Shown: in pieces, positions 1 through 64,000 of the stretch
Position numbering within the stretch: the stretch's first letter is position 1
Layout: each line of letters begins with the position of its first letter
IMG/VR virus record: IMGVR_UViG_3300043423_000073
Span: 32,001-96,000 of that record
Origin: a virus
Lineage: Duplodnaviria > Caudoviricetes
Length of the DNA stretch: 64,000 nucleotides
Direction: 5' to 3' (one strand)
Position numbers and translations under genes: made by a program
The notes under the pieces: model-generated
What the model was told of the DNA's origin: nothing
Database searches by the model: none
What the model saw: the letters and a program-made list of their open reading frames with translations, nothing else

Positions 1-195
1 CCGGCCCAACATGACAAAGCCTTCATCCGTCACTGACATTCGGCCAGTCTTCGGTACCAAACCGACCACTGAGCCTTCGCCGTTTTCGTCAAATTTTGCC
101 TTGACAACGGTGCAGAAGCTCCGGAGGATAGTGACTGCCTTTGCGGCCCATGCTGGGTTGGAGGCGACCAGTCGGCTTGCAGCAGAGATTTTCAT
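1..195 (-). CDS. hypothetical protein with MKxxAxxRLxA leader (partial, runs off window)
   Basis: Not in the ORF track. ATG at 195 reads MKISAASRLVASNPAWAAK..., open to the window edge, preceded by RBS-like AAGGA; same leader as neighbours. Confidence 0.7.
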   Translation of the reverse strand, partial: MKISAASRLVASNPAWAAKAVTILRSFCTVVKAKFDENGEGSVVGLVPKTGRMSVTDEGFVMLGR

Positions 196-250
196 TCTGG
201 TTTCCTTGTTAGTTTGCAGTTGTTGGTTTGGGGTTTGGTTAATCAGACGG

Positions 251-766
251 TTAATAGCTCACGCCATCGTCGAGAAAGTCAAAGGACAAGGTTGCAGAGA
301 TTTCAACCCCAGCGCTTTCTGCACCGTTAAAGTCGACGTTCGCGATCTCCTCTAACCAGCAACCGTTGATCACGATGGTCTTGGTCGTGTTGCCTTGATT
401 GTCGTAAAGGTCGAGCTCGGCGTTAACCTTGTACTCAGCGCTGTCTGCGCCGGTGTTGTTCTTCCATGACCGCGTGCGGTCCCGCCATTGACGCAGCTTG
501 GTGTAGGAGTCGAAGCCGACCGTCTCCATAAGCATAAACGTGAAGGTGTGATCGTACTGGGCACGACCGGCTTCACGCTTTTTCACACCGTGCAGCTCAA
601 TGTCGATGCCTTCGATCTTTGAGCCAGGCAAGCTCGTGGTCTTGCAACGAACAGTCAGCGTCTGGCTGTCATTGGCGCCCGGAATGAAGGGAAAGATCAA
701 ATCGAAGTTCCAGGTCTGCGCGGCATCAGGAAGTGCCATAACCTGTGAGTGGGATGTTCGTGCCAT
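251..766 (-). CDS. tail tube protein (T4 gp19-like)
   Basis: 171 aa; WNFDL, CKTTSLPG, LYDNQG, GCWLEEI, LSFD resemble myovirus tube proteins; downstream of the sheath gene. Confidence 0.85.
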   Translation of the reverse strand: MARTSHSQVMALPDAAQTWNFDLIFPFIPGANDSQTLTVRCKTTSLPGSKIEGIDIELHGVKKREAGRAQYDHTFTFMLMETVGFDSYTKLRQWRDRTRSWKNNTGADSAEYKVNAELDLYDNQGNTTKTIVINGCWLEEIANVDFNGAESAGVEISATLSFDFLDDGVSY

Positions 767-769
767 CGG

Positions 770-1096
770 TTAGTCCTCTAGGAGAAGGTTAAAGATTTTG
801 CTTTCTGGGTCTTCGTCGTTTGTGAAGACGCGGAATGTCTCCTCATAGACGATGCCCAAAGGCGAGAGATGGTTAATGGTGACGTTGGTGCCCTTAACCT
901 GAGACTCCTTTACCGTTGCTAGCGCGTCAAGAATCTGTTGCTGGGTAACCTTGTCCTCTGTGCGGAAGAAAAAGTTATTGCCTGTTTGTTTCAGAAAGCG
1001 TGCACCAAGAGGTCGAAGCAGCTTGGCCAGCGTTTGTTGGAGTATGAACAGGTTTCGGTCAGCGGCGGCCAGCCGTGTTGCTGCTTGAAGCTTCAT
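770..1096 (-). CDS. hypothetical protein, MKLQAATRL leader family
   Basis: Start moved to ATG 1096 (MKLQAATRLAAADR) after AAGG. Confidence 0.75.
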   Translation of the reverse strand: MKLQAATRLAAADRNLFILQQTLAKLLRPLGARFLKQTGNNFFFRTEDKVTQQQILDALATVKESQVKGTNVTINHLSPLGIVYEETFRVFTNDEDPESKIFNLLLED

Positions 1097-1115
1097 TTTG
1101 ATTGGCCTTGTTAGG

Positions 1116-1595
1116 TTAAGCAAAGCCGCGCTTCTCAAACTCATTGACAGCCTTGTTTACGAAGGCCGCGTACTTGGCAGGGTTAAAGTTACCAAGACCA
1201 AACTCGTAGTAATCAATCTCGCGCTTGGGGGAGAGGTTGAGCCAAACAACACCGACGAATCGCGACTCTTCGCCAAAGTTGAACTCGAAAGACGCCCGGT
1301 AGGGTGCCTCCTCTGGTCCTGCCTCAACCGACCACACACAGCCGCCCAGCTCTTGGTTGAGGTTTATGCTGCTGCGCTTCACCTTGGCTTTACCATCAAG
1401 CGCCGCCTTGAAGCCTTTGTCGACTTCCTGGAGAACCGCTTTCATAAGAGACTTGGACTCCTTGCCGTTGCCGAAGTGGGCACGATCGGAAGCTTCCCCA
1501 ATCTGCTTGCCCACTGAAAGCAAGGCCTCACGAAAGGCTTTTGCGTCGCCTTTAGCCGCTGTTACTTGAAGACGTGTTGCTGCTTGAAGTTTCAT
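1116..1595 (-). CDS. hypothetical protein, MKLQAATRL leader family; paralog of 10798..11265
   Basis: Near-identical N-terminus (MKLQAATRL...AAKGDAKAFREALL) and similar C-terminus (FNxAKYxxFVNKA) to the 10798 ORF. Confidence 0.85.
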   Translation of the reverse strand: MKLQAATRLQVTAAKGDAKAFREALLSVGKQIGEASDRAHFGNGKESKSLMKAVLQEVDKGFKAALDGKAKVKRSSINLNQELGGCVWSVEAGPEEAPYRASFEFNFGEESRFVGVVWLNLSPKREIDYYEFGLGNFNPAKYAAFVNKAVNEFEKRGFA

Positions 1596-1621
1596 TTTGG
1601 TTTTCCTTGTTGCCTGTTTTG

Positions 1622-1631
1622 CATAAAATTA
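1622..1631 (-). promoter_or_regulatory. putative late promoter TAATTTTATG
   Basis: Identical 10-mer at five intergenic sites upstream of minus-strand genes in the virion module. Confidence 0.7.
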
Positions 1632-1701
1632 GCGGTACTGCCTATTTGACAATGCCTACGGCTGCTGTGAAAGAGCGCCCGTTGGTAGCCAAAGTCCGCA
1701 C

Positions 1702-4086
1702 CTACCGTTGTTCCTGTGCCGTGTTCTCTATAAAATTACGGACCCACTTTGTCTTGCCTAGCGATTTAACCGCCCTTAACCCTAACTCTTCTATCAACTG
1801 TTTTTCTGTGCACTCGTCTGGGTTTACGGCTAGGCCAAACTTTTTGATCAACTCCGCCTTGCTAAACGCCTGCTTTGGTTGCCTATAAGGCCCACCGAAC
1901 CAGGCGTAGTAATCAACTGAATTTCTACGGAGCTCGCAGAAGCCAAGCTCTTGATACATGCCTCCTGTGAAGACGGTATTGTCTGCATAGGATGAGACCG
2001 ACTTGGGACTTGCTGCTCTCACAAATGCCGCCAGCAGCCTTGACGCGCCGCCTACCACAGAGCAGCTAGTCGCATAGCGGGTCAGCTCGTACACACCGGC
2101 CTGTCTTTTGCTTCCTCTGCTGCTGACTGTGTGGTTAAACGTCATGGCCGCCACAACCTTGCCATTGTGTCGCAAGCAGTAGGCGGTGCCTCCTCGTGGG
2201 GCGCCTTGTATGTGCACGGCGTTAAAAAACTTTTTGAGCTTAGACGCAGGCGCGACCACAATCTCGCACTGCCGAGCGTACACCCTCTTGCTGACCAACC
2301 CGACTAAATGTTCACAAAAGCGCCTAGCTGCCTGGGCATGAAGACGTACAACGTCCTCGTGCAGAAAAACGAGTCGATATCCTGCTGCTTCGGCCTTTGC
2401 CTTTTGGCGGGCCATCTCTTGTGAGTCTGACCAAAAGTGCGGTACAAAGGTTACTGCGATTTTCTTGTCAGGCACATACACTGTTTGGCGCTTTATTCTT
2501 TCGGCGCCTAGCCAGGCAGCAATTTGCCTCACGTACTTTGCGCAGTAATCCGCCTTGCCGATATCCGTGTAATACTGATGCCACACAAGAGCTTCTGGGT
2601 TTGGATGGGTATGCCAGTCGTCAGGTAGAAACACACAGCTACCTGCAGGCATTACCACCGCCCAACGTACCTTTAATCCACTCTCATCTGCCTGCCTAGC
2701 CTTTTCACGATTCCTGGCCACAGCATTAGGCATAAGCAGCGTCCAGGTAGATTTACACTCGACGAAGCCTTGTCTGGGAATGTAAAAATCAGGCGTCCAG
2801 CTCATACGTTTCGCCTTGTCGCGCGGATAGCGCTCGTCGAATTGCGTGCGGACTGTCTTGTGCCTTTTCAAAAGCTCGCGCAACAAGACGACCTCGCTGT
2901 TACCCTGCACCGTGTAGCCTTTGCCGTTTACCTTAACTTCTTTTCTGGCAAAGCTTGACTTTAAACCTTTGAGCGCTTGCAGAGGATTCTTGTTGGGCTG
3001 CTCAAATCCGTATTTTTGCAACCAGGTGGCCTTGCACTTTGCCATAATCTCTGGGTTTGAAGTCGCGACCTCATGTCCGTAGACACGAAGATTAGTGTTA
3101 CGGATTTTCTCGCGTAACAGCGGGCTGCCCAGGCCAAAGCCGCCATATCTAAACAGGTTTGTTTCGACCATCTTTGCTCGCACCTCCGGGCGCTTCATAG
3201 GATGGTCCACGCCATACTGCTCTGTGTGGCGTCTTTTACGGTTTTCCACTGCCTCAGGGTTTTGCATGTTATGCGCATACCCTGTTTTCTTCTTATAGGT
3301 AGCTGCCGCGCGCTTAACCACCTCTTTTAGCTGCCTCGGACTAGCAACACCGTAGCGTTCCTTATGCGTCTTCTTTCTCTCGCTTACCACTGAGGCAACG
3401 TCCTCTGCCGACTTGTTGCGCCAGGCTTTTGTGATTTTGTTCTTCACCTTGGCAGACTGTGTGGCCCAATCGCTGCCGTAGAGCGCACGATTTGTTTTTA
3501 TTCGCTTGCCCCGAACTGCGGCCACGTCAACCTTGCTCCACGCGGCACTAACTTTTGCTCTCACCTTAGCCGACGCCATTGGGCTAGACCCGCCATAGCG
3601 CTTTACATTGGTCAGCTTTCTTTTCTCGTATACCGCTGCAACCTCGTCAGCAGACTTTTCACTCCATGTCTGCTTGGACTTTTCTGTGCGTAGCTGCCAA
3701 CGGAGCCTTTTACCCGCTTCTGTTGGTAAGCAGTTCTTGCAGATGCAACATAAGACTGCGGTTGGGGTTTTACATAAAAGGCAGGGCCTGTCCATGGCCG
3801 CTACAAGACGTGGCGTGTTGATGCCTAGGCTGTGACGCATCTCATAGACAAACCTACGCCACAGCCTAGCCCGTTTGCCAAGCTGTGCCCAGAACTCCTG
3901 TGCGCCACACTTTCTGGCAGGGTACTGAGCGTAAAGCGACCTAATTGCCGTCTTGTCTTCGTCGGTCAGCCGACAGGGCTTAATCTTTGACTCTACTGAT
4001 GCTGGGTAGTTTGAAGGGTCGAAGTGTTTGCTTGGTTGGCTTAGTCGGCTTGGTTGGTTAAGTTGGTTAAGTTGACCAGCGTTCAT
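1702..4086 (-). CDS. Hef-like homing endonuclease-type protein (Zn finger, ERYGV-type repeats, PD-(D/E)xK nuclease, C-terminal Mom/GNAT-like domain)
   Basis: CxxC pairs; repeated K/TNxxRYG(V)xxP units; PDFY...VECK nuclease motif; C-terminal YELTRYA...GGASRLL...SYAD...GGMYQELGF. Start moved to ATG 4086. Confidence 0.7.
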   Translation of the reverse strand: MNAGQLNQLNQPSRLSQPSKHFDPSNYPASVESKIKPCRLTDEDKTAIRSLYAQYPARKCGAQEFWAQLGKRARLWRRFVYEMRHSLGINTPRLVAAMDRPCLLCKTPTAVLCCICKNCLPTEAGKRLRWQLRTEKSKQTWSEKSADEVAAVYEKRKLTNVKRYGGSSPMASAKVRAKVSAAWSKVDVAAVRGKRIKTNRALYGSDWATQSAKVKNKITKAWRNKSAEDVASVVSERKKTHKERYGVASPRQLKEVVKRAAATYKKKTGYAHNMQNPEAVENRKRRHTEQYGVDHPMKRPEVRAKMVETNLFRYGGFGLGSPLLREKIRNTNLRVYGHEVATSNPEIMAKCKATWLQKYGFEQPNKNPLQALKGLKSSFARKEVKVNGKGYTVQGNSEVVLLRELLKRHKTVRTQFDERYPRDKAKRMSWTPDFYIPRQGFVECKSTWTLLMPNAVARNREKARQADESGLKVRWAVVMPAGSCVFLPDDWHTHPNPEALVWHQYYTDIGKADYCAKYVRQIAAWLGAERIKRQTVYVPDKKIAVTFVPHFWSDSQEMARQKAKAEAAGYRLVFLHEDVVRLHAQAARRFCEHLVGLVSKRVYARQCEIVVAPASKLKKFFNAVHIQGAPRGGTAYCLRHNGKVVAAMTFNHTVSSRGSKRQAGVYELTRYATSCSVVGGASRLLAAFVRAASPKSVSSYADNTVFTGGMYQELGFCELRRNSVDYYAWFGGPYRQPKQAFSKAELIKKFGLAVNPDECTEKQLIEELGLRAVKSLGKTKWVRNFIENTAQEQR

Positions 4087-4095
4087 TGGTTTCTT

Positions 4096-4176
4096 CCGTG
4101 AAAAGAGGAAGGTCCACTGTGGCGTGTGCTGTTCACGGCAACACACAGGACGGCCATCCTATACCACAGTGGACCT
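4096..4176 (-). promoter_or_regulatory. structured 5' leader (3-way junction plus pseudoknot) of the endonuclease gene
   Basis: 13-bp stem 4110-4122/4164-4176 enclosing two hairpins; loop 4132-4138 is complementary to 4096-4102 next to the RBS. Confidence 0.55.
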
Positions 4177-4217
4177 AAAACAGCTATTTACTGTTTACCG
4201 CGTCTTTACCTTAACCT

Positions 4218-6128
4218 TTATTGACCGGTGACCTGGCTCAATGCCTCTTTGAAGGACACGCCCGCCTTGGACACAACAACCTGCAACTGGATTTCATGAA
4301 TCGGAACCTGTGGGATCAAGATAACCGTTACCACCAATATGCCCGCATTACGTGTTGCTGCTGTATTGTTGCGGTCGTCGATAACCACGTCAAAGTCGTA
4401 GAGGCCAGAGCTGTTCTTCACGCTCTGCAGGTAGCTTGTGATGGAGTTACGCAAGCTGCGGCGAACAGCTTCCGTGTTCATCTCCTGCAGTGCATACATC
4501 AGAAACTTCTGTGTGCTGACCTTGATGACGTTGATGATACGGCGTACAGACAACCAGGACAGCGCCGACTGCTGGGCTGTCAGCGTCTGCTGCTCCCACA
4601 GTGCAATGCCCTGACCCACAAAGGTTCGTGTGTAGTTCACATTGGCTTTGTAGAGGTAGTCGGACATGCCCTCGTCGTAGGTATGACGAGCTTTGAGCAC
4701 ATTGAGCAAACCGCGGTTCAAGCCGGCTGGGCTGAAAGCAGGGTTAGCCACGCGGTCAGTGCGAGCACACAAGGCTGCGGCCCAGCCCGAAGGTGGTGCA
4801 TAGACCTGCCTGCCGTTAACCAGATCAGCCTGCAAAAGATCAGGGCAGAACAGTGCGCTGTAAGAGCTGTTGAGGTTCAATGACAAGTTTCGGTAGTCAA
4901 CTGCCGCCTGGAACTGTTGCATCGTCGACGGCACGTCAAGCAAGGCAACACAATCGCCACGACGCTGGGCCAAACTGTCCATGGCAAGCTGCACGATGGG
5001 GTCTGCAATACCTGCGTTCACAATCATGTTGATTTCGTACAACTGCTTGTCTTTGAAGACGTCGAGGGCAGCGGCCACGTCGTACGAGGTAGGAGCCGTG
5101 CCGGAGTTACCGCCAGTGAACTTTACCGCGGTGCTGTTGCTGATAGTGGGCACAGATGGCAGCGAGGACACATTGTTGCGCACACGCAGGTAACCGCTGA
5201 ACGGATTGATCTGGTCTTCCAATTCCATTTGGACGCCAGTTGCGCCGACCTTGGGAGTCAAAGTGGAAGTCCACTCTTCGGCCACCTCGCCGGTTTCTGC
5301 ACGAAGGCGCACAGTGAACTCTTCGTTGATGGAAGCGAGTAACGGATCGGTGATGGGGAGCACTGCGGTGTCTGGAGTGACCGCGCCAGTGTCGACGAAG
5401 GTTGTAACCCCTCCGCCCAGAACCGCGATACGCCCGTAAGCTTCGCCAGTGATACGCCCGTAGACTTCGTAGCCAACTGCACCAACAACGGGGTTCCAGG
5501 CAAGCGTGTTCTTGCCGCCGTTTATACCTGTTACAGGTACTTCGAGTGAACCTAAACTCTTGCCGTTGCTGCCCAAAGCTGCCACCTGATACGCATAGGT
5601 CTCTAACTCCAGCACACCGCCCTCCTCAGACGGCGTGACGGTTAGTTCGGTTGGTGCGTAGACGTTATTGGAAACGATTTCCAAAGAACGGTCTTTGCCG
5701 TAGGATCCTGGGCCTTGGCGCAGATAGAACAATGCGATGGCCGACTCGCCTGCATCTGCGAGACTGTCAATGTCAACTGTGTCTGGGCTGGCTAGACCCA
5801 TAGGGCGCAGCAGCTGCGTAGAATCGGTGGACACGAGCAACAGGCTGGCCGTCAAGTGATCTGAGCCTAACACACGGAAGAACCAGCCTGAGTTGCCTTC
5901 GGTAAAAAAGTTCAAGGCGGACTGAATTGTCATAGAGACGGTTGGGTCAGGATCACCGTACTCACGGATGAAGGAGTCGGCTTCCGTAAAGAACATTGGT
6001 TCAGCCGAGCCTTGTCTGGTCACCACAGGCATCAACACAACAGAGGACGACGAGGAGGTGATGACCTGAGACAGGTTAATCTCTTGGGCGCGGACGTCGC
6101 TCGAACGACGGACGATTTGGGTTGTCAT
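4218..6128 (-). CDS. tail sheath protein
   Basis: 636 aa; C-terminal PPSG...FSPAGLNRG, LSVRR, FDVVIDDRNNT sheath motifs. Confidence 0.92.
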   Translation of the reverse strand: MTTQIVRRSSDVRAQEINLSQVITSSSSSVVLMPVVTRQGSAEPMFFTEADSFIREYGDPDPTVSMTIQSALNFFTEGNSGWFFRVLGSDHLTASLLLVSTDSTQLLRPMGLASPDTVDIDSLADAGESAIALFYLRQGPGSYGKDRSLEIVSNNVYAPTELTVTPSEEGGVLELETYAYQVAALGSNGKSLGSLEVPVTGINGGKNTLAWNPVVGAVGYEVYGRITGEAYGRIAVLGGGVTTFVDTGAVTPDTAVLPITDPLLASINEEFTVRLRAETGEVAEEWTSTLTPKVGATGVQMELEDQINPFSGYLRVRNNVSSLPSVPTISNSTAVKFTGGNSGTAPTSYDVAAALDVFKDKQLYEINMIVNAGIADPIVQLAMDSLAQRRGDCVALLDVPSTMQQFQAAVDYRNLSLNLNSSYSALFCPDLLQADLVNGRQVYAPPSGWAAALCARTDRVANPAFSPAGLNRGLLNVLKARHTYDEGMSDYLYKANVNYTRTFVGQGIALWEQQTLTAQQSALSWLSVRRIINVIKVSTQKFLMYALQEMNTEAVRRSLRNSITSYLQSVKNSSGLYDFDVVIDDRNNTAATRNAGILVVTVILIPQVPIHEIQLQVVVSKAGVSFKEALSQVTGQ

Positions 6129-6400
6129 AGGTTCTTCTCCTTAGCGTTGTTTTGAATGTCGACAGTCTTTGTCGGGGTCTTTGGCAGGACGGCAGGTGCC
6201 GGTGTTTTCTGAACGAGAGCCGCAGGCTTGTCGGGGTGGACTTTGACCACACCGGGATTCAGCGCCAGCCAGTTACTGTCAACGGTCGCGCCTTCAGGCA
6301 AGTCCACAGTACGCTTGGCGGCCACATGCACATAGTTCACGCCTCGGGGTTCAATGATGCGGATAGCTAATGCCATCGTGCCTTGATTGGTGACTTTCAT
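6125..6400 (-). CDS. hypothetical virion-module protein
   Basis: 91 aa, overlaps the sheath start, RBS AAGGA. Confidence 0.7.
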   Translation of the reverse strand: MKVTNQGTMALAIRIIEPRGVNYVHVAAKRTVDLPEGATVDSNWLALNPGVVKVHPDKPAALVQKTPAPAVLPKTPTKTVDIQNNAKEKNL

Positions 6401-6414
6401 TTGAGTTCCTTTGT

Positions 6415-7065
6415 TTAAAATGGAGTGAACGTCGCGCCGCTGAGATACTCTTCTGGGTGCTCGTCGGTCAGGATAAGCGTGTTAATACGTCCGCGCTTAC
6501 CCAGGTCAGGTTCGGAAGTGTATCCGTGTATAACACCGCTTGCGCTGGGCTTATAAACTGCCTCAGTGTCTGACGGGTTTTCTTTCTTCGGTGTGCTAAC
6601 CTGCTCCGTCAAAACATAGCTGACCGCAACATTGGTCAGCCCATAGTTGATAGAGAAGTTAGCTGCTCCGTTGCGGCGTGTAAAGAGCCACCTACGGGCA
6701 AAGGCCATAACCGAGTCTTTGTTGTCGCTGAATTGAGCGCTATGAAAGACTAGGTTGAACTCGAATTTGGTTGGGTACAGACGCGCCATCATGTACTGAT
6801 TGTTGTCTGTGCTTAGGGTAACAGGTATGCCTTCGCGGATCATGCGCTGAGACACATAAGGGCTCTCAGGGTCAGAGCTAACACCCGTTATCTCAACAAA
6901 CGCATAGGGGTAGGTCGGCGCGGCGTTACCTTGCAGAATAGCCAGTTGCTTTAGCTCATCAATGCCTGTGGTAATAATGACGGGACAACTTAACTGCTCT
7001 GACATTTTGCGCTGAAAGCCCTCAAGGATGAGACCTTCGATTGGGGGTATTGCCACGTTTGCCAT
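6415..7065 (-). CDS. putative tail completion/terminator protein
   Basis: 216 aa between capsid and sheath; TYPYAFVEITGV resembles tail terminators; function inferred from position. Confidence 0.5.
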   Translation of the reverse strand: MANVAIPPIEGLILEGFQRKMSEQLSCPVIITTGIDELKQLAILQGNAAPTYPYAFVEITGVSSDPESPYVSQRMIREGIPVTLSTDNNQYMMARLYPTKFEFNLVFHSAQFSDNKDSVMAFARRWLFTRRNGAANFSINYGLTNVAVSYVLTEQVSTPKKENPSDTEAVYKPSASGVIHGYTSEPDLGKRGRINTLILTDEHPEEYLSGATFTPF

Positions 7066-7075
7066 GCCCTAGTCC

Positions 7076-7085
7076 CATAAAATTA
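7076..7085 (-). promoter_or_regulatory. putative late promoter TAATTTTATG
   Basis: Second copy, just after a terminator and upstream of the 7065 start. Confidence 0.7.
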
Positions 7086-7097
7086 GAGGAGGAAAAC

Positions 7098-7126
7098 AAA
7101 AAAAGGGAGGCAGTGCCTCCCTTTTT
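7098..7126 (-). terminator. intrinsic terminator (possibly bidirectional)
   Basis: GGGAGGC-agt-GCCTCCC stem flanked by A7 and T5. Confidence 0.85.
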
Positions 7127-7140
7127 CTACGTGCGCAAGA

Positions 7141-7542
7141 TCAACGACCGCGACGGCGTGTCATGCTGCGCAACACGGAGGCCATGGTTTCTGCGGGAGC
7201 GTCTTCGCCCATGCCGTCATCCATGCCGTCATCCATGTCCACATCGTCCATGTCGGAGGCCAGTTCCATGTCCTCGTCCATGCCTTCATCCATGTCGTCC
7301 GAGCTGGTCAGTTCGTCAAACAGCTGCTCGTCATTCGCTTTCAGGCGACGCTTCGAGGCACCCAGCTTGCGCTGAGCGGCATGGGCGTGGGCATTGGAAG
7401 CTTCCAAGACCTGAATGGCGGCAACGACGTCCGATTCGCCAATGGCTTTTGCGAACAGTTTGGCGGCCAAAGTGGTGTTGCCTTTGCGGCCAGCGTTCAA
7501 TGCCAGAGCCACGTGGTCAAGAGTGCGAGAGTATGTACGCAT
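7141..7542 (-). CDS. acidic putative head protein
   Basis: 133 aa downstream of the capsid gene; D/E/M-rich tail; LxA sites. Confidence 0.75.
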   Translation of the reverse strand: MRTYSRTLDHVALALNAGRKGNTTLAAKLFAKAIGESDVVAAIQVLEASNAHAHAAQRKLGASKRRLKANDEQLFDELTSSDDMDEGMDEDMELASDMDDVDMDDGMDDGMGEDAPAETMASVLRSMTRRRGR

Positions 7543-7600
7543 TTTGATTTCCTTGAGAATTGATGATGGGACTAAGAGCCCCTAGGGGCCCTTAGCGTAT

Positions 7601-8656
7601 TTAGACGCGCTGGCCTTTGGCGACAGAACGGCTGTTGGCAACGGACACGGCCAAGCTTTCCTCGATCACGAAACCGCGACCTGGGACCAACTCGTGGCTA
7701 ATGTCGATCGGTGTCGACTTCAGGCCACCGCGGTCGGAGTACGCGCCGTGGTTCAGTGCGTCAGAGATGACGTAGAACTCACCTGCGCCCAACACCTTGT
7801 GCTCTGGGTGACGGAAGGCATCAGAAGTGATGGTCATGCCGTACATGGTGGCCAGCTCGCCGGTCAACAACAACTCGTGGCGGGCAACTGGATCAATCGC
7901 CTGATAGAAGTCGCTGTTGCCGATGATGTCTTGCCACATATCGGAAGCCATCAACAAGTGAGCACCTTTCAGGCCCCACGCGGTGACCTTGCCCACCACA
8001 GTCATCAAACTGTAAGGGGTCAATTGGCCAGACACAACGGTCAGAGGGTTGTCCACACCAACCAAGGCGTTCACCTGGTTGTACCACACGCGGTCTTCTG
8101 CAACCATAGTTGCTTCAACACCTTCAATGAACTTTTCCTGCAACACGTCGCCGCTGGATTGGTTCAGTTCGTTGGTGGGCACGAATGGGCGAGCCACAAC
8201 CTGGAACTCAGGAGGAGTGAAGTACTTGTCACGGATGAGCTGCGACTGGATCTTGGTTGGGGAAGTGCTCCACACGGCAGTCACGTTCTTGGTACGCAAC
8301 TGGAAGCGAGGGACACTGCCTTGGGCCACGTCGATCTTGGCCAGGTACTTGCGCATGAAACCTTGACGGTTTGCGGTAATGTACAAGGCGTCGGAAATCT
8401 TCTCACCCAAGACACGGTGTGCGTCCTTGTCGTTGAAGGCGGCAGCCACCAGCTCGCGGCCAGTAGTTGCGTCAACGTTCAACATCACGCCTTGCGAGGA
8501 GGCCTGCAAGAAACGCTGTTGCTGAGTGAGCAGGTCTTTCTTGCTCGATGCGTTCAGTTCGCCATTACGGCCAACCAAAGACGAGCCGTCGACGGCTTTC
8601 AGGTCATGGGCGAGAACTGGTGCTTTGCCAGCACGAAGCATGATTGCTTTGGTCAT
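7601..8656 (-). CDS. major capsid protein
   Basis: 351 aa after protease, scaffold and decoration genes; strongly biased codons; HK97-like C-terminal half (AEDR, GELATMYGMTI); RBS AGGAGA. Confidence 0.85.
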   Translation of the reverse strand: MTKAIMLRAGKAPVLAHDLKAVDGSSLVGRNGELNASSKKDLLTQQQRFLQASSQGVMLNVDATTGRELVAAAFNDKDAHRVLGEKISDALYITANRQGFMRKYLAKIDVAQGSVPRFQLRTKNVTAVWSTSPTKIQSQLIRDKYFTPPEFQVVARPFVPTNELNQSSGDVLQEKFIEGVEATMVAEDRVWYNQVNALVGVDNPLTVVSGQLTPYSLMTVVGKVTAWGLKGAHLLMASDMWQDIIGNSDFYQAIDPVARHELLLTGELATMYGMTITSDAFRHPEHKVLGAGEFYVISDALNHGAYSDRGGLKSTPIDISHELVPGRGFVIEESLAVSVANSRSVAKGQRV

Positions 8657-8668
8657 CTGTTTCTCCTA

Positions 8669-9346
8669 TTAGGCGGCAGTGAAGGAGATGCCCAAGAAAG
8701 GCACTTCCTGCGAAGGCAGAGCAACAACGTAGCCGTCAATTGCTGCACCGGTGCCGGCTTGGTTTGTGATCTGGCCGTTGGCGGCCAACTTGATTGCGGT
8801 TGCTGCGGACCAGTCAACTGCGGCGTTGAACTCCGAGGTGTAGATGATGCCGCGCTTGGCAACACCGATCTGGCTCAGGTAATCACCGACGTAGCCACCT
8901 GGCTGCACGTCACCTTGAATGTTGCGAGCTTGCAAGGCAGTCAAGGCGTAGCGGTAGGTGACCGACACTTCGTGCGTTGCGGTCAACCCAGTGACTTCAC
9001 CGCTGGCGTTCACACTGGGGGTAGCCACTGCAGCGCCGGTGGTCTTGTTGAACACAAAAACCTGGCCGGTGATGGGAACAAAGTTCAAGCGAACCTTGCC
9101 GCTGGAGGGGACAACAAAGTCCTCAACCTTAGCAGCGTAGTCTGCGCCGAACGGCGCGGCGGAGGTACCGGCCAAGGAAAAGCCGACAAAGATTTCCGAA
9201 CCGTTGGCCGCCATGGAGGGCATAACACCTTCATGAACAGCACCAGGTGCGCGCACAAGCGCCAAACCTTCGGCGCGGATCAGAGCGCCGGGGGCCTGAA
9301 CGGCTTCACCAGAGTCCTGGATTTTCGAGAGAGGCAAGTAAAGCAT
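8669..9346 (-). CDS. putative head decoration/structural protein
   Basis: 225 aa, Gly/Ala/Val-rich, between scaffold and capsid genes. Confidence 0.65.
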   Translation of the reverse strand: MLYLPLSKIQDSGEAVQAPGALIRAEGLALVRAPGAVHEGVMPSMAANGSEIFVGFSLAGTSAAPFGADYAAKVEDFVVPSSGKVRLNFVPITGQVFVFNKTTGAAVATPSVNASGEVTGLTATHEVSVTYRYALTALQARNIQGDVQPGGYVGDYLSQIGVAKRGIIYTSEFNAAVDWSAATAIKLAANGQITNQAGTGAAIDGYVVALPSQEVPFLGISFTAA

Positions 9347-9355
9347 AGTTGCTCC

Positions 9356-10681
9356 TTAGATTAACGATTGGCTACCTGCCAGAATTGCTCGTGCAACGCT
9401 CGCAGGGGAACCATCTTGGGTTTTCGACTGCAGCAAGACTGCGCGTCGGGCGGGATTTGTGAGGGCAGCCGTGACCGAGGTCGTTGCCGACAAAGGCACA
9501 AGCTCATCTTCGTTTTCGTCAAACTCAGCGTCGACGTCAGTCAACCCATCGTCCAACTCAACTTCTTCTGAAACCATGTCGAGTGCCGACACGTAACCGT
9601 CACGGGCTTCTTCCGACATAGCGGCAAGGCGCTGAGCCAGAGTAACCATAGAGCGGCTGTAGTCAACACCGTGCTTTGCAAAGATCGATGTGACCAAACG
9701 ATCTGCATTGCGGAAGCCTGCGTGAGACAACTCGTTAACCAAGGCTGCTTTCAGGGGGTTCTGCACACCCTTGAAATAGTTGGTGTTGATACCAACTGCG
9801 GCGATAGCCAAAGATTGTTCAAGCGCTGCCTGCTGCTGCTTAGACGCGGTAAGGTGTTTCGCAGTCGCGGCCTGCACTTTTGATGCGACCAACTTTGCGG
9901 TAACCTTAGCGGCTTTCAGCTTCACGCGGGACAATTGCAAACCTGCTTGCAGGAGGCCTTTGCGGAGACCGGACTGCTCAACGTTTGCAACAATAGCGTC
10001 GTGGAACACTTGTTGTTGGTAAATGTCGGAAGCATTTGCTTTGCGTGCTGCGGCAGGGCCCATCGAGGCAATGATGCGGTTCGAACGAATCACGTGCAGA
10101 GCGTTGGCGCTGCAAGCAAAGTTCAACTCCTCACCGTCGACGTCGTCAGGCACTTCGTCCACGTCAACCAACGCGAGAGTTTCTTCCAGCGAGGTGTCTT
10201 CAAAGTCGGCCGCGTCGTCGTTGGCCTCAAGCTCAGCGTCGTCGTCGCTGTCTTCCAGTTCAGGCAGTTCCTCGGCGGTCAGTGCTTCAAACTCATCGCC
10301 TGTATCCAACACGTCGGTGTCAGTTGCAATGTCGTCCGAGAACTCGTCAAACTCGTCTTCGTCTGCGCCCGCCAAGGTAGGCACGTCGATGACAGGCATA
10401 CCGTCTTCGGTGTCCAGGTAGTTTTCACCTGGGTTCAAGTCGCCGTGTGTACGCAATGGGCCGTCCATTTCTTCGTCCACTACTAGCGAGTTTGCTGCAA
10501 CACGCTTGGGGCCTTTGTATTTCAAATCGTTGGTGGAGTGCGTGTAGCCGCTAGTTCGATCTTGTGGATCGATCAGCAGGTCCGCGCTCTGCAGATTCAA
10601 AAGACGTTGGTCCGAGCGCAGTGCGCGCTGGTCGGGAGTGTCACCCGAGTGCAGCGCGGAGCCTGCTAAAATCTTCGGCAT
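9356..10681 (-). CDS. putative prohead scaffold/core protein
   Basis: 441 aa with long acidic tracts and many [LVI]xA sites; between protease and capsid genes. Confidence 0.65.
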   Translation of the reverse strand: MPKILAGSALHSGDTPDQRALRSDQRLLNLQSADLLIDPQDRTSGYTHSTNDLKYKGPKRVAANSLVVDEEMDGPLRTHGDLNPGENYLDTEDGMPVIDVPTLAGADEDEFDEFSDDIATDTDVLDTGDEFEALTAEELPELEDSDDDAELEANDDAADFEDTSLEETLALVDVDEVPDDVDGEELNFACSANALHVIRSNRIIASMGPAAARKANASDIYQQQVFHDAIVANVEQSGLRKGLLQAGLQLSRVKLKAAKVTAKLVASKVQAATAKHLTASKQQQAALEQSLAIAAVGINTNYFKGVQNPLKAALVNELSHAGFRNADRLVTSIFAKHGVDYSRSMVTLAQRLAAMSEEARDGYVSALDMVSEEVELDDGLTDVDAEFDENEDELVPLSATTSVTAALTNPARRAVLLQSKTQDGSPASVARAILAGSQSLI

Positions 10682-10756
10682 AGTCTTCTCCTATTTGATA
10701 AACAAGGCGTAGGCTAAAGGAACCTAAAACGCCTCACGGGTGAGTTTTACCTCTAC

Positions 10757-10766
10757 CATAAAATTA
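10757..10766 (-). promoter_or_regulatory. putative late promoter TAATTTTATG
   Basis: Third copy, upstream of the scaffold-capsid operon. Confidence 0.7.
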
Positions 10767-10797
10767 GGGTGGTTTGATTTCCTAATCTTTCTGGTTT

Positions 10798-11265
10798 TCA
10801 GGCAAGGCCTTTTGCCTCGAAAGTGTCGATTGCCTTGTTGACAAAGGACTTGTACTTTGCCTGGTTGAACTTGCTGGCGCGGAACTCGTACGTCGTATTG
10901 AACCTGCCGAAGACTAAGGTGACGAAGCCAAGAGCGTCACCGGGCGTAAATTCAAACTCAAACGCAGCGTAAGAACCAGTCGTGTACCAGGTCACTTCAC
11001 CTGCAGACTGCTCGTGCGCCCGGTTGAACCCAAGATACGACTCCTTTTCAAACTCGACCTTACCCGTCATAGCTGCCGCGAAGCCAGCCTCGATTTCTTT
11101 GAGCGCCGCCGCCATTTCCTGCTTTGCGGCTTTGTACTCTCCCTTATAAACTTGCGCATCGGCATTACTTATGCGCACACCTGCTTTGAGCAAAGCCTCG
11201 CGGAAGGCTTTTGCATCGCCTTTGGCTGCGTTCAACTGAAGACGGGTTGCTGCTTGGAGTTTCAT
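10798..11265 (-). CDS. hypothetical protein, MKLQAATRL leader family; paralog of 1116..1595
   Basis: Direct sequence similarity to the 1116 ORF. Confidence 0.85.
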   Translation of the reverse strand: MKLQAATRLQLNAAKGDAKAFREALLKAGVRISNADAQVYKGEYKAAKQEMAAALKEIEAGFAAAMTGKVEFEKESYLGFNRAHEQSAGEVTWYTTGSYAAFEFEFTPGDALGFVTLVFGRFNTTYEFRASKFNQAKYKSFVNKAIDTFEAKGLA

Positions 11266-11283
11266 TTTGGTTTTTCCTTTGGT

Positions 11284-12027
11284 TTAACTTTGGAGGATAA
11301 CATCGCTTAGACAGGTTGTCCAAGCGGGCGTTTCTACGATGCTGTACTCTATCGGAGACAGACCGTAGGCATTCAGGTAAGCAAGTCGTGTCTTTCCCTC
11401 GTACTCGACAAACTTCCAATTCACCGACTTGGTGCTATGGATATGGCTGCAGTTGAGATTAGGATTGTCCGTAGACTCGTGGCCGCAGACAGAGCATCGA
11501 AAGAAGTCGGCAAGGCAGCCCATAGAGCCTGTGTTGATTTTCCTGTCCATTACCTTTTGGGCAAGCTCAGGGTCTTTGGTCTTCGACACTCCGATCAGTC
11601 CGTAAACTGCCCAGTGATTGCCGTCACCAAAGCCCTGAATACGACGAAACGACGTATCGAAGATAACGCCTTTGGCTTTCAACGGGTCTTCGTTGTCGTG
11701 CTCCTCATGCACAGGGCAACCCGCCCAGGCTTTGAAAACCTGTCGGTTCATAGGCGGTGGGCCAAACTTGACCAGCTCCTCTGTGGGGAAGCCGATGCCG
11801 TTCCTGTTAGGCAGGTTAGACGGACAGATCATGTGGTTAGTCACCACGTAGTCTTCAATTTGTCCTGGCAGGTTGTATGCCTTGGACGCAAAAGGCAGCC
11901 ATGACAGATCAAGCTTACCTGCAACGGCAACTTCTTTCTCCAAGTCCATCGGCTTGTCAAGCGTTGCCGACGACACCATTGGCGCCGTGCGAAGGACTTT
12001 TCTTTGATAGGCGGCAGGTACTCTCAT
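11284..12027 (-). CDS. putative prohead protease with Zn-ribbon insert
   Basis: NRNG...F, HEEH, GSMGC-CSVCG-CSH, EYSIVETPAW; located upstream of scaffold and capsid genes. Confidence 0.7.
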   Translation of the reverse strand: MRVPAAYQRKVLRTAPMVSSATLDKPMDLEKEVAVAGKLDLSWLPFASKAYNLPGQIEDYVVTNHMICPSNLPNRNGIGFPTEELVKFGPPPMNRQVFKAWAGCPVHEEHDNEDPLKAKGVIFDTSFRRIQGFGDGNHWAVYGLIGVSKTKDPELAQKVMDRKINTGSMGCLADFFRCSVCGHESTDNPNLNCSHIHSTKSVNWKFVEYEGKTRLAYLNAYGLSPIEYSIVETPAWTTCLSDVILQS

Positions 12028-12401
12028 GTGGTCACCACGTAGGCTATTGCTGCGGTTTGAAAATTCAACCGCAGCGCAATCACAAAATGAGGCAAGGCCA
12101 GGAAGGCACCAGGTGCGGCTGTACCCATCAGCACCCAGTGGTCTCCAGAGTCATGCGACGGATTTAAGGCCAAGTCGGGGTCGGCTAGCGTCCCAAACAC
12201 TTGCACTGTACCGCCGCTTGCCTGAATGACAATGTCCGAGCCGCCTGAGTTTGCATAGTCGTTTGCGTTAAGGCGAGCAACGTCTCCTGCGGCACCAACA
12301 ACAGTTAGGTGACCGCAGAAGAGCTTATGCCGACCGACGCCCGACCCACTACGCACACTGACTTTGCCAGGTACTGCATTGGGTAGGACAGCGGCGCTCA
12401 C
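12024..12401 (-). CDS. hypothetical virion protein
   Basis: 125 aa, overlaps both neighbours (coupled). Confidence 0.7.
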   Translation of the reverse strand: MSAAVLPNAVPGKVSVRSGSGVGRHKLFCGHLTVVGAAGDVARLNANDYANSGGSDIVIQASGGTVQVFGTLADPDLALNPSHDSGDHWVLMGTAAPGAFLALPHFVIALRLNFQTAAIAYVVTT

Positions 12402-12880
12402 GATTGGTCGTCCTCAGGGTCGGCGTCAACCACCGTGCTCTCAACCACGCCGCTGTCGTCTGCGGGTTCTGCTGGTGCCGCGGGCGCCAAGACCTCTTCC
12501 GCAGGTGCTTCCACTGCGTCAGGGGCGGCAGGAGTGTCGATTTCGGCAGTGGCTTCGGTGGCCGCGGCAAGGGCGTCAGTGCCAACTTCGCCACCCACAA
12601 CCTCGCCTGCGCCAGTGCTGCCAACTTCCCCAACAACTCCGCCAACTTCAACTTCCCCCACAACTTCGCCTGCGTCGGCTTCGGTGGCAGCAGCCAAGGG
12701 CGCCTGAGGTGTGGGCGTGCCATCACCGTAGGGATCGTCGATCAGATCATCCATCTTTCGACCGTGGACTGCGAGCAGACCGCGCAGCTGAGTGAAGTCG
12801 CTGCCGGTGAGGTGGGGACCCTCGGAAGGTGTGCCACCACACTCGGTAATAAACTCTTTGGCTTTTGCGTAACTAGGCAT
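12398..12880 (-). CDS. acidic Ala/Glu-rich hypothetical protein
   Basis: 160 aa with GEVVG repeats; RBS AGGAG. Confidence 0.7.
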   Translation of the reverse strand: MPSYAKAKEFITECGGTPSEGPHLTGSDFTQLRGLLAVHGRKMDDLIDDPYGDGTPTPQAPLAAATEADAGEVVGEVEVGGVVGEVGSTGAGEVVGGEVGTDALAAATEATAEIDTPAAPDAVEAPAEEVLAPAAPAEPADDSGVVESTVVDADPEDDQS

Positions 12881-12891
12881 GATTGCTCCTT

Positions 12892-15800
12892 TTATTCAAC
12901 AATGAGGTCCAAGGTCGAATCCGACTTTGGCATTACTTTTCTAACAGAGCGGACTGCCTTGTTCAGCTCGTCTTTGTTAGACACGGTTACTCCCAGCAGC
13001 TCTAGGTCCTCCACCACCTTCTTTGCTGCATCGAGGCTGTTCACAAACATTGACACATTGTTCTCGACAATGTACCACATAGTCCCGGGCACCTTGTACT
13101 TGGGCGAAATGGCAAGACGGGTTGCTGGGAACGCCGCACCGTACGGCAAGCACAAGTATGCAATGCCGTAAGCTGGCGTAGTTCCTTCTTTCTCCGCCTT
13201 CTTGTTATTGCGAGGGTCAGACAGACCGCCGTCGGTAACAATACCAAAAATGTTCAGCATCATTTTGTCAGGCTGAGGCTTAAACATTTTCCGCATGTAG
13301 TTGGCAAAGGAGCCTGTGGTCCGCACATAGTGCTTCGCCGTTCTCAGCGCACCGGTTGCAAGCTCTTGGGCCAGCAACGCCAAGCTGTCATTGTCCACTT
13401 CCTTCGTGGTGTTAAACCCGGCCTCGGCCCAAACACGCGCCTGCTTAATGAGGTGAGCATGATTTCGCAACCGTGTCTCTACATAAGGCTGGTCGTATTT
13501 GAAACCCACAGACTGAAGAGCCGCAATAGCATCTTTGTCACCGTCATCATAAGCGATACGCATGTAACCGTTAACGATGCTAAGGTGCAGACCAACCGAC
13601 ATAGCAGCTTTCTGCTTTTTCTTAGCTTTTGCATTACGCCTTTCTTCCTCTTTGCGTACCGCCTCTTGCTCTAACCGCTCCTTCTTGGTCAAGGGGCGCA
13701 GCTTCACAATAGGTGCAGGCACGGTGATTTCGCCAGTGACTGGGAGCCCTGCGGCCTTGGCCAGCTTGTTGCGCATGTCCACGCTGTTGGTCTCCTTGCG
13801 TGTCACCACGAACACTTTGGTGGCCCAACCTTGCGAGATCAAACTTCCGTCATCCAGCCGTACAGTGACGCGGTCGACACCCACAGACTTGCTACGACTA
13901 CCGCCACCGATAATCACGCCATCGCCGACCTCAGTGTGGCAGCGCATACCGACAATCTTAGCAAGCTGGGCCTGCACCAATGCGTCGTCTTTGCCGCCGC
14001 CGCCGTCCCCCTCGTCTGCGGAGTCGTCCTCGTCGGAGACGTCAACAACGTCATTGCCAAGGTAGTTATCCAATCGCACCAAGCCGAGTTCTTCCTTGGA
14101 GTAAAGGTCGGTGCCTTTTGCGTAGGGCACGCGGGACAAAAGCGCACACTCAGGAGGAGTTGGTGCTCGCTTAATGTTGGTGAGCTTGAACCCGCCCTGC
14201 TCTTCAATCTCCTTGCGATACGCGGCATAGTCGTCTTTGATAACGCGATTCAGCAAAGACATGCTGTCTTGGTACTGCTTAATGTTGCTATCAAAGTCAT
14301 TCATTGTGCGAATGTTATCCAGCGTCATCTTGAACACTGGGATATCCGGGATAGCCTGGTAGGCCTCATCCGTAGGGTTCTCAAACTTGGCAACTGCAAG
14401 CATCTTTGCACGAAGGCGTGCAGCTTTCGTAACGTCGATAGTTGCATCAGCGACGATTGTGTCGAACAACAGCATATCGCGCTTGTCACCGCCTTCACCA
14501 AACTTGGGACGCTCGACTCGCGAGTCACCCTGCTCTTGCTCGCCAGGATTCCAACAACCTTCGACACGAATGAGGTAGCCAGCTGCTTGCAAGTTTAACC
14601 CCACCTCCATAGAGTGGCGAATACCAATCATCCAGCGCACCTTAGGATTGGTCTTAAACTTGTTGATAAGACTTACCTTGTCGCCGGCCTCGTACATGAG
14701 ACCCTGAGCGCGAAGGTCATCCGGCAGCTGTTCCCACAATGCCCGCACGGAAGGTTTCTGATTGGCAAACACAATGACTTTTGAGGTCTTTGTGCTCAAC
14801 CATTCACGAATACGCGCTTCGAGTTCGACGGCTTTGGGAGAGCGGAGATCATCACCGGTCAAAGGAGGGTGGCGGGTTTCCTGCCCTGTTTCCTCGTCAA
14901 CTCGCACCCAGCCGTTCATAGCGTAAGGGTGGTCGGCGGGGTTAGACACAAAACGCTCAAGCGCGGAAATGTGTGGCTGCAAAGCCGCACCAATGTCGTT
15001 GCTGTCGTCAAGCAAGTCCTCAACGGTATCGCCGGAGTCACCTGCCTCGTCGTCGCCTAAATCACCAAAGTCGTCTTCGTCCTGCTTCGACGCTTTCTTG
15101 CCTGTCAGCTTTTCCAGCAATGCGCGAGCTTTCTTGTCCTTGGACGCCTCAGCCTTTAACGAGGCCACCATGTCGTCAAACAGCGCATCGTAGCACTCAC
15201 GTTGGCGCGGCGTCAAAGTGACCTTAATCATGCGGTCAGTGCGAGGAGGCAAGGCCGCCGCCCATTCACGACGTTTTGCCGTACACCAAACCGCGTTCTG
15301 CTTAACCGTGCCCATGACGATACCGCCAGCGTTAGGCATCCAACGTGTAACCCGACCGGAGCCAGAGTATTTGATTTCTGGGTGAGCAAAGCGAGTGTTG
15401 AACTCTTCCTTGTCACCGACGATGGAGGGGTCAAGCAAGGCCAACTGACCAGGCAGGTCAGAAGGACTGTCGGGGCTTAACGTGCCAGTGGCAATGCGCT
15501 TTTTCGGAATTGCAGCAACCAAGGAGCGAACAGCAATGGAGGTGGCCGTCTTCAAGTTTTTCAGCATGTGCGACTCATCCATCATCGCGTAGCCGGGCTT
15601 GAACTTCCGAATCATCTCCACGACAGGGAACACGGTCACAGTGGCGGTGCCATAAACCGCGCTTTGCTGACCGTACTTTAACACGCCGTAGTCCACAACC
15701 AGCACCGTGTTGAGCGGGGCGGCTTCTAGGATCTGCTCATACCGAGCATAGCCCGAGCTCTTAATGTTGTCTGTGGTGAAGGGAATCACGTTGACCGAGC

Positions 15801-17637
15801 CGTCAGTAAACTCGACAATCTCGCTGACGTAGTTGGGCACCAAGTGACCAGGGCACATTAAGAGATAGGGCGCACTGCGGTTTGCCTTGATCTCGTACAA
15901 GATGTCTGTGATGGACAACAGAGATTTACCACCGCCGGCCTTAACGTCGATAACCGCAATGTCGGGGCTGTCCTTGAGCAAGTTGCGCACGCGTGCTTGG
16001 TGAGGCAGCAACCCGCCATCGGTTTCAAAGTTCTTTGTGATAAGTGGGGCGTCAGGTGGCGTCCAATTTGGATCGATGCTCTGGGAAAGAGACGCCTTCT
16101 TCTGGGTGTCCGCCTGAGCCTGAGTCTCAGACATCTGTCCGCCGTAAGCATTCAGCATCTTGGCCATACCAAGCTTCAACATGACGGTCGTAACAGCGTA
16201 GTCCACGTTGAGGCGCTCAATGTTGGTCTCCATTGCGGGCACCACCGCGCGAATAAAGCGAACCAAGGGACGATAAAAATCGTAGTTAGGGTCGCTTGTG
16301 AGGTCGCGGTAGTTTGCAACAGCCAGCCGCTCTTCTTTGCTGCCGTTAGCGAGTTTGCCAATAAAGGCGCCGTACACGTCAGCGATGGGCAAGTCTTTAT
16401 TGTTTTCCAGGAACGCCAGATTAATTCCTGGCTGAGGTGCAAAATCACCGTAGCTGACGTAGTTGCTCATCTTCGCGGTCACGCCGATGCGCGATGCGGC
16501 GGACTGCAAAAAGCTTATCAACGGAGTCACACCCTCAAAGCTACCGCCGTCACGACGAATAACGTTTAGGGCGGAAGCCGCGGTGCACTTGCGCACATGC
16601 TCGAGCGGCAGCACCTGAATGTTGCCGTTACTGTCGGTGTAGGCAAACTTCAAGTTCACCCAATCGGTGAGGACTGGAATGTTGACAGGCAGTTTTGCCT
16701 TTCGCATATTCTCCACGTCGTCATCCGAGGCCAAGGAGAAGCTGCCGTCAGAGTTGCCACCAACACTCGAAAGCATCGTCTCGTACTTTTCGGTGCTGTC
16801 GTGCTCGGCAGGAATGTACAGAGGCAGACCGTCAGAGGAGATGGCAAGGTTATGTTGGTCGACTTGGCGATCTTCGGCCTTGGTCGCAGGCAACGAACGT
16901 GCAATGCGAGTAACGCTTGTTGCGGACTTGCCGTACTTCTTCGGCACATAAGCCGCGTCGGCCCAAGCTGCGATAAGAGGATGCATGTCGACAGGACGAA
17001 TGGTCACCCAATCGGTGTTGGTCATGTATTCGCACTCTGTCGGCTGCGCTTTCAACACGCAGTAGACGTAGCGATTACGAACTTCCAGGCCAACAAGGCA
17101 CTCTTTCAACATGCCGGCAACATGCGCAGGAAACTTTCCGTTCTGCAGAATGACTGAGGCAGGGATCTTGCGGCCCACCGAGAACTCTTGCAGAATGTCG
17201 GTGGCGACGGTGGAGGAAGAGAACAGCTTCCAGGTTGCAGCAAGCTGGTCCACCTTGCACAGAGGCAAGTGGATTTCAAAATGACCATCCGCACCCAACA
17301 CCTTGCGGACGGATGCGAAGCGACCAATGTGATCATCAAGACGACGAACCTTTGCCCAGGAGTTGAGGCTTGTGCGACCGGAAGATTCTTCCTCTGCGCC
17401 TTCCGCATTCTTTTCTGGTCGCCGGAGTTTAAGGCGGGTGAGAGGAATCGCAGTAGCGTCTGGGTGCGCACTGAACAGGAGTCGCATGAAGAGGGAAGTA
17501 GGATCAACCCCGGTGTAGGTCTTGAGGAACATGCCCAAGAACGAAGACTTTTTTGCGTCCTTGCTCAATGCGTATTCTGCGTTAGGCTTGAGGGAAGAAC
17601 CCGTGCCGTGTTTTTGGAAGGCAAGCAATGTGCTCAT
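12892..17637 (-). CDS. large SNF2/SWI2-family ATPase/helicase
   Basis: LLPHQ, AGGGKS (Walker A), MDESH (Walker B), ATGT, VGLNLQAA, WNPG...QGDSRVER. Start moved to ATG 17637 (ATGA overlap). Confidence 0.88.
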   Translation of the reverse strand: MSTLLAFQKHGTGSSLKPNAEYALSKDAKKSSFLGMFLKTYTGVDPTSLFMRLLFSAHPDATAIPLTRLKLRRPEKNAEGAEEESSGRTSLNSWAKVRRLDDHIGRFASVRKVLGADGHFEIHLPLCKVDQLAATWKLFSSSTVATDILQEFSVGRKIPASVILQNGKFPAHVAGMLKECLVGLEVRNRYVYCVLKAQPTECEYMTNTDWVTIRPVDMHPLIAAWADAAYVPKKYGKSATSVTRIARSLPATKAEDRQVDQHNLAISSDGLPLYIPAEHDSTEKYETMLSSVGGNSDGSFSLASDDDVENMRKAKLPVNIPVLTDWVNLKFAYTDSNGNIQVLPLEHVRKCTAASALNVIRRDGGSFEGVTPLISFLQSAASRIGVTAKMSNYVSYGDFAPQPGINLAFLENNKDLPIADVYGAFIGKLANGSKEERLAVANYRDLTSDPNYDFYRPLVRFIRAVVPAMETNIERLNVDYAVTTVMLKLGMAKMLNAYGGQMSETQAQADTQKKASLSQSIDPNWTPPDAPLITKNFETDGGLLPHQARVRNLLKDSPDIAVIDVKAGGGKSLLSITDILYEIKANRSAPYLLMCPGHLVPNYVSEIVEFTDGSVNVIPFTTDNIKSSGYARYEQILEAAPLNTVLVVDYGVLKYGQQSAVYGTATVTVFPVVEMIRKFKPGYAMMDESHMLKNLKTATSIAVRSLVAAIPKKRIATGTLSPDSPSDLPGQLALLDPSIVGDKEEFNTRFAHPEIKYSGSGRVTRWMPNAGGIVMGTVKQNAVWCTAKRREWAAALPPRTDRMIKVTLTPRQRECYDALFDDMVASLKAEASKDKKARALLEKLTGKKASKQDEDDFGDLGDDEAGDSGDTVEDLLDDSNDIGAALQPHISALERFVSNPADHPYAMNGWVRVDEETGQETRHPPLTGDDLRSPKAVELEARIREWLSTKTSKVIVFANQKPSVRALWEQLPDDLRAQGLMYEAGDKVSLINKFKTNPKVRWMIGIRHSMEVGLNLQAAGYLIRVEGCWNPGEQEQGDSRVERPKFGEGGDKRDMLLFDTIVADATIDVTKAARLRAKMLAVAKFENPTDEAYQAIPDIPVFKMTLDNIRTMNDFDSNIKQYQDSMSLLNRVIKDDYAAYRKEIEEQGGFKLTNIKRAPTPPECALLSRVPYAKGTDLYSKEELGLVRLDNYLGNDVVDVSDEDDSADEGDGGGGKDDALVQAQLAKIVGMRCHTEVGDGVIIGGGSRSKSVGVDRVTVRLDDGSLISQGWATKVFVVTRKETNSVDMRNKLAKAAGLPVTGEITVPAPIVKLRPLTKKERLEQEAVRKEEERRNAKAKKKQKAAMSVGLHLSIVNGYMRIAYDDGDKDAIAALQSVGFKYDQPYVETRLRNHAHLIKQARVWAEAGFNTTKEVDNDSLALLAQELATGALRTAKHYVRTTGSFANYMRKMFKPQPDKMMLNIFGIVTDGGLSDPRNNKKAEKEGTTPAYGIAYLCLPYGAAFPATRLAISPKYKVPGTMWYIVENNVSMFVNSLDAAKKVVEDLELLGVTVSNKDELNKAVRSVRKVMPKSDSTLDLIVE

Positions 17638-18254
17638 ATTTGAAGAGGCCTCGTGTTTAATGGTCTGCGTGCTGATGCAACGGGCAACCAAAGTTGATTT
17701 AATATGTACCGCTCGTCTGTCAGTGAGTGCTGAGCAGCGGGAAGCATTGGGCAGTTAATCGTGTAGCCTATGACCCAACGATGCCGCTCGCAAATCATTG
17801 GGTTGTAGACAAAGAATGTCGTCGCAGGATCAATGACCAGGACCGTTCGGCGTTGCTGCCGAATACGCTTGAAGCGATACGGAAGTGGAATGGCCTTGAC
17901 CCAGTTCTCAAAGGTTGGGTCGGCAGTAACCTGCACAGACACAGTGAGGCGAAACCCGCCTGGATAGAACTCAACCTGCCTCACAGGTCGGCGCCGGTAG
18001 ACAACCGGGGCAAGAAAGTCTGTCAGGTTGATGAAGCGAACAACGCGGGCGCGACGTCTGGCAAGAAAGTTACGCACGTCGCTGTTACCGACGGTGCTGC
18101 GTGAGTACGGCTCGATGCCAGCCTCGTAGCAAAGCTCCTCGAAGCGCCTATGTATGCTGTCCTCCGCCTGATTGTCAGTTTCAAACGCCGCCATCCACAA
18201 CTCAATCGCTGCGGGGTTCACATGCTTTGGTGGACGAAGAGGATGCAGAATCAT
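17634..18254 (-). CDS. hypothetical protein
   Basis: 206 aa, coupled to both neighbours. Confidence 0.7.
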   Translation of the reverse strand: MILHPLRPPKHVNPAAIELWMAAFETDNQAEDSIHRRFEELCYEAGIEPYSRSTVGNSDVRNFLARRRARVVRFINLTDFLAPVVYRRRPVRQVEFYPGGFRLTVSVQVTADPTFENWVKAIPLPYRFKRIRQQRRTVLVIDPATTFFVYNPMICERHRWVIGYTINCPMLPAAQHSLTDERYILNQLWLPVASARRPLNTRPLQI

Positions 18255-18463
18255 AGGGGATCGAGCAGCATGTTGCGACTTACGTCATCCATCAACAATG
18301 GTTGCTCTTCTGCTGGCTCGATAGAGCCGTCGTCAGTGGTGAGCAGCTGGATCTCAGGTGTCTCTTCGGTATGCTGGTCTGTGAGCAAGTTGACGTAGGT
18401 ATCAGGGGAGGCAGCAGGCTGTTCCCTTGAGGCGTAAAGACGTGATGCAGCGTTGAGTCTCAT
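18251..18463 (-). CDS. small protein with MRLNAASRLYA leader
   Basis: 70 aa, RBS GGAGG, leader motif. Confidence 0.7.
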   Translation of the reverse strand: MRLNAASRLYASREQPAASPDTYVNLLTDQHTEETPEIQLLTTDDGSIEPAEEQPLLMDDVSRNMLLDPL

Positions 18464-18476
18464 TCAATATCCTCCC

Positions 18477-18776
18477 TTAGCGATTAATGTGGTTGTGACG
18501 TTGCTTATGGCAGGACTCACAAATGCTGATAAGGTTTGACATTGTGGTGCTGCCTCCCCTCGATAGCGGAATCACGTGATGCACTTCCTTGGCAGGCGCA
18601 CCACAGGCAGCACCGTTTTTGCGCACTCTGCACCTACCACCGTCCCGCTTGATAACGGATGCCCGCATGTCCCACCAACTACCTGACTCAAGAGAGGAGT
18701 AAGAAGCGCGTACAATGCGAGCAGTGCCGTTTTTGTTTTTCAGAACTTTGGGTTTGGTGAACTTACTCCAGGCCAT
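18477..18776 (-). CDS. HNH endonuclease
   Basis: RDGGRC...EVHHVIPLSRGG...NLISICESCH. Confidence 0.9.
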   Translation of the reverse strand: MAWSKFTKPKVLKNKNGTARIVRASYSSLESGSWWDMRASVIKRDGGRCRVRKNGAACGAPAKEVHHVIPLSRGGSTTMSNLISICESCHKQRHNHINR

Positions 18777-18801
18777 ACATACAACCTCACCATTTCTATG
18801 G

Positions 18802-18811
18802 CATAAAATTA
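18802..18811 (-). promoter_or_regulatory. putative late promoter TAATTTTATG
   Basis: Fourth copy, upstream of the HNH gene. Confidence 0.7.
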
Positions 18812-18815
18812 GTGT

Positions 18816-19718
18816 ATTTATCTTCCGGGGAAAGAACGCCTTGTACCTTTAACCGTAAAACTTTTTAACCCAGTTGGTGAGCAGCAATTCATTTCGGCCA
18901 GTAAGTAGCTGTGCCTTACCACTACCGGGCGACTGCCTTCGCATTTCTTTTAGAACAATCTGGGTTACAGAGCCTGAGTATTGTCGGTAGAATGAGGCGT
19001 TAACCGGATTTTCTGTGTCCGTGTACCAAAATGTATTAGGCAGACATAGCTGTAGGGTTTGCCTCAAAGTTTCGGACGTCCAGCGACTGCCATATGTTTC
19101 GATAGGGTTAGACATGTACGGCGGGTCGGCGTACACAAAGGAGCCTTTCTGGACCTTTACGTTTCTAAAATCGTCACATACCAGGTCTATAGACTGCGCC
19201 CGTTCGTGTAATCGAATGTAAGAGGCTTTATCGTAGGGTGTAAAGCGGAGGCCAGAGCTTTGATTAAAACCGTTAGGGCCAAAACGAATCAAACCGTTTA
19301 TACAGCTGCGCGCCAACAACAGCAAACCCAAACCCGTCTTTCTGTGGTTAGACGCCCATAGAGTTGAGTTAAACCAGTCTCTATAAAGATAGTAATCTTC
19401 CTTTCTAGCGAGACGCCATCTCCTACAGACATAGGTCTGCAGCTTGTCCATGTCTTTCCATGAAAAGTCCTTGATCGCCTTATGCATAAGAATTACATTT
19501 GGATCTATGTCCACGGCAATGTGTTTTTTAGAGACGTCCACATTATAAGAAACAAGTCCACTGCCCACGAACAGATCATAAAATCTGCCCTCTATTCTAG
19601 CCGGCAGGTACTTTAGTAGGTGATGTTTTATTCCTGGGTAAGGAAAAGTTTTGTCCATACTGATATTCCTAGCAGGAGGCTTCACTGAGGTTTACATTTA
19701 TCTTCCGGGGAAAGAACG
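18816..19718. repeat. 23-bp direct repeat flanking the MTase gene
   Basis: ATTTATCTTCCGGGGAAAGAACG at 18816-18838 and 19696-19718. Confidence 0.9.
18849..19685 (-). CDS. DNA adenine methyltransferase (Dam/D12 class)
   Basis: YPGxK, DLFVGSG (motif I), NGLIRF...FN, YADPPY (motif IV). Confidence 0.88.
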   Translation of the reverse strand: MKPPARNISMDKTFPYPGIKHHLLKYLPARIEGRFYDLFVGSGLVSYNVDVSKKHIAVDIDPNVILMHKAIKDFSWKDMDKLQTYVCRRWRLARKEDYYLYRDWFNSTLWASNHRKTGLGLLLLARSCINGLIRFGPNGFNQSSGLRFTPYDKASYIRLHERAQSIDLVCDDFRNVKVQKGSFVYADPPYMSNPIETYGSRWTSETLRQTLQLCLPNTFWYTDTENPVNASFYRQYSGSVTQIVLKEMRRQSPGSGKAQLLTGRNELLLTNWVKKFYG

Positions 19719-21173
19719 GTACCCACCAAAGAGTGAAGCCGGTGTCAACAACAAACCAACGGCGGCTGTCCGACCTGCGCGGTGCATATCGCCTGTGCCA
19801 TTGCCTGAACTGTTGCCGGAGCCGTCACCGCGTGTGATGCCTTTGATGACCAAGTTCTGCTTGAATGGCTTGACCTCGTTATCGAGAACCGCCTGGATCT
19901 TTGACGCCATTGAGTCCAGCATCGCAGTCCTGTCTACGTCAAGGCTGATGGCAGAACCAGAGAAAGAAAAAGCCTTCTCGCCTTCCAAAACATATTGGGC
20001 GTCTAAAGCAAATTTCTCAGCGTAGAGCAACCAAAATTCCCGTATGCCTGCCAGCGCATTGGTAAAGGTGAACGAGGTTAGAACACCGTAGGCTCCGTTG
20101 AAAGCGTCGCCTGCTCGACGCAACCACTTAACAATCTCTGTGGCTGGAAACTGAGAGTCAGGTGTACCGTACAAAGTCTGGCGTGCTTTGTTAACCTTGC
20201 CCTTCACATCATCGATTGCCTGTATGAGTGAGGCATTCACAATGTACAAGGCACAGCTTTCGCGGTAGGTCTGCGCAGGCGTATTCCAGAACTTCCACAC
20301 AACCTGGTAGGGGACGAGGCTTACGGCAAGCGCGGAAGTGTCTAGGGTGCCGCCCACAAAGTAACCTCGGGCCACACGCTCAGGGTTAGCGCAGGTTAGC
20401 GAGGCAATCTTTTCATTGTTCTGGTAAATCTCCAGGACATAGTTTTGGAATACCGTTTCGGTCACCAAGCTTAGCGTAGCCAAATCACCTTGCATCTCAA
20501 TGCTGTCCTGCGCACCAATCTGCATGTCAGGAAAACCACGGACACGCAGTGCCTCGTAGTGGTAGGCGTTCTTCCCATCAGGCAAAGTCAAAAGGTAGCG
20601 CAGCTGATAAGGTTCGTCTATCGTAGGCGGAATGTCGCTAGGTACGGTGATGACCGCACGGGCAGTTACGAACGTTGCGGTACCAGTCTCGCGAATGGTG
20701 TACTCGAAGGCGTTACCCGAAGAGTACACCGTGCCGTCAGTGCCGAGGACGTCCCACATCACGTAGCCGCCTGCCGCGCTGACAGAAGGAGCAAGCTGAA
20801 ACTGGGCAGTTGCAAGCGCAGACTTGCCAGCCTCAAGGTCGTCAACCAGGTCTTGGTAAGAGCCAGGGTCTATGCTCTTGTTGGGGTTAAACGTGTTCTC
20901 CTCGGCAAGCACCACAAGCATTATCTCAAAGACACGACTGCTCGTGGTGACGGTCACTGGAATGCCGTAGGTAGATCGCGGAGCCCCGCCTGCGATAGCC
21001 ACCACCAAGGTGGGGCCAGTTGAGATCAGAGACGCTGTCAAGGCTGGGGACGTGGCGGGGGTTATTAAACCGAGCACCGCTGTTGCTACAGTCTCGCCTG
21101 CGTTAAGCGCAAGCGCCTGCTGCAAGGTCAAGCTCTCGGAAGCCTTTTTGGTGTGAACGTAGGTTGCAATCAT
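19698..21173 (-). CDS. putative neck/head-tail adaptor virion protein
   Basis: 491 aa; C-terminal AFSFSGSAISLDVDR resembles jumbo-phage adaptor proteins. Confidence 0.55.
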   Translation of the reverse strand: MIATYVHTKKASESLTLQQALALNAGETVATAVLGLITPATSPALTASLISTGPTLVVAIAGGAPRSTYGIPVTVTTSSRVFEIMLVVLAEENTFNPNKSIDPGSYQDLVDDLEAGKSALATAQFQLAPSVSAAGGYVMWDVLGTDGTVYSSGNAFEYTIRETGTATFVTARAVITVPSDIPPTIDEPYQLRYLLTLPDGKNAYHYEALRVRGFPDMQIGAQDSIEMQGDLATLSLVTETVFQNYVLEIYQNNEKIASLTCANPERVARGYFVGGTLDTSALAVSLVPYQVVWKFWNTPAQTYRESCALYIVNASLIQAIDDVKGKVNKARQTLYGTPDSQFPATEIVKWLRRAGDAFNGAYGVLTSFTFTNALAGIREFWLLYAEKFALDAQYVLEGEKAFSFSGSAISLDVDRTAMLDSMASKIQAVLDNEVKPFKQNLVIKGITRGDGSGNSSGNGTGDMHRAGRTAAVGLLLTPASLFGGYRSFPGR

Positions 21174-21182
21174 TTGATATCC

Positions 21183-22166
21183 TTAAATCCAGACTTCTGG
21201 CAGGCCCTTGTAGGTCAAAGTAATGGACTTCCCACCTTTTAGGTAAGACTCACCCGCGAAATTCTTGCCTACAAACTTTCCTTTGAACAGGCGGCCTTGA
21301 TAGGCGACAACCACAGGTACACCCGGTCTTGGCTTGCCTGGGTACTTTGTGAGTCCTACCTCTTCTGGCAAAACACGAGGGCCAAACTTGCGAGTTAGCT
21401 CGGACTCTTTTAACGCTGCGTCCTTTGCACTCTCGTACTCAGCTTCCTCGGTTGTGTCATATCGACTAGGGTTGAGGCCGCACTTGCGCATCCAGCCTTG
21501 CCACACAGGACCGTGACCGCCTTCGTCTCGATCTCGACTTTGGCTTATTTGGTGAGCGGCTGCATGGCACATCTCATGCACAAACGTCTCGGCAAAGAAG
21601 TCTAGGTCTGCGTTAAAAGTCTTGCCCCACATCCAAAGATGCCCTGCGGAAAAATTAGTGCCTCCTCGGTAAACACCCCGCGCTGTCTTGAGCTTAGGAG
21701 AGAAAGGAGTGAGCGTGGTTGTGATGCTAGGCTCGTCGAGGCGATTACCAAAATACTCTTTGTTCGCCCATTGGAAGAGTTTCTTCATGAAGGGCACACG
21801 CTTGGATTGAGTAGCCTGAGCAAAAGGATACGCCTTGGCTAACACCTCTGGTACTTTGTTGCCTATGCCTTGAACGTGGTGCTTACTTGTTTTTGTTTTT
21901 TCGACCTTGCTCTCGTCGACCAACCGCAGCATGTGGGTGGCTACGGCAACCCCTAACCTACCTACGCCCGGAATGTCAAACACCAAAACCTTTCCGTCTT
22001 GCGCCACAGAGGGCGCTTGCAGCCGTTGCTTAAGGCTACGAACGTCAACCGAGTCAAACGTGTAGGTGTATTTCTTGTCCTCAACCTTTTTCAACACTAA
22101 ACCAGTAAAGCCGTGATTGTGAAGCACCTCGGTTACCTCAGCGGGCTTAAGACTCGCAGTTATCAT
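21183..22166 (-). CDS. SprT-like zinc metalloprotease
   Basis: NKEYFGNRL, HEMCH (HExxH), GHGPVWQGWM. Confidence 0.85.
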   Translation of the reverse strand: MITASLKPAEVTEVLHNHGFTGLVLKKVEDKKYTYTFDSVDVRSLKQRLQAPSVAQDGKVLVFDIPGVGRLGVAVATHMLRLVDESKVEKTKTSKHHVQGIGNKVPEVLAKAYPFAQATQSKRVPFMKKLFQWANKEYFGNRLDEPSITTTLTPFSPKLKTARGVYRGGTNFSAGHLWMWGKTFNADLDFFAETFVHEMCHAAAHQISQSRDRDEGGHGPVWQGWMRKCGLNPSRYDTTEEAEYESAKDAALKESELTRKFGPRVLPEEVGLTKYPGKPRPGVPVVVAYQGRLFKGKFVGKNFAGESYLKGGKSITLTYKGLPEVWI

Positions 22167-22567
22167 TTCTTCCTCGCATAGTAGTTAAGCAGTGCTGCTT
22201 TCAGCTTAGGGTGCATAGGTGAAGGCATTTTGTGCGCCGCCCAGCGAAAATCGGTGTGCTCGTGATTAAGCACCGGAACAAACTCTTCATTCACGAAGCT
22301 GAAAAAGTTGTGGTAGACAAAGCCGTTCGAGCGGGCGACCGCGAAGGGTATGAGCTTGTAGATACCAGAGTAGCCGCCCTCCTCGAAGACCTCTCGCCTA
22401 AGGCCTTGCTCAATGGTCTCGCCGTACTCAACGCCGCCCCCTAGGCAGCACCAGGTGTTTGGCTCATCGCACCGAGAGCTACGCTTGACAAAGAGCACAC
22501 GCCCTGTCGAGCGAGCCACGAAAAGAACACCTGCACCTACACCTGTTGAAGTTTCTGCCTTAATCAT
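22163..22567 (-). CDS. Nudix hydrolase
   Basis: Nudix box GGGVEYGETIEQGLRREVFEEGG; LNHEH...W, PMHP. Start moved to ATG 22567. Confidence 0.9.
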   Translation of the reverse strand: MIKAETSTGVGAGVLFVARSTGRVLFVKRSSRCDEPNTWCCLGGGVEYGETIEQGLRREVFEEGGYSGIYKLIPFAVARSNGFVYHNFFSFVNEEFVPVLNHEHTDFRWAAHKMPSPMHPKLKAALLNYYARKK

Positions 22568-22743
22568 TGTTTTTGCCATCAAGTTGCTTGACTATTTTCT
22601 GTGCCCAACGGAAACCAGCGTCACCGCCCCAACCCCAACCCCAACCCAGCCAAGGCCTGCCTGGCTGCGTCCTGCGCGCCTTTAGGCGGTGTGAGATCTA
22701 TGTCTTTGGAGGAGGCAAGACGAAAGGCAGCGAGCAGTTTCAT
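22560..22743 (-). pseudogene. internally deleted, frameshifted leader-family gene
   Basis: ATG 22743 reads MKLLAAFRLASSKDIDLTPPKGAQDAARQAL and stops at 22621; the shifted frame continues WLGWGWGWGGDAGFRWAQKIVKQLDGKNND* to 22560. Confidence 0.65.
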
Positions 22744-22761
22744 TTTCTACTTTCGAGGTGG

Positions 22762-23409
22762 TTACGGAGAGGCGCGAGTCAGAATAACTCTCAGGTTACG
22801 ACCTTCGTCTGACTCTTTCCAATGTTTGCTAATCTCGTAGGTTAGATGAGGAGCAGGCTCCCAGCGGTCGCCGCCGTTAACAATGTTGAGAAGGTCAACA
22901 GTGTAAGTGTCGTCTACGCAAACCGCAAGGTACTTTGCCTGTGGCGTCAGTAGCTTTTTCCAAAAGTAGGCGCCTGCCGATGATTGTTGGCTGTCGGTGA
23001 TCGCGGCATTGCCGTTTGATGCAAGGTAGTCCCAAAAGATTTTGGTTGCAAGACCTTTAAGCTTTGCTCTGTCTGCCGTTGCACCAAACGCCACTGAGGC
23101 CTGCAACCACAAGTCAAAGTTCTGCAAAAGCCTTCTAACTTTAGGCGTTGCGGTAAAACTCACAGAGTAGACCTGATTAACGTACTGCGGCTGTTCCTTT
23201 GAGTCTAGCGCCACAAAGAACCAGGCGTTTCTGTCATGCGGATCGACATAGGTGTGAACGCTATGCTGGCCGTAATCAAAAAGATGTTGCCGATGCTTAA
23301 GGCGCGCAAAGTCGTCAAACCAAGTGCTCTCGTAAACTTCGGGTATAACCTGAGGCATACCTTCTAACGACCAACGCGCACCTAAACGTTCTGCTACGGC
23401 AATTTTCAT
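22762..23409 (-). CDS. GNAT-like protein with leader MKIAVAERLGA
   Basis: KGLATKIF...ITDSQQSSAGAYFWKKL, typical of phage GNAT-fold domains. Confidence 0.65.
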   Translation of the reverse strand: MKIAVAERLGARWSLEGMPQVIPEVYESTWFDDFARLKHRQHLFDYGQHSVHTYVDPHDRNAWFFVALDSKEQPQYVNQVYSVSFTATPKVRRLLQNFDLWLQASVAFGATADRAKLKGLATKIFWDYLASNGNAAITDSQQSSAGAYFWKKLLTPQAKYLAVCVDDTYTVDLLNIVNGGDRWEPAPHLTYEISKHWKESDEGRNLRVILTRASP

Positions 23410-23888
23410 TTTGCGTCTTCTATTCGTAAGCCCGTCAGGGCTAGCTCGGCAGGCTCGACCGGGTAAGAAGCTTCCTGCCCGGAGGACATACCTGATATGA
23501 GCGTAATGTGTGGGCGGTAATCGTCGAAAGTTGGGACTAACCCGAAATCCGCAGCTAGTTTAGCGTGGAAGCGAGCGAGGTCTGGACTGTCGAGCTCAAG
23601 CACCAAGTAGTAGTCCTCGTCGGCGCCGCGCCATACCGTCAACGCTTTTGCCGTCGCCTTGAAGGCCTGCGCCTGGCTGAGAACTGCAAGCTGCTGCGCG
23701 GCAGTGAGCACGCTATTAGGCGCGTACATCACAGTGCAGTGCATATCCGCAGGCACGGCTAGTCGTCCACCGTGCTGCACTTTTAAGAACTTGCGCAGGA
23801 GGCTTTCCAAATAGCCATAGGAGCTCTTTTGTGGCACCACAGAAATGTAGGTACCCGTGTTTGCTTTGTAGCGACTCTCAACTTTCAT
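23406..23888 (-). CDS. acb1: 2H phosphoesterase, Acb1/T4 gp57B-like (putative anti-CBASS nuclease)
   Basis: Two HxT motifs (MHCTVMY; FDDYRPHITL); TGTYISV and LVLELDS are colinear with recalled T4 gp57B. Start moved to ATG 23888. Confidence 0.75.
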   Translation of the reverse strand: MKVESRYKANTGTYISVVPQKSSYGYLESLLRKFLKVQHGGRLAVPADMHCTVMYAPNSVLTAAQQLAVLSQAQAFKATAKALTVWRGADEDYYLVLELDSPDLARFHAKLAADFGLVPTFDDYRPHITLISGMSSGQEASYPVEPAELALTGLRIEDAK

Positions 23889-23904
23889 GGTGACCTTTCT
23901 GGCA

Positions 23905-24465
23905 TCAAACGTAGTCCTTGTGCATGAGTATTCGCGCACCTTTAAGATTTTTGCTAACGACGTCTTTGTTTTTAGCCAGCCTATCCCAGAGCAATTTAGC
24001 TGCTGGCGCGTGACCTTTTGTTATCAACACTATACCGCTTTGCAAGGCTTTCATGTAAATGAAGGTGGCTAAGCCTTTACCTGCTAACTCTTTTGAAAAA
24101 TCTATATGCGGTACGGCCAGGTTTTTGTAGTTGGTCGCAATCTTCTGCCCTAATTGCTTACCGGCTTCAAAGTCAAAGTACACGTCACCGTAAACGGCAA
24201 AACGCTCGCCAACTTTTTTACACACAAATACTAAAGTTCGGTCGTCGGAAGGGTCCATATAGATTAACCAGCCGTCAACGGTAGCGATATGTTTTAAACC
24301 TTTGCTCCTTAACTCGGCAGCTGTATAGTCTAAAACAGGTGCAAAGGGCTTCTTGGGGCCAACGGTGTAACTATGAGTTTTGCGCGGGTTAGCGTTAATC
24401 GAAGTTGCGTTGCTGCTACGGGTGACTGAAGAAGCACAAAGTCTGCTAAAGGCGTTTAGCTGCAT
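23905..24465 (-). CDS. GNAT-like protein with leader MQLNAFSRLCA
   Basis: ELAGKGLATFIY...HAPAAKLLWDRL. Start moved to ATG 24465. Confidence 0.7.
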   Translation of the reverse strand: MQLNAFSRLCASSVTRSSNATSINANPRKTHSYTVGPKKPFAPVLDYTAAELRSKGLKHIATVDGWLIYMDPSDDRTLVFVCKKVGERFAVYGDVYFDFEAGKQLGQKIATNYKNLAVPHIDFSKELAGKGLATFIYMKALQSGIVLITKGHAPAAKLLWDRLAKNKDVVSKNLKGARILMHKDYV

Positions 24466-24472
24466 GGTGACC

Positions 24473-25624
24473 TTAGCCTCCGTTGATCTCATTCGCAACT
24501 CGGCGCAGCTGCTGCTGGGTTAGGCCGTATTTGTCCTCAAGCCATTCCAGGTCATGCGGTGTCACGCCCTCACCTTGATCAAGCTGGGTAATGGTGAACA
24601 CAATCTTTTTGCCGTCGTAGGGCTTCATCTTGAGGCGAGCCTTTCTACGATTCTTCAAAAGCTTCCGCATCTCTTGGTAAAGCTGCATCTGAATGTCGTC
24701 CACTCGCGTAAGATCGCGTTTCATGACAAAGGTCATGCTTTCTTTGTCTGCCACAATCTTATCAATGTACGGAGCAGCAGAGAAGGCGTCAGGTGTCATG
24801 CCTTTGGTGTTTCGCAGATGCATGTCCATAGGGAGGTTGCCAATCTGCGAACTAAACCCTTCGAGACTAAGCTGGTTGGTGATTGTGCGGACAGCGTCCT
24901 TTGTGTCCTTGACCAGCTCACCTGACTGCAAGCGGGTGGGTTCAACAAAGTCGTGCTCGATAAATACCTCGACTATGTTAGCCTTTGCCTCAATCGTCCA
25001 CCGCAAGGCAACGTAGAGGTGAGGCATGACCTGACCTTCATCGGACACAGCGTTTACCAAGACGATGTAGCCGGCAAAGACTAAATCGCCACCTGCGTTA
25101 ATTGCGACATAGATAAAGTTCTCGATGCTGTCGCACTCAATGTGTTGGTTGTCAGAAAGTTCCTGGGCGAGCTTGGCAAGAAAGCGCTTAAACTCTTTCG
25201 GAGCGTGCCCTTCCGCAATCTTGTTCAGGCTCTTGAAGAGAGCACGAAGTTTGGTCTCAATGTCAACCTTAAGGCGACGAACCGCACCGAGAGTGGCTTC
25301 CACTTTGGGTTCGGCCACACGGAAGGTGCGTTGGATTTGTGCCTCGGCCTCTTCCAGCTCGCGGTACTGATGCGACAACTCTTCGACCAGTCTGTAGTCC
25401 TTTGTCAGCTGTGTCTTGTTAGGAACCTTAGTGACAGGGAAATTAACATCAATTGTCTCTCCCCGGCGAGTGCGTTTAGGCAACTCGCCGTCACCGGAAA
25501 TGTCGAGCACCACCGAGGCGTCCAGGCGCTTGATGCTAATGTCTGCCAGCTGATTTAGCTCCTGCAGTTTTGCGACTTTGTCGTCAATGAAGCGCTTGAC
25601 GTCCTTGAGCGAAGTGAATTTCAT
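24473..25624 (-). CDS. hypothetical (probably virion) protein
   Basis: 383 aa, coiled-coil N-terminal half, phage-typical codon use. Confidence 0.75.
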   Translation of the reverse strand: MKFTSLKDVKRFIDDKVAKLQELNQLADISIKRLDASVVLDISGDGELPKRTRRGETIDVNFPVTKVPNKTQLTKDYRLVEELSHQYRELEEAEAQIQRTFRVAEPKVEATLGAVRRLKVDIETKLRALFKSLNKIAEGHAPKEFKRFLAKLAQELSDNQHIECDSIENFIYVAINAGGDLVFAGYIVLVNAVSDEGQVMPHLYVALRWTIEAKANIVEVFIEHDFVEPTRLQSGELVKDTKDAVRTITNQLSLEGFSSQIGNLPMDMHLRNTKGMTPDAFSAAPYIDKIVADKESMTFVMKRDLTRVDDIQMQLYQEMRKLLKNRRKARLKMKPYDGKKIVFTITQLDQGEGVTPHDLEWLEDKYGLTQQQLRRVANEINGG

Positions 25625-25625
25625 A

Positions 25626-26528
25626 TTAGTAGTCCTTGATGGTTACGTTGCGTCTACGGAGAGTGAGATTATCTCCGCGGAGTTCCATTATGTACCCGGC
25701 CTTGCTTAGCTTGTCCCAGACGTTTCGTGCCATCTGGGTGTGGCCGTCTGTTGCAAGTATGAAGCCCTTGTCGAGCATGAGGCGGTAGATGAAGGCGGTG
25801 ATGCCGTTGCCACGAATTGCCGGCGACAGGATTGCATGCGGTTCAAGTTGCCTTGGGGCTACAACCGTGAAGGATATCTGGCCCAAGACTTCACGCAGGT
25901 CAAAGGAGAACACTGTGTAGTTGTGCTCCCTGCCTAGCCATTGATGGTAACCAACTTTTACCTTAACCCCAAGATCAGCGTCTGCGCCATGTACCCACTC
26001 CTCTATGAGAGGCAAGACCTTGTTGGTCGAAGGTAGCTTAGGGGCGCTACCTGGCGAGAGTATGCGGTAGCTGAGCAGCATACTCTTCGGCAGCTTAAGC
26101 TCATCAATAGCGTCTTCCGCCTTGTATCCGCTGTGCCTACACCAAGCGCGGAGACGCTCAAGAGCGGCCTTTGCTGCGTCCACCACCTCCTTAACAGACT
26201 CATCTGCCTCGTCAAGGCCTTCCTTGGCCACATAGGTAAGCTGTTCGGCAGCCTCCTTAGCGTCCTTGACAAGGTTAAGTGGCGCGAAAGGCAAAACCAA
26301 GGAGTTCCCGCTCTTGTCGGTAAGTGGCACCAGCTCATATTGCCGCACCTCGGCATCCGATAAGGCTTTGGGGTAGGTGAGGACACCGTGCCGAACGCCC
26401 ACTGCCTTGGTGTCTTTCTCGTGGCTAATGTAGCCTTTAGGAACAGCGCCAGGGGCAGGAGGCCTAGCGCGTAACCCGTATTGAAAATCCATTGCGGCAC
26501 TAAGTCTTGCCACGGCGTTAAGTCTCAT
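25626..26528 (-). CDS. DarA_C-like domain fused to a GNAT-like domain, leader MRLNAVARLSA
   Basis: YGLRARPPAPGAVPKG...HGVLTYPKALSDAEVRQYELVP (DarA C-terminal-like); IRGNGITAFIY...HTQMARNVWDKL. Confidence 0.7.
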   Translation of the reverse strand: MRLNAVARLSAAMDFQYGLRARPPAPGAVPKGYISHEKDTKAVGVRHGVLTYPKALSDAEVRQYELVPLTDKSGNSLVLPFAPLNLVKDAKEAAEQLTYVAKEGLDEADESVKEVVDAAKAALERLRAWCRHSGYKAEDAIDELKLPKSMLLSYRILSPGSAPKLPSTNKVLPLIEEWVHGADADLGVKVKVGYHQWLGREHNYTVFSFDLREVLGQISFTVVAPRQLEPHAILSPAIRGNGITAFIYRLMLDKGFILATDGHTQMARNVWDKLSKAGYIMELRGDNLTLRRRNVTIKDY

Positions 26529-27697
26529 AAAAGACCTCCGGTTGATTTATGGTGACTCGGGGCTGCCCCGAGCACACGCTTCTGGCTCGTCTTTGATCTT
26601 TGCGGTAACACATTCCACAACTCTTGCGGCTGGGCAACCCTGACCTGCACCTCGTGACCGAGCATATTGCGATTACGTGTATTCCACGGCGTGCAGCCTT
26701 GGACGATTAGCATCTTGCCTAGTTGGCCCTCGGCAATGACGTCCATTGTGTTTATGTGCGGCACATCGGGAGAAACGATTATCTGAAAGGGCTCTGAGGA
26801 GTCGAGGAGAGACAGATCGTTAGACTTGCCTCGCTTAGGAAACTCAAAGTAAATTGGCTCCAACGATAGCGCGGCTTGCATCTCAAAGTGGGATACGTGA
26901 GCTTCCGTTGCTATGCTAATGTTGTGCGGTCGCCCATCAAAGAAGTCAGTTAGGCGGCGACCTGAAATGTCAACGCCGTCAATCTTTATGCGTGCAACCA
27001 CAACCTTTTTCCCATCCATTGGCCGAAAGACATCCACGGTGGCAGCACCTCGGGGCAAGGTAGCATTAAAGGTGTGAGTGCCAGGCTCTAGGCGTAAACT
27101 GTCTGGCTCAATGTGTGCAGTCGACACCATTTCATGCGCAGCCACAACCTCACGCCATCCCCTAAAAGTCGAGTACCCACCAATGTAGTGAGTGCCAAAG
27201 CAGATTGGGCAGCTAACGTCTGTAACGCCCAGCGAGGTGAGGTCAAAGTCGGCAAGGAGCGAATCGACGTAGTTAGTGTTGCCGCCGTCGCCAAAAACCT
27301 CGCCTTCTTCAAGGTGTGCAAACTCATCCTCAAGCGTTACCACATTCTCCTTTATAGAGGACGGTGGGCGATTGCCAGATATGTCTAAGATGTCGGTTGT
27401 CTTTTGGTAGTCAGATATGCCAAACTCACCGCCCGCGATGACTTGGTGAATGTGGCCGGGCGAGGCCTTGCCGTCAGCGTTTAGGCGGGTGTTAAGCTCA
27501 GAAGTCTTTTTGCTGCATCCGCAGGCACGTCCTTGCACCATGCGGTTGTACAGAATACCCGGTACGCCTTGAGTGCGAAAAGCTGCCTGCATACGCTGTT
27601 GCTGCATAGGTGCAATGTACTCGGTTAGGCGACTTGCGACGTCTGCCCCACGAGCGTTAGCAGGCGTCAGTCCTGATCTTCGATCCATTAATGGCAT
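26525..27697 (-). CDS. putative head closure/neck protein
   Basis: 390 aa with ACGC and CPICFGTHYIGGY, seen in jumbo-phage neck proteins. Confidence 0.55.
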   Translation of the reverse strand: MPLMDRRSGLTPANARGADVASRLTEYIAPMQQQRMQAAFRTQGVPGILYNRMVQGRACGCSKKTSELNTRLNADGKASPGHIHQVIAGGEFGISDYQKTTDILDISGNRPPSSIKENVVTLEDEFAHLEEGEVFGDGGNTNYVDSLLADFDLTSLGVTDVSCPICFGTHYIGGYSTFRGWREVVAAHEMVSTAHIEPDSLRLEPGTHTFNATLPRGAATVDVFRPMDGKKVVVARIKIDGVDISGRRLTDFFDGRPHNISIATEAHVSHFEMQAALSLEPIYFEFPKRGKSNDLSLLDSSEPFQIIVSPDVPHINTMDVIAEGQLGKMLIVQGCTPWNTRNRNMLGHEVQVRVAQPQELWNVLPQRSKTSQKRVLGAAPSHHKSTGGLL

Positions 27698-27706
27698 AGC
27701 TAGCCT

Positions 27707-29329
27707 TTATGAAAGATCTTCTGCGTGGACAAGCTTTTCTAAAAACTTGGGCACACGGAAGCCCCAGGTTTGGAACAGCTCAACTTGCTCATCGCCGCCA
27801 ATGTAAGACATTGCCGCGGTAGTGCCAGTGACCTTTTCGGTGTCGGTGCCGACGCCTCGTTTATGATTGAGTAGCTTGCCAACCTGCTCAGTCATCTTCT
27901 TGTACCGCTCAAGCGCTTCTTTCTCCGTCTTGGGTGGGCGGCGAGCACGGTCAGCTTCGACGAGTTGATTGAACAGCGCAGTACCGCGAGAGGTTCTAAG
28001 CTTGTGCACCGACACGTCAGCCGAAGCACCAAACTTTCTAAAGGCCAGGTTCACATCCGACGGAGTAACGCGTTTCCACTTACCGTTGGCGAGATAGGTA
28101 AACAGGAAGTCTTTTGGGCCCTTGTCCACCAGCAACAGGTTAATGTTGCGAAGGAGAAAGCGATGGACAGGGTCAGTTTCCTTGAGCACGTGCTTGGTTG
28201 GAATGCTGTCTTTGCCCAGGTAGGCAAGGTTAATGCCTTGCTGCGTAAGTCTCACATTCTTCACCAGTAGAGTACCTGCACCACGACCCGGCTGGCTACC
28301 TATCCGGGCAGCAAAAGAGTAGAGTAGCTCCAGCACAACGGCGGCAACGCTTTCTTTGTCTTCGATATCGAATGTTCGCACACGAGTAAGCCAGCGCTTG
28401 CGAATGCCTGTGATCTGCGCCATTAGGTTGCGCACGTTTTGGTACTTGACCTTTGACGCCTCTTTTTTGTAGCCGACAGTGTAGACGTAGGCAGTGCCGC
28501 CGTCAGGCTTAACCGCCTTGCACACCCAGTCAGTCTTGCCGTCACCCATCGTAACCTTCTCGTAGGTTGCGAGGTTAGGAACACCAGCTACCAACTCGCC
28601 TTCTTCTGTGTACCAGCGTCCTTGATCGTCAATGCGACCAGTGAAGCCTGGAACCATTGAGTGGGTGAAGCCCATCTGTTGGAAGAAGCGGAACGCATCG
28701 GCGTAGGGCACAGTCTTCTCGCCGGAGCTTCGCACATAGTTCATGAGTCGCGACTTGAACTCAGCATTGTGCGCTTTGCGAAGCTCTGCGTATTGGGCGT
28801 AGGCATTGGGATTGGTGTCTCGAACCGTCTGTGCCTCTTGCAGAGCAAGGTAAACGTCGTCACGACCAACAAGCGACTTAACAAGGCGTCGCAGTGACTT
28901 GGAGTCCGCCTTAGGAACAGGCGGGGACAGAAGTGCGGCCAGCTTAGGCGTAGCCATCACGGAAGCGTTTTTGCGAATGTAGTTGAGCGCGGTCTCACTG
29001 TCAGTAAGGCAGTACGTGTAGAGTGCCTTAAGCATCGAGAGCTCAGGGGAGGTGAACTCGTGGTTCTTTTTGAACTCCACAAAGGTGCTTTTTAGATCAG
29101 CGCCTAAGTCGTAGAGGGCGGAGGCTTTGCCTACACCTGCGCGAGCGGCACGCAGAGCAGGGAGCAACATTTCAAGCTCCCCACTCCACTGCTTTGCATT
29201 GTCGAGGTGAGGGCGAAGCTCCGCGGAGATGGGTTTTTCGGCTGACTGAAGATAGTCGGCAACAAGCGCGCCAACAATCTCCAATAGGTTTGCTAGCCGA
29301 CTAGCACTAATCTTGTGAACTGACAACAT
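27707..29329 (-). CDS. DNA topoisomerase IB with N-terminal extension
   Basis: Catalytic residues: ARIGS (R), LGKD (K), HKLRT (R), LNHK (H), SYI (Tyr). Confidence 0.85.
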   Translation of the reverse strand: MLSVHKISASRLANLLEIVGALVADYLQSAEKPISAELRPHLDNAKQWSGELEMLLPALRAARAGVGKASALYDLGADLKSTFVEFKKNHEFTSPELSMLKALYTYCLTDSETALNYIRKNASVMATPKLAALLSPPVPKADSKSLRRLVKSLVGRDDVYLALQEAQTVRDTNPNAYAQYAELRKAHNAEFKSRLMNYVRSSGEKTVPYADAFRFFQQMGFTHSMVPGFTGRIDDQGRWYTEEGELVAGVPNLATYEKVTMGDGKTDWVCKAVKPDGGTAYVYTVGYKKEASKVKYQNVRNLMAQITGIRKRWLTRVRTFDIEDKESVAAVVLELLYSFAARIGSQPGRGAGTLLVKNVRLTQQGINLAYLGKDSIPTKHVLKETDPVHRFLLRNINLLLVDKGPKDFLFTYLANGKWKRVTPSDVNLAFRKFGASADVSVHKLRTSRGTALFNQLVEADRARRPPKTEKEALERYKKMTEQVGKLLNHKRGVGTDTEKVTGTTAAMSYIGGDEQVELFQTWGFRVPKFLEKLVHAEDLS

Positions 29330-29346
29330 GGGAGCTCCTTTACTCC

Positions 29347-29356
29347 CATAAAATTA
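29347..29356 (-). promoter_or_regulatory. putative late promoter TAATTTTATG
   Basis: Fifth copy, at the head of the virion module upstream of topo IB. Confidence 0.7.
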
Positions 29357-29360
29357 TCAC

Positions 29361-30485
29361 TCAGTAGTCAAGATTTAATCGAGAAGCCAAGATGTCCGCA
29401 AACACTTTTTCTGCAGGCTGGTCCGCGTCAATGCGAATGAAACGTGCAGGATCGCCGTGCATCCGTGAGAGATAGCCTGACGCAACATCGCGGAAAAACG
29501 TTACTGACTGAGACTCGAAGCGATCAGGAGTGCGGGCACCTGCCAGTCTGGCTGCTGCAACTTCTGGTTTTAAATCAAACCAAAAGGTTACGTCAGGTTG
29601 ACGGACGTCTTGCACCCAACGCTCAAGCTGAGTAAGGATGCCTAGATCAAACCCTCTGCCGTGGCCTTGATAGGCAAAGGTAGAGTCGGTAAACCTATCG
29701 CAGATAACAACGTCACCGCGTGCAAGCGCCGGTTCAATGACCTGCTGCAGGTGATCTCTTCGTGCGGCAAACACAAGGAGTGCCTCGGTAAGAGGATCCA
29801 TGGTGTCGTTAAGCACAAGAGTGCGAAGCTTCTCGGCCAAAGCCGTGCCGCCAGGTTCACGTGTCACTATGACGTTCCGGCCACGCGCCTCAACTTCTTC
29901 TGCGAGCGGCTGAATGTGACCGGACTTGCCTGCACCGTCAATGCCCTCAAAGGTGATAAAAAGTCCTTGCACTTGAGTCTCCTTAGGAATACGTTTATAT
30001 TCCACAAAGGCCATGCTCAAACCGTCGTCGCTGATAACCCACCTAGTGGTTGGGGTCTTTTGCCACTCAAGCGGTGAAAGGGTAGGAGCAAACGTGTCAC
30101 CGCCTACCACGTAGTCGTCGATTTCGGTCACAACCACACGCTGTGCCAGCGGCAACGCCAATTCATAAATCTGTGCGCCGCCGATCACCCAAACTTGGGG
30201 TGCGTCGCCGCATGCATCCAATGCGGCATCGAGGCTGCAGGCGGCCGTGGCTCCGGTTTCTACCCACTCCTTGTTGGAGGTTATAACAATGTTCTTTCGT
30301 CCGGGTAGGGGACGAAAGCGCGGTTGCAGGGAGTCCCAGGTTTTGCGGCCCATGATGACCGGGCAGCCTGCGGTGGTGCTCTTAAAGTGAGCCAAGTCTT
30401 CTGGGCTGTGCCATGGTACGGCATTGTTCTTCCCAATGACACCGTTGCGAGACTGAGCCCATATAAGGTTGATCTGGGGTTTCAT
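29361..30485 (-). CDS. folA-tmk: dihydrofolate reductase - thymidylate kinase fusion
   Basis: N-terminal DHFR ([35 protein letters not shown]); C-terminal Tmk ([19 protein letters not shown]...AYQG). Confidence 0.93.
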
Positions 30486-30488
30486 TTG

Positions 30489-31304
30489 TTAAACTGCGAC
30501 AGGCGCTTTGATTGCAGGATGGTGATCATAGTTGATCACCTCGATGTCCTCAAGATGGTACTCGTGGTAATCAAAGAGCGAAGTTGTTTGATTAATCTTC
30601 AAAGTCGGGTAGGGAAAAGGCTTGCGGCTCAACTGCAGGTTAACCTGCTCAAGGTGGTTCAGGTAGATGTGGCAGTCGCCGCCGGTCCAAACAAAGTCGC
30701 CCACCTCCATGTCACACGCTTGTGCCACCATGTGCGTGAGCAGGGCGTAGCTGGCAATGTTGAACGGTACGCCAAGGAAAAGGTCGGCGCTGCGCTGGTA
30801 GAGCTGACAGCTTAAACGGCCTTTTCCGCTAGACGTAGGCTCGACGTAGAACTGGAACAAAGCGTGGCAAGGCTCTAGGGCCATCTTGCTAAGCTCTGCT
30901 ACGTTCCATGCACTGACGATGATGCGCCGACTGTTCGGATTGTTCTTGAGAGTGGTCACAGCCTGTTGCAGCTGATCAATGTGGCCGCCATCGGGCGTAG
31001 GCCAGCTGCGCCATTGCGCGCCGTAGACGGGCCCGAGGTTACCGTCTGCGTCGGCCCACTCGTCCCAAATAGTGCAGCCACGATCTTGCAGCCACTTCAC
31101 ATTCGTGTCACCGCGCAAAAACCAGAGAAGCTCAAGTACCACGGCGCGAAAAAACACCTTCTTGGTTGTCACCAGTGGAAAGCCTTCGCGCAGATTAAAT
31201 CGCAGTTGGCGGCCAAACACACTCAAGGTGCCTGTGCCTGTGCGGTCGCCTTTCTCAACGCCGTTCTTAAGGACGTCCGCGAGTAGTGTCTCGTATTGGT
31301 TCAT
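30489..31304 (-). CDS. thyA: thymidylate synthase
   Basis: [25 protein letters not shown] (dUMP-type Asn), HIY. Start moved to ATG 31304. Confidence 0.97.
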
Positions 31305-31305
31305 C

Positions 31306-32478
31306 TTACTTCTCCTGCGCAACAAAGGAACGATAGTTGCCGCCGCTCCTGTTGTAATAGGCGCCGTTGCCGGTCATAATGTCGACGCACCTCTCAACCG
31401 TTCCGGAGTTCCAGTGAGCGATCAACCCTTGACTAGGGTGAGGCGCGTCTAAGGACGCACGGAGCTTTGCCTCTGCGTCTTCTAAGGACCACGGAACGTA
31501 AAGACGGGTGTGGTCGTTGTTAAAAGTTTCTGGGAATGATCGGTACGCAGGGTAGACTGCGTTGCAGCCCAGCGCGTCTGCCTCGGAAACAGTGTTGCTC
31601 ACCCAGTCTTGCAGCGCGCAGTTGAACAGTACCCGCGAGGCAGCAAGCTCAGTGTAGTACTCGTGCTTAGAAAGATTCTCTTTAATCTCAACTAGCCCTG
31701 AGGCTTGAAGAGCACGAATACGCGGGAGCGCCGTAGGGTCGTTTGACTTTAGAGGTCCGCCGGAAAGAACAACAAACTTGCACACGCCTAGGTTACCGCG
31801 CTCGATAAGATCCATGAAAAAGTGAGGCTGCTTCTCTTGGTCGAATCGTGCAGCGAACACCACTCTTTTTTCGCGATCTGCAAACTTAGGCACGTGATTA
31901 ACACGGCTGCGTACCTCAGTCGCAGAGAAGGCGAGGCCTGCAATGTTGTACACAGGCGCCGTCCAGCCTGCGATACGCATGTGCGCAACCATCTCTTCGT
32001 TAGTGGCTAAGACAGCACCGCCAGAGAAGTCTACGATGTGGTTAACCATGTGCTCGTAGTGGCGCATCCACTTCTCCATGCCCCAGACATGAACAAAGTC
32101 GTCAGGGTCGATCGTCTGTGCCAAGCAGCGAACGTAGATGCGAGGAACTTGGTCTTTAGGAATCTGGTTCAGGATGTAGCCTAGGCTTTCGAAGCCCGGC
32201 TGGAACATGTCCTCGAAAAAGATAACGTCCTCGCCTGTCACCTCGCCCTCGCGCATTAACTTTACCAAATTCTGCATCTGGCTTAGGGCAAAAAAGCTTC
32301 GACCGTGTGCGTCAAGTACCTGGCCTACGGAAATGGCCTTGCTAGTGTCAAGCAGGTCGCCAGGCACAACGTGGTAAACAATGCCGAGTTTGTCGAAGGT
32401 GGCTGTGCTCCAGTTCTGGAGTTGAAGGGTGTAACGGCCCTCGTAAGGCTCAAGCCCGCAGTACCAGAGTTTTCTCAT
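31306..32478 (-). CDS. GT-B fold glycosyltransferase
   Basis: [37 protein letters not shown] (GT4-like donor-binding region). Start ATG 32478 overlaps the upstream stop. Confidence 0.82.
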
Positions 32479-32846
32479 TGCTGCTCTCCTGTTGGCGCAG
32501 TGCCAGATAAGGAAACAATTGCGCCGCACTCGCCGTCCTCAGAAACTTCAACGGCAGGGTTGCGACCAGGGTAACGACTGTTGATGGCCAACAAAAGCTC
32601 TTCCGCAATCATCTCGCACGACTTGCTATTGAGCGTGAGAATACCGCTGGTGTACTGCGCCTCGCACCAATTCAGAAACTGATGGAATTCTATCTCGCGG
32701 TCTTGGTGATGAACGTTGACCCAGACTTTGAACTTGAAGAGGTGCCGGTGTGGGTGCGACAAGTAGCCGACGTCGGCAGGCGCAGCCGGGTAAGCGTGGA
32801 TGCCGATTTTCTGAAAGGTGATCCAAATGCGGGAGGAGGTGTTCAT
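32475..32846 (-). CDS. T-fold protein, DpdL-like (putative CDG decarboxylase)
   Basis: LSHPHRHLF = LxxxHRHxF; DREIEF, SCEMIA, EDGECG. Start moved to ATG 32846. Confidence 0.65.
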   Translation of the reverse strand: MNTSSRIWITFQKIGIHAYPAAPADVGYLSHPHRHLFKFKVWVNVHHQDREIEFHQFLNWCEAQYTSGILTLNSKSCEMIAEELLLAINSRYPGRNPAVEVSEDGECGAIVSLSGTAPTGEQQ

Positions 32847-32914
32847 AAAGTGTTCCAAGGTGGGAAGGTGGGAAGGGGGGACCGGTTGAAGGTTAAAAGA
32901 AACAGGTGCGCAGG

Positions 32915-34207
32915 TTAGGTGTTTGTGGCAAACCACTCGTCAAACTTATCGACGATGGCTAACGCGGCCCTAGACTTTGACGTTGCGGAGACAGCAGAGG
33001 ACGCAAAGAGACGACCGCTGGGCGGCGCGTTGGTAGAGCGAAGAGGTTTGTCCTCAGGCCAAGCTTTTGTGCCCTCAATGTACGCGTCGATGCCTTTGAG
33101 ATTCTCCTTAATGTAAGGTAGCGGCGTGCTTACGCTAGCGCCCGGGGTGTCGGCATGGAACCTACGTATGCGGTCTGCTATCTTGTCCATCATGAGCAGA
33201 TTGTGCATGAGAGAAATCTGCGGAGTCTGCGAATAAACGTACTCCCACTTAGCCTGCTGGCAAACAAAGCACCCACAGCTAAGGTACCGGCGCGCATTAC
33301 TCCCGCCTTTGGGCGAGATTTGTTGGACCGAAAAGTTCTCGTCAACAATCTGTGCAGAGATGCCAAGCTGCAACCAGGTACTGCTATCCGAGGTTACCAC
33401 AACTTGGTGCTTCTCGGCCAAAGCCGCAAGGACCATCATCTGCCAACCCGCAGTTGCTCCTAAAAAGTGAAAGTATTTGTAACCGCTCTCTAGGATCAAG
33501 CGGCGCGCTGCTGTCGTAAAGGCCTTAGGGTGAAGGTAGCTTTTTGGCGAAATGCGGAAGCCTCCTACTGAAAGACCTGCGCCACCGCTGTTACCTTTTC
33601 TCGACAGGTTAAGCCAAGCCAGACGCTCTCGAAGCGTCGCACCATGGTTCACGTTTAGGTAGGTGGTATAACCACTCTTGTCAAAAAACCGATTAGTGTT
33701 TGACGTGACTGAAGACATGCGAGCAAGTACCTTCTTATCCAGCTCAGTACCACCGAAAGCGATAAGAGGTATGTCCAGCGAGACCCCCAAGTCGACTTTC
33801 TTGTGTGCGGCTAGTACGTCTGCCGGAGAGATAAACTCCTCACGACCGACCGCAATCTGGAAGCCACCTGAGTCTTGTATGATCAGGTGATTAGGCATGA
33901 GGTCTAGCGCAGGACTATCAAGCCAGTTCACTAAGCCAAAGGGCGTCTTCAGTTGGTCACGGAGGTTAAAAGTTTTGTGTTTTACGTCCTTGGCTTTTCG
34001 GTAGGACTCAGAAAAAACCAAAAGGTCAGAGTCAGGTAATCCATAGCGGTACGCCGTGTAGTTACCCTCTTTGTACTTTTTTGTCTGGTAGGAGAAAGCG
34101 GCGTTAGCCGCAGGACGCGACACAAAAGAGGAGAACATGCGCTGGTCGAATACTGCGGGCGCGAGGTAGTAGCCAGGAGCGACCTCTGACAGCTTAGGTT
34201 TTTGCAT
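32915..34207 (-). CDS. dpdA: DpdA/TGT-like guanine transglycosylase
   Basis: DSGGFQ, LDIP, HFLG, DSSTW, CxCxxC...H zinc site; lies within the deazaguanine cluster. Confidence 0.8.
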   Translation of the reverse strand: MQKPKLSEVAPGYYLAPAVFDQRMFSSFVSRPAANAAFSYQTKKYKEGNYTAYRYGLPDSDLLVFSESYRKAKDVKHKTFNLRDQLKTPFGLVNWLDSPALDLMPNHLIIQDSGGFQIAVGREEFISPADVLAAHKKVDLGVSLDIPLIAFGGTELDKKVLARMSSVTSNTNRFFDKSGYTTYLNVNHGATLRERLAWLNLSRKGNSGGAGLSVGGFRISPKSYLHPKAFTTAARRLILESGYKYFHFLGATAGWQMMVLAALAEKHQVVVTSDSSTWLQLGISAQIVDENFSVQQISPKGGSNARRYLSCGCFVCQQAKWEYVYSQTPQISLMHNLLMMDKIADRIRRFHADTPGASVSTPLPYIKENLKGIDAYIEGTKAWPEDKPLRSTNAPPSGRLFASSAVSATSKSRAALAIVDKFDEWFATNT

Positions 34208-34853
34208 TGACTATCCCCATGAACTCCGCACGCAAGGCCGCCTCCTTGAAGCGCCCACCAAGCTTGCTTGTGGAGGTGTAGGAGGTGACGTCGCGCACAC
34301 CGCGAGACTTGACGCAAAAGTGCGAAGCTTGGATGAACACCGCCACGCTTTCAGTCTCGAGAATACTCGAAAGAGCGCAATGGATTTGTTCCGTTAAGCG
34401 CTCTTGTATCTGTGGGCGCTTGGAGAAAAACTCGACCACGCGGTTGATCTTAGACAAGCCTAGCACCTTCTTGTCTGGAAGGTACGCTACCACAGCCTTA
34501 CCATCAATGACGACGAAGTGATGCTCGCAATTCGACTGCACGTTGATGTCCGAGACAACCACCAGCTCGTCATAGCTCATTTTGTTCTCTACGGTGGTGC
34601 ATTTCGGAAAGTTTTCGTAGTTCAAGCCTGTGAAAATCTCGCTCACGTACATTTTAGCCACGCGGCGCGGAGTGTCAAAAAGACTGTCGTCCGACAGGTC
34701 GAGGCCTAAAGCCTGCATGATGGCGCGAAAGTGCTCCTCAACGGCCTCAGTCTGCTGCACTCGGCTCAGGTGCGTTGGCAGAATAGGCGTCTCGATGCCT
34801 CGAGCGAGTAAGGCGTCGCGAACTTTGAGGCCGAGCTGGTAATCTTTTTGCAT
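34194..34853 (-). CDS. folE: GTP cyclohydrolase I
   Basis: DTPRRVAKMY, SNCEHH, GLSKINR, PQIQERLT, HFCVKSRG. Confidence 0.97.
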   Translation of the reverse strand: MQKDYQLGLKVRDALLARGIETPILPTHLSRVQQTEAVEEHFRAIMQALGLDLSDDSLFDTPRRVAKMYVSEIFTGLNYENFPKCTTVENKMSYDELVVVSDINVQSNCEHHFVVIDGKAVVAYLPDKKVLGLSKINRVVEFFSKRPQIQERLTEQIHCALSSILETESVAVFIQASHFCVKSRGVRDVTSYTSTSKLGGRFKEAALRAEFMGIVNAKT

Positions 34854-34862
34854 TTGATTCTT

Positions 34863-35411
34863 TCAAAGAAGGGGGAGGCGGAGGTCAGCCGCGTAGCTAA
34901 CATCTAGCGGATTGACGTAGAGCTTGTCCTTGTGGAGCACTCTGACGTATTTACCGTTATCGATTTTGAGGGCGACGTTCACGCCCTGCTGTTCAAGATC
35001 GGTAAAGGTAGCAACGGCGTCAGGCCAACTTGCAAACTCCTTGCCTGAGGGTAGTTGCATCCTAGCAGTTAGGACAAAGAGTATTCTGTCTGCTGAGGCA
35101 GCCTGTGCCGCAGCCGTATGAAGTTGAAGAAGCGACAGTTTTTCTTGTGCGGGTAGGCAGGACACCTCCAAGGTCAACTTCTTGCAAGGTCGGTACTCTA
35201 AGACGGCGTGGCAAAGCTCGTAGGCTATAGGGGATAGACGCCCTGCTCCGAAGTAGACATGGTCAACAGTAGGCAAGTGGCCTTTAATGTTGCGCATAGT
35301 GACCTGCGACGACGCGATGAACAAAGTTCGAGCGCCCTGGTTGGGGCCTTCGTGCTCGATCCCACGAAAAAGCGGCGTATCGAGAATGAGGTGAGGAGAG
35401 TCTACAGTCAT
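34863..35411 (-). CDS. uncharacterised protein within the deazaguanine cluster
   Basis: 182 aa coupled to queE; GIEHEG...TLFI, HVYFGAG, LKID. Confidence 0.75.
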   Translation of the reverse strand: MTVDSPHLILDTPLFRGIEHEGPNQGARTLFIASSQVTMRNIKGHLPTVDHVYFGAGRLSPIAYELCHAVLEYRPCKKLTLEVSCLPAQEKLSLLQLHTAAAQAASADRILFVLTARMQLPSGKEFASWPDAVATFTDLEQQGVNVALKIDNGKYVRVLHKDKLYVNPLDVSYAADLRLPLL

Positions 35412-36217
35412 GGGATTGCCGTAAAGAGGTGGGTTTGAAGGGAGAGGAGGTAACCGTTGTCGATGCAGTACTGCGCCGCGTACTCATAGTTGCGCTGTGT
35501 TGCCTCTGCGTCGATGAGTTCGCGGTCCCAGATGGAAGACACCTCGCCTTGGTAAGCCTTCTTGTAGACTGCAATAGGACTCACATAGACCGGTATAATG
35601 TCTCTTGCCGCATTCCTGAGGCGCTTGTCTGCCGCAGCCCAGTCGGGTACTGTGTGGTAAACAGACTCAGGGTCAGCGGAGAGCAAGAACTTGAGGGCAG
35701 ACGTACGCTCGAGTACAGCTGGAGGTGTTGGCGTGTATTTCTTAAGGCGATCATTTGCCTTAGGGCTGACTACAAGCAGCACCGGCAAGTCCAGCCAGTC
35801 GTCCTGCCGTCCTAAGGTTGACGCAAAGAAGTAGGCTGGCGTGCCGTTCGACTCAATCTGAATTGTGTCAAAGTATCGCGGCAGAATCGCTAAGAGCTCC
35901 CACAGGTTTGTCTGCAGCAAGGGCTCGCCGCCAGTAATGACTACAACTCGCGACTTGTTTTTAATAGCCGCTGCCTCTTCGGCTAACTCCAGCGGCTTAA
36001 GCCACCTTGCCTGGTCAAGATGGAAGGCGGTATCACAGAAGCCACACGTGTCCTTTTTATCACCAAAGTTGCAGCCCGCGAGTCTGATGAAGACGGCAGG
36101 TTGACCGGCTAGGGGACCTTCACCTTGAATGGTGTTGAAAATGCTTGTGATCGCCAGCTCGGTCTTGTCTGCAAAGTCTTTTCGAGAAACAATGCGATCA
36201 ATGTTCTGCGTAATCAT
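35408..36217 (-). CDS. queE: 7-carboxy-7-deazaguanine synthase (radical SAM)
   Basis: FNTIQGEG, FIRLAGC-x8-CxxCDT, ITGGEP, ESNGT, VSPK, LSLQTH. Confidence 0.93.
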   Translation of the reverse strand: MITQNIDRIVSRKDFADKTELAITSIFNTIQGEGPLAGQPAVFIRLAGCNFGDKKDTCGFCDTAFHLDQARWLKPLELAEEAAAIKNKSRVVVITGGEPLLQTNLWELLAILPRYFDTIQIESNGTPAYFFASTLGRQDDWLDLPVLLVVSPKANDRLKKYTPTPPAVLERTSALKFLLSADPESVYHTVPDWAAADKRLRNAARDIIPVYVSPIAVYKKAYQGEVSSIWDRELIDAEATQRNYEYAAQYCIDNGYLLSLQTHLFTAIP

Positions 36218-36723
36218 TTTTTCTCCTGTTCTACAAAGACGGGGCGTCCTGCGTGGTCGATAAAGAAGTCCAGAGCAGTGAGATTGCGCATGGCCATATT
36301 GGCATCAGTCTCGCGGACTTGGACGCAGGTGCAAAGCACGCGTCCTGCATAACCGTAGTCTTTCAACCAACACGAGTTAATGTAGTTGAACACAAAGTCG
36401 GCAAGGCCTTCGCAGCCGGTGCGCTCAACTTCTGTTATCTTTGCTAACGAACCAAGCTTGAGTAATGTCTCGCGGTCAGGGTCGTCTTGTGCAACCAAGA
36501 GCGTGTGGTCAAACCAATTTTCGAGCAAGTCTTTGAGCGGACGTAGCCCGCCGTAATCTACAACCCAGTTGCGGGCGTCTAGGTCGATGGCCCCAAACTC
36601 AAGATGAATCGACAATGCATACCCGTGGATTTTGTTGCAGTGCGAGTCAGCACGCCACTGACGATAGGCGACAGGAAATGCCTGGTTGTACGTCTTGGTA
36701 GACGTGAAGGGAAAAGATGACAT
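36214..36723 (-). CDS. queD: 6-carboxy-5,6,7,8-tetrahydropterin synthase
   Basis: HCNKIHGY, WVVDYG, FDH, CEGLA, VRET. Confidence 0.9.
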   Translation of the reverse strand: MSSFPFTSTKTYNQAFPVAYRQWRADSHCNKIHGYALSIHLEFGAIDLDARNWVVDYGGLRPLKDLLENWFDHTLLVAQDDPDRETLLKLGSLAKITEVERTGCEGLADFVFNYINSCWLKDYGYAGRVLCTCVQVRETDANMAMRNLTALDFFIDHAGRPVFVEQEKK

Positions 36724-36742
36724 AGAGGATCCTTAAAATGCG

Positions 36743-36752
36743 TATTTACAGT
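36743..36752 (-). promoter_or_regulatory. putative middle promoter ACTGTAAATA
   Basis: 20 nt upstream of queD; same motif precedes polymerase, the SbcD-like gene and others. Confidence 0.6.
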
Positions 36753-37741
36753 TTTGGCTTGGCTTGAGTTTGCGCAGCCAGAACGGCTTGCCGTAGCTGA
36801 TTGACCTTGAAAACCGGCATGTTGCCTGGGTCCCAGAGCTCGACGCCTTTTCTCTTCGCAGACTTTGAGGGTTCGGCACGATTACGGAATGCCCAGTAAG
36901 GACTGTCCTCATCGCAAAGGTCAAAAACTTCTGTGGTAAACATGCGCTTGAGTTGCGGGCGAATGTACTCAACTGCATTTTTGCCGGCGCAGTCACCGTC
37001 AAAGCAAAGAATGATTTTGTCCGCGCCAGAAAGATCAAGTATGATCGACTTGGTACGCGTCCAGGATTGAGTACCTAGGATTGCAATTGCAGGTATGCCT
37101 AATGAGAGCAACCGCAAAGCGTCTCTAGGGCCTTCAACCAACACCAGCGTCTTGATTTTAAGACTCCGCATTATTTTGACGGCGTAGTCAAAACCGAACA
37201 GGCCGTACTTTTCTGACCACTTGCCGGGCTTGTTGAGGTAGCTAGGTTTGTCTGCTTCCTTGCGAAGACGCGCCCGGACGTAGCCTCGTTCCTCCCTGTT
37301 GATTAGCACAGGTAGGTAAACAAACTTTGTGCCGTACTGCTCGACTAGCGACGCCCCAACTTTTTTAAGCAAGAGTGTGCTAATGCCTCGCCACTTCTTG
37401 CCCTCAGGCAGCGGCGTGTGCCTAAACACGTGGTCAACATTTTCGTCTTCTTGCAAAGGCCGAACAACTGGGCGGGCGTAGGCAACGCTGGGCTTGCTTT
37501 TCTCGTAAGGCTTTAGTCCGAGCTTCGGGGCAAACACATCCCACGGCTGCTTCTCTCCGCAGCCGTAACACTTGCCGTAACCGGGGCTGCCGGAAGAGGC
37601 AGAGTGAAAGATACGGAAGCTAGGTGTACGCTCGCCGTGAAATGGGCACAAGACAAAAGTGCTATCACTACCTGCGGGCTTTTTGATACCTGTGTAGCTA
37701 GCAAGCTCAGTAAGAACGTGGTCTAACCGTTTATGATTCAT
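36746..37741 (-). CDS. DnaG-type DNA primase (Zn finger + TOPRIM)
   Basis: CPFHGERTPSF...CYGC; LVEGPRD; CFDGD. Start moved to ATG 37741. Confidence 0.92.
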   Translation of the reverse strand: MNHKRLDHVLTELASYTGIKKPAGSDSTFVLCPFHGERTPSFRIFHSASSGSPGYGKCYGCGEKQPWDVFAPKLGLKPYEKSKPSVAYARPVVRPLQEDENVDHVFRHTPLPEGKKWRGISTLLLKKVGASLVEQYGTKFVYLPVLINREERGYVRARLRKEADKPSYLNKPGKWSEKYGLFGFDYAVKIMRSLKIKTLVLVEGPRDALRLLSLGIPAIAILGTQSWTRTKSIILDLSGADKIILCFDGDCAGKNAVEYIRPQLKRMFTTEVFDLCDEDSPYWAFRNRAEPSKSAKRKGVELWDPGNMPVFKVNQLRQAVLAAQTQAKPKL

Positions 37742-38553
37742 TGCAAGTAATGACAAAGTGTTTCTATGAAGGCGCTAATGCGCTCCTCTTCATGCTGTGC
37801 TATACTCCTCAGATATTCTAGGCGTAAGTGGCCCACCGCTTCTGTGTAGGCAATGTTCATGTCCGCGTCCAGCACCTCATCCCAGGCAGACGACTCTTTA
37901 AGAAGACGCTGTGCCCTATCGGCGTGGTCTGTGGCGTGGTCCGTGGCAATGAGGCAGTCGTAAAGGCGCGCCCTACACTCCTCACGAGTGCTTAACCTTG
38001 TGTCGTTGGCGTTTAGCAGTTCCGTTGCTAAAGGTGTAGTGAGGTACCCGAAGTTACCGAGTACTTTACGCGAATCCCCAGTGAACGCGTCTACGAGGGA
38101 AAGTCTGTATCCCTCTCCGGTGGCCAGTCGTTCCCAAATCTTGGAAGCGGCAGCTGTGTGCCTAGCCGATATAAGCTCGTACCCCCGCACGAGTGCTGCC
38201 TTATAGAAGGCGTAGGCAAAGCCCTTGCCGCGAACACTGGCGTCTAAGTAAACGTGCGGACAAACAAAGTCAGAGCCAAGTAGTCCGGCTTCTCGCGCCA
38301 GCATGCGCCCCTCCGCAAAATCAAAGATAAACCGGCCGACACACCGGCACAACTTGCCGTCCTGTGCGGCATATAGGTATATCTCGAGAGCCTCCCGCTT
38401 TCTGTATAGTTTAGCCGGTAGGCCGCACAAGGGTGGTAGATACCGCACAGGCGACACCAGCTTACCGAGGTCAGGTGGCGAGACGAACGCGTCCTTCTCG
38501 ATTGTGTTAAACGGCAGCGTGTGCGTTTGGTGTTGCGTTGTAGTTTTACCCAT
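37738..38553 (-). CDS. GNAT-like domain protein
   Basis: PHVYLDASVRGKGFAYAFY...HTAAASKIWERL, paralogous to the 23905 and 25626 ORFs. Confidence 0.7.
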   Translation of the reverse strand: MGKTTTQHQTHTLPFNTIEKDAFVSPPDLGKLVSPVRYLPPLCGLPAKLYRKREALEIYLYAAQDGKLCRCVGRFIFDFAEGRMLAREAGLLGSDFVCPHVYLDASVRGKGFAYAFYKAALVRGYELISARHTAAASKIWERLATGEGYRLSLVDAFTGDSRKVLGNFGYLTTPLATELLNANDTRLSTREECRARLYDCLIATDHATDHADRAQRLLKESSAWDEVLDADMNIAYTEAVGHLRLEYLRSIAQHEEERISAFIETLCHYLQ

Positions 38554-38650
38554 GAATAACTAACTCCTTGCGTTTTCAGTTAATGCCTGCCAGTTTTTTT
38601 GTACCACCACAGCAAGCTCGGTCAAATTCTAACCGTTTATGCTTCATGGT

Positions 38651-39235
38651 TTACGCTTCATGGTAGAGACGCGCCTCAAGGGCGTTGAACGCCAGGAGCT
38701 TTTCTTGCGCAGACCAGCGTTGCCACTTTGAGCTTATAGCCTCAGCTTGAACAAAGAAAAACTGACCGTTAGGACTAAACCTGTACGTGAGGAAGCGCAA
38801 GGGATTCGCGTCAAGAAAAGCTTTCACCGCGAAGGCCATGTCGCTGGTGTAGCTCACGAGGTATGCGGCTTTGCGATTACTGTCAAATAGCCCTAAGGTG
38901 TGCAGGCAGTAGCGACCACCGCCAAAGGCAAAAGATTTGTGGTCCTTGCCTAGGTTTACGATTAGGTATGGCAGGCTCGGCGGTAACTGTCTGAGCTTAT
39001 CCCGGTAGCGCTCTCCTGGCAGCGAGTCGATACCTGCTACGAAGGCCGAGGTCGTTGCTTCGCCAAAAACTTCCACTACCTTGTCACGAGCAGGCAGCAT
39101 GATGACTTCCCTAGGCTCAGTCACCAAGGCCTGCAACCGACCGATTGAATTGGAATTGGTGAGCAGCCACTGGTAATTGGAGGTCAAGGAAAGCGGCGGC
39201 GGGTTTACACCACCTAGCGTGTACGCAATTAACAT
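38651..39235 (-). CDS. hypothetical protein
   Basis: 194 aa in the replication operon. Confidence 0.7.
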   Translation of the reverse strand: MLIAYTLGGVNPPPLSLTSNYQWLLTNSNSIGRLQALVTEPREVIMLPARDKVVEVFGEATTSAFVAGIDSLPGERYRDKLRQLPPSLPYLIVNLGKDHKSFAFGGGRYCLHTLGLFDSNRKAAYLVSYTSDMAFAVKAFLDANPLRFLTYRFSPNGQFFFVQAEAISSKWQRWSAQEKLLAFNALEARLYHEA

Positions 39236-39522
39236 AGGGAACCTTTCGGCAGCGCCACAGGCTGAAAAGCAGCAGTTGATCCGCCATAGGCGTAAACAAG
39301 CTCTATTGGGTTGCGAGGATCAAGGCAGGACTGCAAGGACAGGCAAAACTGCTGCAGCGTTTTCTCTCGTAGCGAATCGAAGACCAACGTCGTTACGTAG
39401 ATAGGCTGGAACGCCTCATCCACAACAGCCAGTGTGTTATGTCGGTACTCCACGTAGAGCACGCCGTCTTCGATGGGGACGAGCACAGAGTTTTCACTTT
39501 GATAATGCGGCTCGGCAGGCAT
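39229..39522 (-). CDS. hypothetical protein
   Basis: 97 aa, RBS GGAG, overlaps the polymerase end. Confidence 0.65.
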   Translation of the reverse strand: MPAEPHYQSENSVLVPIEDGVLYVEYRHNTLAVVDEAFQPIYVTTLVFDSLREKTLQQFCLSLQSCLDPRNPIELVYAYGGSTAAFQPVALPKGSLC

Positions 39523-42490
39523 TTTTAAGCTCCTCTCCTAAATCTACACCCAGCAGCGGATATGTCTTGTTGAGGTACTCACGGACTGACTTGTCTTTCC
39601 AAGGCGCGTAAATCTTTTCCATAATGTCCTCGTAGGTTTCAGTAAGCAGGCCCTGCTCAATGCCATCCTTTACGGACTTTGCGATTATGTCGTTGAGGTT
39701 AGGCAACGACCAATCCCACTTGTAAGACTTTGTATCACGCACACCGACTTCGATTTCGATTTCTGGCTCAACTGTGAATTTAAACCCGAACACCTTTTCG
39801 TACTCGCGTGCTACTCCGTAGGTTGTCGCCCATTGCAGCAAATGGATGAAAGGCAGGACCATCTCATACGGCACAGTGTAATAGCTCGCGTCATGCACGA
39901 TACGGTTCATGGTAAACTTTGTCTTCTTCACACCCAGCATCTTCTTCATGCGAGGGACTAAGGAGGCGTAGAACCGAACAGCAACTAAGCGCGCAGCCTT
40001 GACCGCAATCTCAGACGCAAAGCCTTGAATAGGCGCGTTCATACCTTGCCGCACCTGCCTGCGAACAATACGCTTGTCTTTGGTCATACCTGCGAAGAGG
40101 TGACGAATACGACCAATGGGGCTGTAGACGTAAAGCTTCTCTGTTGCCAACTTTTGCATTTTCTGCATCCAAGCGTGGCCCCGAGGAAACTCTTTAAACA
40201 TTTTGTCAATAATGCCTTGAGCGTACTCAGTTCTGTCTTCGTCAAGCAACTGCTGAAACTGCTCTTCAAGCGCAGGGAGGTCAGGTGACTTGGCTTTATA
40301 GGCCGCGCCAATCTTGGCCTTCAACTCATCAAGCTGGGCCTTCTTAGTGTCCTGCCCTAAGGTTTCTGGCGACTTGCCGTAGATGAGACCAAAGACAATT
40401 GCCTTGATCGCGTCACGCAAAGGGTCCGACTTCTCCACCCACTTCTGAAAGAATCGGTAAACGTTCTGAATGTGCAAGTCGCCTTTCTTCTTCATCTCCT
40501 GCATAATTTCTGGCGTAGGATTCTTAATCCAAAGCTGCCGTAACCTTTGACCTTCCTTAAAGGCATTGGCTAGATTTGTGTCGCCAGAGACAATCGACCA
40601 GCCACGTACCTCGTGTGCTGAATAGTCATATCGAATCTGCAGATGTCCGTCCACAGTTGAGAACATTTCCTTAATGATCTTTGCGAGCTTTCCTCGACTA
40701 GGAATGTTCTGAAAGTTTGGGTCTGCCGAGGCCAGTCTACCTGTGGCCACAGGGTAGTACATGAAGTCCGCCCGAAGGTGGTCATCAACGAGTGCGTCCG
40801 GGTCTGACTTGAGTCGCTTGTACCAACCTTTCAGGTAAGTGCTTACAAGCTTGGTAGCCTCCTGGTAATCACCAAAGAGCTGGACCAAGTAGTTGCGATC
40901 CTTGTAGTGGGCAACAAACGCCTTGTCCACCGCAGGCGCACCCGACTCTGTCTTGCTGATAGGTTTGAGGCCCATCACATTGAAAAATAGCAACGCCTTG
41001 TGTGCTGGCTTGGTAAGTGAGAAAACCCACTGCGACTCCGTTGCCTTTGAACCAAAAAGACCTTTTGCCTTTAACCCGCTGTCATCTAGGAGCAAGGCGT
41101 TTGCCTGACGCACGTGAGGAAGATCGCGAAACTCGGCAGTCAATTCTGTAATGGTCTTAGCCAGCGTTGAGTCTGCTTTAAGCTGGGCTCGTAGGTAAGC
41201 AACGTCAAGATGCGAGCCGCCATCCTTGAGATGCGAAAGCACATGCTCAGTGTCCGACATTTGGTTGAGCATGAACCGTTCGTAGTAAGGGCGGTAGGGC
41301 TTGCCATTCAGCTCCTGCTTCTCCGCGCGTAAGAGTTGTTGTGCCTTGATCTGCAACAGACAAACAACGTCCACGGCCATGTAGGTCAGTGCGTTTTTGT
41401 CTGTGAGCGAGGTCTGCCCAATGCTACCTCTGTCCTCTTTCTTAAACTCCGCTGTGAGATAATGGTCATTGCCGTAGGAGGCAAGAAGGTTGGCAAGGCC
41501 GCGCTGGCTCCGTTGAAAGCTCACAAGGTCGTTGACGTTCTCGTCTAACGCGTGCTCACCAGCGCCTACGTCCCACACCTTGTGGTAGATAACAGGGAGG
41601 TTAAGCGCATTACGGGTTACCCGCAGGTCAAAGGCGCCGTTAAGGGTTAACAGTACCTTGTCTTTTTCTCGCATAAAGTCGCGAAGGCCGCGCTTAATGA
41701 TGCTCCGCTCTTCCTGCGAGAACGGATTGCTTTCATGTGGGTGATCTATAGGTAACACGTAGCCAACCGTGGGATCTGTGTCTAGGCAGAACTGTGCTGT
41801 GTAGATGGGATTTGCGTGGATGCTGAGGCTGCGCGTCTCAGTATCAAAGCCTAGCTCATTAGCCGCATACATGCGCTCAAGCAAAGTGTCAAATTTTTTG
41901 ATCGAGTTGACAAGCTTAGGCACCACAACCATGTTGCTAAGGTCGTGTGGGTGCTTGCCTAGATGCAAGTTGGCCAAATGGCGAGTGAAGAGGCCGAGTA
42001 AGTTGGCGCTCGAACCTTTGGCCTCGATCAGGCGCGCATAGTCGAGGCTGGAAGTGACTTTGCGATTCTCTATCGTGTGGACCCACCCGTCCTTGAGCCG
42101 CGCATTGTCAACTTGGTAGAGGAGGTTAAGGTCGCCAGCGAAGAAGATGTGCGTGGGGTCAAGCGTCTGTATAATCTTCAACATGCGCGTCTTGAACTCG
42201 GACTCAGCTGCGGCAAAGCTATGGCCCTTAAGATGCAGGTGGCGCTTGTCGTTAAAGTTGGTGACAGCGTAGGCAAAGGATGGGCGCCCGCCGTATTTGT
42301 CTGCGTGATCCTGTGCGTAGCGCAGCACGTTAGGCCAAGCCGGACCGGAGGCTATTACCTCGCTCTCAAGGTCTTCGGTAGGAACACTCTGCAAGATAAT
42401 GAGCATTCGCTGCTTGGCATTTTCCCAGCGTGGATCGATCTGTGACTTCACGTTGAAGCCTAGACTGGGAACAATAAAACGATTTATCAC
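39494..42490 (-). CDS. family A DNA polymerase with 3'-5' exonuclease and N-terminal accessory domain
   Basis: GFDTET, NGAFD, YMAVD (exonuclease); TGRLAS...NFQNIP, DYSAHEVR (A), KAIVFGLIYG (B), VHDA (C). Confidence 0.95.
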   Translation of the reverse strand: MINRFIVPSLGFNVKSQIDPRWENAKQRMLIILQSVPTEDLESEVIASGPAWPNVLRYAQDHADKYGGRPSFAYAVTNFNDKRHLHLKGHSFAAAESEFKTRMLKIIQTLDPTHIFFAGDLNLLYQVDNARLKDGWVHTIENRKVTSSLDYARLIEAKGSSANLLGLFTRHLANLHLGKHPHDLSNMVVVPKLVNSIKKFDTLLERMYAANELGFDTETRSLSIHANPIYTAQFCLDTDPTVGYVLPIDHPHESNPFSQEERSIIKRGLRDFMREKDKVLLTLNGAFDLRVTRNALNLPVIYHKVWDVGAGEHALDENVNDLVSFQRSQRGLANLLASYGNDHYLTAEFKKEDRGSIGQTSLTDKNALTYMAVDVVCLLQIKAQQLLRAEKQELNGKPYRPYYERFMLNQMSDTEHVLSHLKDGGSHLDVAYLRAQLKADSTLAKTITELTAEFRDLPHVRQANALLLDDSGLKAKGLFGSKATESQWVFSLTKPAHKALLFFNVMGLKPISKTESGAPAVDKAFVAHYKDRNYLVQLFGDYQEATKLVSTYLKGWYKRLKSDPDALVDDHLRADFMYYPVATGRLASADPNFQNIPSRGKLAKIIKEMFSTVDGHLQIRYDYSAHEVRGWSIVSGDTNLANAFKEGQRLRQLWIKNPTPEIMQEMKKKGDLHIQNVYRFFQKWVEKSDPLRDAIKAIVFGLIYGKSPETLGQDTKKAQLDELKAKIGAAYKAKSPDLPALEEQFQQLLDEDRTEYAQGIIDKMFKEFPRGHAWMQKMQKLATEKLYVYSPIGRIRHLFAGMTKDKRIVRRQVRQGMNAPIQGFASEIAVKAARLVAVRFYASLVPRMKKMLGVKKTKFTMNRIVHDASYYTVPYEMVLPFIHLLQWATTYGVAREYEKVFGFKFTVEPEIEIEVGVRDTKSYKWDWSLPNLNDIIAKSVKDGIEQGLLTETYEDIMEKIYAPWKDKSVREYLNKTYPLLGVDLGEELKNACRAALSK

Positions 42491-42705
42491 TTTTGAACCT
42501 CTTGGGCAATTTGTTTGTGGACTTTCACTGTGTCGTACTTTGGGGCGTCCACTAGAGCTTCAAACTCTTCTGTGGTCAGATCCTCTGCTGTGTATTTACA
42601 GTGATGTGTCTTTCTGTGCTGCCACATGCAGCCGCCTTGTTTCAGTGGACAGACGCTGATAAGCAACTCGGCATTGATAGCGACGCAGTAAGTCATCGCA
42701 GGCAC
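42487..42705 (-). CDS. small Cys-rich hypothetical protein
   Basis: 72 aa overlapping the polymerase start. Confidence 0.55.
   Translation of the reverse strand: MPAMTYCVAINAELLISVCPLKQGGCMWQHRKTHHCKYTAEDLTTEEFEALVDAPKYDTVKVHKQIAQEVQK
42593..42602 (-). promoter_or_regulatory. putative middle promoter ACTGTAAATA
   Basis: About 100 nt upstream of the polymerase. Confidence 0.55.
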
Positions 42706-43040
42706 CTCTCAGGCACAGGTAACTCAAGTCCTTGAATGGCCTTGAGAATTAACTCGTCCTTCTTTTTGGGGTCAGCCGCGATTAGTGCTTCGAGAAGAGT
42801 GTGCGTCGTATCGTCTTGCACATTAGCAAGAGAACGGAAAAAGTGAGTTTTTAGCTTTGCCGCCTTAGCAGCGTCAGTCATCTCTTTGCGAAACAGAGGG
42901 CGTAGTGAAGCAAAGAATGGAGACGTGTGTTGCGTTGTCTCAAAGTAGCCGGCAGTGACCGACCAGGCAATATGGGCTTCAACGTCGGCAGGGTCCGGCT
43001 CAAAATCTTTTCCTGGTCGGTGTTTGATCTGTCTTGTCAT
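42693..43040 (-). CDS. hypothetical protein
   Basis: 115 aa, coupled to the upstream nuclease. Confidence 0.7.
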   Translation of the reverse strand: MTRQIKHRPGKDFEPDPADVEAHIAWSVTAGYFETTQHTSPFFASLRPLFRKEMTDAAKAAKLKTHFFRSLANVQDDTTHTLLEALIAADPKKKDELILKAIQGLELPVPERCLR

Positions 43041-44026
43041 TGAAAGAGCTCCTTACGTTTTGACAAAATTTTGTCGGATAGCTCAGGGAACTGCTGTGCG
43101 GCCCAAGACTCAAAGAATGAACTGAGGTCAAACTCAATCGCCGACCCTCCGCCATCTTGCACGTCATGTAGTGCTTGCCGTGATTCCTCTTCGTCCGCTA
43201 CAAACCTTAACCTGGCATAATGCTTGAGCAGGTCGGGGCTTCCCTTAAAAGTTGGGTAAACCAAAGCGCGTACAAGCTCGCCAGGCTTAGGCGCAACAAA
43301 GTCTTTTTCGGTTCGCAGAATGACTGTGCGCAAAACATATTTTGGCTTGAGGGGCACGTAGCGTACGTCCCATCCGTCCTCGGAGAATGTGGCCTCGGCA
43401 AAGTACTGGCCCTCTTTAATTCCAAAGGAGGTTTGGTAAGGGGAGCCGGGTATGTAAGTGTTTCTCACCGTTTGGTTAGTGTGCAGATGACCGTTGATAA
43501 TGACGGCCTCGGACTTAGCGCCGTCTTTGGTTTCGAGTCCGTTGTCCTGCCTCGCCCCTGCCATATCGACGTGACTAAAGTTCAATCGGCTTTTGCTGAA
43601 CTTGGTATGAGGCCACGGGAGAAAGCGAACAGGCGCGCCATCAAGCTCTGCGTCGGTGACCTGCTCATAAATTTTCACGTTCCTCCTTGCGTAGCGTACC
43701 AACTCTAGGGAGTGACCGAACTCAGCCTCCGGGGATTCGAGATCGTGATTGCCTAGGATGACGTGGAACTGAAAAGGCTCTTTCAGAATACGCATGAGCT
43801 GGTGATGCGCTTGGTAGGAAAGACGAGTACCATCACTCACGTCGCCAAGCAGCACAACGTGCTCGATGCGGTGCTTGCTCGCGTAGGACAGGCACTGGTC
43901 AATAACAAGATCGGCAACGAATTTGTCATGATAGCCTATCAGCGAGGACAGGCCGCCGCGCACGTCTTTGCCATCTCTCCCTGTGGGCGCGGTTAAATGC
44001 AGATCACCTATTGCTATGAGTTTCAT
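43037..44026 (-). CDS. SbcD/Mre11-like recombination nuclease
   Basis: GDLH, LGD, GNHD, SH, GHLH, GSPYQ..FG. Confidence 0.88.
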   Translation of the reverse strand: MKLIAIGDLHLTAPTGRDGKDVRGGLSSLIGYHDKFVADLVIDQCLSYASKHRIEHVVLLGDVSDGTRLSYQAHHQLMRILKEPFQFHVILGNHDLESPEAEFGHSLELVRYARRNVKIYEQVTDAELDGAPVRFLPWPHTKFSKSRLNFSHVDMAGARQDNGLETKDGAKSEAVIINGHLHTNQTVRNTYIPGSPYQTSFGIKEGQYFAEATFSEDGWDVRYVPLKPKYVLRTVILRTEKDFVAPKPGELVRALVYPTFKGSPDLLKHYARLRFVADEEESRQALHDVQDGGGSAIEFDLSSFFESWAAQQFPELSDKILSKRKELFQ

Positions 44027-44048
44027 TCACATCTCTCCTATGGAATAC

Positions 44049-44134
44049 ATTTACAGTTTGAGGGGTCAGACGTACGGGCGGGGAGGGTGTAGGGAAGGGT
44101 GTAGGGAAGGGAGGGCAAGGTAAAATGTAAATAG
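44049..44134. promoter_or_regulatory. divergent promoter region (two TGTAAAT motifs) around a G-tract array
   Basis: ACTGTAAAT on minus at 44049-44057 and ATGTAAATA on plus near 44125; eight GGG tracts at 44076-44115; gene direction switches here. Confidence 0.6.
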
Positions 44135-44156
44135 AATTTTTACGAAAGAACATGCC

Positions 44157-46433
44157 ATGATTGAATTTCCAAAAGGCGGTGAAGGTCGCCGCTTTGGGTA
44201 CATTGATGCTATGCCCGGGTCAGGCAAAACCGAATTGTTTGTTAGCGAGGCCGGGTATGCAGTTACGAGAAATCGCGAACGCCTTGTGCTCCACATCTAC
44301 GCTGCCCCCACTGTCCAACTCTTGGTCGAAACCTACAACCGCCTCATCCTTAACGCCAAGGCTCGGCGCCCAAAGACCTACCGAAAGTTTATCAAGGAGA
44401 CAACTCTCTTGGTGACGATGACTGACTGTGAGTCGCTAGAAGGCTTGATGGAAGAAGCTAACTACTCGATCGAACCTCCTGTCAACGCACTCCACGTTGC
44501 TATGGGCGTAGACTCGATTGAAACGTATGAGAGCTTGCCGCTACCACGTGGGGCCAAACGGAGCATCTTGGATTATGCGCCACCTGATTCCGGGTTCATA
44601 ACGCGCCGCCGCATCGTGGTTCTATTTGTGACCCATGAAGCCTTGCTGCGGGTAAGAAAAGAAAAAGCGTGCCCTGACCGCGTAAAGAACTTTCTGAAAC
44701 GCACAATGGTTTGGTTTGACGAGGCGCGTCAATGCTTTGCTCAAGGCCTAGAGATCTCAAAGGAGCAAATGTCCGAGGAGCAAATCCAAAAAATGTACGC
44801 ATGTGTTGAGATTGGCAACGAAGTTACACCGATCGACGCGGAAGAGGTCGTGGTCGGCAACAAGACGCGAGAAGTAGGTTTCTTCCCGGTCACAGGCATG
44901 TTGAACCACAAGGCAATTCTCGAAAAGTTTGGAGCGCGGCGCGACAAAGATTTACCACCGCCCGCAAAAAGATTCTTTGAGATGCTGAAAAAGAATTGCA
45001 GCGCAGGCCGGTCTGTGGTCTTCGTGCGCCTTCCTTACTACCTAAGCAAAGAGGTACCTGTGCCCATAATCACCGGTGAGGTTGAGACGTTTGTGGCCAC
45101 ACGCCCCACTGATCTGTTTCAAGGCTACGGCTCTGTGGTGCTACTGTCGGCAATGTTTCGTGATTCGCAAATGTACCACATACTCACAGAGAACAGGAAG
45201 CACACAATGTACAACCTGCTTGCCTATGTGGACGAGAGCCCTGACCACACAACCATAAGCGACTACTTGCTAGGCGGTGGTCTCGAAGTAAGAAAGCCTT
45301 TACGCGAGATCAAGAAGCGCAGCGTGAAGCAAAGTGCCTTGATCGCAGAACGCCTGCGCTACATTGCATTAACCGCCACCGGCAACTTGTTAAGCCGCAA
45401 CTTCCTCAACAACTCGGTGTTGGTACCACGTGAGCTTGAAGAGCAGTTTGCCTACGTAGCTTCCAAGTTGCCTAACGCCAAGCGCATACCTAGGCATGAA
45501 ATGATTACGCGCATAGCCGCAGGTGAGGACCCGGTCGGCGACAAAGACTTGTGCCGGGCCTTGCAGCAGTACATGGTGCCGCCCCTCTGGGTAGCAATGC
45601 GAAAGGCCGCGCAGGTTTTACGCGAAGAAGGTTGTAATGAGACCTTGCTGTTCATAAACAGTCTGGAAAGCCACGTCGCAGGACGCTTGTGGTTAGGCTC
45701 GGTTGACTATCTCGGGGCCGTCCGTAACCCACAAAAGTTTTTACACCTTGAGGACGAACACTTAGTGAAAGGTGACGAAGGTACCCGCCAGCATCCGTAT
45801 GTGCGTAAATGGTTAGCGTGGTTAGAAAAAGCAGTACACGAGAAAAAGTTCTTCACTGTGCCAAAGACCACCTCGGTGCGCGGACTCAACACCTACAAGG
45901 ACTATGTCGGCTACATTCATCTGGCCGCACTAAACCAAACACCCGTCATGTACGAGTTTTGCAAGACGGTCATACCGCGCTACGACGTGGATCTCGATAA
46001 CGTCATCGACAACATTATGCAGACGCTGTACAGAACAAACTTGCGTGACCCGGATAGCAGCAAGAGAGTCTACATGGTGTTGCACAGCCAGGAGGCAGTG
46101 TTCAAGCTGAGTGAGAAGATTGGGCAGACGATACGCCCCTTGAGAAAAGAGCAGGCACCTATGGCCCAGCTCAACTACCGCGGAGAGCCTCGCCTCACTG
46201 AGGCCGGGCGTGAAGGTCGCAGGTCGGGTGGAAGGATTGGAGGGAAAATTGGCGGGCTTAGGCGTAGAAAATACCTTCCGGAGGACGCGAAGATCGTCCA
46301 GACCATGCAAATGCGATTGTCCCGAGGCAAAAAGCGCGGCGAAGACTTGAGCAAACTTGAGGCTGCACTTGAGGCTTTCAAAACCAAGGCCACAAAAAGA
46401 TATAAGGCGTCGCTAGGAGAACAGCATGAGTGA
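44157..46433 (+). CDS. SF2 helicase-like protein (putative origin-binding protein)
   Basis: AMPGSGKT (Walker A), YAAPT, FVTHE, WFDEA, LLSA, RGLNTY, QTLYRTNLR; basic C-terminal domain. Confidence 0.7.
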   Translation: MIEFPKGGEGRRFGYIDAMPGSGKTELFVSEAGYAVTRNRERLVLHIYAAPTVQLLVETYNRLILNAKARRPKTYRKFIKETTLLVTMTDCESLEGLMEEANYSIEPPVNALHVAMGVDSIETYESLPLPRGAKRSILDYAPPDSGFITRRRIVVLFVTHEALLRVRKEKACPDRVKNFLKRTMVWFDEARQCFAQGLEISKEQMSEEQIQKMYACVEIGNEVTPIDAEEVVVGNKTREVGFFPVTGMLNHKAILEKFGARRDKDLPPPAKRFFEMLKKNCSAGRSVVFVRLPYYLSKEVPVPIITGEVETFVATRPTDLFQGYGSVVLLSAMFRDSQMYHILTENRKHTMYNLLAYVDESPDHTTISDYLLGGGLEVRKPLREIKKRSVKQSALIAERLRYIALTATGNLLSRNFLNNSVLVPRELEEQFAYVASKLPNAKRIPRHEMITRIAAGEDPVGDKDLCRALQQYMVPPLWVAMRKAAQVLREEGCNETLLFINSLESHVAGRLWLGSVDYLGAVRNPQKFLHLEDEHLVKGDEGTRQHPYVRKWLAWLEKAVHEKKFFTVPKTTSVRGLNTYKDYVGYIHLAALNQTPVMYEFCKTVIPRYDVDLDNVIDNIMQTLYRTNLRDPDSSKRVYMVLHSQEAVFKLSEKIGQTIRPLRKEQAPMAQLNYRGEPRLTEAGREGRRSGGRIGGKIGGLRRRKYLPEDAKIVQTMQMRLSRGKKRGEDLSKLEAALEAFKTKATKRYKASLGEQHE

Positions 46434-47430
46434 ATTTAGCAAGGGGAAGGTTAGAGCAGGTGACGTTGGCAAGGTTGGTGTGCGTGACGTTGGTAAAGAG
46501 AAAAACAACTATGTGTACGCCTACTACTTTGGCGCAAGCATAGTTTACGTAGGCATCGGGAAGGAGAGCAAGGTGGGAGACTTTTCGAGGGCCTTTAACC
46601 TAGAGGCTCACGCAAAGGTGTATGCCACTTACGGTGAGGCGCGCCGAGGAGAGGTGTCGGTGTCAGCGAAGACGAGAGAATTGCACAAGAAGGGCACCGG
46701 TCGTGAGGCAACCGCTCACCTAGAAGTTCAGGTAGTTGCGCGACAGCTCACACGAAAGTCCGCACGCGCAGTCGAGAGCCTACTGATCAAAACCCTTTGG
46801 CCTTTGCAAACATTGTTGAATGTTAGACAAGGAGGCAGTAACGGTGGTAGGAAGGTAACGGCAACCACGAAGACTAGGTCTGACGGTTTTATAGGGTCTG
46901 CCGAGATTGTGACCAGCCCGGTGACTGCTCGCGCCAAGACTAAAGGGGACGCCGAAGGGCCCTTTACGGAGAAGGGTACGCAGGAGCTGCTAGTCAAGTC
47001 AGGCTGTGTTATACCAAAGGCTGAACTTTTAGGACGTGCGCTAATTAAAGACAGCCTGAGGCGAGAAGACTTTCCTGGCCTGACCGCAGCAGAGTTTAAG
47101 AAATGCGTCGGCGGTATCTTTAGGGCGAGTCCTTGGATGACTGAGAAGCACGAGAGGTGGGTGTATCGACGCGTTGCCTTAACCGAGGAAGGACGAGAAG
47201 GTCGCCGTGCTGGTGGGATGAAGGGCGGGAAGATTGGCGGGAAGATTGGTGGTATCAGAAAAAGAAAATACCTCCCAGAGGACGCCAAAATTATTCAAGC
47301 AATGCAGACGCGTCTGTTCCGTGGCCGACGCCGAGGCGAGGACTTGCGTGAAAAAGAAAAACAACTAGAGGAGTTCAAAAAGCGTGCAATCGCCAAATTC
47401 ACCAAAAGCAACGGAATAAAACCGGCCTAA
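46426..47430 (+). CDS. GIY-YIG-like endonuclease sharing its C-terminal domain with the upstream helicase-like protein
   Basis: YVY...YVGIG, R, ESLLI, LLN; C-terminal ~75 aa aligns with the end of the 44157 ORF. Confidence 0.7.
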   Translation: MSEFSKGKVRAGDVGKVGVRDVGKEKNNYVYAYYFGASIVYVGIGKESKVGDFSRAFNLEAHAKVYATYGEARRGEVSVSAKTRELHKKGTGREATAHLEVQVVARQLTRKSARAVESLLIKTLWPLQTLLNVRQGGSNGGRKVTATTKTRSDGFIGSAEIVTSPVTARAKTKGDAEGPFTEKGTQELLVKSGCVIPKAELLGRALIKDSLRREDFPGLTAAEFKKCVGGIFRASPWMTEKHERWVYRRVALTEEGREGRRAGGMKGGKIGGKIGGIRKRKYLPEDAKIIQAMQTRLFRGRRRGEDLREKEKQLEEFKKRAIAKFTKSNGIKPA

Positions 47431-47435
47431 AAACC

Positions 47436-47898
47436 CTGATAAAACCGGCCTAAACAAGGTGTAAAAGATGAAGTCGGGTCTTATAATAAAAGGCTGTTGT
47501 TTATCTTTTACAAAATTTAGGTTCGCCGAAGGCGATAAGGGTGGGAGCGAAGCGAACACCCTTTAATAAACACTTCCCCAACCCGTAATGTTTTACTTTT
47601 TAACTTTTTAACTTTCGGAAGTCTAACCTTTCGACTTTTCAACCTTTCGACTTTTCGACTCTTTACTTCCCGACGTTCCCCTTCTTACATTACGGGTTGG
47701 GGAAGTGTTCTATGGGTGACGATTCGCTTCGCTCCTCGTCACCGCGCCTTCGGCGAAAAACTGTAAATACTTTTTGTTAGACTCGCAGAGCTTCGGGAGC
47801 TTCGGGTGATTCGGGAGCTTCGGCGTCTTCTCAGGCTTTGACGCCTCTGGGAATCCTCTCGTGAATCCCCGAAGTTTTGTGTAGGCCGGTTTTATCAG
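47436..47898. repeat. nested inverted-repeat element, candidate replication origin
   Basis: Perfect IR pairs 47436-47452/47882-47898, 47522-47534/47745-47757, 47544-47556/47723-47735, 47569-47591/47687-47709 around a pyrimidine-rich repeat core. Confidence 0.85.
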
Positions 47899-47943
47899 AT
47901 TTTAGGAAAGCCTAAAGGCTACATTCAAAAGGCTAAATTCAAA

Positions 47944-48555
47944 ATGCACTTTTTTACTTCTGACACTCACTTCCTTGATCCCCGAATCCTAGACTTTACG
48001 AATCGGTGTGACTCAATGTTAGCCGCAGGCTTTAATGAGCACGATGCGTGGTTGACTTCCATTTGGAACTCGCAGGTCTCGCCCGGCGATTTGGTTTACG
48101 TTGTTGGTGACTTCTCGAAGGCGTACACGCCCGAGGCGCTTTCCGAGATCCTCGCGGGCCTCAACGGCTCCATCTTCTTAGTCAAAGGTAATCACGATCA
48201 AAGCTCAGTTCTTCTCAACTGCCCTAATCCAAAGATTGTTAAGTGGTCTCATCGCCAGTCGCTTTCTATCTGCGGCATGCAAACCGTTCTCTCGCATGAA
48301 CCCAAGCTCGTGTGGGTAGGCCAGCACTTGGGCAGTTTTCACCTACACGGTCACACGCACGGTCGGCTTAGTTTCCAAGGGCGTGCGCTTGACGTTGGCA
48401 TCGACAGCGCTTACAAGCTTTTAGGTAGCCACCGACTCTTCACCGAGGCCGAAGTTTTCTCTCGTCTTATCAACCGCAGCCCTGTTTCCTACGACGGTAG
48501 AAAGGTCATCGATGCTCGCCCCGCTCCTCCCTTGGCAATCGCCGACTCTGTTTGA
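47944..48555 (+). CDS. calcineurin-like metallophosphoesterase
   Basis: SDTHF, VGDF, GNHD, SHEP, HGHTH. Confidence 0.9.
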   Translation: MHFFTSDTHFLDPRILDFTNRCDSMLAAGFNEHDAWLTSIWNSQVSPGDLVYVVGDFSKAYTPEALSEILAGLNGSIFLVKGNHDQSSVLLNCPNPKIVKWSHRQSLSICGMQTVLSHEPKLVWVGQHLGSFHLHGHTHGRLSFQGRALDVGIDSAYKLLGSHRLFTEAEVFSRLINRSPVSYDGRKVIDARPAPPLAIADSV

Positions 48556-50026
48556 CCTTTCAAAGGTTTGGGAGCAGGCTAATGCGTCTCAGCGCGAGGC
48601 CCTGTTCGACTTTGCTTACAAGCTCGTCACTGGCGATCCTTTGCTTCCTGTATCACTTCAAGCCTCGCCTCAACCATCGCCTACTGCGCAGTCCGGCTTG
48701 GCTGCCCCACCGCAACCCGCGCCCCAACCTTCAACCCAACCGTCAACACTTCCACTGTCGCCGCAGTCCCAGCAGCTTGCCCGAGTGCCTGCGGTAGTTA
48801 AGCGCGATGACGAGTTTGTTCTTAAAGGTGATCAGGTAGCTGCGTGGGAACTGATCTTAAAGTTTCTCGCAGGTAACGAAAAGTTTTTTGCTCTCCGCGG
48901 TTACGCAGGTACAGGCAAGTCGTTCCTTCTCAAGAGCCTCAAGAAACTCCCGCAGCACAACTTTATCTTTTCGGCAACAACCAATAAGGCCGCCGCCGTA
49001 CTTTCATCTTTCATTGGTGAGCCTGCCAAGACTGTTTATTCGGTCTTAGGTTTGCGCATGGAGCAGGATGACGACAAGCTCGTACTTACGGCCGGCAAGC
49101 GAAGGCAGAATCTAGGTGATAAGCCTATTCTCATTATTGACGAAGCAGGCATGGCTCCGCAGGAGGTTGTGCGTCTTTTGGTTGAGGCGGTAAACACTAC
49201 TGATCTTCGTGTCATCCTCGTTGGCGATCCTGCTCAGCTAAATCCTGTGGGCGAGGTATCGAGCCAAGCGTGGCGCCTACCTTCACCTGCTTGCCGCATC
49301 ACAATGAAGCAGCCACTGCGCTTCGACAATGACCTGCTCACTGTTGCAACAGGTGTTCGAACCGCACTTCGCAAAAAGTCATTCGACTATGACTTTGTTA
49401 CCTCAGCTAACGTTGAGGTCTTGCGTAAGAGTTCCTGGATGGAAAGCATCCTGTCCATTCGTGATTGGGATGCTAACAAGGTAGCCTGCTGGAGAAACAA
49501 AACTGTAAATAAAATAAATGAAGCAGTTAGAGAAGGGCTTGGTTACGAAGACCGGTTCGTGCCAGGAGAGAACATTCTCATGGCCGCTCCTTTGGTTAGC
49601 GACGACACCATTCTCGCCCACACAGACGAAGAGTTTAAAGTCGCCTCAGTCGGCGAGCGGCGCTTTAGCTTGCCGGAGGGTGAGCTTGACGCCTGGGTTC
49701 TAACCTTAGTTGACAAAGACTTTCCGATTTTTGTTCCGCAGAGTGGCGCGGCTTTCCAAGAAGCGCTTTCGAAGAGGGCAAGCCTCGCCTCGAAGCAGGT
49801 CGGCAAGCGTCGCAAAGAACTGTGGTCCCACTTCTGGGATTTGAAAAACCTTATGCAGGACGTCCGTTACGGTTACGCAATGACCACCCACCGACTGCAA
49901 GGAACAACTGTAAATAATGTTTATGTGGATCGCCAAGACATACTGGCGAACCCAAACCCCAAAGAAGGCTACCGATGCTTGTATGTCGCCACAACGCGAG
50001 CGTCTAACTCATTGAAAATCCTATGA
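48512..50026 (+). CDS. Dda/RecD-like SF1B DNA helicase
   Basis: GYAGTGKS, ATTNKAA, IIDEAGM, VGDPAQL, YAMTTHRLQG, LYVATTRA; exact start uncertain. Confidence 0.9.
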   Translation: MLAPLLPWQSPTLFDLSKVWEQANASQREALFDFAYKLVTGDPLLPVSLQASPQPSPTAQSGLAAPPQPAPQPSTQPSTLPLSPQSQQLARVPAVVKRDDEFVLKGDQVAAWELILKFLAGNEKFFALRGYAGTGKSFLLKSLKKLPQHNFIFSATTNKAAAVLSSFIGEPAKTVYSVLGLRMEQDDDKLVLTAGKRRQNLGDKPILIIDEAGMAPQEVVRLLVEAVNTTDLRVILVGDPAQLNPVGEVSSQAWRLPSPACRITMKQPLRFDNDLLTVATGVRTALRKKSFDYDFVTSANVEVLRKSSWMESILSIRDWDANKVACWRNKTVNKINEAVREGLGYEDRFVPGENILMAAPLVSDDTILAHTDEEFKVASVGERRFSLPEGELDAWVLTLVDKDFPIFVPQSGAAFQEALSKRASLASKQVGKRRKELWSHFWDLKNLMQDVRYGYAMTTHRLQGTTVNNVYVDRQDILANPNPKEGYRCLYVATTRASNSLKIL

Positions 50027-50676
50027 AACTCAAATCAACCAAAACCTTAACCATCGATCAATTGCGCGCTCAAGGTGCTAACGCTCCTATCTGGGCTTTG
50101 AACGGCACCAACGAACTGCTGGGCCAGATGGGTGAACTTCATCTGTCAGTGCCTAAGCAGAACGGCGCACGTACCGACCCCTTGGTTCTGTTCGCAACAT
50201 GGCTGCCGGCCAACCTGACCAATCAGATCCCCCGTCAGCAGCTTTTGGACTCTGCCGAGTTTTTGAACGCCGTCAACAATGGCAGCATTGTGCTCATCAC
50301 GCCTGAGTTTGCACAACAGCTCATGACCGAAGACGGTGCGATTGAAGAGCAAGAGCGTGTTACCTGTATGCGCAATGTGGCCAAGAACGCGTTGGCCGGT
50401 CGTCTCCAATCCAAAGACAATGTCTCTGTCGAGGGGTTGCCTTCTTCGGGCGCGCAGGATGAGGACGAAGGCGAAGAGACAGGCGTCTCTGTTGCCTTCC
50501 AAGCCTTGGCCGAGTCGATCCGTGACAAGAACGACGTCAGCGCACTGAACGTGTTGCGCAACCGCAGCCTTACCTCCCAAGAGAAAAAGTTCTTGCGTGC
50601 CTCCGGAACAGTCACCTCGGAGAGCAAGCCCAAGTGCTGGACTTACCTCCGCACTTCTTCCGCCAACCGTTCGTGA
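50023..50676 (+). CDS. hypothetical protein
   Basis: 217 aa, ATGA-coupled, phage-typical codons. Confidence 0.8.
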   Translation: MKLKSTKTLTIDQLRAQGANAPIWALNGTNELLGQMGELHLSVPKQNGARTDPLVLFATWLPANLTNQIPRQQLLDSAEFLNAVNNGSIVLITPEFAQQLMTEDGAIEEQERVTCMRNVAKNALAGRLQSKDNVSVEGLPSSGAQDEDEGEETGVSVAFQALAESIRDKNDVSALNVLRNRSLTSQEKKFLRASGTVTSESKPKCWTYLRTSSANRS

Positions 50677-50748
50677 CCTTTTCACAATCTTTTCATAACC
50701 GTTCGTGATCTTTTCGTAACCAAAACCTTTAATCGAGGACCCACACCA

Positions 50749-51231
50749 ATGACCACCAAAAAAGCTACCACAAAAGCCGCACCTCTGCCTTCGCGCGTCG
50801 CTGAGGCAGCCGCAACTACAAACGCAAAGCCAGCCTCCCCTGCTCAGGCCAAGCCAGCACCTACCCCAAAGCCTCCTCCTCGTTTTCCGAACGGTCCAGC
50901 AAGCGTAGGCAGCAAGCGTATTCTGCCTTCGCACGTTGCCGAGGCAGCCCAATCGAAGGATGTCATTGCTGCTGTTGTTCCTGCGGAAGGGACTTCAATT
51001 GGGGATGCGGTACAGCGTATTGACAACGCTTTCGCCCTTCAAGGGCAGTTGGTCGAGACGCTTACTAGCCGTCTTTGCAACGCAGGTCTTCTCCGCCCTA
51101 TCGACATCGACCTTGAGGTGACCACACCTAAATCTGACACGGCCTTCGGTCAGGCGCTGGAAGAGCGCGCAGCCTTTGTTCAGCACACCAATCTGCGCCT
51201 GAACCTGCTGCTGGACACGCTCGGCGTCTAA
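50749..51231 (+). CDS. hypothetical protein with Ala/Pro/Lys-rich N-terminus
   Basis: 160 aa, RBS GAGG. Confidence 0.75.
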   Translation: MTTKKATTKAAPLPSRVAEAAATTNAKPASPAQAKPAPTPKPPPRFPNGPASVGSKRILPSHVAEAAQSKDVIAAVVPAEGTSIGDAVQRIDNAFALQGQLVETLTSRLCNAGLLRPIDIDLEVTTPKSDTAFGQALEERAAFVQHTNLRLNLLLDTLGV

Positions 51232-51270
51232 AGCACACACCCAGCCCGGAAAAGAAAACTGTAAATTAAT

Positions 51271-51385
51271 TGTGTACCTAGCAGCATGGCGACGGCCTAG
51301 CCCCTTCGCCATCCTAGAACAACACCGGGAAAACCTTTTGGTTAAAAGCTCACGCTGCTTTATGCGGAATGCTGCTAGGTACACA
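51271..51385 (+). ncRNA. putative ~115-nt structured RNA
   Basis: Perfect 17-bp terminal stem 51271-51287/51369-51385 starting just after ACTGTAAAT (51258-51266). Confidence 0.5.
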
Positions 51386-51423
51386 CCCCAATCCCTTCTT
51401 CATCAAAACCTGAAAGCCTTCCT

Positions 51424-51660
51424 ATGTTACACAGCAGTCTCCCACCCTTGGATGTTACCTGCAAAAAGAAGCCAGCCCGAGGCCCCGCCCTCATCGTTCG
51501 TCCCTTGCGTTACATTATCGCGCAGAACTCTTTCGTTGAGCGCGACTCCACTGGCACACCTGTGCTGCGACTCGGCGCAACGGCACGTGAGGCAAAACGG
51601 TGGGCGGCACAAGGTCGCGGTGACATGGTGCAGCGCATTGCCCGTTCCTTGCCGGCCTAA
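51424..51660 (+). CDS. small hypothetical protein
   Basis: 78 aa ORF between two structured RNAs. Confidence 0.5.
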   Translation: MLHSSLPPLDVTCKKKPARGPALIVRPLRYIIAQNSFVERDSTGTPVLRLGATAREAKRWAAQGRGDMVQRIARSLPA

Positions 51661-51682
51661 GGACTAGCAAACTCGACCTGGG

Positions 51683-52471
51683 CAGGAGTGCCTAGGTCTG
51701 TCATTAAAGAAGCGGCGTGGAGCCTTAACCGGCGAAGTCGAAAGACGAGGACACGCTAAGCACGATGCAGAAACATGAGACTTTCGGCGGCATAGGTCAA
51801 TGCTTGCAAACCTTCCGAAGCGTGCAGGGTAGCCCTTGCGTTCACGTTAGGAACCGCACTTTGAAAGCTGCTAAGGTGCTGATAGGAAAGAGGAGTGGGC
51901 TCTGTGGACGCACAACCCACCGCAACTACTGGCAGTGTGTAGCAAGCTGGAATCAAGCCCAGCCTTCTTTAATGACAGACCTTATCGTCGCCAACTCGTT
52001 GATCACCGATCAAGCCACTAAGTAGGCACGTCCGGCAACATGACGGACGTAGAGTGCTGCAGCGCTCTTTGGTCACCCTAGATCCTCCTGGGCTAGGTGA
52101 CGACGAGGTTTATCATGACTTTGTTGGTGGGAAAGAAACCTTCTGCTAACCGCACGCTAGGTATTGAGCGCGTAGCAGTTGCGAGACTGCTTGGCCGCCG
52201 GGAAAGACCGGCACCATCACGCATGTGGGTTTGGCAGGTGTTGTCGGTCAGGTGGAATGAAGTCGCGCTCTGGTCGGCCGGCCAACGTGTACGGCCATTA
52301 ATCCCGACAACCCTGCGCGGGTCGCAACCGCAAACAAGCCTGCAGTCGTGATGGTCACAGTGTTTCAGACGGCACTGCGTCTGCTTGGTGCTGAGCCTAT
52401 GCGGCCAGAGTTACACCAGCCCCTCGTCATAACAGGGGTCAGACGAATTTAGTCGGTATGGGCACTCCCTG
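51683..52471 (+). ncRNA. large ornate non-coding RNA (~790 nt; GOLLD/ROOL-like or new class)
   Basis: Closing helix 51685-51694/52459-52468; perfect 19-bp helix 51694-51712/51964-51982; many hairpins with GNRA loops; 10-bp pseudoknot 52267-52276/52402-52411; no credible ORF. Confidence 0.8.
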
Positions 52472-52535
52472 ACCATCAACCTTCTTGCTTCTTTTGTTTC
52501 CTTTGTTTCCTCACCCATTTTCTTTGAAAGCCCCT

Positions 52536-52745
52536 ATGACCAAAATGATCCGTATTGAGAACGCTGACCTGTCGCGCCACCCTGTGCGCGTCACTGTACA
52601 GCACAAAGTTCCGAGTGGCGAGTGGGTTAATAGCACATGCCACTCCCCAGTGCAGCTTGACAGCCCGACTGCGCAGACCTCGCAGTACATTCACAGCGGA
52701 CAGCGCCTCGTTATTGAGGAGCTCTCGGCGGACGACGCCAGCTAA
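52536..52745 (+). CDS. small hypothetical protein
   Basis: MTKMIRIENADLS..., 69 aa; start moved to ATG 52536. Confidence 0.65.
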   Translation: MTKMIRIENADLSRHPVRVTVQHKVPSGEWVNSTCHSPVQLDSPTAQTSQYIHSGQRLVIEELSADDAS

Positions 52746-52839
52746 GTTGTCAAACAGATTGCTGCTTACCTTCTTTCTTTGGAAGAGGGTAAGCAAGCTT
52801 GCAAGGTGAACCAGTGCCTTGCTTAGGAACGCTCTTGGC

Positions 52840-53280
52840 GTGGGGGCGTGAGATTAATCCTGCCGTAAAATCGGCACCACACCTTTTATATGGTAGTAGA
52901 CTGCTGTAATAGGCAGGCAGATACAAAAGTGAATGACTGCTGGACGCGGGTTCGAATCCCGCCAGGTCCACCATAAGAGCACTAGGCTCTAGTTGTAGCA
53001 ACAGAGTCGCGCAAGTAGCCATACGAAAAAAGGCGCCAAGTACCCAGTCAGGTACAGCGTTATGGCGTAGTGTTCTTCTGACGGGCCTGTACTGGTTTCG
53101 ACAGCGGTAGATAATGGATGTTGACTACTCAGGCAAGCGGAGCCTGCGGAGCAATCCGGAAACCAAGCACGAAAAAGAACTGCCAACGATGCGCAATTCC
53201 TGCAGGCCGCTAACGCCTGATAAAAGTTAGGGGAGCTCCCTGTCCGACGCGCTGATAATGAAGCAAAGCGGATTGGCCCC
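52840..53280 (+). ncRNA. ssrA: circularly permuted (two-piece) tmRNA
   Basis: T-arm GCGGG-TTCGAAT-CCCGC and CAGGTCC-ACCA (52946-52973) lie upstream of the 5' stem GGGCCTG (53083-53089), giving G3-U70; D-loop CTGGTTTCGAC; tag ORF 53182-53220 ANDAQFLQAANA then TGA TAA; outer ends approximate. Confidence 0.92.
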
Positions 53281-53282
53281 TA

Positions 53283-53329
53283 GGCCCGACCGAGTACTCG
53301 TTACTCCTTGATTTCAAAAGAGTCGGGCC
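53283..53329 (+). other. hairpin 3' of the tmRNA coding piece (processing or termination signal)
   Basis: GGCCCGAC...GTCGGGCC stem; no U-tract. Confidence 0.45.
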
Positions 53330-53399
53330 ACCCCTCCCTAATTCTGCCGCAACCCCACCAACAAAAGGAAACCCACGTCGTTCTAGTTAGCGCCGTGGG

Positions 53400-53566
53400 T
53401 TTCTCCGTTTTCGGGCTAAAAACCGAGTAAAACCCGCCTAAACCCCTAAAAATCGGTGTTTTTCGAGTAAAAACCCCGTAAAAACCCGATTTTCTGCTAT
53501 TTTTAGGCATTTTGGTAGGTTTTTCGTGTATAATCAAGGTACAGGAATGTAGGAATACCTATGCCT
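53400..53566 (+). promoter_or_regulatory. putative early promoter, copy 1
   Basis: Phased A/T tracts; GTAGGTTTTTCGTGTATAAT (53515-53534); GTAGGAATACCTATGCCTG; repeated at 58.2-58.4 kb. Confidence 0.75.
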
Positions 53567-53625
53567 GGAAGTTTTACAACCTCAAAACCCAAACCCTCAA
53601 CCAAACCTCACACAAGGAGAAACAA

Positions 53626-54138
53626 ATGTCTTTATCTGACAGCGACAAACTGATGCTTGCCCTTCACGCGAATGACCGGCAAGCTGGTAACGTGCGGCAC
53701 GTAGCACACCAGTGCCTCCAAGATTTGCGCTTGATTCAGCAAGTCAGAACCAAGCCGGTGGATAAATTCAGAAATGAGATCATCGACCAACGTCTTGAGG
53801 TGATGATAGCGGCGCTGCAACGCCTCGTTGCTCAGGTTAGCGACGCCGCGGCCTCAACCAGAGACGCATACAGCACACCAGCTGCCCTGGAGCAGCTGAA
53901 ACTTAAGCACGGCAAAACATATCTTGACCGCGACGGAGATAAGGTAACCGTGCATCTCGTTGCTAACCTACCGGAGTATCCGTTTGTCAACTGTGAGTAT
54001 CCGTTTGTCAACTGTGCAACTGGCGAAACCTTCACGCCAGAAGGCGCCTGGCAACTAGGCCACCCTAGTAGGCGGGACTTGGTGTCAGAGTGCGACGACC
54101 CGCCTGTCACCAATCCTTCGCAAGGAGAAACGAAATGA
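53626..54138 (+). CDS. hypothetical protein with C-terminal LxxGKTY...DLVS domain
   Basis: Start moved to ATG 53626 after AAGGAG; domain shared with three other ORFs. Confidence 0.8.
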   Translation: MSLSDSDKLMLALHANDRQAGNVRHVAHQCLQDLRLIQQVRTKPVDKFRNEIIDQRLEVMIAALQRLVAQVSDAAASTRDAYSTPAALEQLKLKHGKTYLDRDGDKVTVHLVANLPEYPFVNCEYPFVNCATGETFTPEGAWQLGHPSRRDLVSECDDPPVTNPSQGETK

Positions 54139-54386
54139 TTGCGTACTTCCTCACCCTTTTGCTGTGGTCACTTCTTTTTATGCTGGCCCTAAGCCACCTG
54201 GCGACTTACCTCATTCTTCGGCACTCGCTACTACCTACTTTTGGTAGCAAAGTCGGCGCCTTAGTTTGTGCAATCTGTGGCTTGCTCAGCACAGAAGCTT
54301 TCTTTAGTCAAGCTGACTATGAATTGAGTCTTGCCTACGCCTTCGGTGCAAACGGGTTCTTTTTATTGTTAGGAGAAACGAAATGA
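54135..54386 (+). CDS. small membrane protein
   Basis: MIAYFLTLLLWSLLF..., hydrophobic segments; start moved to ATG 54135. Confidence 0.7.
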   Translation: MIAYFLTLLLWSLLFMLALSHLATYLILRHSLLPTFGSKVGALVCAICGLLSTEAFFSQADYELSLAYAFGANGFFLLLGETK

Positions 54387-54889
54387 TTTATCGTTGGAAA
54401 CATCAAAACTGGGTCATGCACGTGCTCGGATTCGTTCAAGGGTTCGGCGAACTCGCCGACAGCATAGTAACCATCTGCTCGCTGGGTTTCTACGGCAGCT
54501 CCTTTGAGATGCGCTGCGCCAGGTACCGGGCAAAGCTTTACTTTGATCTGATGAAAGAGACCCGATCTAAGCTGACGCGAGTCAGTCCGCAGGCAGCGCA
54601 CACAGCAGCTACTGGCGTCACCGCTGCCTCTGCAGATGCTGCCACCCCTCAGCTGAAACTTAAGCACGGCAAAACATACGTTGACCGCAACGGAGATAAG
54701 GTAACTGTGCATCTCTTCGCTGGAGACGAACACAGATATCATTATCATTATCCGTTTGTCGACCGCGCAACTGGCGAGACCTTCTCGCCCCGAGGCGCCT
54801 GGCAACTAGGCCGCCCTAGTGGACTAGACTTGGTGTCACTGGTCGAAGACCCGCCTGTCACCAATCCTTCGCAAGGAGAAACAAAATGA
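54383..54889 (+). CDS. hypothetical protein with C-terminal LxxGKTY...DLVS domain
   Basis: C-terminus nearly identical to the 53626 ORF. Confidence 0.8.
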   Translation: MIYRWKHQNWVMHVLGFVQGFGELADSIVTICSLGFYGSSFEMRCARYRAKLYFDLMKETRSKLTRVSPQAAHTAATGVTAASADAATPQLKLKHGKTYVDRNGDKVTVHLFAGDEHRYHYHYPFVDRATGETFSPRGAWQLGRPSGLDLVSLVEDPPVTNPSQGETK

Positions 54890-56712
54890 AACTCGACAGC
54901 CTCAAAAGCAAATACACGAAGGCCAAGCTTGCCTACTACACTGCCTCCCCCATTCTGACAGACACTGAGTTCGACGCGCTTGAAGACCAACTTCGCAAGC
55001 TCGACCCTAAGTGGCCTGAGCTGACTAAGACTGGCGTCAAGCTAGGCAAGAAGGTTGAGGTCGCGCTGGCAGCCCCTATGCCTTCGCTCAACAAGGTCTA
55101 CCCAGAAGACTTGCCTAAGTGGCTTGCAAAGAACAAGACCGACACCTACGTGGTGATGGAGAAGCTGGACGGCAGCAGCGTCCAACTCACCTACACCGCC
55201 GGAAAGCCCACCAAGCTGGTTACACGTGGCGATGGCAGCAAAGGCAAGGACATTAGCTTCCTCCTTCCCTACCTGCGCTTACCTACCACAAAGGCCGCAC
55301 CCAAAGGCACTGCGGTATTTCGTTGTGAAGCCGTCATGGAGAAGCGTGTCTTTGAAAAGAAGTGGTCGGACGAGTTTGAGAACAGCCGTAACCTTGTTAA
55401 CGGGCTTCTCAATCGCCAAGACGCGCACCCTGCACTGAAAGATGTTCACCTCGTTGTGCTTGGCCGATACGGCACTCCGTTGCTTGAAGGCCTGTCTCAG
55501 GCCACCTTGGCCGGCCTCCGCACTGTGGAGGCGGTTTCTGTTCATCCACACAAAATCACAGCCTCTCTTCTCGCCAACATGCGTAAGTCGTCACCCTACG
55601 ACATGGACGGCCTAGTCGTTGCGCCTTCTAACTTTTTGTTGGACTACAAGAACAATGACAAGCCAAAGAACAGTGTTGCGTTCAAGGTTAACGACGAGGT
55701 GAACGCCGCGGAAGCCACAGTCAAGCGCATCATTTGGCAAGTGACCGGTCGAGGACGCATTGTTCCCAAGATCGAGATTGAGCCGACTCGAATTGACGGC
55801 GTGACGGTGAAGCATGCGGCTGCGCATAACGCAGACTGGATGCTTGAGCGCAAGCTGGGGCCAGGCGCGGTAGTGAAACTACTCCGCAGCGGCGGTGTCA
55901 TCCCCAAGATTGTCGCAGTGGTCAAGCCTGGCAAGTTTCAGCCCCCGAGCATTCCCTACGCCAAAGACGGTTGCCACTTTGTCGTTGCGCGGGCTAGTGC
56001 GGCAACAGACAAACGCATCGACGTGCTGAATGTGGTAAAGTTTATGAAGACGCTGGGCGTCGAATTGATAGCGACAAGCACCGCAGCCAATCTTTGGGAC
56101 GCAGGCCTTGCAACGCCGACTTCATACATTGTCGCCTTTGGTAACGATACTCTCAAGGAACCTATCCTTAGTGTTTACCCAGGACGTCAAGGTGAAAAGA
56201 TTTATGACGAGTTGACCCGCGTCCTCGGTAGCACTATCAGCCTTAAAAAGCTTATTGCCGCCTCGCAGGTGTTTGGCGTCGGTATCGGTGAGCGCAAGCT
56301 CGAACAGATCGAAGCGTCAGGTCAGGCACTCAAGGGCATTTTTACCGAGAACAAGGCTTTGCCTGACTTTGGTGTGGTGCCGGGTTTCAGCACCAAGACA
56401 CTCCTAGTCCTCAAGAAGGGCTACCCAGAGTGGGCCAAGTTTTACAAGATTGCCGCTCGTTACCTAACCATTAACGGCAGTCTTCCGAAGCGAAAGGTGA
56501 GCACGGGCGGCAAGCTTGCAGGCCTTAAAATCTCATTCACTGGCTACCGAGACAAGGCGCAGGAAGAATGGATTACTGCCAACGGTGGCGAGATTGTGCC
56601 CTTTGGCAAAAGTACCACCGTCCTCCTCTACAAAGACGGGGGCAAGGCGAGTAGCAAAATCGACAAGGCTGCCGATAAGGGCGTGCGCGTCTGCGTCTTC
56701 CAAGACCTGTGA
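54886..56712 (+). CDS. ligA: NAD-dependent DNA ligase
   Basis: YY...TDTEFD (domain Ia), EKLDG, TRGDG, DGLVV, AFK, RSGGVIPKI, C-terminal BRCT (FTG). Confidence 0.95.
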   Translation: MKLDSLKSKYTKAKLAYYTASPILTDTEFDALEDQLRKLDPKWPELTKTGVKLGKKVEVALAAPMPSLNKVYPEDLPKWLAKNKTDTYVVMEKLDGSSVQLTYTAGKPTKLVTRGDGSKGKDISFLLPYLRLPTTKAAPKGTAVFRCEAVMEKRVFEKKWSDEFENSRNLVNGLLNRQDAHPALKDVHLVVLGRYGTPLLEGLSQATLAGLRTVEAVSVHPHKITASLLANMRKSSPYDMDGLVVAPSNFLLDYKNNDKPKNSVAFKVNDEVNAAEATVKRIIWQVTGRGRIVPKIEIEPTRIDGVTVKHAAAHNADWMLERKLGPGAVVKLLRSGGVIPKIVAVVKPGKFQPPSIPYAKDGCHFVVARASAATDKRIDVLNVVKFMKTLGVELIATSTAANLWDAGLATPTSYIVAFGNDTLKEPILSVYPGRQGEKIYDELTRVLGSTISLKKLIAASQVFGVGIGERKLEQIEASGQALKGIFTENKALPDFGVVPGFSTKTLLVLKKGYPEWAKFYKIAARYLTINGSLPKRKVSTGGKLAGLKISFTGYRDKAQEEWITANGGEIVPFGKSTTVLLYKDGGKASSKIDKAADKGVRVCVFQDL

Positions 56713-56828
56713 CGACAAGGTTCCTCCCCCGCACGGTGTTCTAGGCTTTCTGCCGTTCTGTCGACTGTTGAGGTCGGCTAGGCCATCTTGGAAAAGCAAC
56801 TCCTCATCTACCTTAAAGGATTACTTTC

Positions 56829-57185
56829 ATGTTTCAACTAACAGCACCACAACCTCAAAACAAATCGCAGGCTTTCGCCTGTCTTGAACTGACGCGTGCG
56901 AGGGCTGATGCGGCACTTGCTCAAGAAGCCTTTACCGCAACACACTCAGCTATTGTTGCCGTTAAAGCTGCCGCGGCTTTCCACCGCAAAACCTACCACA
57001 CGAAGCACATACCAAAGCCGTTTCAAGAAGCTCTTGACTGTCTTGACCTGCAGCTAACAGGCAACAGGGCTGCCTTAGACAGAGCACAAAGTGAGATACT
57101 TTCTATAGTTGATCATGATGTCAGCTACTTGCCTGAAGCACGGTTTGGCGAACTGTGTAAGGAGCAGTCTAATCCGATGGATTAG
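56829..57185 (+). CDS. hypothetical protein (possibly truncated)
   Basis: 118 aa, RBS AAGGA. Confidence 0.6.
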   Translation: MFQLTAPQPQNKSQAFACLELTRARADAALAQEAFTATHSAIVAVKAAAAFHRKTYHTKHIPKPFQEALDCLDLQLTGNRAALDRAQSEILSIVDHDVSYLPEARFGELCKEQSNPMD

Positions 57186-57455
57186 CCTGCTGGTCCGTGT
57201 AATCCAGCTTTTCGTGTACTTGACGACCTCAAGTTGAACTTCCATGTGTTCTGCACTGAATGACTAGACAACCCCAGCAAGGTGGTTGCTACCGGCTTTG
57301 TAGTTCACGCTTCAGGACCAGAAGCTGGTGCGAGGCTATTTTGACACTAGGCCTTTATTGTGGACTTGCCCGAGCCTTGTGCTCAGAGACTGGTCTCTCT
57401 CAGTCTACACCTGTTTCAGGATAAGGTCATGACATTCACTCAACTGGAGAAGTAA
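57186..57455 (+). pseudogene. possible decayed 3' part of the 56829 gene
   Basis: The same frame continues past TAG through TGA, TGA, TAG to a TAA abutting the next ATG. Confidence 0.35.
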
Positions 57456-57456
57456 C

Positions 57457-57687
57457 ATGCAACTCGAAGATGGCAAAACTTACGTCACTGGTTATGGCGA
57501 GAAGGTAACCGTGAGACGAAGACACCTCACCGTTTGGGGCGACCCGCGCTATCCTTTTATTAGCGACTCGGGTGCCACTTACACTGAAAGCGGCGACCGC
57601 CTTATCGCAATGCCCTCAAGGATGGACTTGGTTTCACTGTGGGAAGACCCTGCAACAGATAAGCCAACACAAGGAGAAACAAAATGA
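57457..57687 (+). CDS. stand-alone LxxGKTY...DLVS domain protein
   Basis: MQLEDGKTY...YPF...TYTESG...DLVS...QGETK. Confidence 0.8.
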   Translation: MQLEDGKTYVTGYGEKVTVRRRHLTVWGDPRYPFISDSGATYTESGDRLIAMPSRMDLVSLWEDPATDKPTQGETK

Positions 57688-57920
57688 AACTTGAGCATGG
57701 CAAAACCTACCTCAACGGCTACGGGCAGCAGATCCAGGTTTTTCAAATTCATGAACCGGATTCTCCATACCGTTTTACCGACGGTACCTGGACCTACACC
57801 GAAGACGGTGCGTGGTGTCAACGCCCTACTCGCTGGGACTTGGTGTCAGAGGCACCAATGCAAGGTCGCACGGACCCGGTTAGTCCACAAACTCAGACTT
57901 TGCTTGACCTCAGCGTATGA
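57684..57920 (+). CDS. stand-alone LxxGKTY...DLVS domain protein
   Basis: MKLEHGKTY...TYTEDG...DLVS. Confidence 0.8.
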   Translation: MKLEHGKTYLNGYGQQIQVFQIHEPDSPYRFTDGTWTYTEDGAWCQRPTRWDLVSEAPMQGRTDPVSPQTQTLLDLSV

Positions 57921-58249
57921 CTGACGAAACCTCGCCTTGGTACAAAGGCGTTTTGCGACACAGCTTCGGCAGTGCGCAGACCGGCCACCCTGTGGCCTAC
58001 AAGTTTCTTGGTACCACCCGCTACGGCCCAACCTGGGCCCTAAAGTTTAAGGGTGCCAAGGGATTCAATCAGGTCACGCAAGAGTACGCAGGTAAAAACT
58101 GCATGGGTCTTTTGTTAGGCAAGGTACTCCTAAATGACGCCTCCCAAAAGCTTGGTGATAGGCGCCTCACGCAGTGGCTTGCCGCGCATAACGCGCTCAA
58201 GGCTGACAAAACTACTAAGCCCTCTCGAAAAACACGTAAAAACCCCTAA
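57917..58249 (+). CDS. hypothetical protein
   Basis: 110 aa, ATGA-coupled. Confidence 0.7.
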   Translation: MTDETSPWYKGVLRHSFGSAQTGHPVAYKFLGTTRYGPTWALKFKGAKGFNQVTQEYAGKNCMGLLLGKVLLNDASQKLGDRRLTQWLAAHNALKADKTTKPSRKTRKNP

Positions 58250-58368
58250 AAATCGGTGTTTTTTTCGCTTAAAAGGGCTTAAAACACCCGAAAAATGCAG
58301 AAATTAGCGTTTTAAGTAGGTTTTTCGTGTATAATTAAGTTACCGGGAGGTAGGAATACCTATGCCTG
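58225..58368 (+). promoter_or_regulatory. putative early promoter, copy 2
   Basis: AACCCCTAAAAATCGGTGTTTTT; GTAGGTTTTTCGTGTATAAT (58316-58335); GTAGGAATACCTATGCCTG; same blocks as copy 1. Confidence 0.75.
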
Positions 58369-58433
58369 TAATTGTTATCCCTTCCCTGACCCCTTCCCCG
58401 ACCCTCAACCAAACCTCACACAAGGAGATTGAA

Positions 58434-58859
58434 ATGTTAAAGACCATGCCTGGCTACGCCTACCACGCAGATGGATTCGAAGTGCGCATCCGCATCAGTC
58501 AAAAGCGCATCACTGAGTTCCGCAAGTCATTGCGTGGACGCAACTTTGAAAAGATGCTCGACATTCTCGATCAAGGCCACGGTTGGTGGCAGGTCACTGT
58601 TCGTGGTGACGGTACCTGCCCTGTTACGCGTCTCCCTGGTATCTTTAGCCGGGCCCACCTAAATTGGTTAGCTGAGCTTAATCAGCAAACGCTTACCGCG
58701 GTTAACGAGCAGTCCGCAGCCAACAAGGTTGTGGTGCTCAAGTCGAATGCCTTACGCGAGTTGCGGCTCTTGCCTGCATCGCAGCAAGTGCTGGCACCGA
58801 AGAGCCCACCGCAGTTAAGTGAGAACAAGCTTGCCATGTTGCAAGCACGGTTTCGTTAA
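58434..58859 (+). CDS. hypothetical early protein
   Basis: Start moved to ATG 58434 after the repeated RBS. Confidence 0.75.
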   Translation: MLKTMPGYAYHADGFEVRIRISQKRITEFRKSLRGRNFEKMLDILDQGHGWWQVTVRGDGTCPVTRLPGIFSRAHLNWLAELNQQTLTAVNEQSAANKVVVLKSNALRELRLLPASQQVLAPKSPPQLSENKLAMLQARFR

Positions 58860-58924
58860 CTTTTCCTGTTCCCTCGTAAATCAATCCAATCCGATCCAAC
58901 CTAACCTCACACAAGGCCCATCAA

Positions 58925-59335
58925 GTGATACACCTCACTCCACAAAATTGCCACAAGCAAAACGCCCTCTGCAACATTTTGCGTGAGAAGCTCAAGTTCA
59001 ATGAGTTTGCGCTCATTGCCGCCGACCTCAGCTTGGACGAGGTAAACGCCCTTTTGGCTTTACCAGAAGTTGACACGCCATGTCGTATACGTCGCGCACG
59101 CAATCGCTCAGGCTCTGCCTTTGACCAGCAGTCTGAGCCGGGCTTGGTCGCAGGCTTCATGCGTTCCAGTGACACAAGTATCAAGGTGCTCGTTATCTAC
59201 ACTGAGCGCTACGACGAAGAGGACGCCACAGGCCGACAGTGGGGCTTTGTTGACGTGGTGCAGGTAGGCCACCACCCAGCTTGCAAGACAAAGCCTGCGC
59301 CTAAAAGCAAAGCAGCAGCTACGCGCAAAATTTAA
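58925..59335 (+). CDS. hypothetical early protein
   Basis: 136 aa, GTG start after a variant leader repeat. Confidence 0.65.
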   Translation: MIHLTPQNCHKQNALCNILREKLKFNEFALIAADLSLDEVNALLALPEVDTPCRIRRARNRSGSAFDQQSEPGLVAGFMRSSDTSIKVLVIYTERYDEEDATGRQWGFVDVVQVGHHPACKTKPAPKSKAAATRKI

Positions 59336-59360
59336 CCAAACCTCACACAAGGAGATCGAA

Positions 59361-60008
59361 ATGAAAAAGTACACACAGGAAGAATTTGATGCACTGCCGG
59401 TAGTTGACGGCGGCAAAACTTGTCCGACCGGCGACTACTCGGCAATTTCAAAATTCCCATATCGTTGCCACTTCGGCGAGCAGTGCCGCTTCGGAATGCA
59501 ATGCAGCTTCGGAATGCAATGCAGCTTCGGAGAGCGGGCAAGCTTCGGAGAGCGGGCAAGCTTCGGAGAGCGGGCAAGCTTCGGAATGCAATGCCGCTTC
59601 GGAGAGCGGGCAAGCTTCAGCAAGGGATGCCGCTTCGGAATGCAATGCAGCTTCGGAGAGTGGACAAGCTTCGGAATGCAATGCAGCTTCGGCGAGAGGG
59701 CAAGCTTCGGAATGCAATGCGGCTTCGGAGCGTGGTGCAGTTTTGAGGGCCATGCAGCCAAGCCATGCACCCGCCTCCCCGTAATGAGCATTGGCGGGGC
59801 AGGTGCACTCGGACGCACAACGTATTTTTTCAACACCGAAGACGGCATCATTGTCCGATCGGGGTGTTTTAAAGGCACACTGGCAGAATTTCGCGCAAAA
59901 GTTTTGGCCGACGTTCGTGGCGACAAAACCAAAATCAAAGCGCTGCAATATCTCGGTTTTGCAAACATCGTCGCCGCGACGTGGTTGCCCGAGCAGGTAG
60001 AAGTATGA
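59361..60008 (+). CDS. six-residue-repeat (beta-solenoid) protein
   Basis: About 15 tandem 18-bp units (CSFGMQ/ASFGER); C-terminal GCFKGTLAEF domain. Confidence 0.85.
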   Translation: MKKYTQEEFDALPVVDGGKTCPTGDYSAISKFPYRCHFGEQCRFGMQCSFGMQCSFGERASFGERASFGERASFGMQCRFGERASFSKGCRFGMQCSFGEWTSFGMQCSFGERASFGMQCGFGAWCSFEGHAAKPCTRLPVMSIGGAGALGRTTYFFNTEDGIIVRSGCFKGTLAEFRAKVLADVRGDKTKIKALQYLGFANIVAATWLPEQVEV

Positions 60009-60054
60009 CATTTCTCTGTCAAATCCCAACCAAACCTCACACAAGGAGATTGAA

Positions 60055-60351
60055 ATGAAAAAGTACGAACTCGTAAAAACAGATGCGATCGAGGTAAGAG
60101 ATAAGACGCTTTATCGCATTCGCGCCCTGCAAAGCTTTGCTACCATAGCGGCCGGTGAGCTCGGTGGCTACATTCAAGGCGAAGCGAACCTTTCGCATGA
60201 AGGTAACGCCTGGGTATTTGACGATGCCTTGGTTTACGGCAAAGCACACCTCTCCGGCAACGTCCAAATCTTCGACACGGTTAGGGTTTACGGTAAGGCC
60301 GCGCTCTCCGGCAACTTACGTATCTTCGGTGAGGCCGAAGTCTTCGTCTGA
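60055..60351 (+). CDS. hexapeptide-repeat (left-handed beta-helix-like) protein
   Basis: MKKYEL...LYRIRAL...GELGGYI...NLSHEGNAWV followed by VYGKA/LSGN repeats. Confidence 0.85.
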   Translation: MKKYELVKTDAIEVRDKTLYRIRALQSFATIAAGELGGYIQGEANLSHEGNAWVFDDALVYGKAHLSGNVQIFDTVRVYGKAALSGNLRIFGEAEVFV

Positions 60352-60416
60352 ACCTGCATGGTTAGCACCATTAAAATAACCCAAATCCCAACCAAACCTC
60401 ACACAAGGAGTATTCC

Positions 60417-60974
60417 ATGTCTCTCACGCTCAAAGCTGCCACTCGCTTCCTCAAGATGAATTGTGGCCTCCGCAGCTTCACGCAGATTCCCAACGCCCGA
60501 GAAGGCAACCTGTGCTTCAAGGCCGAAATCACACCGCTCTTTATTGAGTCGGTTTCTACCTACCAGCTTATCGCGCATGACCCGCATCGTGACCTCGTGG
60601 TTTACGTTGACACTGCCTCCGACATTGCAATTCGTATTGCAGCGACGGGCCGCATCGTCTTATGCAGCGCCGCCAAGCACGCACACCGCATGGTCAAGGC
60701 GACGGACGCAAGCAAGTTGCGCTTGCTGGCCAAAGCCCTCGCTCCTCGTGAGGCTTCGGTTACCCAGAAGAAGGCCAAAGGCACGGCTGCCACCTATCAA
60801 GCCAAGGAGTTCTTTCAGCGAGGTATCGCCGCCTACCGCGCCGCTGCCAAGGCGCGTGGTTACAAGGTGGTCAAGTCGCCCACAGGCCTCCTTGAAGCCT
60901 TTGGCGCGGAAGACGGTAAGCTGCGTGGACGTTACGATCACGCAAAAGAGAAGAACGCAGGTTGGTTGAAATGA
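60417..60974 (+). CDS. hypothetical basic protein
   Basis: 185 aa after the repeated RBS. Confidence 0.8.
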   Translation: MSLTLKAATRFLKMNCGLRSFTQIPNAREGNLCFKAEITPLFIESVSTYQLIAHDPHRDLVVYVDTASDIAIRIAATGRIVLCSAAKHAHRMVKATDASKLRLLAKALAPREASVTQKKAKGTAATYQAKEFFQRGIAAYRAAAKARGYKVVKSPTGLLEAFGAEDGKLRGRYDHAKEKNAGWLK

Positions 60975-61297
60975 AAAGAAAGAAAAGCGCAAAAGATTTA
61001 AAGCTTGCAGAAGAAGAACGCAGACTTCTCGAAAAGTGGGAAAAGCTGCCCAAGTTTGCTTTTCGCCAGCATCACGAAAAACCGTCAAAAACGCTTGAAT
61101 ATCGCCTCGGCTCTCCGCCTGGGCGTGCGTTGGCGGAGCAGCCTTCTTTGGCTACGCCCGGTGGTTCTACATCTACTGTAAATAATATGAGATACACAGG
61201 AAACAATGTACTTGGTGTTTGCGTAATGCACAAATCAAGTCTTGTCCCCGTCTTCTCAGCAGAAGATGCAACCGACATAGCAAGAATGCGCCGATGA
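60971..61297 (+). CDS. conserved phage hypothetical protein
   Basis: YTG...MHKS..VPVF...IARMRR C-terminus recalled from large myoviruses; start ATG 60971. Confidence 0.75.
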   Translation: MKRKKSAKDLKLAEEERRLLEKWEKLPKFAFRQHHEKPSKTLEYRLGSPPGRALAEQPSLATPGGSTSTVNNMRYTGNNVLGVCVMHKSSLVPVFSAEDATDIARMRR

Positions 61298-61623
61298 CTG
61301 AAAACAACACCCAAACCCACAATCAAGCTCAACCCCAAGGCAATCGCAAAGTCAAGCAACACTTCAAAACCCCTGACCTTACCGTAGGCGAGCTTCTTCA
61401 GTTCGACAGCACAATGGTGCATCAAATTCAAACCGGGCCGAAACTTTCATTCTTTCGGCCCGCGTTGCGAATGAACTCTGACCGACAGCTTGTCCCTAAC
61501 ACTGAACGTGTTGGCCACCTCATCTTTTTGGAAGACTATTTTGATGGAGCTAGCAGTTGTAGCATCACCGAACGCAGCGGGCGCGTCTCAAAAGCAAAAG
61601 TTGTTGCTTTACCGATCGCGTAA
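61294..61623 (+). CDS. hypothetical protein
   Basis: Start moved to ATG 61294 (ATGA overlap). Confidence 0.65.
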   Translation: MTENNTQTHNQAQPQGNRKVKQHFKTPDLTVGELLQFDSTMVHQIQTGPKLSFFRPALRMNSDRQLVPNTERVGHLIFLEDYFDGASSCSITERSGRVSKAKVVALPIA

Positions 61624-62203
61624 GGCCAAGCTTGCAGCCTCCAAAGAGGCGTGCGAAGAAGCCTTTAACCATTTTGCAATCACAGCGTTTCCCGAACTCA
61701 TAAAGGAGATTACCCAATTACGCACACACATTCGTAACATTACCAAGACCGGTGTACCTCGAACAGAGGCGCAGGAAGAAACGAACAGGGTTTCGCTAAA
61801 GGGCGAGCAACTAGCCTCTGCCGAAGCCGAACTGCTCGCCAAAGCTTGGCGGCAGGCGCGGTCAAGGCATCACCCTGATCGTGGCGGTTGCCCTTCGCTC
61901 TTCAACGAAGCCGTAAAGGCCTACAAAGACGGCAACTTGAAGCTTTTAACCGAGCTTGCTCTCTGGACGTCCTTGCCTGACGATTACTGGTCCACGCAGC
62001 TTGGCCTGATTCGGGTCGAAGAACAAAAGCTCGAGGCGTCGCCTATGTGGCGCATCTATCTGCAAATCGTTTCTTGCATGAGACAAGGCTCGCGGCCTAG
62101 TGCTGCTGTTTCTAGTCTTGTACAAGAGATTCTCTCTGAGGTTATCCTCAATCTTCAAACGGAGGCTATCAATGCCATTTCCCCACAAAAAACCGGCAGC
62201 TAA
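61544..62203 (+). CDS. J-domain (DnaJ-like) protein
   Basis: AWRQARSRHHPDRGG...FNEAVKAY (HPD motif). Confidence 0.75.
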   Translation: MELAVVASPNAAGASQKQKLLLYRSRKAKLAASKEACEEAFNHFAITAFPELIKEITQLRTHIRNITKTGVPRTEAQEETNRVSLKGEQLASAEAELLAKAWRQARSRHHPDRGGCPSLFNEAVKAYKDGNLKLLTELALWTSLPDDYWSTQLGLIRVEEQKLEASPMWRIYLQIVSCMRQGSRPSAAVSSLVQEILSEVILNLQTEAINAISPQKTGS

Positions 62204-62870
62204 ATCTGCCACCGCCACTGCCGCCCCAGCAGCCAAGAAGCCGCCAGTCGCTGCTCCAGCCAAGCGGGGTTTCCCTGCTCGCAAAACAGGCACTGCTGCT
62301 AAGCGTCCTGCCCGCAAGCCCTTGCCTACTTGGAAGGTGCCTGTTGACTTCAAGCCGCACTTTCTCCTCGTGACATTCCGCACAGAGGCAGACGGCCTTA
62401 TCGGCAGCCGCTTCAAAGCTGTTCGTTACGTTGGCCGCTTTGCGGAAGACGCTGACGACAAGAAGAAGTTTGACATCATGTCCTACGACCCGCAAACGCT
62501 TGCCGCGATTCAGGGCCGCATGAGCAGCACAATGTTCAAAGCGTCCAATGACAAAAAGTTTTCGGCAGCGCCGAAAGCGCGAGCAGGCGAAAAGGGCGGC
62601 ATGCGGTTGCCTGCCAAAACTGTTTTCTCGGCGCTCATCCGCGTTGGCAAAAAGACAGCAGAAGGCACATTGACCGCTCGTATCCCAGCCGTCTTCCAGC
62701 ACATCAAGAACGAAAAGACTGGCAAAGTCCGCATGACTCCTTTGGAGAAGACGGACCCGGCCTATCGTTTGATTCGTCGCGCTTCGCGCATTCTGCCTGG
62801 CGCCTTTGATCAGTGTTTGATGCCGCCGAAACGCACGCGCACTCGCTCATCGGACGCTGACGAAGAGTAA
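62172..62870 (+). CDS. basic hypothetical protein with histone-like PAKK N-terminus
   Basis: Start moved to ATG 62172 after GGAGG. Confidence 0.8.
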   Translation: MPFPHKKPAAKSATATAAPAAKKPPVAAPAKRGFPARKTGTAAKRPARKPLPTWKVPVDFKPHFLLVTFRTEADGLIGSRFKAVRYVGRFAEDADDKKKFDIMSYDPQTLAAIQGRMSSTMFKASNDKKFSAAPKARAGEKGGMRLPAKTVFSALIRVGKKTAEGTLTARIPAVFQHIKNEKTGKVRMTPLEKTDPAYRLIRRASRILPGAFDQCLMPPKRTRTRSSDADEE

Positions 62871-62952
62871 CTGTAAATAACCAGAGTAGGCAGGTTTGGT
62901 GCTCCTGTCAACTCTTTCCTTTCTGCACCGTTTTCATTTTCAAGGTTTTACT

Positions 62953-63837
62953 ATGCCGAAACAAATCGCCCGTGCCGCCGCCGCAAAACGCAACGTCGTT
63001 CGCAAAGCTCCTGCCCGAACCGCCAAAGCTGCTCCCACCCGCGCCGCCAAGGCCAAGCCCGCTGCCAAGGCAGTTCGTCAAAAGACTGTTGTGTCCGCAG
63101 GCATTCAAGTGGCCCTCCAGACCATCTTGACCGTCACCGCAAACAAGTTGGTCAACAAGGGCAACTACTACCTGGCCGACGGTCAGGTGATTCTGAAAAG
63201 CAGCATCCAGTACCAAGTGGGCAACACCATTGGCTATCACGCCACTGTCATCTTGGGTACCACAGAAAACATTGACACCAAAGACGGCGTCATTGTCTTC
63301 AAGACTGAAGACGGCACCCCCGTCATTGTGCGTGAAGCCGCCGCCTTGGTGACTGTCCACGGTGCCGCCGCTCCTGCTGAGGCGCCGGAGGAAGATGACG
63401 AGGACGACGAAGAAGCTGATGCCGACATGGAAGACGAAGACGACGAGGACGAAGCGCCCGCCAAGTCCAAGTCCAAGGCCAAAGCCAAGAAGAAACCAGT
63501 CGTTGCCGACGATGAGGACGATGAGGACGAAGACGAAGACGAAGACGATGAAGAAGAGGGTGACGACGAGTTCGGCGACGACGACGAGGACGAAGCGCCC
63601 GTCAAGTCGAAGGCCAAGGCCAAGAAGAAGCCAGTCGTGACAGATGACGACGAGGACGAAGACGACGAGGACGAGGACGACGAGTTCGGCGACGACGAGG
63701 AAGAGGACGAAGAGCCTGCTCCCAAAAAGAAGAAGCCGGTCGCCAAGAAAGGCAAGAAGCCTGCCGCGGACGACGAGGACGATGAAGACGACGAAGGTGA
63801 GGACGAGGACGAGGACGACGAGTTCGACTTCAACTGA
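62953..63837 (+). CDS. charge-block protein (basic N-terminus, alternating D/E and K tracts)
   Basis: Start ATG 62953 downstream of ACTGTAAATA (62870-62879); low-complexity acidic/basic C-terminal half. Confidence 0.85.
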   Translation: MPKQIARAAAAKRNVVRKAPARTAKAAPTRAAKAKPAAKAVRQKTVVSAGIQVALQTILTVTANKLVNKGNYYLADGQVILKSSIQYQVGNTIGYHATVILGTTENIDTKDGVIVFKTEDGTPVIVREAAALVTVHGAAAPAEAPEEDDEDDEEADADMEDEDDEDEAPAKSKSKAKAKKKPVVADDEDDEDEDEDEDDEEEGDDEFGDDDEDEAPVKSKAKAKKKPVVTDDDEDEDDEDEDDEFGDDEEEDEEPAPKKKKPVAKKGKKPAADDEDDEDDEGEDEDEDDEFDFN

Positions 63838-63851
63838 TCGATTGACGTAGA

Positions 63852-63883
63852 AAGATGGGGCAAGCTTGCCCCATCTTCTGTTT
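63852..63883 (+). terminator. putative intrinsic terminator
   Basis: Palindrome AAGATGGGGCAAG/CTTGCCCCATCTT followed by CTGTTT. Confidence 0.7.
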
Positions 63884-63896
63884 AGGAGTCTCGATC

Positions 63897-64000
63897 ATGA
63901 GTCAAATTGACTATCTTGGGCTTTACAGCGAAAAGTGTTTACGTTGCGCTCACCTTGTCGAAGGCGCAACAAAAAAGTACAAGCAGTGCTTCACTGACCG
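63897..64000 (+). CDS. hypothetical protein (partial)
   Basis: AGGAG then ATG 63897 MSQIDYLGLYSEKCLRC..., open to the window edge. Confidence 0.6.
   Translation, partial: MSQIDYLGLYSEKCLRCAHLVEGATKKYKQCFTD

Follow-up and report, generated by a model that had tools for sequence, protein, structure and literature searches.

An accessory cassette with a permuted tmRNA and a strongly folding orphan non-coding stretch in a betaproteobacterial jumbo myovirus

The 2.2-kb island that we describe here is an accessory cassette, which combines an ordinary phage tmRNA with one unexplained orphan RNA, rather than a demonstrated system. We assign a probability of roughly 0.55 to the overall reading that the cassette occupies a variable slot in the replication module of the phage, that it is likely one transcription unit and that its parts are independent of each other. 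A preliminary description had listed a promoter motif, a 115-nt stem-loop, two small open reading frames (ORFs), a large RNA, two hairpins and a permuted tmRNA, and each of these elements exists at or near the position then given and lies, as was also claimed, on the plus strand (Table 1). The same description had proposed that the elements form a module acting on host translation. The tmRNA family does act on translation, and to this extent the proposal stands, while nothing in the analysis indicates that the parts work together as a module.

The analysed window is a stretch of 64,000 nucleotides, corresponding to positions 32,001 to 96,000 of the IMG/VR record IMGVR_UViG_3300043423_000073. 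The 155-kb record containing it, which is only 65% complete and about 89% coding according to a crude gene call, is a fragment of a phiRSL1/BcepSauron-like jumbo myovirus with a betaproteobacterial host, and its tail sheath is 45-49% identical to the homologues of phiRSL1, BcepSauron/Saruman, BCSR5 and Motura. The island is located within the replication module, between a Dda-like helicase and the NAD-dependent DNA ligase. In the nearest relatives the order of the backbone is helicase, phrog_17686 gene, one or two small genes and NAD ligase, and the island is absent from the five nearest cultured phages and from the two nearest metagenomic relatives. To exemplify, consider the relatives L214 and L215, with ligases that are 43-44% identical to the present one. 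Here, helicase and phrog_17686 gene are followed by two small genes and then by the ligase, and the distance from the phrog_17686 gene to the ligase is about 1-1.4 kb, compared with 4.2 kb in our record. The homologues of the left flank in relatives lie beside the helicase and near the ligase, and in Motura and phiRSL1 the phrog_17686 homologue has densely packed small ORFs downstream and no large gap. All five cultured relatives lack any trace of the island DNA, and all five lack a permuted tmRNA.

Since the nearest relatives have the backbone genes but not the island, gene order identifies the island as a lineage-specific insertion between the phrog_17686 gene and the NAD ligase, where the comparison is with the nearest readable relatives, kin at 71-96% identity being represented by short or unreadable contigs only. 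The slot is variable: L005 is a 90%-identical relative, yet the gene that follows phrog_17686 there has an identity of just 43% over 47 aa. Contigs from Logan with 71-90% identity end before they reach the island, and the only other copy of the island that was read (L129) is 100% identical. The relative at 96% identity is a contig of 665 bp in the NCBI assembly GCA_041443065.1. With the helicase, the tail sheath and the phrog_17686 alignment as queries, no relatives were found in IMG/VR or the JGI metagenomes, and a search of 1.84 billion representatives, once past the 50%-identity cluster of the query itself, found the next relatives at only 39% identity.

Table 1. Island elements and flanking backbone genes, with positions counted from the first nucleotide of the window.
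Feature	Position	Strand	Basis
phrog_17686 gene, left backbone flank	50023-50676	+	PHROG match, 1.8e-20
160-aa gene, left backbone flank	50749-51231	+	
Phage-specific promoter-like motif, AAACTGTAAAT(T)	51255-51266	+	Over-representation, orientation, conservation
115-nt stem-loop with perfect 17-bp closing helix	51271-51385	+	Fold, inverted repeat
78-aa ORF (ORF78), orphan, doubtful gene	51424-51660	+	Coding score
Non-coding, strongly folding stretch of ~820 nt, candidate large structured RNA	51661-52484	+	Folding, strand asymmetry
69-aa conserved small phage protein (ORF69)	52536-52745	+	Coding score, homologues
Two hairpins in the ORF69-tmRNA interval	52761-52798, 52801-52822	+	Fold of 52746-52912
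Circularly permuted (two-piece) tmRNA gene	52881-53311	+	ARAGORN, RF04321
Terminator-like hairpin, 11+4 bp, then CCGUUUU	53367-53411 (hairpin 53367-53404)	+	Fold of 53300-53430
NAD-dependent DNA ligase, right backbone flank	54886-56712	+	Pfam and PHROG matches

The tmRNA gene is by sequence a member of the tmRNA_permuted family (RF04321), with a score of 83.4 bits against a gathering cut-off of 47 and an alignment that covers model positions 1-213 of 213. Its acceptor piece extends to ...CCACCA at about 52972, its coding piece starts at about 53084, and the location of GGGUUCGAAUCCC...CCACCA on the 5' side of GGGCCUGUACUGGUUUCGACAG defines the permuted order of the pieces. In the permuted call by ARAGORN the tag frame is found at 53182-53223, where it reads ANDAQFLQAANA and is followed by two stops. 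The full-length match, the T-arm, the CCA end, the resume codon and the AND... tag are shared with other phage tmRNAs, two-piece genes of betaproteobacterial type included, but the tag of the island ends with ANA instead of LAA, and the island copy is divergent: it scores 68.9 bits with beta_tmRNA (RF01850), under its threshold of 84; the scores of other viral copies range from 90 to 148 bits. When the gene is compared with 400 sampled Burkholderiales genomes, the T-arm alone matches. The gene has the appearance of a working and ordinary, if divergent, phage tmRNA. That huge phages carry tmRNA is known (PMC7162821), and among the viral contigs of IMG/VR a 16-mer scan picked out 60 tmRNA genes, including 28 permuted ones. 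The 155 kb of the record contain no SmpB gene, and therefore SmpB of the host would be needed. ARAGORN finds no tRNA gene beside the tmRNA, and the sole tRNA gene found in the record is some 28 kb away, beyond the window.

The two small ORFs differ in standing. ORF69, with a coding score of +0.40, is a real and conserved gene: a protein search gave 13 homologues, metagenomes gave 190, the gene also occurs in prophages of Methyloversatilis, Paucibacter, Burkholderiaceae and Thiobacillus, and judged by these sequences the gene type is common in temperate betaproteobacterial phages. Its product is predicted to be a small beta-sandwich (AF2 model with pLDDT 88.5 and six strands). An RNA-binding fold was considered for this protein and rejected, as all matches of the model in the Foldseek search of the PDB had E values of 0.14 or worse. 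ORF78 is a doubtful gene. Its coding score in frame is a modest +0.25, compared with -0.23 out of frame, gene calling also picked it up on a second contig of this phage, its ESM Atlas model is poor (pLDDT 0.41), and searches returned no homologue among 5.8 billion proteins, nothing in IMG/VR and no Pfam or PHROG match. The start contexts of the two ORFs are alike and unusual, TGAAAGCC..CTATG.

Only one non-coding gap of the record is larger than the stretch of about 820 nt between the ORFs. The predicted fold of this stretch has a free energy of -332.5 kcal/mol, with z-scores of -5.1 and -4.7 in two runs, whereas coding controls and other gaps of the same genome range from -0.03 to -2.0. The plus strand folds better than the minus strand by 29 kcal/mol and uses 30 G-U pairs, while the neighbouring genes display the opposite asymmetry, with better folds on the minus strand. 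A perfect long-range inverted repeat of 19 bp pairs 51693-51711 with 51963-51981, and a sub-domain of 149 nt (52210-52358) has a z-score of -4.56 and helix probabilities near one. The 5' domain taken alone is weakly better than its shuffles (z -2.45), and the predicted long-range pairings shift with the boundaries that are chosen. Local z-scores in 150-nt windows fail to delimit the large RNA, because its stability is supplied by long-range helices. The fold suggests, and we infer, that the stretch acts as a stable, functional RNA.

A coding signal is absent from the stretch, and none of its six frames matches Pfam or PHROG; on these grounds a hidden or decayed gene was rejected. A repeated mobile element of the MITE type was likewise rejected, the inverted repeats being single-copy in the record. 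A small coding-like bump is seen at 52200-52350, and the 84-86-aa ORFs that overlie the large RNA are spurious.

All that is known of the large RNA comes from one sequence, the L129 copy being identical. It had no match in Rfam, either at the gathering cut-offs or at E<=10, with a 3-kb query or with one of 851 nt, the latter compared with all 4227 families. Blastn found no homologue in INPHARED, none was present in the five cultured relatives, and 400 Burkholderiales genomes gave only chance matches of 22-44 nt, as did two exact-word scans of IMG/VR, which returned chance k-mers only. With nhmmer, no copy was detected at 20 loci around 69-aa homologues, at 80 metagenome loci or at 72 viral tmRNA loci. 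A covariance model built on the most stable domain had no match in 28 records, and 23 full records of viral tmRNA loci were without this domain.

The preliminary description had named the absence of co-occurrence in other genomes as the result that would speak against a functional module, and when this was examined the parts were found together nowhere else, as far as could be tested: about 97 loci that encode 69-aa homologues are without any of the island RNAs, the 60 tmRNA-bearing viral loci, 28 of them permuted, are without the large and the small RNA, and the seven relatives lack the island. With a co-evolved and co-transcribed module, in which the small proteins would attach to the RNAs and the large RNA would process, chaperone or cage the pieces of the tmRNA, one could account for the tight packing and common orientation of the elements between a single promoter motif and a single terminator-like hairpin, and one could point to GOLLD and ROOL, which occur close to tRNA islands and whose cages might hold tRNAs or ribosomes inside (bioRxiv 10.1101/2024.12.08.627333). 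The missing co-occurrence, however, argues against it, and so do the properties of the proposed partners. The idea that the small proteins bind the RNAs finds no footing in a modelled beta-sandwich without an RNA-binding relative and an orphan ORF with a poor model. Pairing of the large RNA with the tmRNA, by which the former might handle the pieces of the latter, was dropped, as complementarity was not in excess over shuffles (z +0.3) in a crude whole-length duplex test. We therefore regard such a module as very improbable, and take the parts to be neighbours that do not form a co-evolved machine.

Other readings concern the 820-nt stretch by itself. It could be non-functional filler, a decayed gene or recombination scar whose stability is fortuitous or due to a few inverted repeats. 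Such an origin would fit the absence of homologues from every collection searched, the hypervariability of the slot, the perfect 17- and 19-bp repeats, which appear young rather than long-evolved, the weak z-score of the 5' domain and the coding-like bump. Filler is nevertheless unlikely, although it deserves to be kept in mind: the z-scores, near -5 when the stretch is taken whole and -4.6 in its 149-nt domain, are far beyond those of the other gaps and the coding controls of this genome, the strand asymmetry and the G-U pairs favour an RNA read from the plus strand, the six frames hold no trace of a protein family, and phage genomes, of which the present one is mostly coding, rarely keep 0.8 kb of junk. 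The stretch could also act in cis, as a structured leader or processing scaffold for the ORF69 mRNA and the tmRNA precursor, and not as a free RNA. When the ORF69 leader is included in the fold, 51704-51712 pairs alternatively with 52519-52527, which adjoins the ORF69 start codon, and the start context shared by the ORFs may be read in the same direction. Alternative pairings of this kind are, however, single-sequence predictions, and the 69-aa homologues elsewhere have ordinary short leaders with no such RNA upstream, which makes a role in cis improbable. A role at the level of DNA, such as a replication origin or an R-loop priming site, has the slimmest chance. It is suggested by the position between helicase and ligase, downstream of a promoter, and by the long inverted repeats, but neither an AT-rich unwinding element nor an iteron is present in the stretch, its better fold is specific to one strand and the backbone of the relatives does without it. 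An origin at the island was dropped, as both the switch in gene strand and the maximum of the cumulative GC skew are located elsewhere, at 46-48 kb.

There is, finally, a tentative case that the stretch is the first member of a new class of large, compact phage RNA. Such a class would perhaps resemble GOLLD and ROOL in size and in having a tRNA-like neighbour, be unrelated to them in sequence and structure, and so far be represented in one phiRSL1-like jumbo lineage. GOLLD and ROOL, which build RNA-only cages, belong to the same size class of about 600-800 nt and are phage-borne with an adjoining tRNA-like gene (bioRxiv 10.1101/2024.12.08.627333), but no homologue of the 820-nt stretch was found, and hence it has neither a consensus structure nor covariation. 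The GOLLD model RF02032, which represents the conserved 3' region, matched neither the whole record nor the 851-nt query at E<=10, and the same was true of the ROOL model RF03087, which likewise had no match in the control genomes. Intron_gpI and the group II domain models gave no match at E<=10 in the 851 nt, and group-II-D1D4-1 none in the record. At an unrelated locus (L059) the group I intron model did match. Large, elaborately folded RNAs are rare, with few phage examples such as GOLLD and ROOL, so that another, unrelated one beside a phage tmRNA would, if real, widen a small set and offer a jumbo-phage setting in Gram-negative hosts where the role of large RNAs can be asked about. At present the value is limited by an ordinary tmRNA, small genes that are unrelated passengers and a large RNA known in a single sequence.

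The cassette as a whole resembles moron-type insertions in that it has its own promoter-like motif and terminator-like hairpin, lies between conserved backbone genes, is missing from relatives and contains, in ORF69, a gene common to unrelated temperate phages. It differs from them in that its cargo is mostly non-coding RNA and not protein genes.

The motif ACTGTAAAT occurs at 51258-51266 as one of 16 exact copies in the record (13 on the plus and three on the minus strand), in addition to which there are two near sites, while about 0.5 copies per strand are expected by chance. Its strand agrees with gene orientation, and its place upstream of the phrog_17686 gene is conserved in L005, L006, L007 and L214. 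We infer from these sequence properties that ACTGTAAAT/AAACTGTAAAT serves as a promoter. The island has a single copy, at its 5' end, and none inside. Directly downstream, the 115-nt stem-loop has a minimum free energy of -52.6 kcal/mol and a z-score of -6.55, none of 200 shuffles being equally stable, and a 191-nt search gave no Rfam match at E<=10. Most likely it is a 5'-terminal transcript structure and leader of ORF78, or else an RNase III site; from folding alone, it and the 820-nt stretch may be separate stable RNAs. The hairpin and U-run downstream of the tmRNA are the likely end of the transcription unit. This hairpin escaped the pattern scan, because the scan accepts loops of 3-8 only, and ahead of it no intrinsic terminator is predicted in the island. 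The two hairpins between ORF69 and the tmRNA lie in an interval with a fold of -59.7 kcal/mol (z -3.39), lack a U-run behind them and are not reported by the terminator scan. Because the elements are co-oriented, with one motif at the 5' end and no predicted internal terminator, a common precursor is plausible; separate promoters for the island elements are conceivable.

Early transcripts of T7 and lambda contain stem-loops for processing by RNase III and stabilising hairpins at their 5' ends. The island is similar in that its likely polycistronic transcript has a perfect 17-bp helix at its start and a perfect 19-bp one further in, except that both are somewhat short of two full turns. We propose that the cassette, inserted with the phrog_17686 gene on its left and the NAD ligase on its right, would be read as one unit from the phage-type promoter AAACTGTAAAT at 51258, into a transcript that opens with a long stem-loop stabilising or marking its 5' end and terminates at the hairpin and U-run at 53367-53411. 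RNase III of the host would cut this precursor at the two perfect helices, and the usual tmRNA-processing enzymes would cut it at the tmRNA. The products would be (a) an mRNA for the doubtful 78-aa orphan protein, (b) a compactly folded RNA of about 0.8 kb, (c) an mRNA for the 69-aa beta-sandwich protein and (d) a two-piece tmRNA, which together with host SmpB could release ribosomes that stall during infection. Immediately before the tmRNA, at 52902-52908, the sequence CTGTAAT resembles the phage motif and a -10 box alike. A 5' hairpin and a CU-rich leader are also found after other copies of the promoter-like motif.

Each element listed for the island (51258-53329) in the preliminary description was recovered, including the permuted tmRNA (by both ARAGORN and Rfam), the promoter motif, the 115-nt structure and the two hairpins, and the observation of these elements is sound. 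The further proposal, that they form an undescribed system acting on tmRNA, is not supported. What stays of interest is one candidate large structured phage RNA, an orphan: the stretch of about 820 nt between ORF78 and ORF69.

Positions of the features discussed, on the scale of the window
Feature	Position	Strand	Basis or remark
813-aa protein	1702-4146	-	adjoins tail sheath gene
Tail sheath	4218-6128	-
ORF-free gap, 516 nt	47428-47943
phrog_17686 gene	50023-50676
Promoter motif ACTGTAAAT	51258	+	only copy in island
115-nt structure	51271-51385	+	starts five bases past motif
ORF78	51424-51660	+
Large stretch	51661-52484	+
ORF69	52536-52745	+
Two hairpins	52761-52822	+	confirmed
Permuted tmRNA, tag ANDAQFLQAANA	52881-53311	+	ARAGORN, one call
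Terminator-like hairpin, then CCGUUUU	53367-53411	+	fold; absent from preliminary description
AT-rich spacer	53410-53545
Paralogous genes	53626-54138, 54383-54889
NAD ligase gene	54886-56712

A crude gene call ranks the large stretch second in size among the non-coding gaps of the record. It carries no coding signal on the plus strand, its stop-to-stop ORFs on both strands are all of 105 aa or less, and neither Pfam nor PHROGs matches any of its six longest reading frames (three per strand). Its predicted folding energy is -332.5 kcal/mol, with z values of -5.1 and -4.7, to be compared with -0.03 to -2.0 for other gaps and equal-length coding controls from the same genome. The plus strand folds better than the minus strand by 29 kcal/mol, with 30 G-U pairs, and in the neighbouring genes this strand bias is reversed. 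The stability is greatest in 52210-52358 (z = -4.56, helix probabilities near 1), intermediate in the middle part (z = -3.5) and just -2.45 in the 5' domain when a perfect 19-bp closing helix is left aside. The long-range pairings shift with the boundaries chosen for folding, so that the calculations do not define one secondary structure. Judged by its folding, the stretch most likely forms a stable, structured RNA.

When 851 nt spanning the large stretch were compared with all Rfam families at E<=10 there was no match, and direct searches with the GOLLD and ROOL models and one group II model gave nothing. The stretch is similar to GOLLD and ROOL in its size and in adjoining a tRNA-like gene, but it falls outside both families when tested for membership and is known here from a single sequence without relatives for covariation; the other sequence stretches surveyed hold nothing resembling it. 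That it acts instead at the DNA level, as an origin, is unlikely, because the GC skew turns and the genes change strand at 46-48 kb. There, the 516-nt gap, in which a promoter motif (47760) is followed by tandem GAGCTTCGGG-like repeats, coincides with the cumulative GC-skew maximum and the switch in gene strand, which makes it a candidate for an origin or for a divergent control region. Outside the window, a gap of 1007 nt in the crude gene call (127759-128765 of the full record, G000:C1; 95759-96765 on the window scale) folds 42 kcal/mol better on the plus strand than on the minus strand at a z of only -1.8, and may be either a gene that the call overlooked or a further RNA.

The tmRNA matches the Rfam tmRNA_permuted model over its whole length (83.4 bits; cut-off 47). 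With the betaproteobacterial tmRNA model it scores 68.9 bits, under the cut-off of 84. Permuted tmRNAs of other viruses score 90-148 bits, so the island copy is divergent. Huge-phage tmRNAs have been proposed to free stalled ribosomes (PMC7162821). As no SmpB gene was found in 155 kb of phage sequence, from a record rated 65% complete, the tmRNA would partner the SmpB of the host in releasing stalled ribosomes. Another divergent permuted tmRNA, with tag ANDNTFAQTRLVA, lies inside a tRNA array on three viral contigs (L063, L086, L087), where ORF-free gaps of about 1.3 kb with no Rfam family assigned adjoin it (8550-9879 in L063); in a further contig, L059, a group I intron lies near the tmRNA.

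A module in which the large RNA acts on the tmRNA pieces had been envisaged, and a crude duplex test gave no sign of pairing between the two. Nor do the parts of the island travel together in the loci compared. At about 97 loci with ORF69 homologues (3 viral, 2 Logan, 12 bacterial and 80 metagenomic, some duplicates) there was no large RNA, no small RNA and no tmRNA. A 16-mer taken from the coding piece of the tmRNA led to 72 IMG/VR loci with 60 tmRNA genes (28 permuted), and there nhmmer gave 0 matches to the large or the small RNA. The most stable domain, searched as a covariance model, had no match in the full records of 23 of these tmRNA contigs or in the five cultured relatives, and 18 of the permuted tmRNAs had neither GOLLD, ROOL nor any further large Rfam RNA beside them.

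It had been suggested that the small proteins may bind the RNAs. The AlphaFold model of the 69-aa protein is a confident six-strand beta-sandwich (pLDDT 88.5), for which no PDB match has an E below 0.14 and no RNA-binding fold is among the matches, and this does not favour the proposal. ORF69 itself is, judged by its strong coding score and its 13 homologues in the protein collection and 190 in metagenomes, a real gene; a 96%-identical copy occurs on a 665-bp NCBI contig, and in prophages of Methyloversatilis, Paucibacter, Burkholderiaceae, Thiobacillus and others its homologues are embedded in closely packed runs of small phage genes. ORF78 has a modest coding score and a poor ESM Atlas model (pLDDT 0.41); it is annotated as a gene on a second contig of this phage, and a comparison with 5.8 billion proteins gave no homologue. 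Both ORFs share the start context TGAAAGCC(N2-4)CTATG (51411-51426 and 52525-52538), without a clear Shine-Dalgarno, and TGAAAGCC occurs only four times on the plus strand of the record. A small temperate-type betaproteobacterial phage contig (L003) carries, about 1.7 kb upstream of its ORF69 homologue, a Betaproteobacteria-1 RNA (RF02932, 90.5 bits, 3505-3628), which is unrelated to the 115-nt element.

The promoter motif has 16 copies in the record, 13 on the plus and 3 on the minus strand, with the broader consensus AAACTGTAAATA. Their strand tracks gene orientation, and four related contigs also carry the motif 5' of their phrog_17686 gene; it is therefore, on sequence grounds, a real, conserved, promoter-like signal. 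The 115-nt structure (-52.6 kcal/mol, z = -6.55) is closed by a perfect 17-bp helix. Because several other motif copies also precede a 5' hairpin and a pyrimidine-rich leader, we infer that an oversized stem-loop at the 5' end of the ORF78 message, or an RNase III site, describes it better than a free small RNA does. The cassette has a promoter-like motif and a terminator-like hairpin of its own and would probably give one precursor transcript. The spacer after that hairpin contains four (G)TAAAAACCC(G)-like words and closes with an extended -10-like box, TGTATAAT, some 85 nt 5' of the next gene (ATG 53626); an array of operators or iterons together with a host-type promoter for downstream genes is one possible reading. 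An 18-nt leader, AACCTCACACAAGGAGAA, precedes genes about six times across the record by 12-mer counts, for example at 53583-53600.

Ralstonia phage phiRSL1, Burkholderia phages BcepSauron, BcepSaruman and BCSR5, and Achromobacter phage Motura, all 220-264-kb myoviruses of Burkholderiales, have tail sheaths that share 45-49% identity with the one encoded here. The window (bases 32001-96000 of a 154,699-bp IMG/VR record) is therefore assigned by this similarity to a jumbo phage of the phiRSL1/BcepSauron group, with a likely betaproteobacterial host; at least three further samples hold the same phage, by identical sequence or gene order. The 813-aa protein encoded next to the tail sheath gene has strong HNH/homing-endonuclease PHROG matches.

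Synteny of the island was not found in the jumbo-phage relatives compared. All five cultured relatives have a phrog_17686 homologue (31-35% identity) and none has a permuted tmRNA or island DNA; in Motura and phiRSL1 a tight row of small ORFs follows the homologue. In the two nearest metagenomic relatives (phrog_17686 36-39% identical, ligase 43-44%, helicase 37-57%) the order is helicase, phrog_17686 gene, 139-aa gene, 103-aa gene and NAD ligase (L215), or phrog_17686 gene, 130-aa gene, 153-aa gene and NAD ligase (L214), and about 1-1.4 kb separates the phrog_17686 gene from the ligase, against 4.2 kb here. Even in a 90%-identical contig (L005) the gene 3' of phrog_17686 is only 43% identical over 47 residues. 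By these comparisons the slot is hypervariable and the island an insertion, which would make the stretch an accessory cassette. The two genes to its right are paralogues whose final ~250 nt share 81.5% DNA identity; with further partial copies near 58229, 60020 and 60378, they represent a multi-copy C-terminal module within the same variable region.

Follow-up and report, generated by a model that had tools for sequence, protein, structure and literature searches.

The 64,000-nt window analysed here, which spans positions 32001-96000 of an IMG/VR phage record (154.7 kb, estimated completeness 65%), contains a stretch of about 790 nt (51683-52471) that raises the question of whether it specifies a large structured RNA, whether this RNA is a single molecule and to which known kind it belongs. 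The original prediction, made from the letters of the stretch, described one ornate, pseudoknotted non-coding RNA that is either a distant member of a class such as GOLLD or ROOL or a new class. The DNA of the window is also present in freshwater metagenomes and derives from a large freshwater phage, and the stretch lies in the replication module of this phage, flanked by replication genes on one side and a permuted tmRNA on the other. The upstream genes specify a Dda-like helicase (48512-50026) as well as a PHROG-17686 protein; downstream are a co-oriented 69-aa open reading frame (ORF; 52536-52745) that begins after 65 nt, the tmRNA (Rfam tmRNA_permuted, 83.4 bits at 52912-53220 by cmscan; tag ANDAQFLQAANA according to ARAGORN) and an NAD-dependent ligase at 54886. 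Close relatives of the flanking 217-aa protein and of the helicase were sought in IMG/VR and none was found. The nearest helicases are ~50% identical, and the contigs that carry them (L082 and L083) are syntenic with the window phage, lack the RNA island and have small genes at that position, indicating that the island is an insertion and not a conserved part of this phage group. A scan for promoters and terminators finds nothing that exceeds shuffled sequences, and a CTTTGAAAGC repeat was dropped as chance-level.

The expectation of a non-coding, structured plus-strand phage RNA is borne out. The longest ORF within the stretch is 86 aa; the two longest ORFs have no protein relatives, their sole look-alikes being spurious ORFs over the same RNA, and the ORF at 52097-52351 has no protein look-alike. 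The MFE of the plus strand is -326.7 kcal/mol vs -282 in shuffles (z -5.0), while the minus strand folds at -295.9 kcal/mol, 31 kcal/mol more weakly than the plus strand. Domain 1 alone (interior and stem) reaches moderate stability only (z -2.5), and domains 2 and 3 together fold with a z of -4.5. G-U pairs conserved among relatives, described below, complete this picture.

We compared the sequence with all 4227 families of Rfam 15 using cmscan, reporting to E ≤ 10. The output consists of the tmRNA models and three chance-level matches outside or unrelated to the stretch; one snoRNA-like chance match touches it. The 506-nt remainder (51975-52480) has no relevant Rfam match at E ≤ 10. This confirms that the stretch is not assignable to GOLLD, ROOL, OLE, RNase P or group I/II introns, and HEARO, raiA, Y RNA and the other covariance models of Rfam 15 have no match on it either. 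The GOLLD model (RF02032), which represents the universally conserved 3′ region in 416 positions, finds nothing at E ≤ 10, whether applied to 51300-53400, to 51975-52480 or to the entire 154.7-kb record, and the ROOL model (RF03087) has no cmscan match at the same threshold. Because Rfam 15 offers no assignment, a new class is preferable to a distant member of a known one, with the qualification, developed below, that one class of 790 nt is not supported.

Relatives of the stretch were found through a gene-calling artefact. A direct DNA search of the phage collection in distant mode gives no match, and nhmmer and blastn searches against 80 IMG/VR loci around related helicases give nothing. The entry point was the spurious 86-aa ORF inside domain 1, whose translation was searched against 1.8 billion protein representatives. 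Three ‘proteins’ match it in blocks split by frame-incompatible stretches, and we therefore regard them as gene calls over a homologous RNA. A profile of translated domain 1 adds no further relatives, and a first sequence pattern has no matches in viral and genome contigs. Three later pattern scans on invariant words, together with the contigs of the ORF matches, yield about 20 loci; 52 of the 54 matches of one genome scan and 2 of 12 viral matches were discarded, as the rest of the element is missing from them.

These loci define an uncatalogued RNA family, here named family A, of which domain 1 is, by profile match and pairing, a clear member. Family A RNAs are ~180-290 nt in size and are predicted to form a long closing stem and six further helices, with invariant loops GA..GGA, GACG, UGGCAGUGU and AAUCAAGC. 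An alignment of 14 distinct sequences (A6) has a 5′ block (~45 nt) and a 3′ block (~100 nt) that are separated by 0-110 nt of variable sequence. The window contains both the 5′ block, GGCG.GGA..GGAC.CGCUA.GCACG.UGCAGAAA, and, in order, the elements of the 3′ block, CUGCGAAGGU..GA.AGG.AA.UGGAGU.GGC...GACG...UGGCAGUGU...GGAAUCAAGCCC. Among the HMM profiles with which relatives were searched, one built without the window sequence matches 51706-51974 at an E value of 5.4e-46 in a search of the 64 kb. Similarity is confined in every comparison to 51713-51966 and ends at the foot of the 19-bp helix that closes domain 1.

We wrote the family A structure by hand, as P1, P2, a two-part P3 bearing the variable insert, P5, P6 and P7 (Table 1), and then counted its pairs in A6. 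Paired cells amount to 93.6%, compared with 29.6-43.6% when the 3′ partners are slid; changes on both sides occur at 26 of 53 pairs vs 4-9 in the slid controls; the covariation score is 0.417 vs at most 0.092 in controls; and none of 500 shuffles reaches any of the five measures. In the window P1, P2, P3a/b, P5a-c, P6 and P7 can all form, save for an A-G mismatch in P5a and an end pair of P6 that is left unpaired. The 26-nt insert specific to the P2 loop of the window contains two mini-hairpins, one of them GTC-GAAA-GAC, and sits exactly between GA and GGA. Three pairs are conserved as G-U (in 14, 12 and 13 of the 14 sequences), which identifies the plus strand as the RNA strand. The perfect 19-bp helix singled out in the original prediction is present, is among only six long inverted repeats in the 64 kb, and corresponds to the closing stem P1, which is 9-15 bp long elsewhere, has a wholly different sequence in each lineage and shows compensatory changes at 12 of 15 pairs. 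RNase P-like and SRP-like short words in family A were considered and rejected, as they have no partner for a P4 helix and no Rfam match; indeed, no Rfam family matches any family A copy.

The remaining pairings that had been proposed for the stretch fare unequally. Most of the listed hairpins are part of the MFE fold, which includes GTC-GAAA-GAC, GTGGG/CCCAC, GCTGG/CCAGC, TTGATC/GATCAA and ACGTCCG/CGGACGT as well as ACCATCACG/CGTGATGGT and GTTGTCGG/CCGACAAC, and GTGGG/CCCAC and GCTGG/CCAGC share with the 19-bp stem the presence of compensatory changes in relatives. The hairpin GCACTT/AGGTGC competes with the family-wide helix P3a and is contradicted by the retention of P3a in relatives without the GCACTT segment. 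The letters of a 10-bp pseudoknot (52267-52276/52402-52411), of a pairing between the two ends (51685-51694/52459-52468) and of a competing ATCATGACT pairing that would create an alternative fold are all in place, but complementary 10-bp stretches with at most two G-U pairs number 8 in the real sequence outside the 19-bp helix vs a mean of 6.6 in dinucleotide shuffles of the same sequence. Since shuffles hold a similar number, each of these three pairings is unproven; relatives give no comparative support to any of them.

Table 1 Features of the stretch and its downstream flank, in window coordinates
Feature	Position	Strand	Basis or remark
Outer stem, 5′ strand (9-10 bp, partner 52460-52468; would enclose whole stretch)	51685..51693	+	MFE fold; chance-level pairing
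Family A module (domain 1)	51694..51982	+	Profile, alignment A6, pair counts, RNA-library contigs
P1 closing stem	51694-51712/51964-51982	+	Family A structure
P2	51714-51719/51752-51757	+	26-nt window-specific insert in GA..GGA loop
P3a	51759-51763/51876-51880	+	Family A structure
P3b	51766-51770/51868-51872	+	Family A structure
Variable P4 region	51771-51867	+	Family A structure
P5	51890-51923	+	Loop GACG
P6	51926-51942	+	Loop UGGCAGUGU
P7	51946-51963	+	Loop AAUCAAGC
Domain 2, hairpin-rich	51983..52196	+	z -4.5 jointly with domain 3; no relative found
5′ punctuation hairpin GCCGG-GAAAGA-CCGGC	52197..52212	+	Directly before closing stem of domain 3
Divergent family B module, base of domain 3 (tentative)	52213..52355	+	Closing helix 52213-52221/52347-52355
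3′ hairpins	52358-52377 and 52378-52445 (52358..52445)	+	MFE fold only
Outer stem, 3′ strand	52460..52468	+	MFE fold; chance-level pairing
ACCAUCAAC word, possible end mark of unit	52472..52480	+	Just past the end of the predicted RNA
Permuted (two-piece) phage tmRNA	52881..53311	+	Co-oriented with 51683-52471, 0.4 kb downstream

Family A occurs on about 20 phage, prophage and metagenome contigs, namely metagenome contigs L084-L088, IMG/VR contigs L089-L100 and L155-L157, and the genomes of two cultured Betaproteobacteria, Novimethylophilus kurashikiensis (L143) and Polynucleobacter sp. UK-Kesae-W10 (L147). Its carriers are phages and prophages of freshwater Betaproteobacteria, and it usually stands beside tRNA or tmRNA genes: the distance to a tRNA is 8 nt in L088 and 250 nt in L087, tRNAs are also found in L143 and L147, and a permuted tmRNA lies 2.4 kb away in the 133-kb contig behind L157. 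In small phages the element is placed between protein-coding genes. The L147 copy, in a lambdoid prophage, follows a CI-like repressor gene that has the same orientation, and HNH endonuclease genes lie nearby. Family A is a phage RNA and not a housekeeping RNA, as only 2 of 401 sampled Burkholderiales genomes carry it and the Polynucleobacter copy resides in a lambdoid prophage.

Beyond domain 1 the picture changes: no relative of domain 2 was found, and the match at the base of domain 3 is weak. For domain 2, nhmmer and blastn searches of ~2.1 Mb of related loci return nothing. The base of domain 3 can be assigned tentatively to a second uncatalogued family, B, defined by the closing helix ..A.CACG/CGUG.U.. 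and two words that come after it, CAUGGGGAUUGGCA (5′ side) and CAGUCCCCAG (3′ side). In the window the 5′ block CACGCAUGUGGGUUUGGCA, the closing helix and CAGUCGUG are present, CAUG.GGG.UUGGCA and then CAGUCGUG coming after the helix, and GUGGGUUUG/CAAGCCUGC stands in place of GGGGAUU/AGUCCCC; a family B profile from which the window was withheld matches 52212-52242 at E 0.003 in a 2.2-kb search, in the 5′ block only. The conserved blocks are common to the window, the Polynucleobacter prophage and at least 16 IMG/VR contigs and the inner part is not, the base being almost without variation and the top free to vary. These elements recur in the Polynucleobacter prophage some 1 kb downstream from family A, where GCCGG-GAAAGA-CCGGC forms the hairpin and ACCAUCACG/CGUGAUGGU the closing helix, accompanied by CACGCAUG.GGG.UUGGCA and CAGUCGUG; the closing helix there differs from that of domain 3 in the window by one compensatory change. 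The 5′ word of family B recurs letter for letter in at least 14 IMG/VR contigs, mostly without family A, and family B as a whole stands without A in at least 14 contigs; two copies stand in tandem in L179, and a copy lies directly behind family A in L090/L100. Family B has no Rfam match. The resemblance of its ends to integron attC sites was dismissed because the core sites do not fit.

Common short elements frame different predicted modules in unrelated phages. Hairpins of the GAAAGA-loop type precede stem-closed modules in L084, L147 (twice), L159 and L181. On the other side, a 3′ hairpin, GAAUGCGCAGGCUGAUGCGC, directly follows the closing stems of modules on unrelated contigs, and in the window its position is occupied by the hairpin at 52358-52377. 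A hammerhead-like CUGAUG in this 3′ hairpin was discarded as a candidate ribozyme motif, with no Rfam match in L084, L147 or L181. At punctuated modules the word ACCAUCAAC comes after a further hairpin; at five independent loci (the window, L084, L147, L155 and, twice, L159) it follows family A in the same orientation at a distance of 160-600 nt, compared with an expectation of ~0.002 per 600 nt. The closing stems themselves share words, for example CAUCA/UGAUG and GUUGG/CCAAC, and series of such modules, each ~1 kb in total, occur in the Polynucleobacter prophage and in the complete phage from which L159 was taken.

Environmental RNA libraries contain sequence from the island. In X3, a metatranscriptomic run from sediment, contigs are identical to the window on 51739-51935, 51987-52172, 52770-52937 and 53092-53290, with zero differences in the tmRNA contigs. 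X4, from another study and labelled metatranscriptomic although possibly DNA, has a difference-free contig on 51708-51942. No X3 or X4 contig falls on 50000-51660 or 52173-52769, where missing cover is not evidence. The DNA run X2 covers the region evenly throughout, and the termination of X3 and X4 contigs inside module 1, where X2 continues, is a weak hint at a discrete RNA species. Discrete accumulation is hinted at and no more, because the contig depths of 150 (domain 1), 17 (domain 2) and 12 (tmRNA) cannot rank the parts of a transcript. X5 contributes a ~97% relative on 52184-52505 with five listed differences, two of which keep a pair as G-U and three of which break MFE pairs; its depth of 2 makes it too thin to serve as evidence.

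Taken by its relatives, the stretch appears as a composite of a family A module, an orphan domain 2 and a weak family B match in domain 3. We favour, with a probability of about 55%, the reading that it is the front of a phage RNA island, an array of stem-closed RNA modules released from a common transcript, and not one conserved giant RNA. A precursor that is processed would be the simplest account because the modules are distributed independently and share framing signals. The co-oriented RNA genes ahead of the permuted tmRNA would be transcribed as such a precursor, and the closing stems, the flanking punctuation hairpins and the ACCAUCAAC word would serve as processing or insulation signals that release or stabilise the modules. 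The 19-bp perfect stem would be a likely site of double-strand-specific cleavage or of protection. Module 1 might then accumulate as a discrete stable RNA and act in trans, as a folded RNA or an RNA-protein particle, rather than through coding or regulation of a neighbouring gene.

The rival that survives best retains the single molecule of the original prediction: one ~790-nt multi-domain RNA closed by the outer stem, with A and B as domains, that is abundant like GOLLD or ROOL and assembles into a higher-order particle. We consider this possible, if rather unlikely. The stretch does form a compact 790-nt block from the outer stem to the ACCAUCAAC word, and the modules of the window phage are packed without spacers, so that the outer stem could close them all; this speaks against an array, as does the weakness of the family B membership of domain 3. 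The order A then B, found in three lineages (the window, L147 and L090/L100), fits domains of a single RNA as well. The setting is also that of GOLLD, with a phage record, a permuted tmRNA 0.4 kb downstream and a block of 790 nt, and resembles that of GOLLD and ROOL near phage tRNA islands (PMC12286853); the 5′ and 3′ domains of GOLLD likewise evolve separately (PMC12286853). Moreover, the same tool that finds no GOLLD or ROOL here detects GOLLD in L143, at 174.8 bits and with an embedded tRNA, 640 nt downstream of family A in a Novimethylophilus prophage region. GOLLD is, however, absent from five other family A records, including a complete 80-kb phage, and family A is therefore not the variable 5′ region of GOLLD. 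Only domain 1 (~290 nt) is conserved as a unit elsewhere, mostly without domains 2 and 3, which are absent beside family A in all other lineages, and in small phages family A stands alone between protein-coding genes. With the outer stem and the pseudoknot at chance level, a single class of ~790 nt is left unsupported.

A cis-acting role, in which the stretch is a leader or processing platform for the 69-aa ORF and the tmRNA and controls their expression or maturation, appears quite improbable. It would be in keeping with the co-orientation and proximity of the small ORF, with X3 contigs that cover 52770-52937 and run into the tmRNA, and with the L095/L092 lineage, where 23 nt separate family A from a downstream 129-aa ORF, the first of a pair of small ORFs ahead of the terminase and portal genes. 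What lies downstream is not conserved, however: a convergent gene follows family A in L094 and L100 and a tRNA follows it in L088, which means that family A is without a fixed downstream partner, and the promoter and terminator scan detected no terminator/anti-terminator alternative. The least probable reading, that the modules act as DNA and not as functional RNA, either as the inverted repeats of small mobile cassettes or as sites of recombination or replication, could draw on modules that look swappable, on shared closing-stem words and recurring short elements that bracket modules and on the HNH endonuclease genes nearby in L147, and is opposed by conserved G-U pairs that are A-C mismatches on the other strand, compensatory changes in internal short hairpins, the presence of the sequence in an RNA library and closing stems whose sequences, unlike protein-recognised terminal repeats, are free to change.

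If the stretch is indeed the front of an array of released modules, host translation or the tRNA machinery may be the target of module 1, a guess that even then we would hold at clearly less than even odds. It is favoured by the constant neighbourhood of tRNA and tmRNA genes, the tRNA-like order of helices and the presence of GG and UC in elbow-type loops, the GG of the P2 loop and the UC of the P7 loop corresponding to the loops that form the tRNA elbow. This tRNA-like reading is itself a guess, a resemblance resting on invariant loops, which are outside the reach of covariation. A more far-reaching picture, which we regard as speculative and doubtful as a whole, is that phages of freshwater Betaproteobacteria carry interchangeable RNA cassettes that are closed by stems, framed by 5′ GAAAGA and 3′ hairpins, terminated by a hairpin and ACCA-UCAAC, strung beside tRNA and tmRNA genes and excised as tRNAs are, with family A as the tRNA-shaped member (cloverleaf helix order, GG/UC elbow), or else that the modules, like GOLLD and ROOL, assemble together into a large RNA particle. 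Were the cassettes real, family A could engage tRNA-handling enzymes or the ribosome, or act as a decoy for tRNA-targeting defences.

The stretch is of a known kind, a structured phage RNA in an RNA island, and families A and B and the punctuation they share appear to be new; no description of either family was found in the main text of openly available papers, searched for the invariant words and for new large phage RNAs. GOLLD and ROOL have recently been shown to form RNA-only cages, and each further large phage RNA family widens the set from which the function of such RNAs can be worked out. Family A combines strong covariation with sequence present in environmental RNA libraries, and it is directly testable because it has two cultured hosts, Polynucleobacter sp. 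UK-Kesae-W10 and Novimethylophilus kurashikiensis La2-4. Punctuation common to unrelated modules hints at an undescribed common maturation pathway for phage RNA islands. More generally, an ‘ornate RNA’ read from a single sequence can be a string of independently evolving modules.

Four known systems invite comparison. Species 1 and 2 of phage T4 (rnaC and rnaD) are small stable RNAs that lie in phage tRNA clusters and are cleaved out of polycistronic tRNA precursors. They resemble the proposed modules as stable non-tRNA RNAs of no known function that are encoded among phage tRNA genes and freed from a shared transcript by processing. Family A differs in its greater size, its long closing stem and its hosts and phage groups. 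Bacterial Y RNAs of the YrlA type, some of them phage-borne, combine a tRNA-like module with a long stem formed by the two ends. Family A likewise has an end-formed long stem and a multi-helix module that possibly imitates tRNA, whereas its tRNA likeness is topological only, no Rfam Y RNA model matches, and a search of the 154.7-kb record (estimated 65% complete), in which the controls were detected, finds no Ro60 (TROVE) gene. ROOL is a phage and prophage RNA that often lies near tRNAs and is very abundant in cells (PMC12286853); it shares with the stretch an ornate structure in phages and prophages near tRNA-type genes, and differs in that its 5′ and 3′ parts intertwine and co-evolve, whereas the parts of the stretch are distributed independently. 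GOLLD is found in phages and prophages beside tRNA islands, has an unknown function and consists of separable 5′ and 3′ domains that evolve separately, the 5′ domain being poorly conserved (PMC12286853). Its sequence and helices are unrelated to those of the stretch and its conserved 3′ region is missing here; both are phage RNAs of several hundred nucleotides with tRNA-type neighbours and separable domains.

The RNA island of the window, a run of co-oriented RNA genes ahead of the tmRNA, opens with a stem-closed element (51271-51385) that overlaps the start of a nominal 131-aa ORF (51272-51667). The circularly permuted tmRNA itself scores 83.4 bits with the Rfam tmRNA_permuted model and 68.9 bits with the betaproteobacterial model, the latter value lying under that model's own cut-off. 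A permuted tmRNA is also present on L157, a second large phage contig, at a distance of 2.4 kb from a copy of family A, the uncatalogued RNA family to which domain 1 belongs. Elsewhere in the window, the gene-free 470 bp between a 334-aa ORF and the next gene holds nested inverted repeats, which look like a replication origin or other structured element.

Coordinates of RNA features and repeats in the window and the compared loci
Feature	Location	Strand	Details
Perfect 17-bp stem around 81 nt, three small hairpins inside	window 51271-51385	+	fold z -6.9, plus strand
tmRNA, circularly permuted, two-piece, phage-encoded	window 52881-53311	+	Rfam match; tag ANDAQFLQAANA
Nested inverted repeats	window 47431-47903		27-nt repeat, 89%; 23-nt repeat, 100%
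RNA island: three tRNAs, standard non-permuted tmRNA, two ~600-nt unassigned gaps	L013 13400-16100	+
GOLLD 3' region, full-length	L143 1354-1817	+	174.8 bits; Novimethylophilus kurashikiensis La2-4
Two family B modules, tandem, 160 nt apart	L179 5977-6230	+
sRNA-Xcc1 (integron-cassette sRNA)	L181 6468-6552	+	Rfam match, 67.4 bits
Row of stem-closed RNA modules, ~1.3 kb in all	L147 500-1900	-	Polynucleobacter sp. UK-Kesae-W10

A distant relative (L013, helicase 39% identical) likewise carries an RNA island ~2 kb downstream of its helicase gene, its tmRNA being of the standard, non-permuted type. A ~97% identical relative of domain 3 (window 52184-52505) was found in lake-water metagenome X5, with differences listed at positions 52254, 52296, 52426, 52435 and 52444, and small shares of the RNA stretch are present in several other freshwater runs.

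In N. kurashikiensis (L143), a family A copy is followed, after 640 unassigned nt, by the large phage RNA GOLLD, which has a tRNA embedded in its linker; the surroundings form a phage-like region with five further tRNAs and tail-fibre genes. The tandem modules of family B, the second uncatalogued family, which the base of domain 3 weakly matches, have identical bases and unrelated tops. On the viral contig L181, a family B module is followed about 0.9 kb further downstream by the sRNA-Xcc1 match.

Both families meet in the Polynucleobacter array, which runs from family A through two unnamed modules to family B and lies within a lambdoid prophage, with a CI-like repressor gene on one side and a tRNA on the other. 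In lambda, the position held by this RNA module array is occupied by rexAB.
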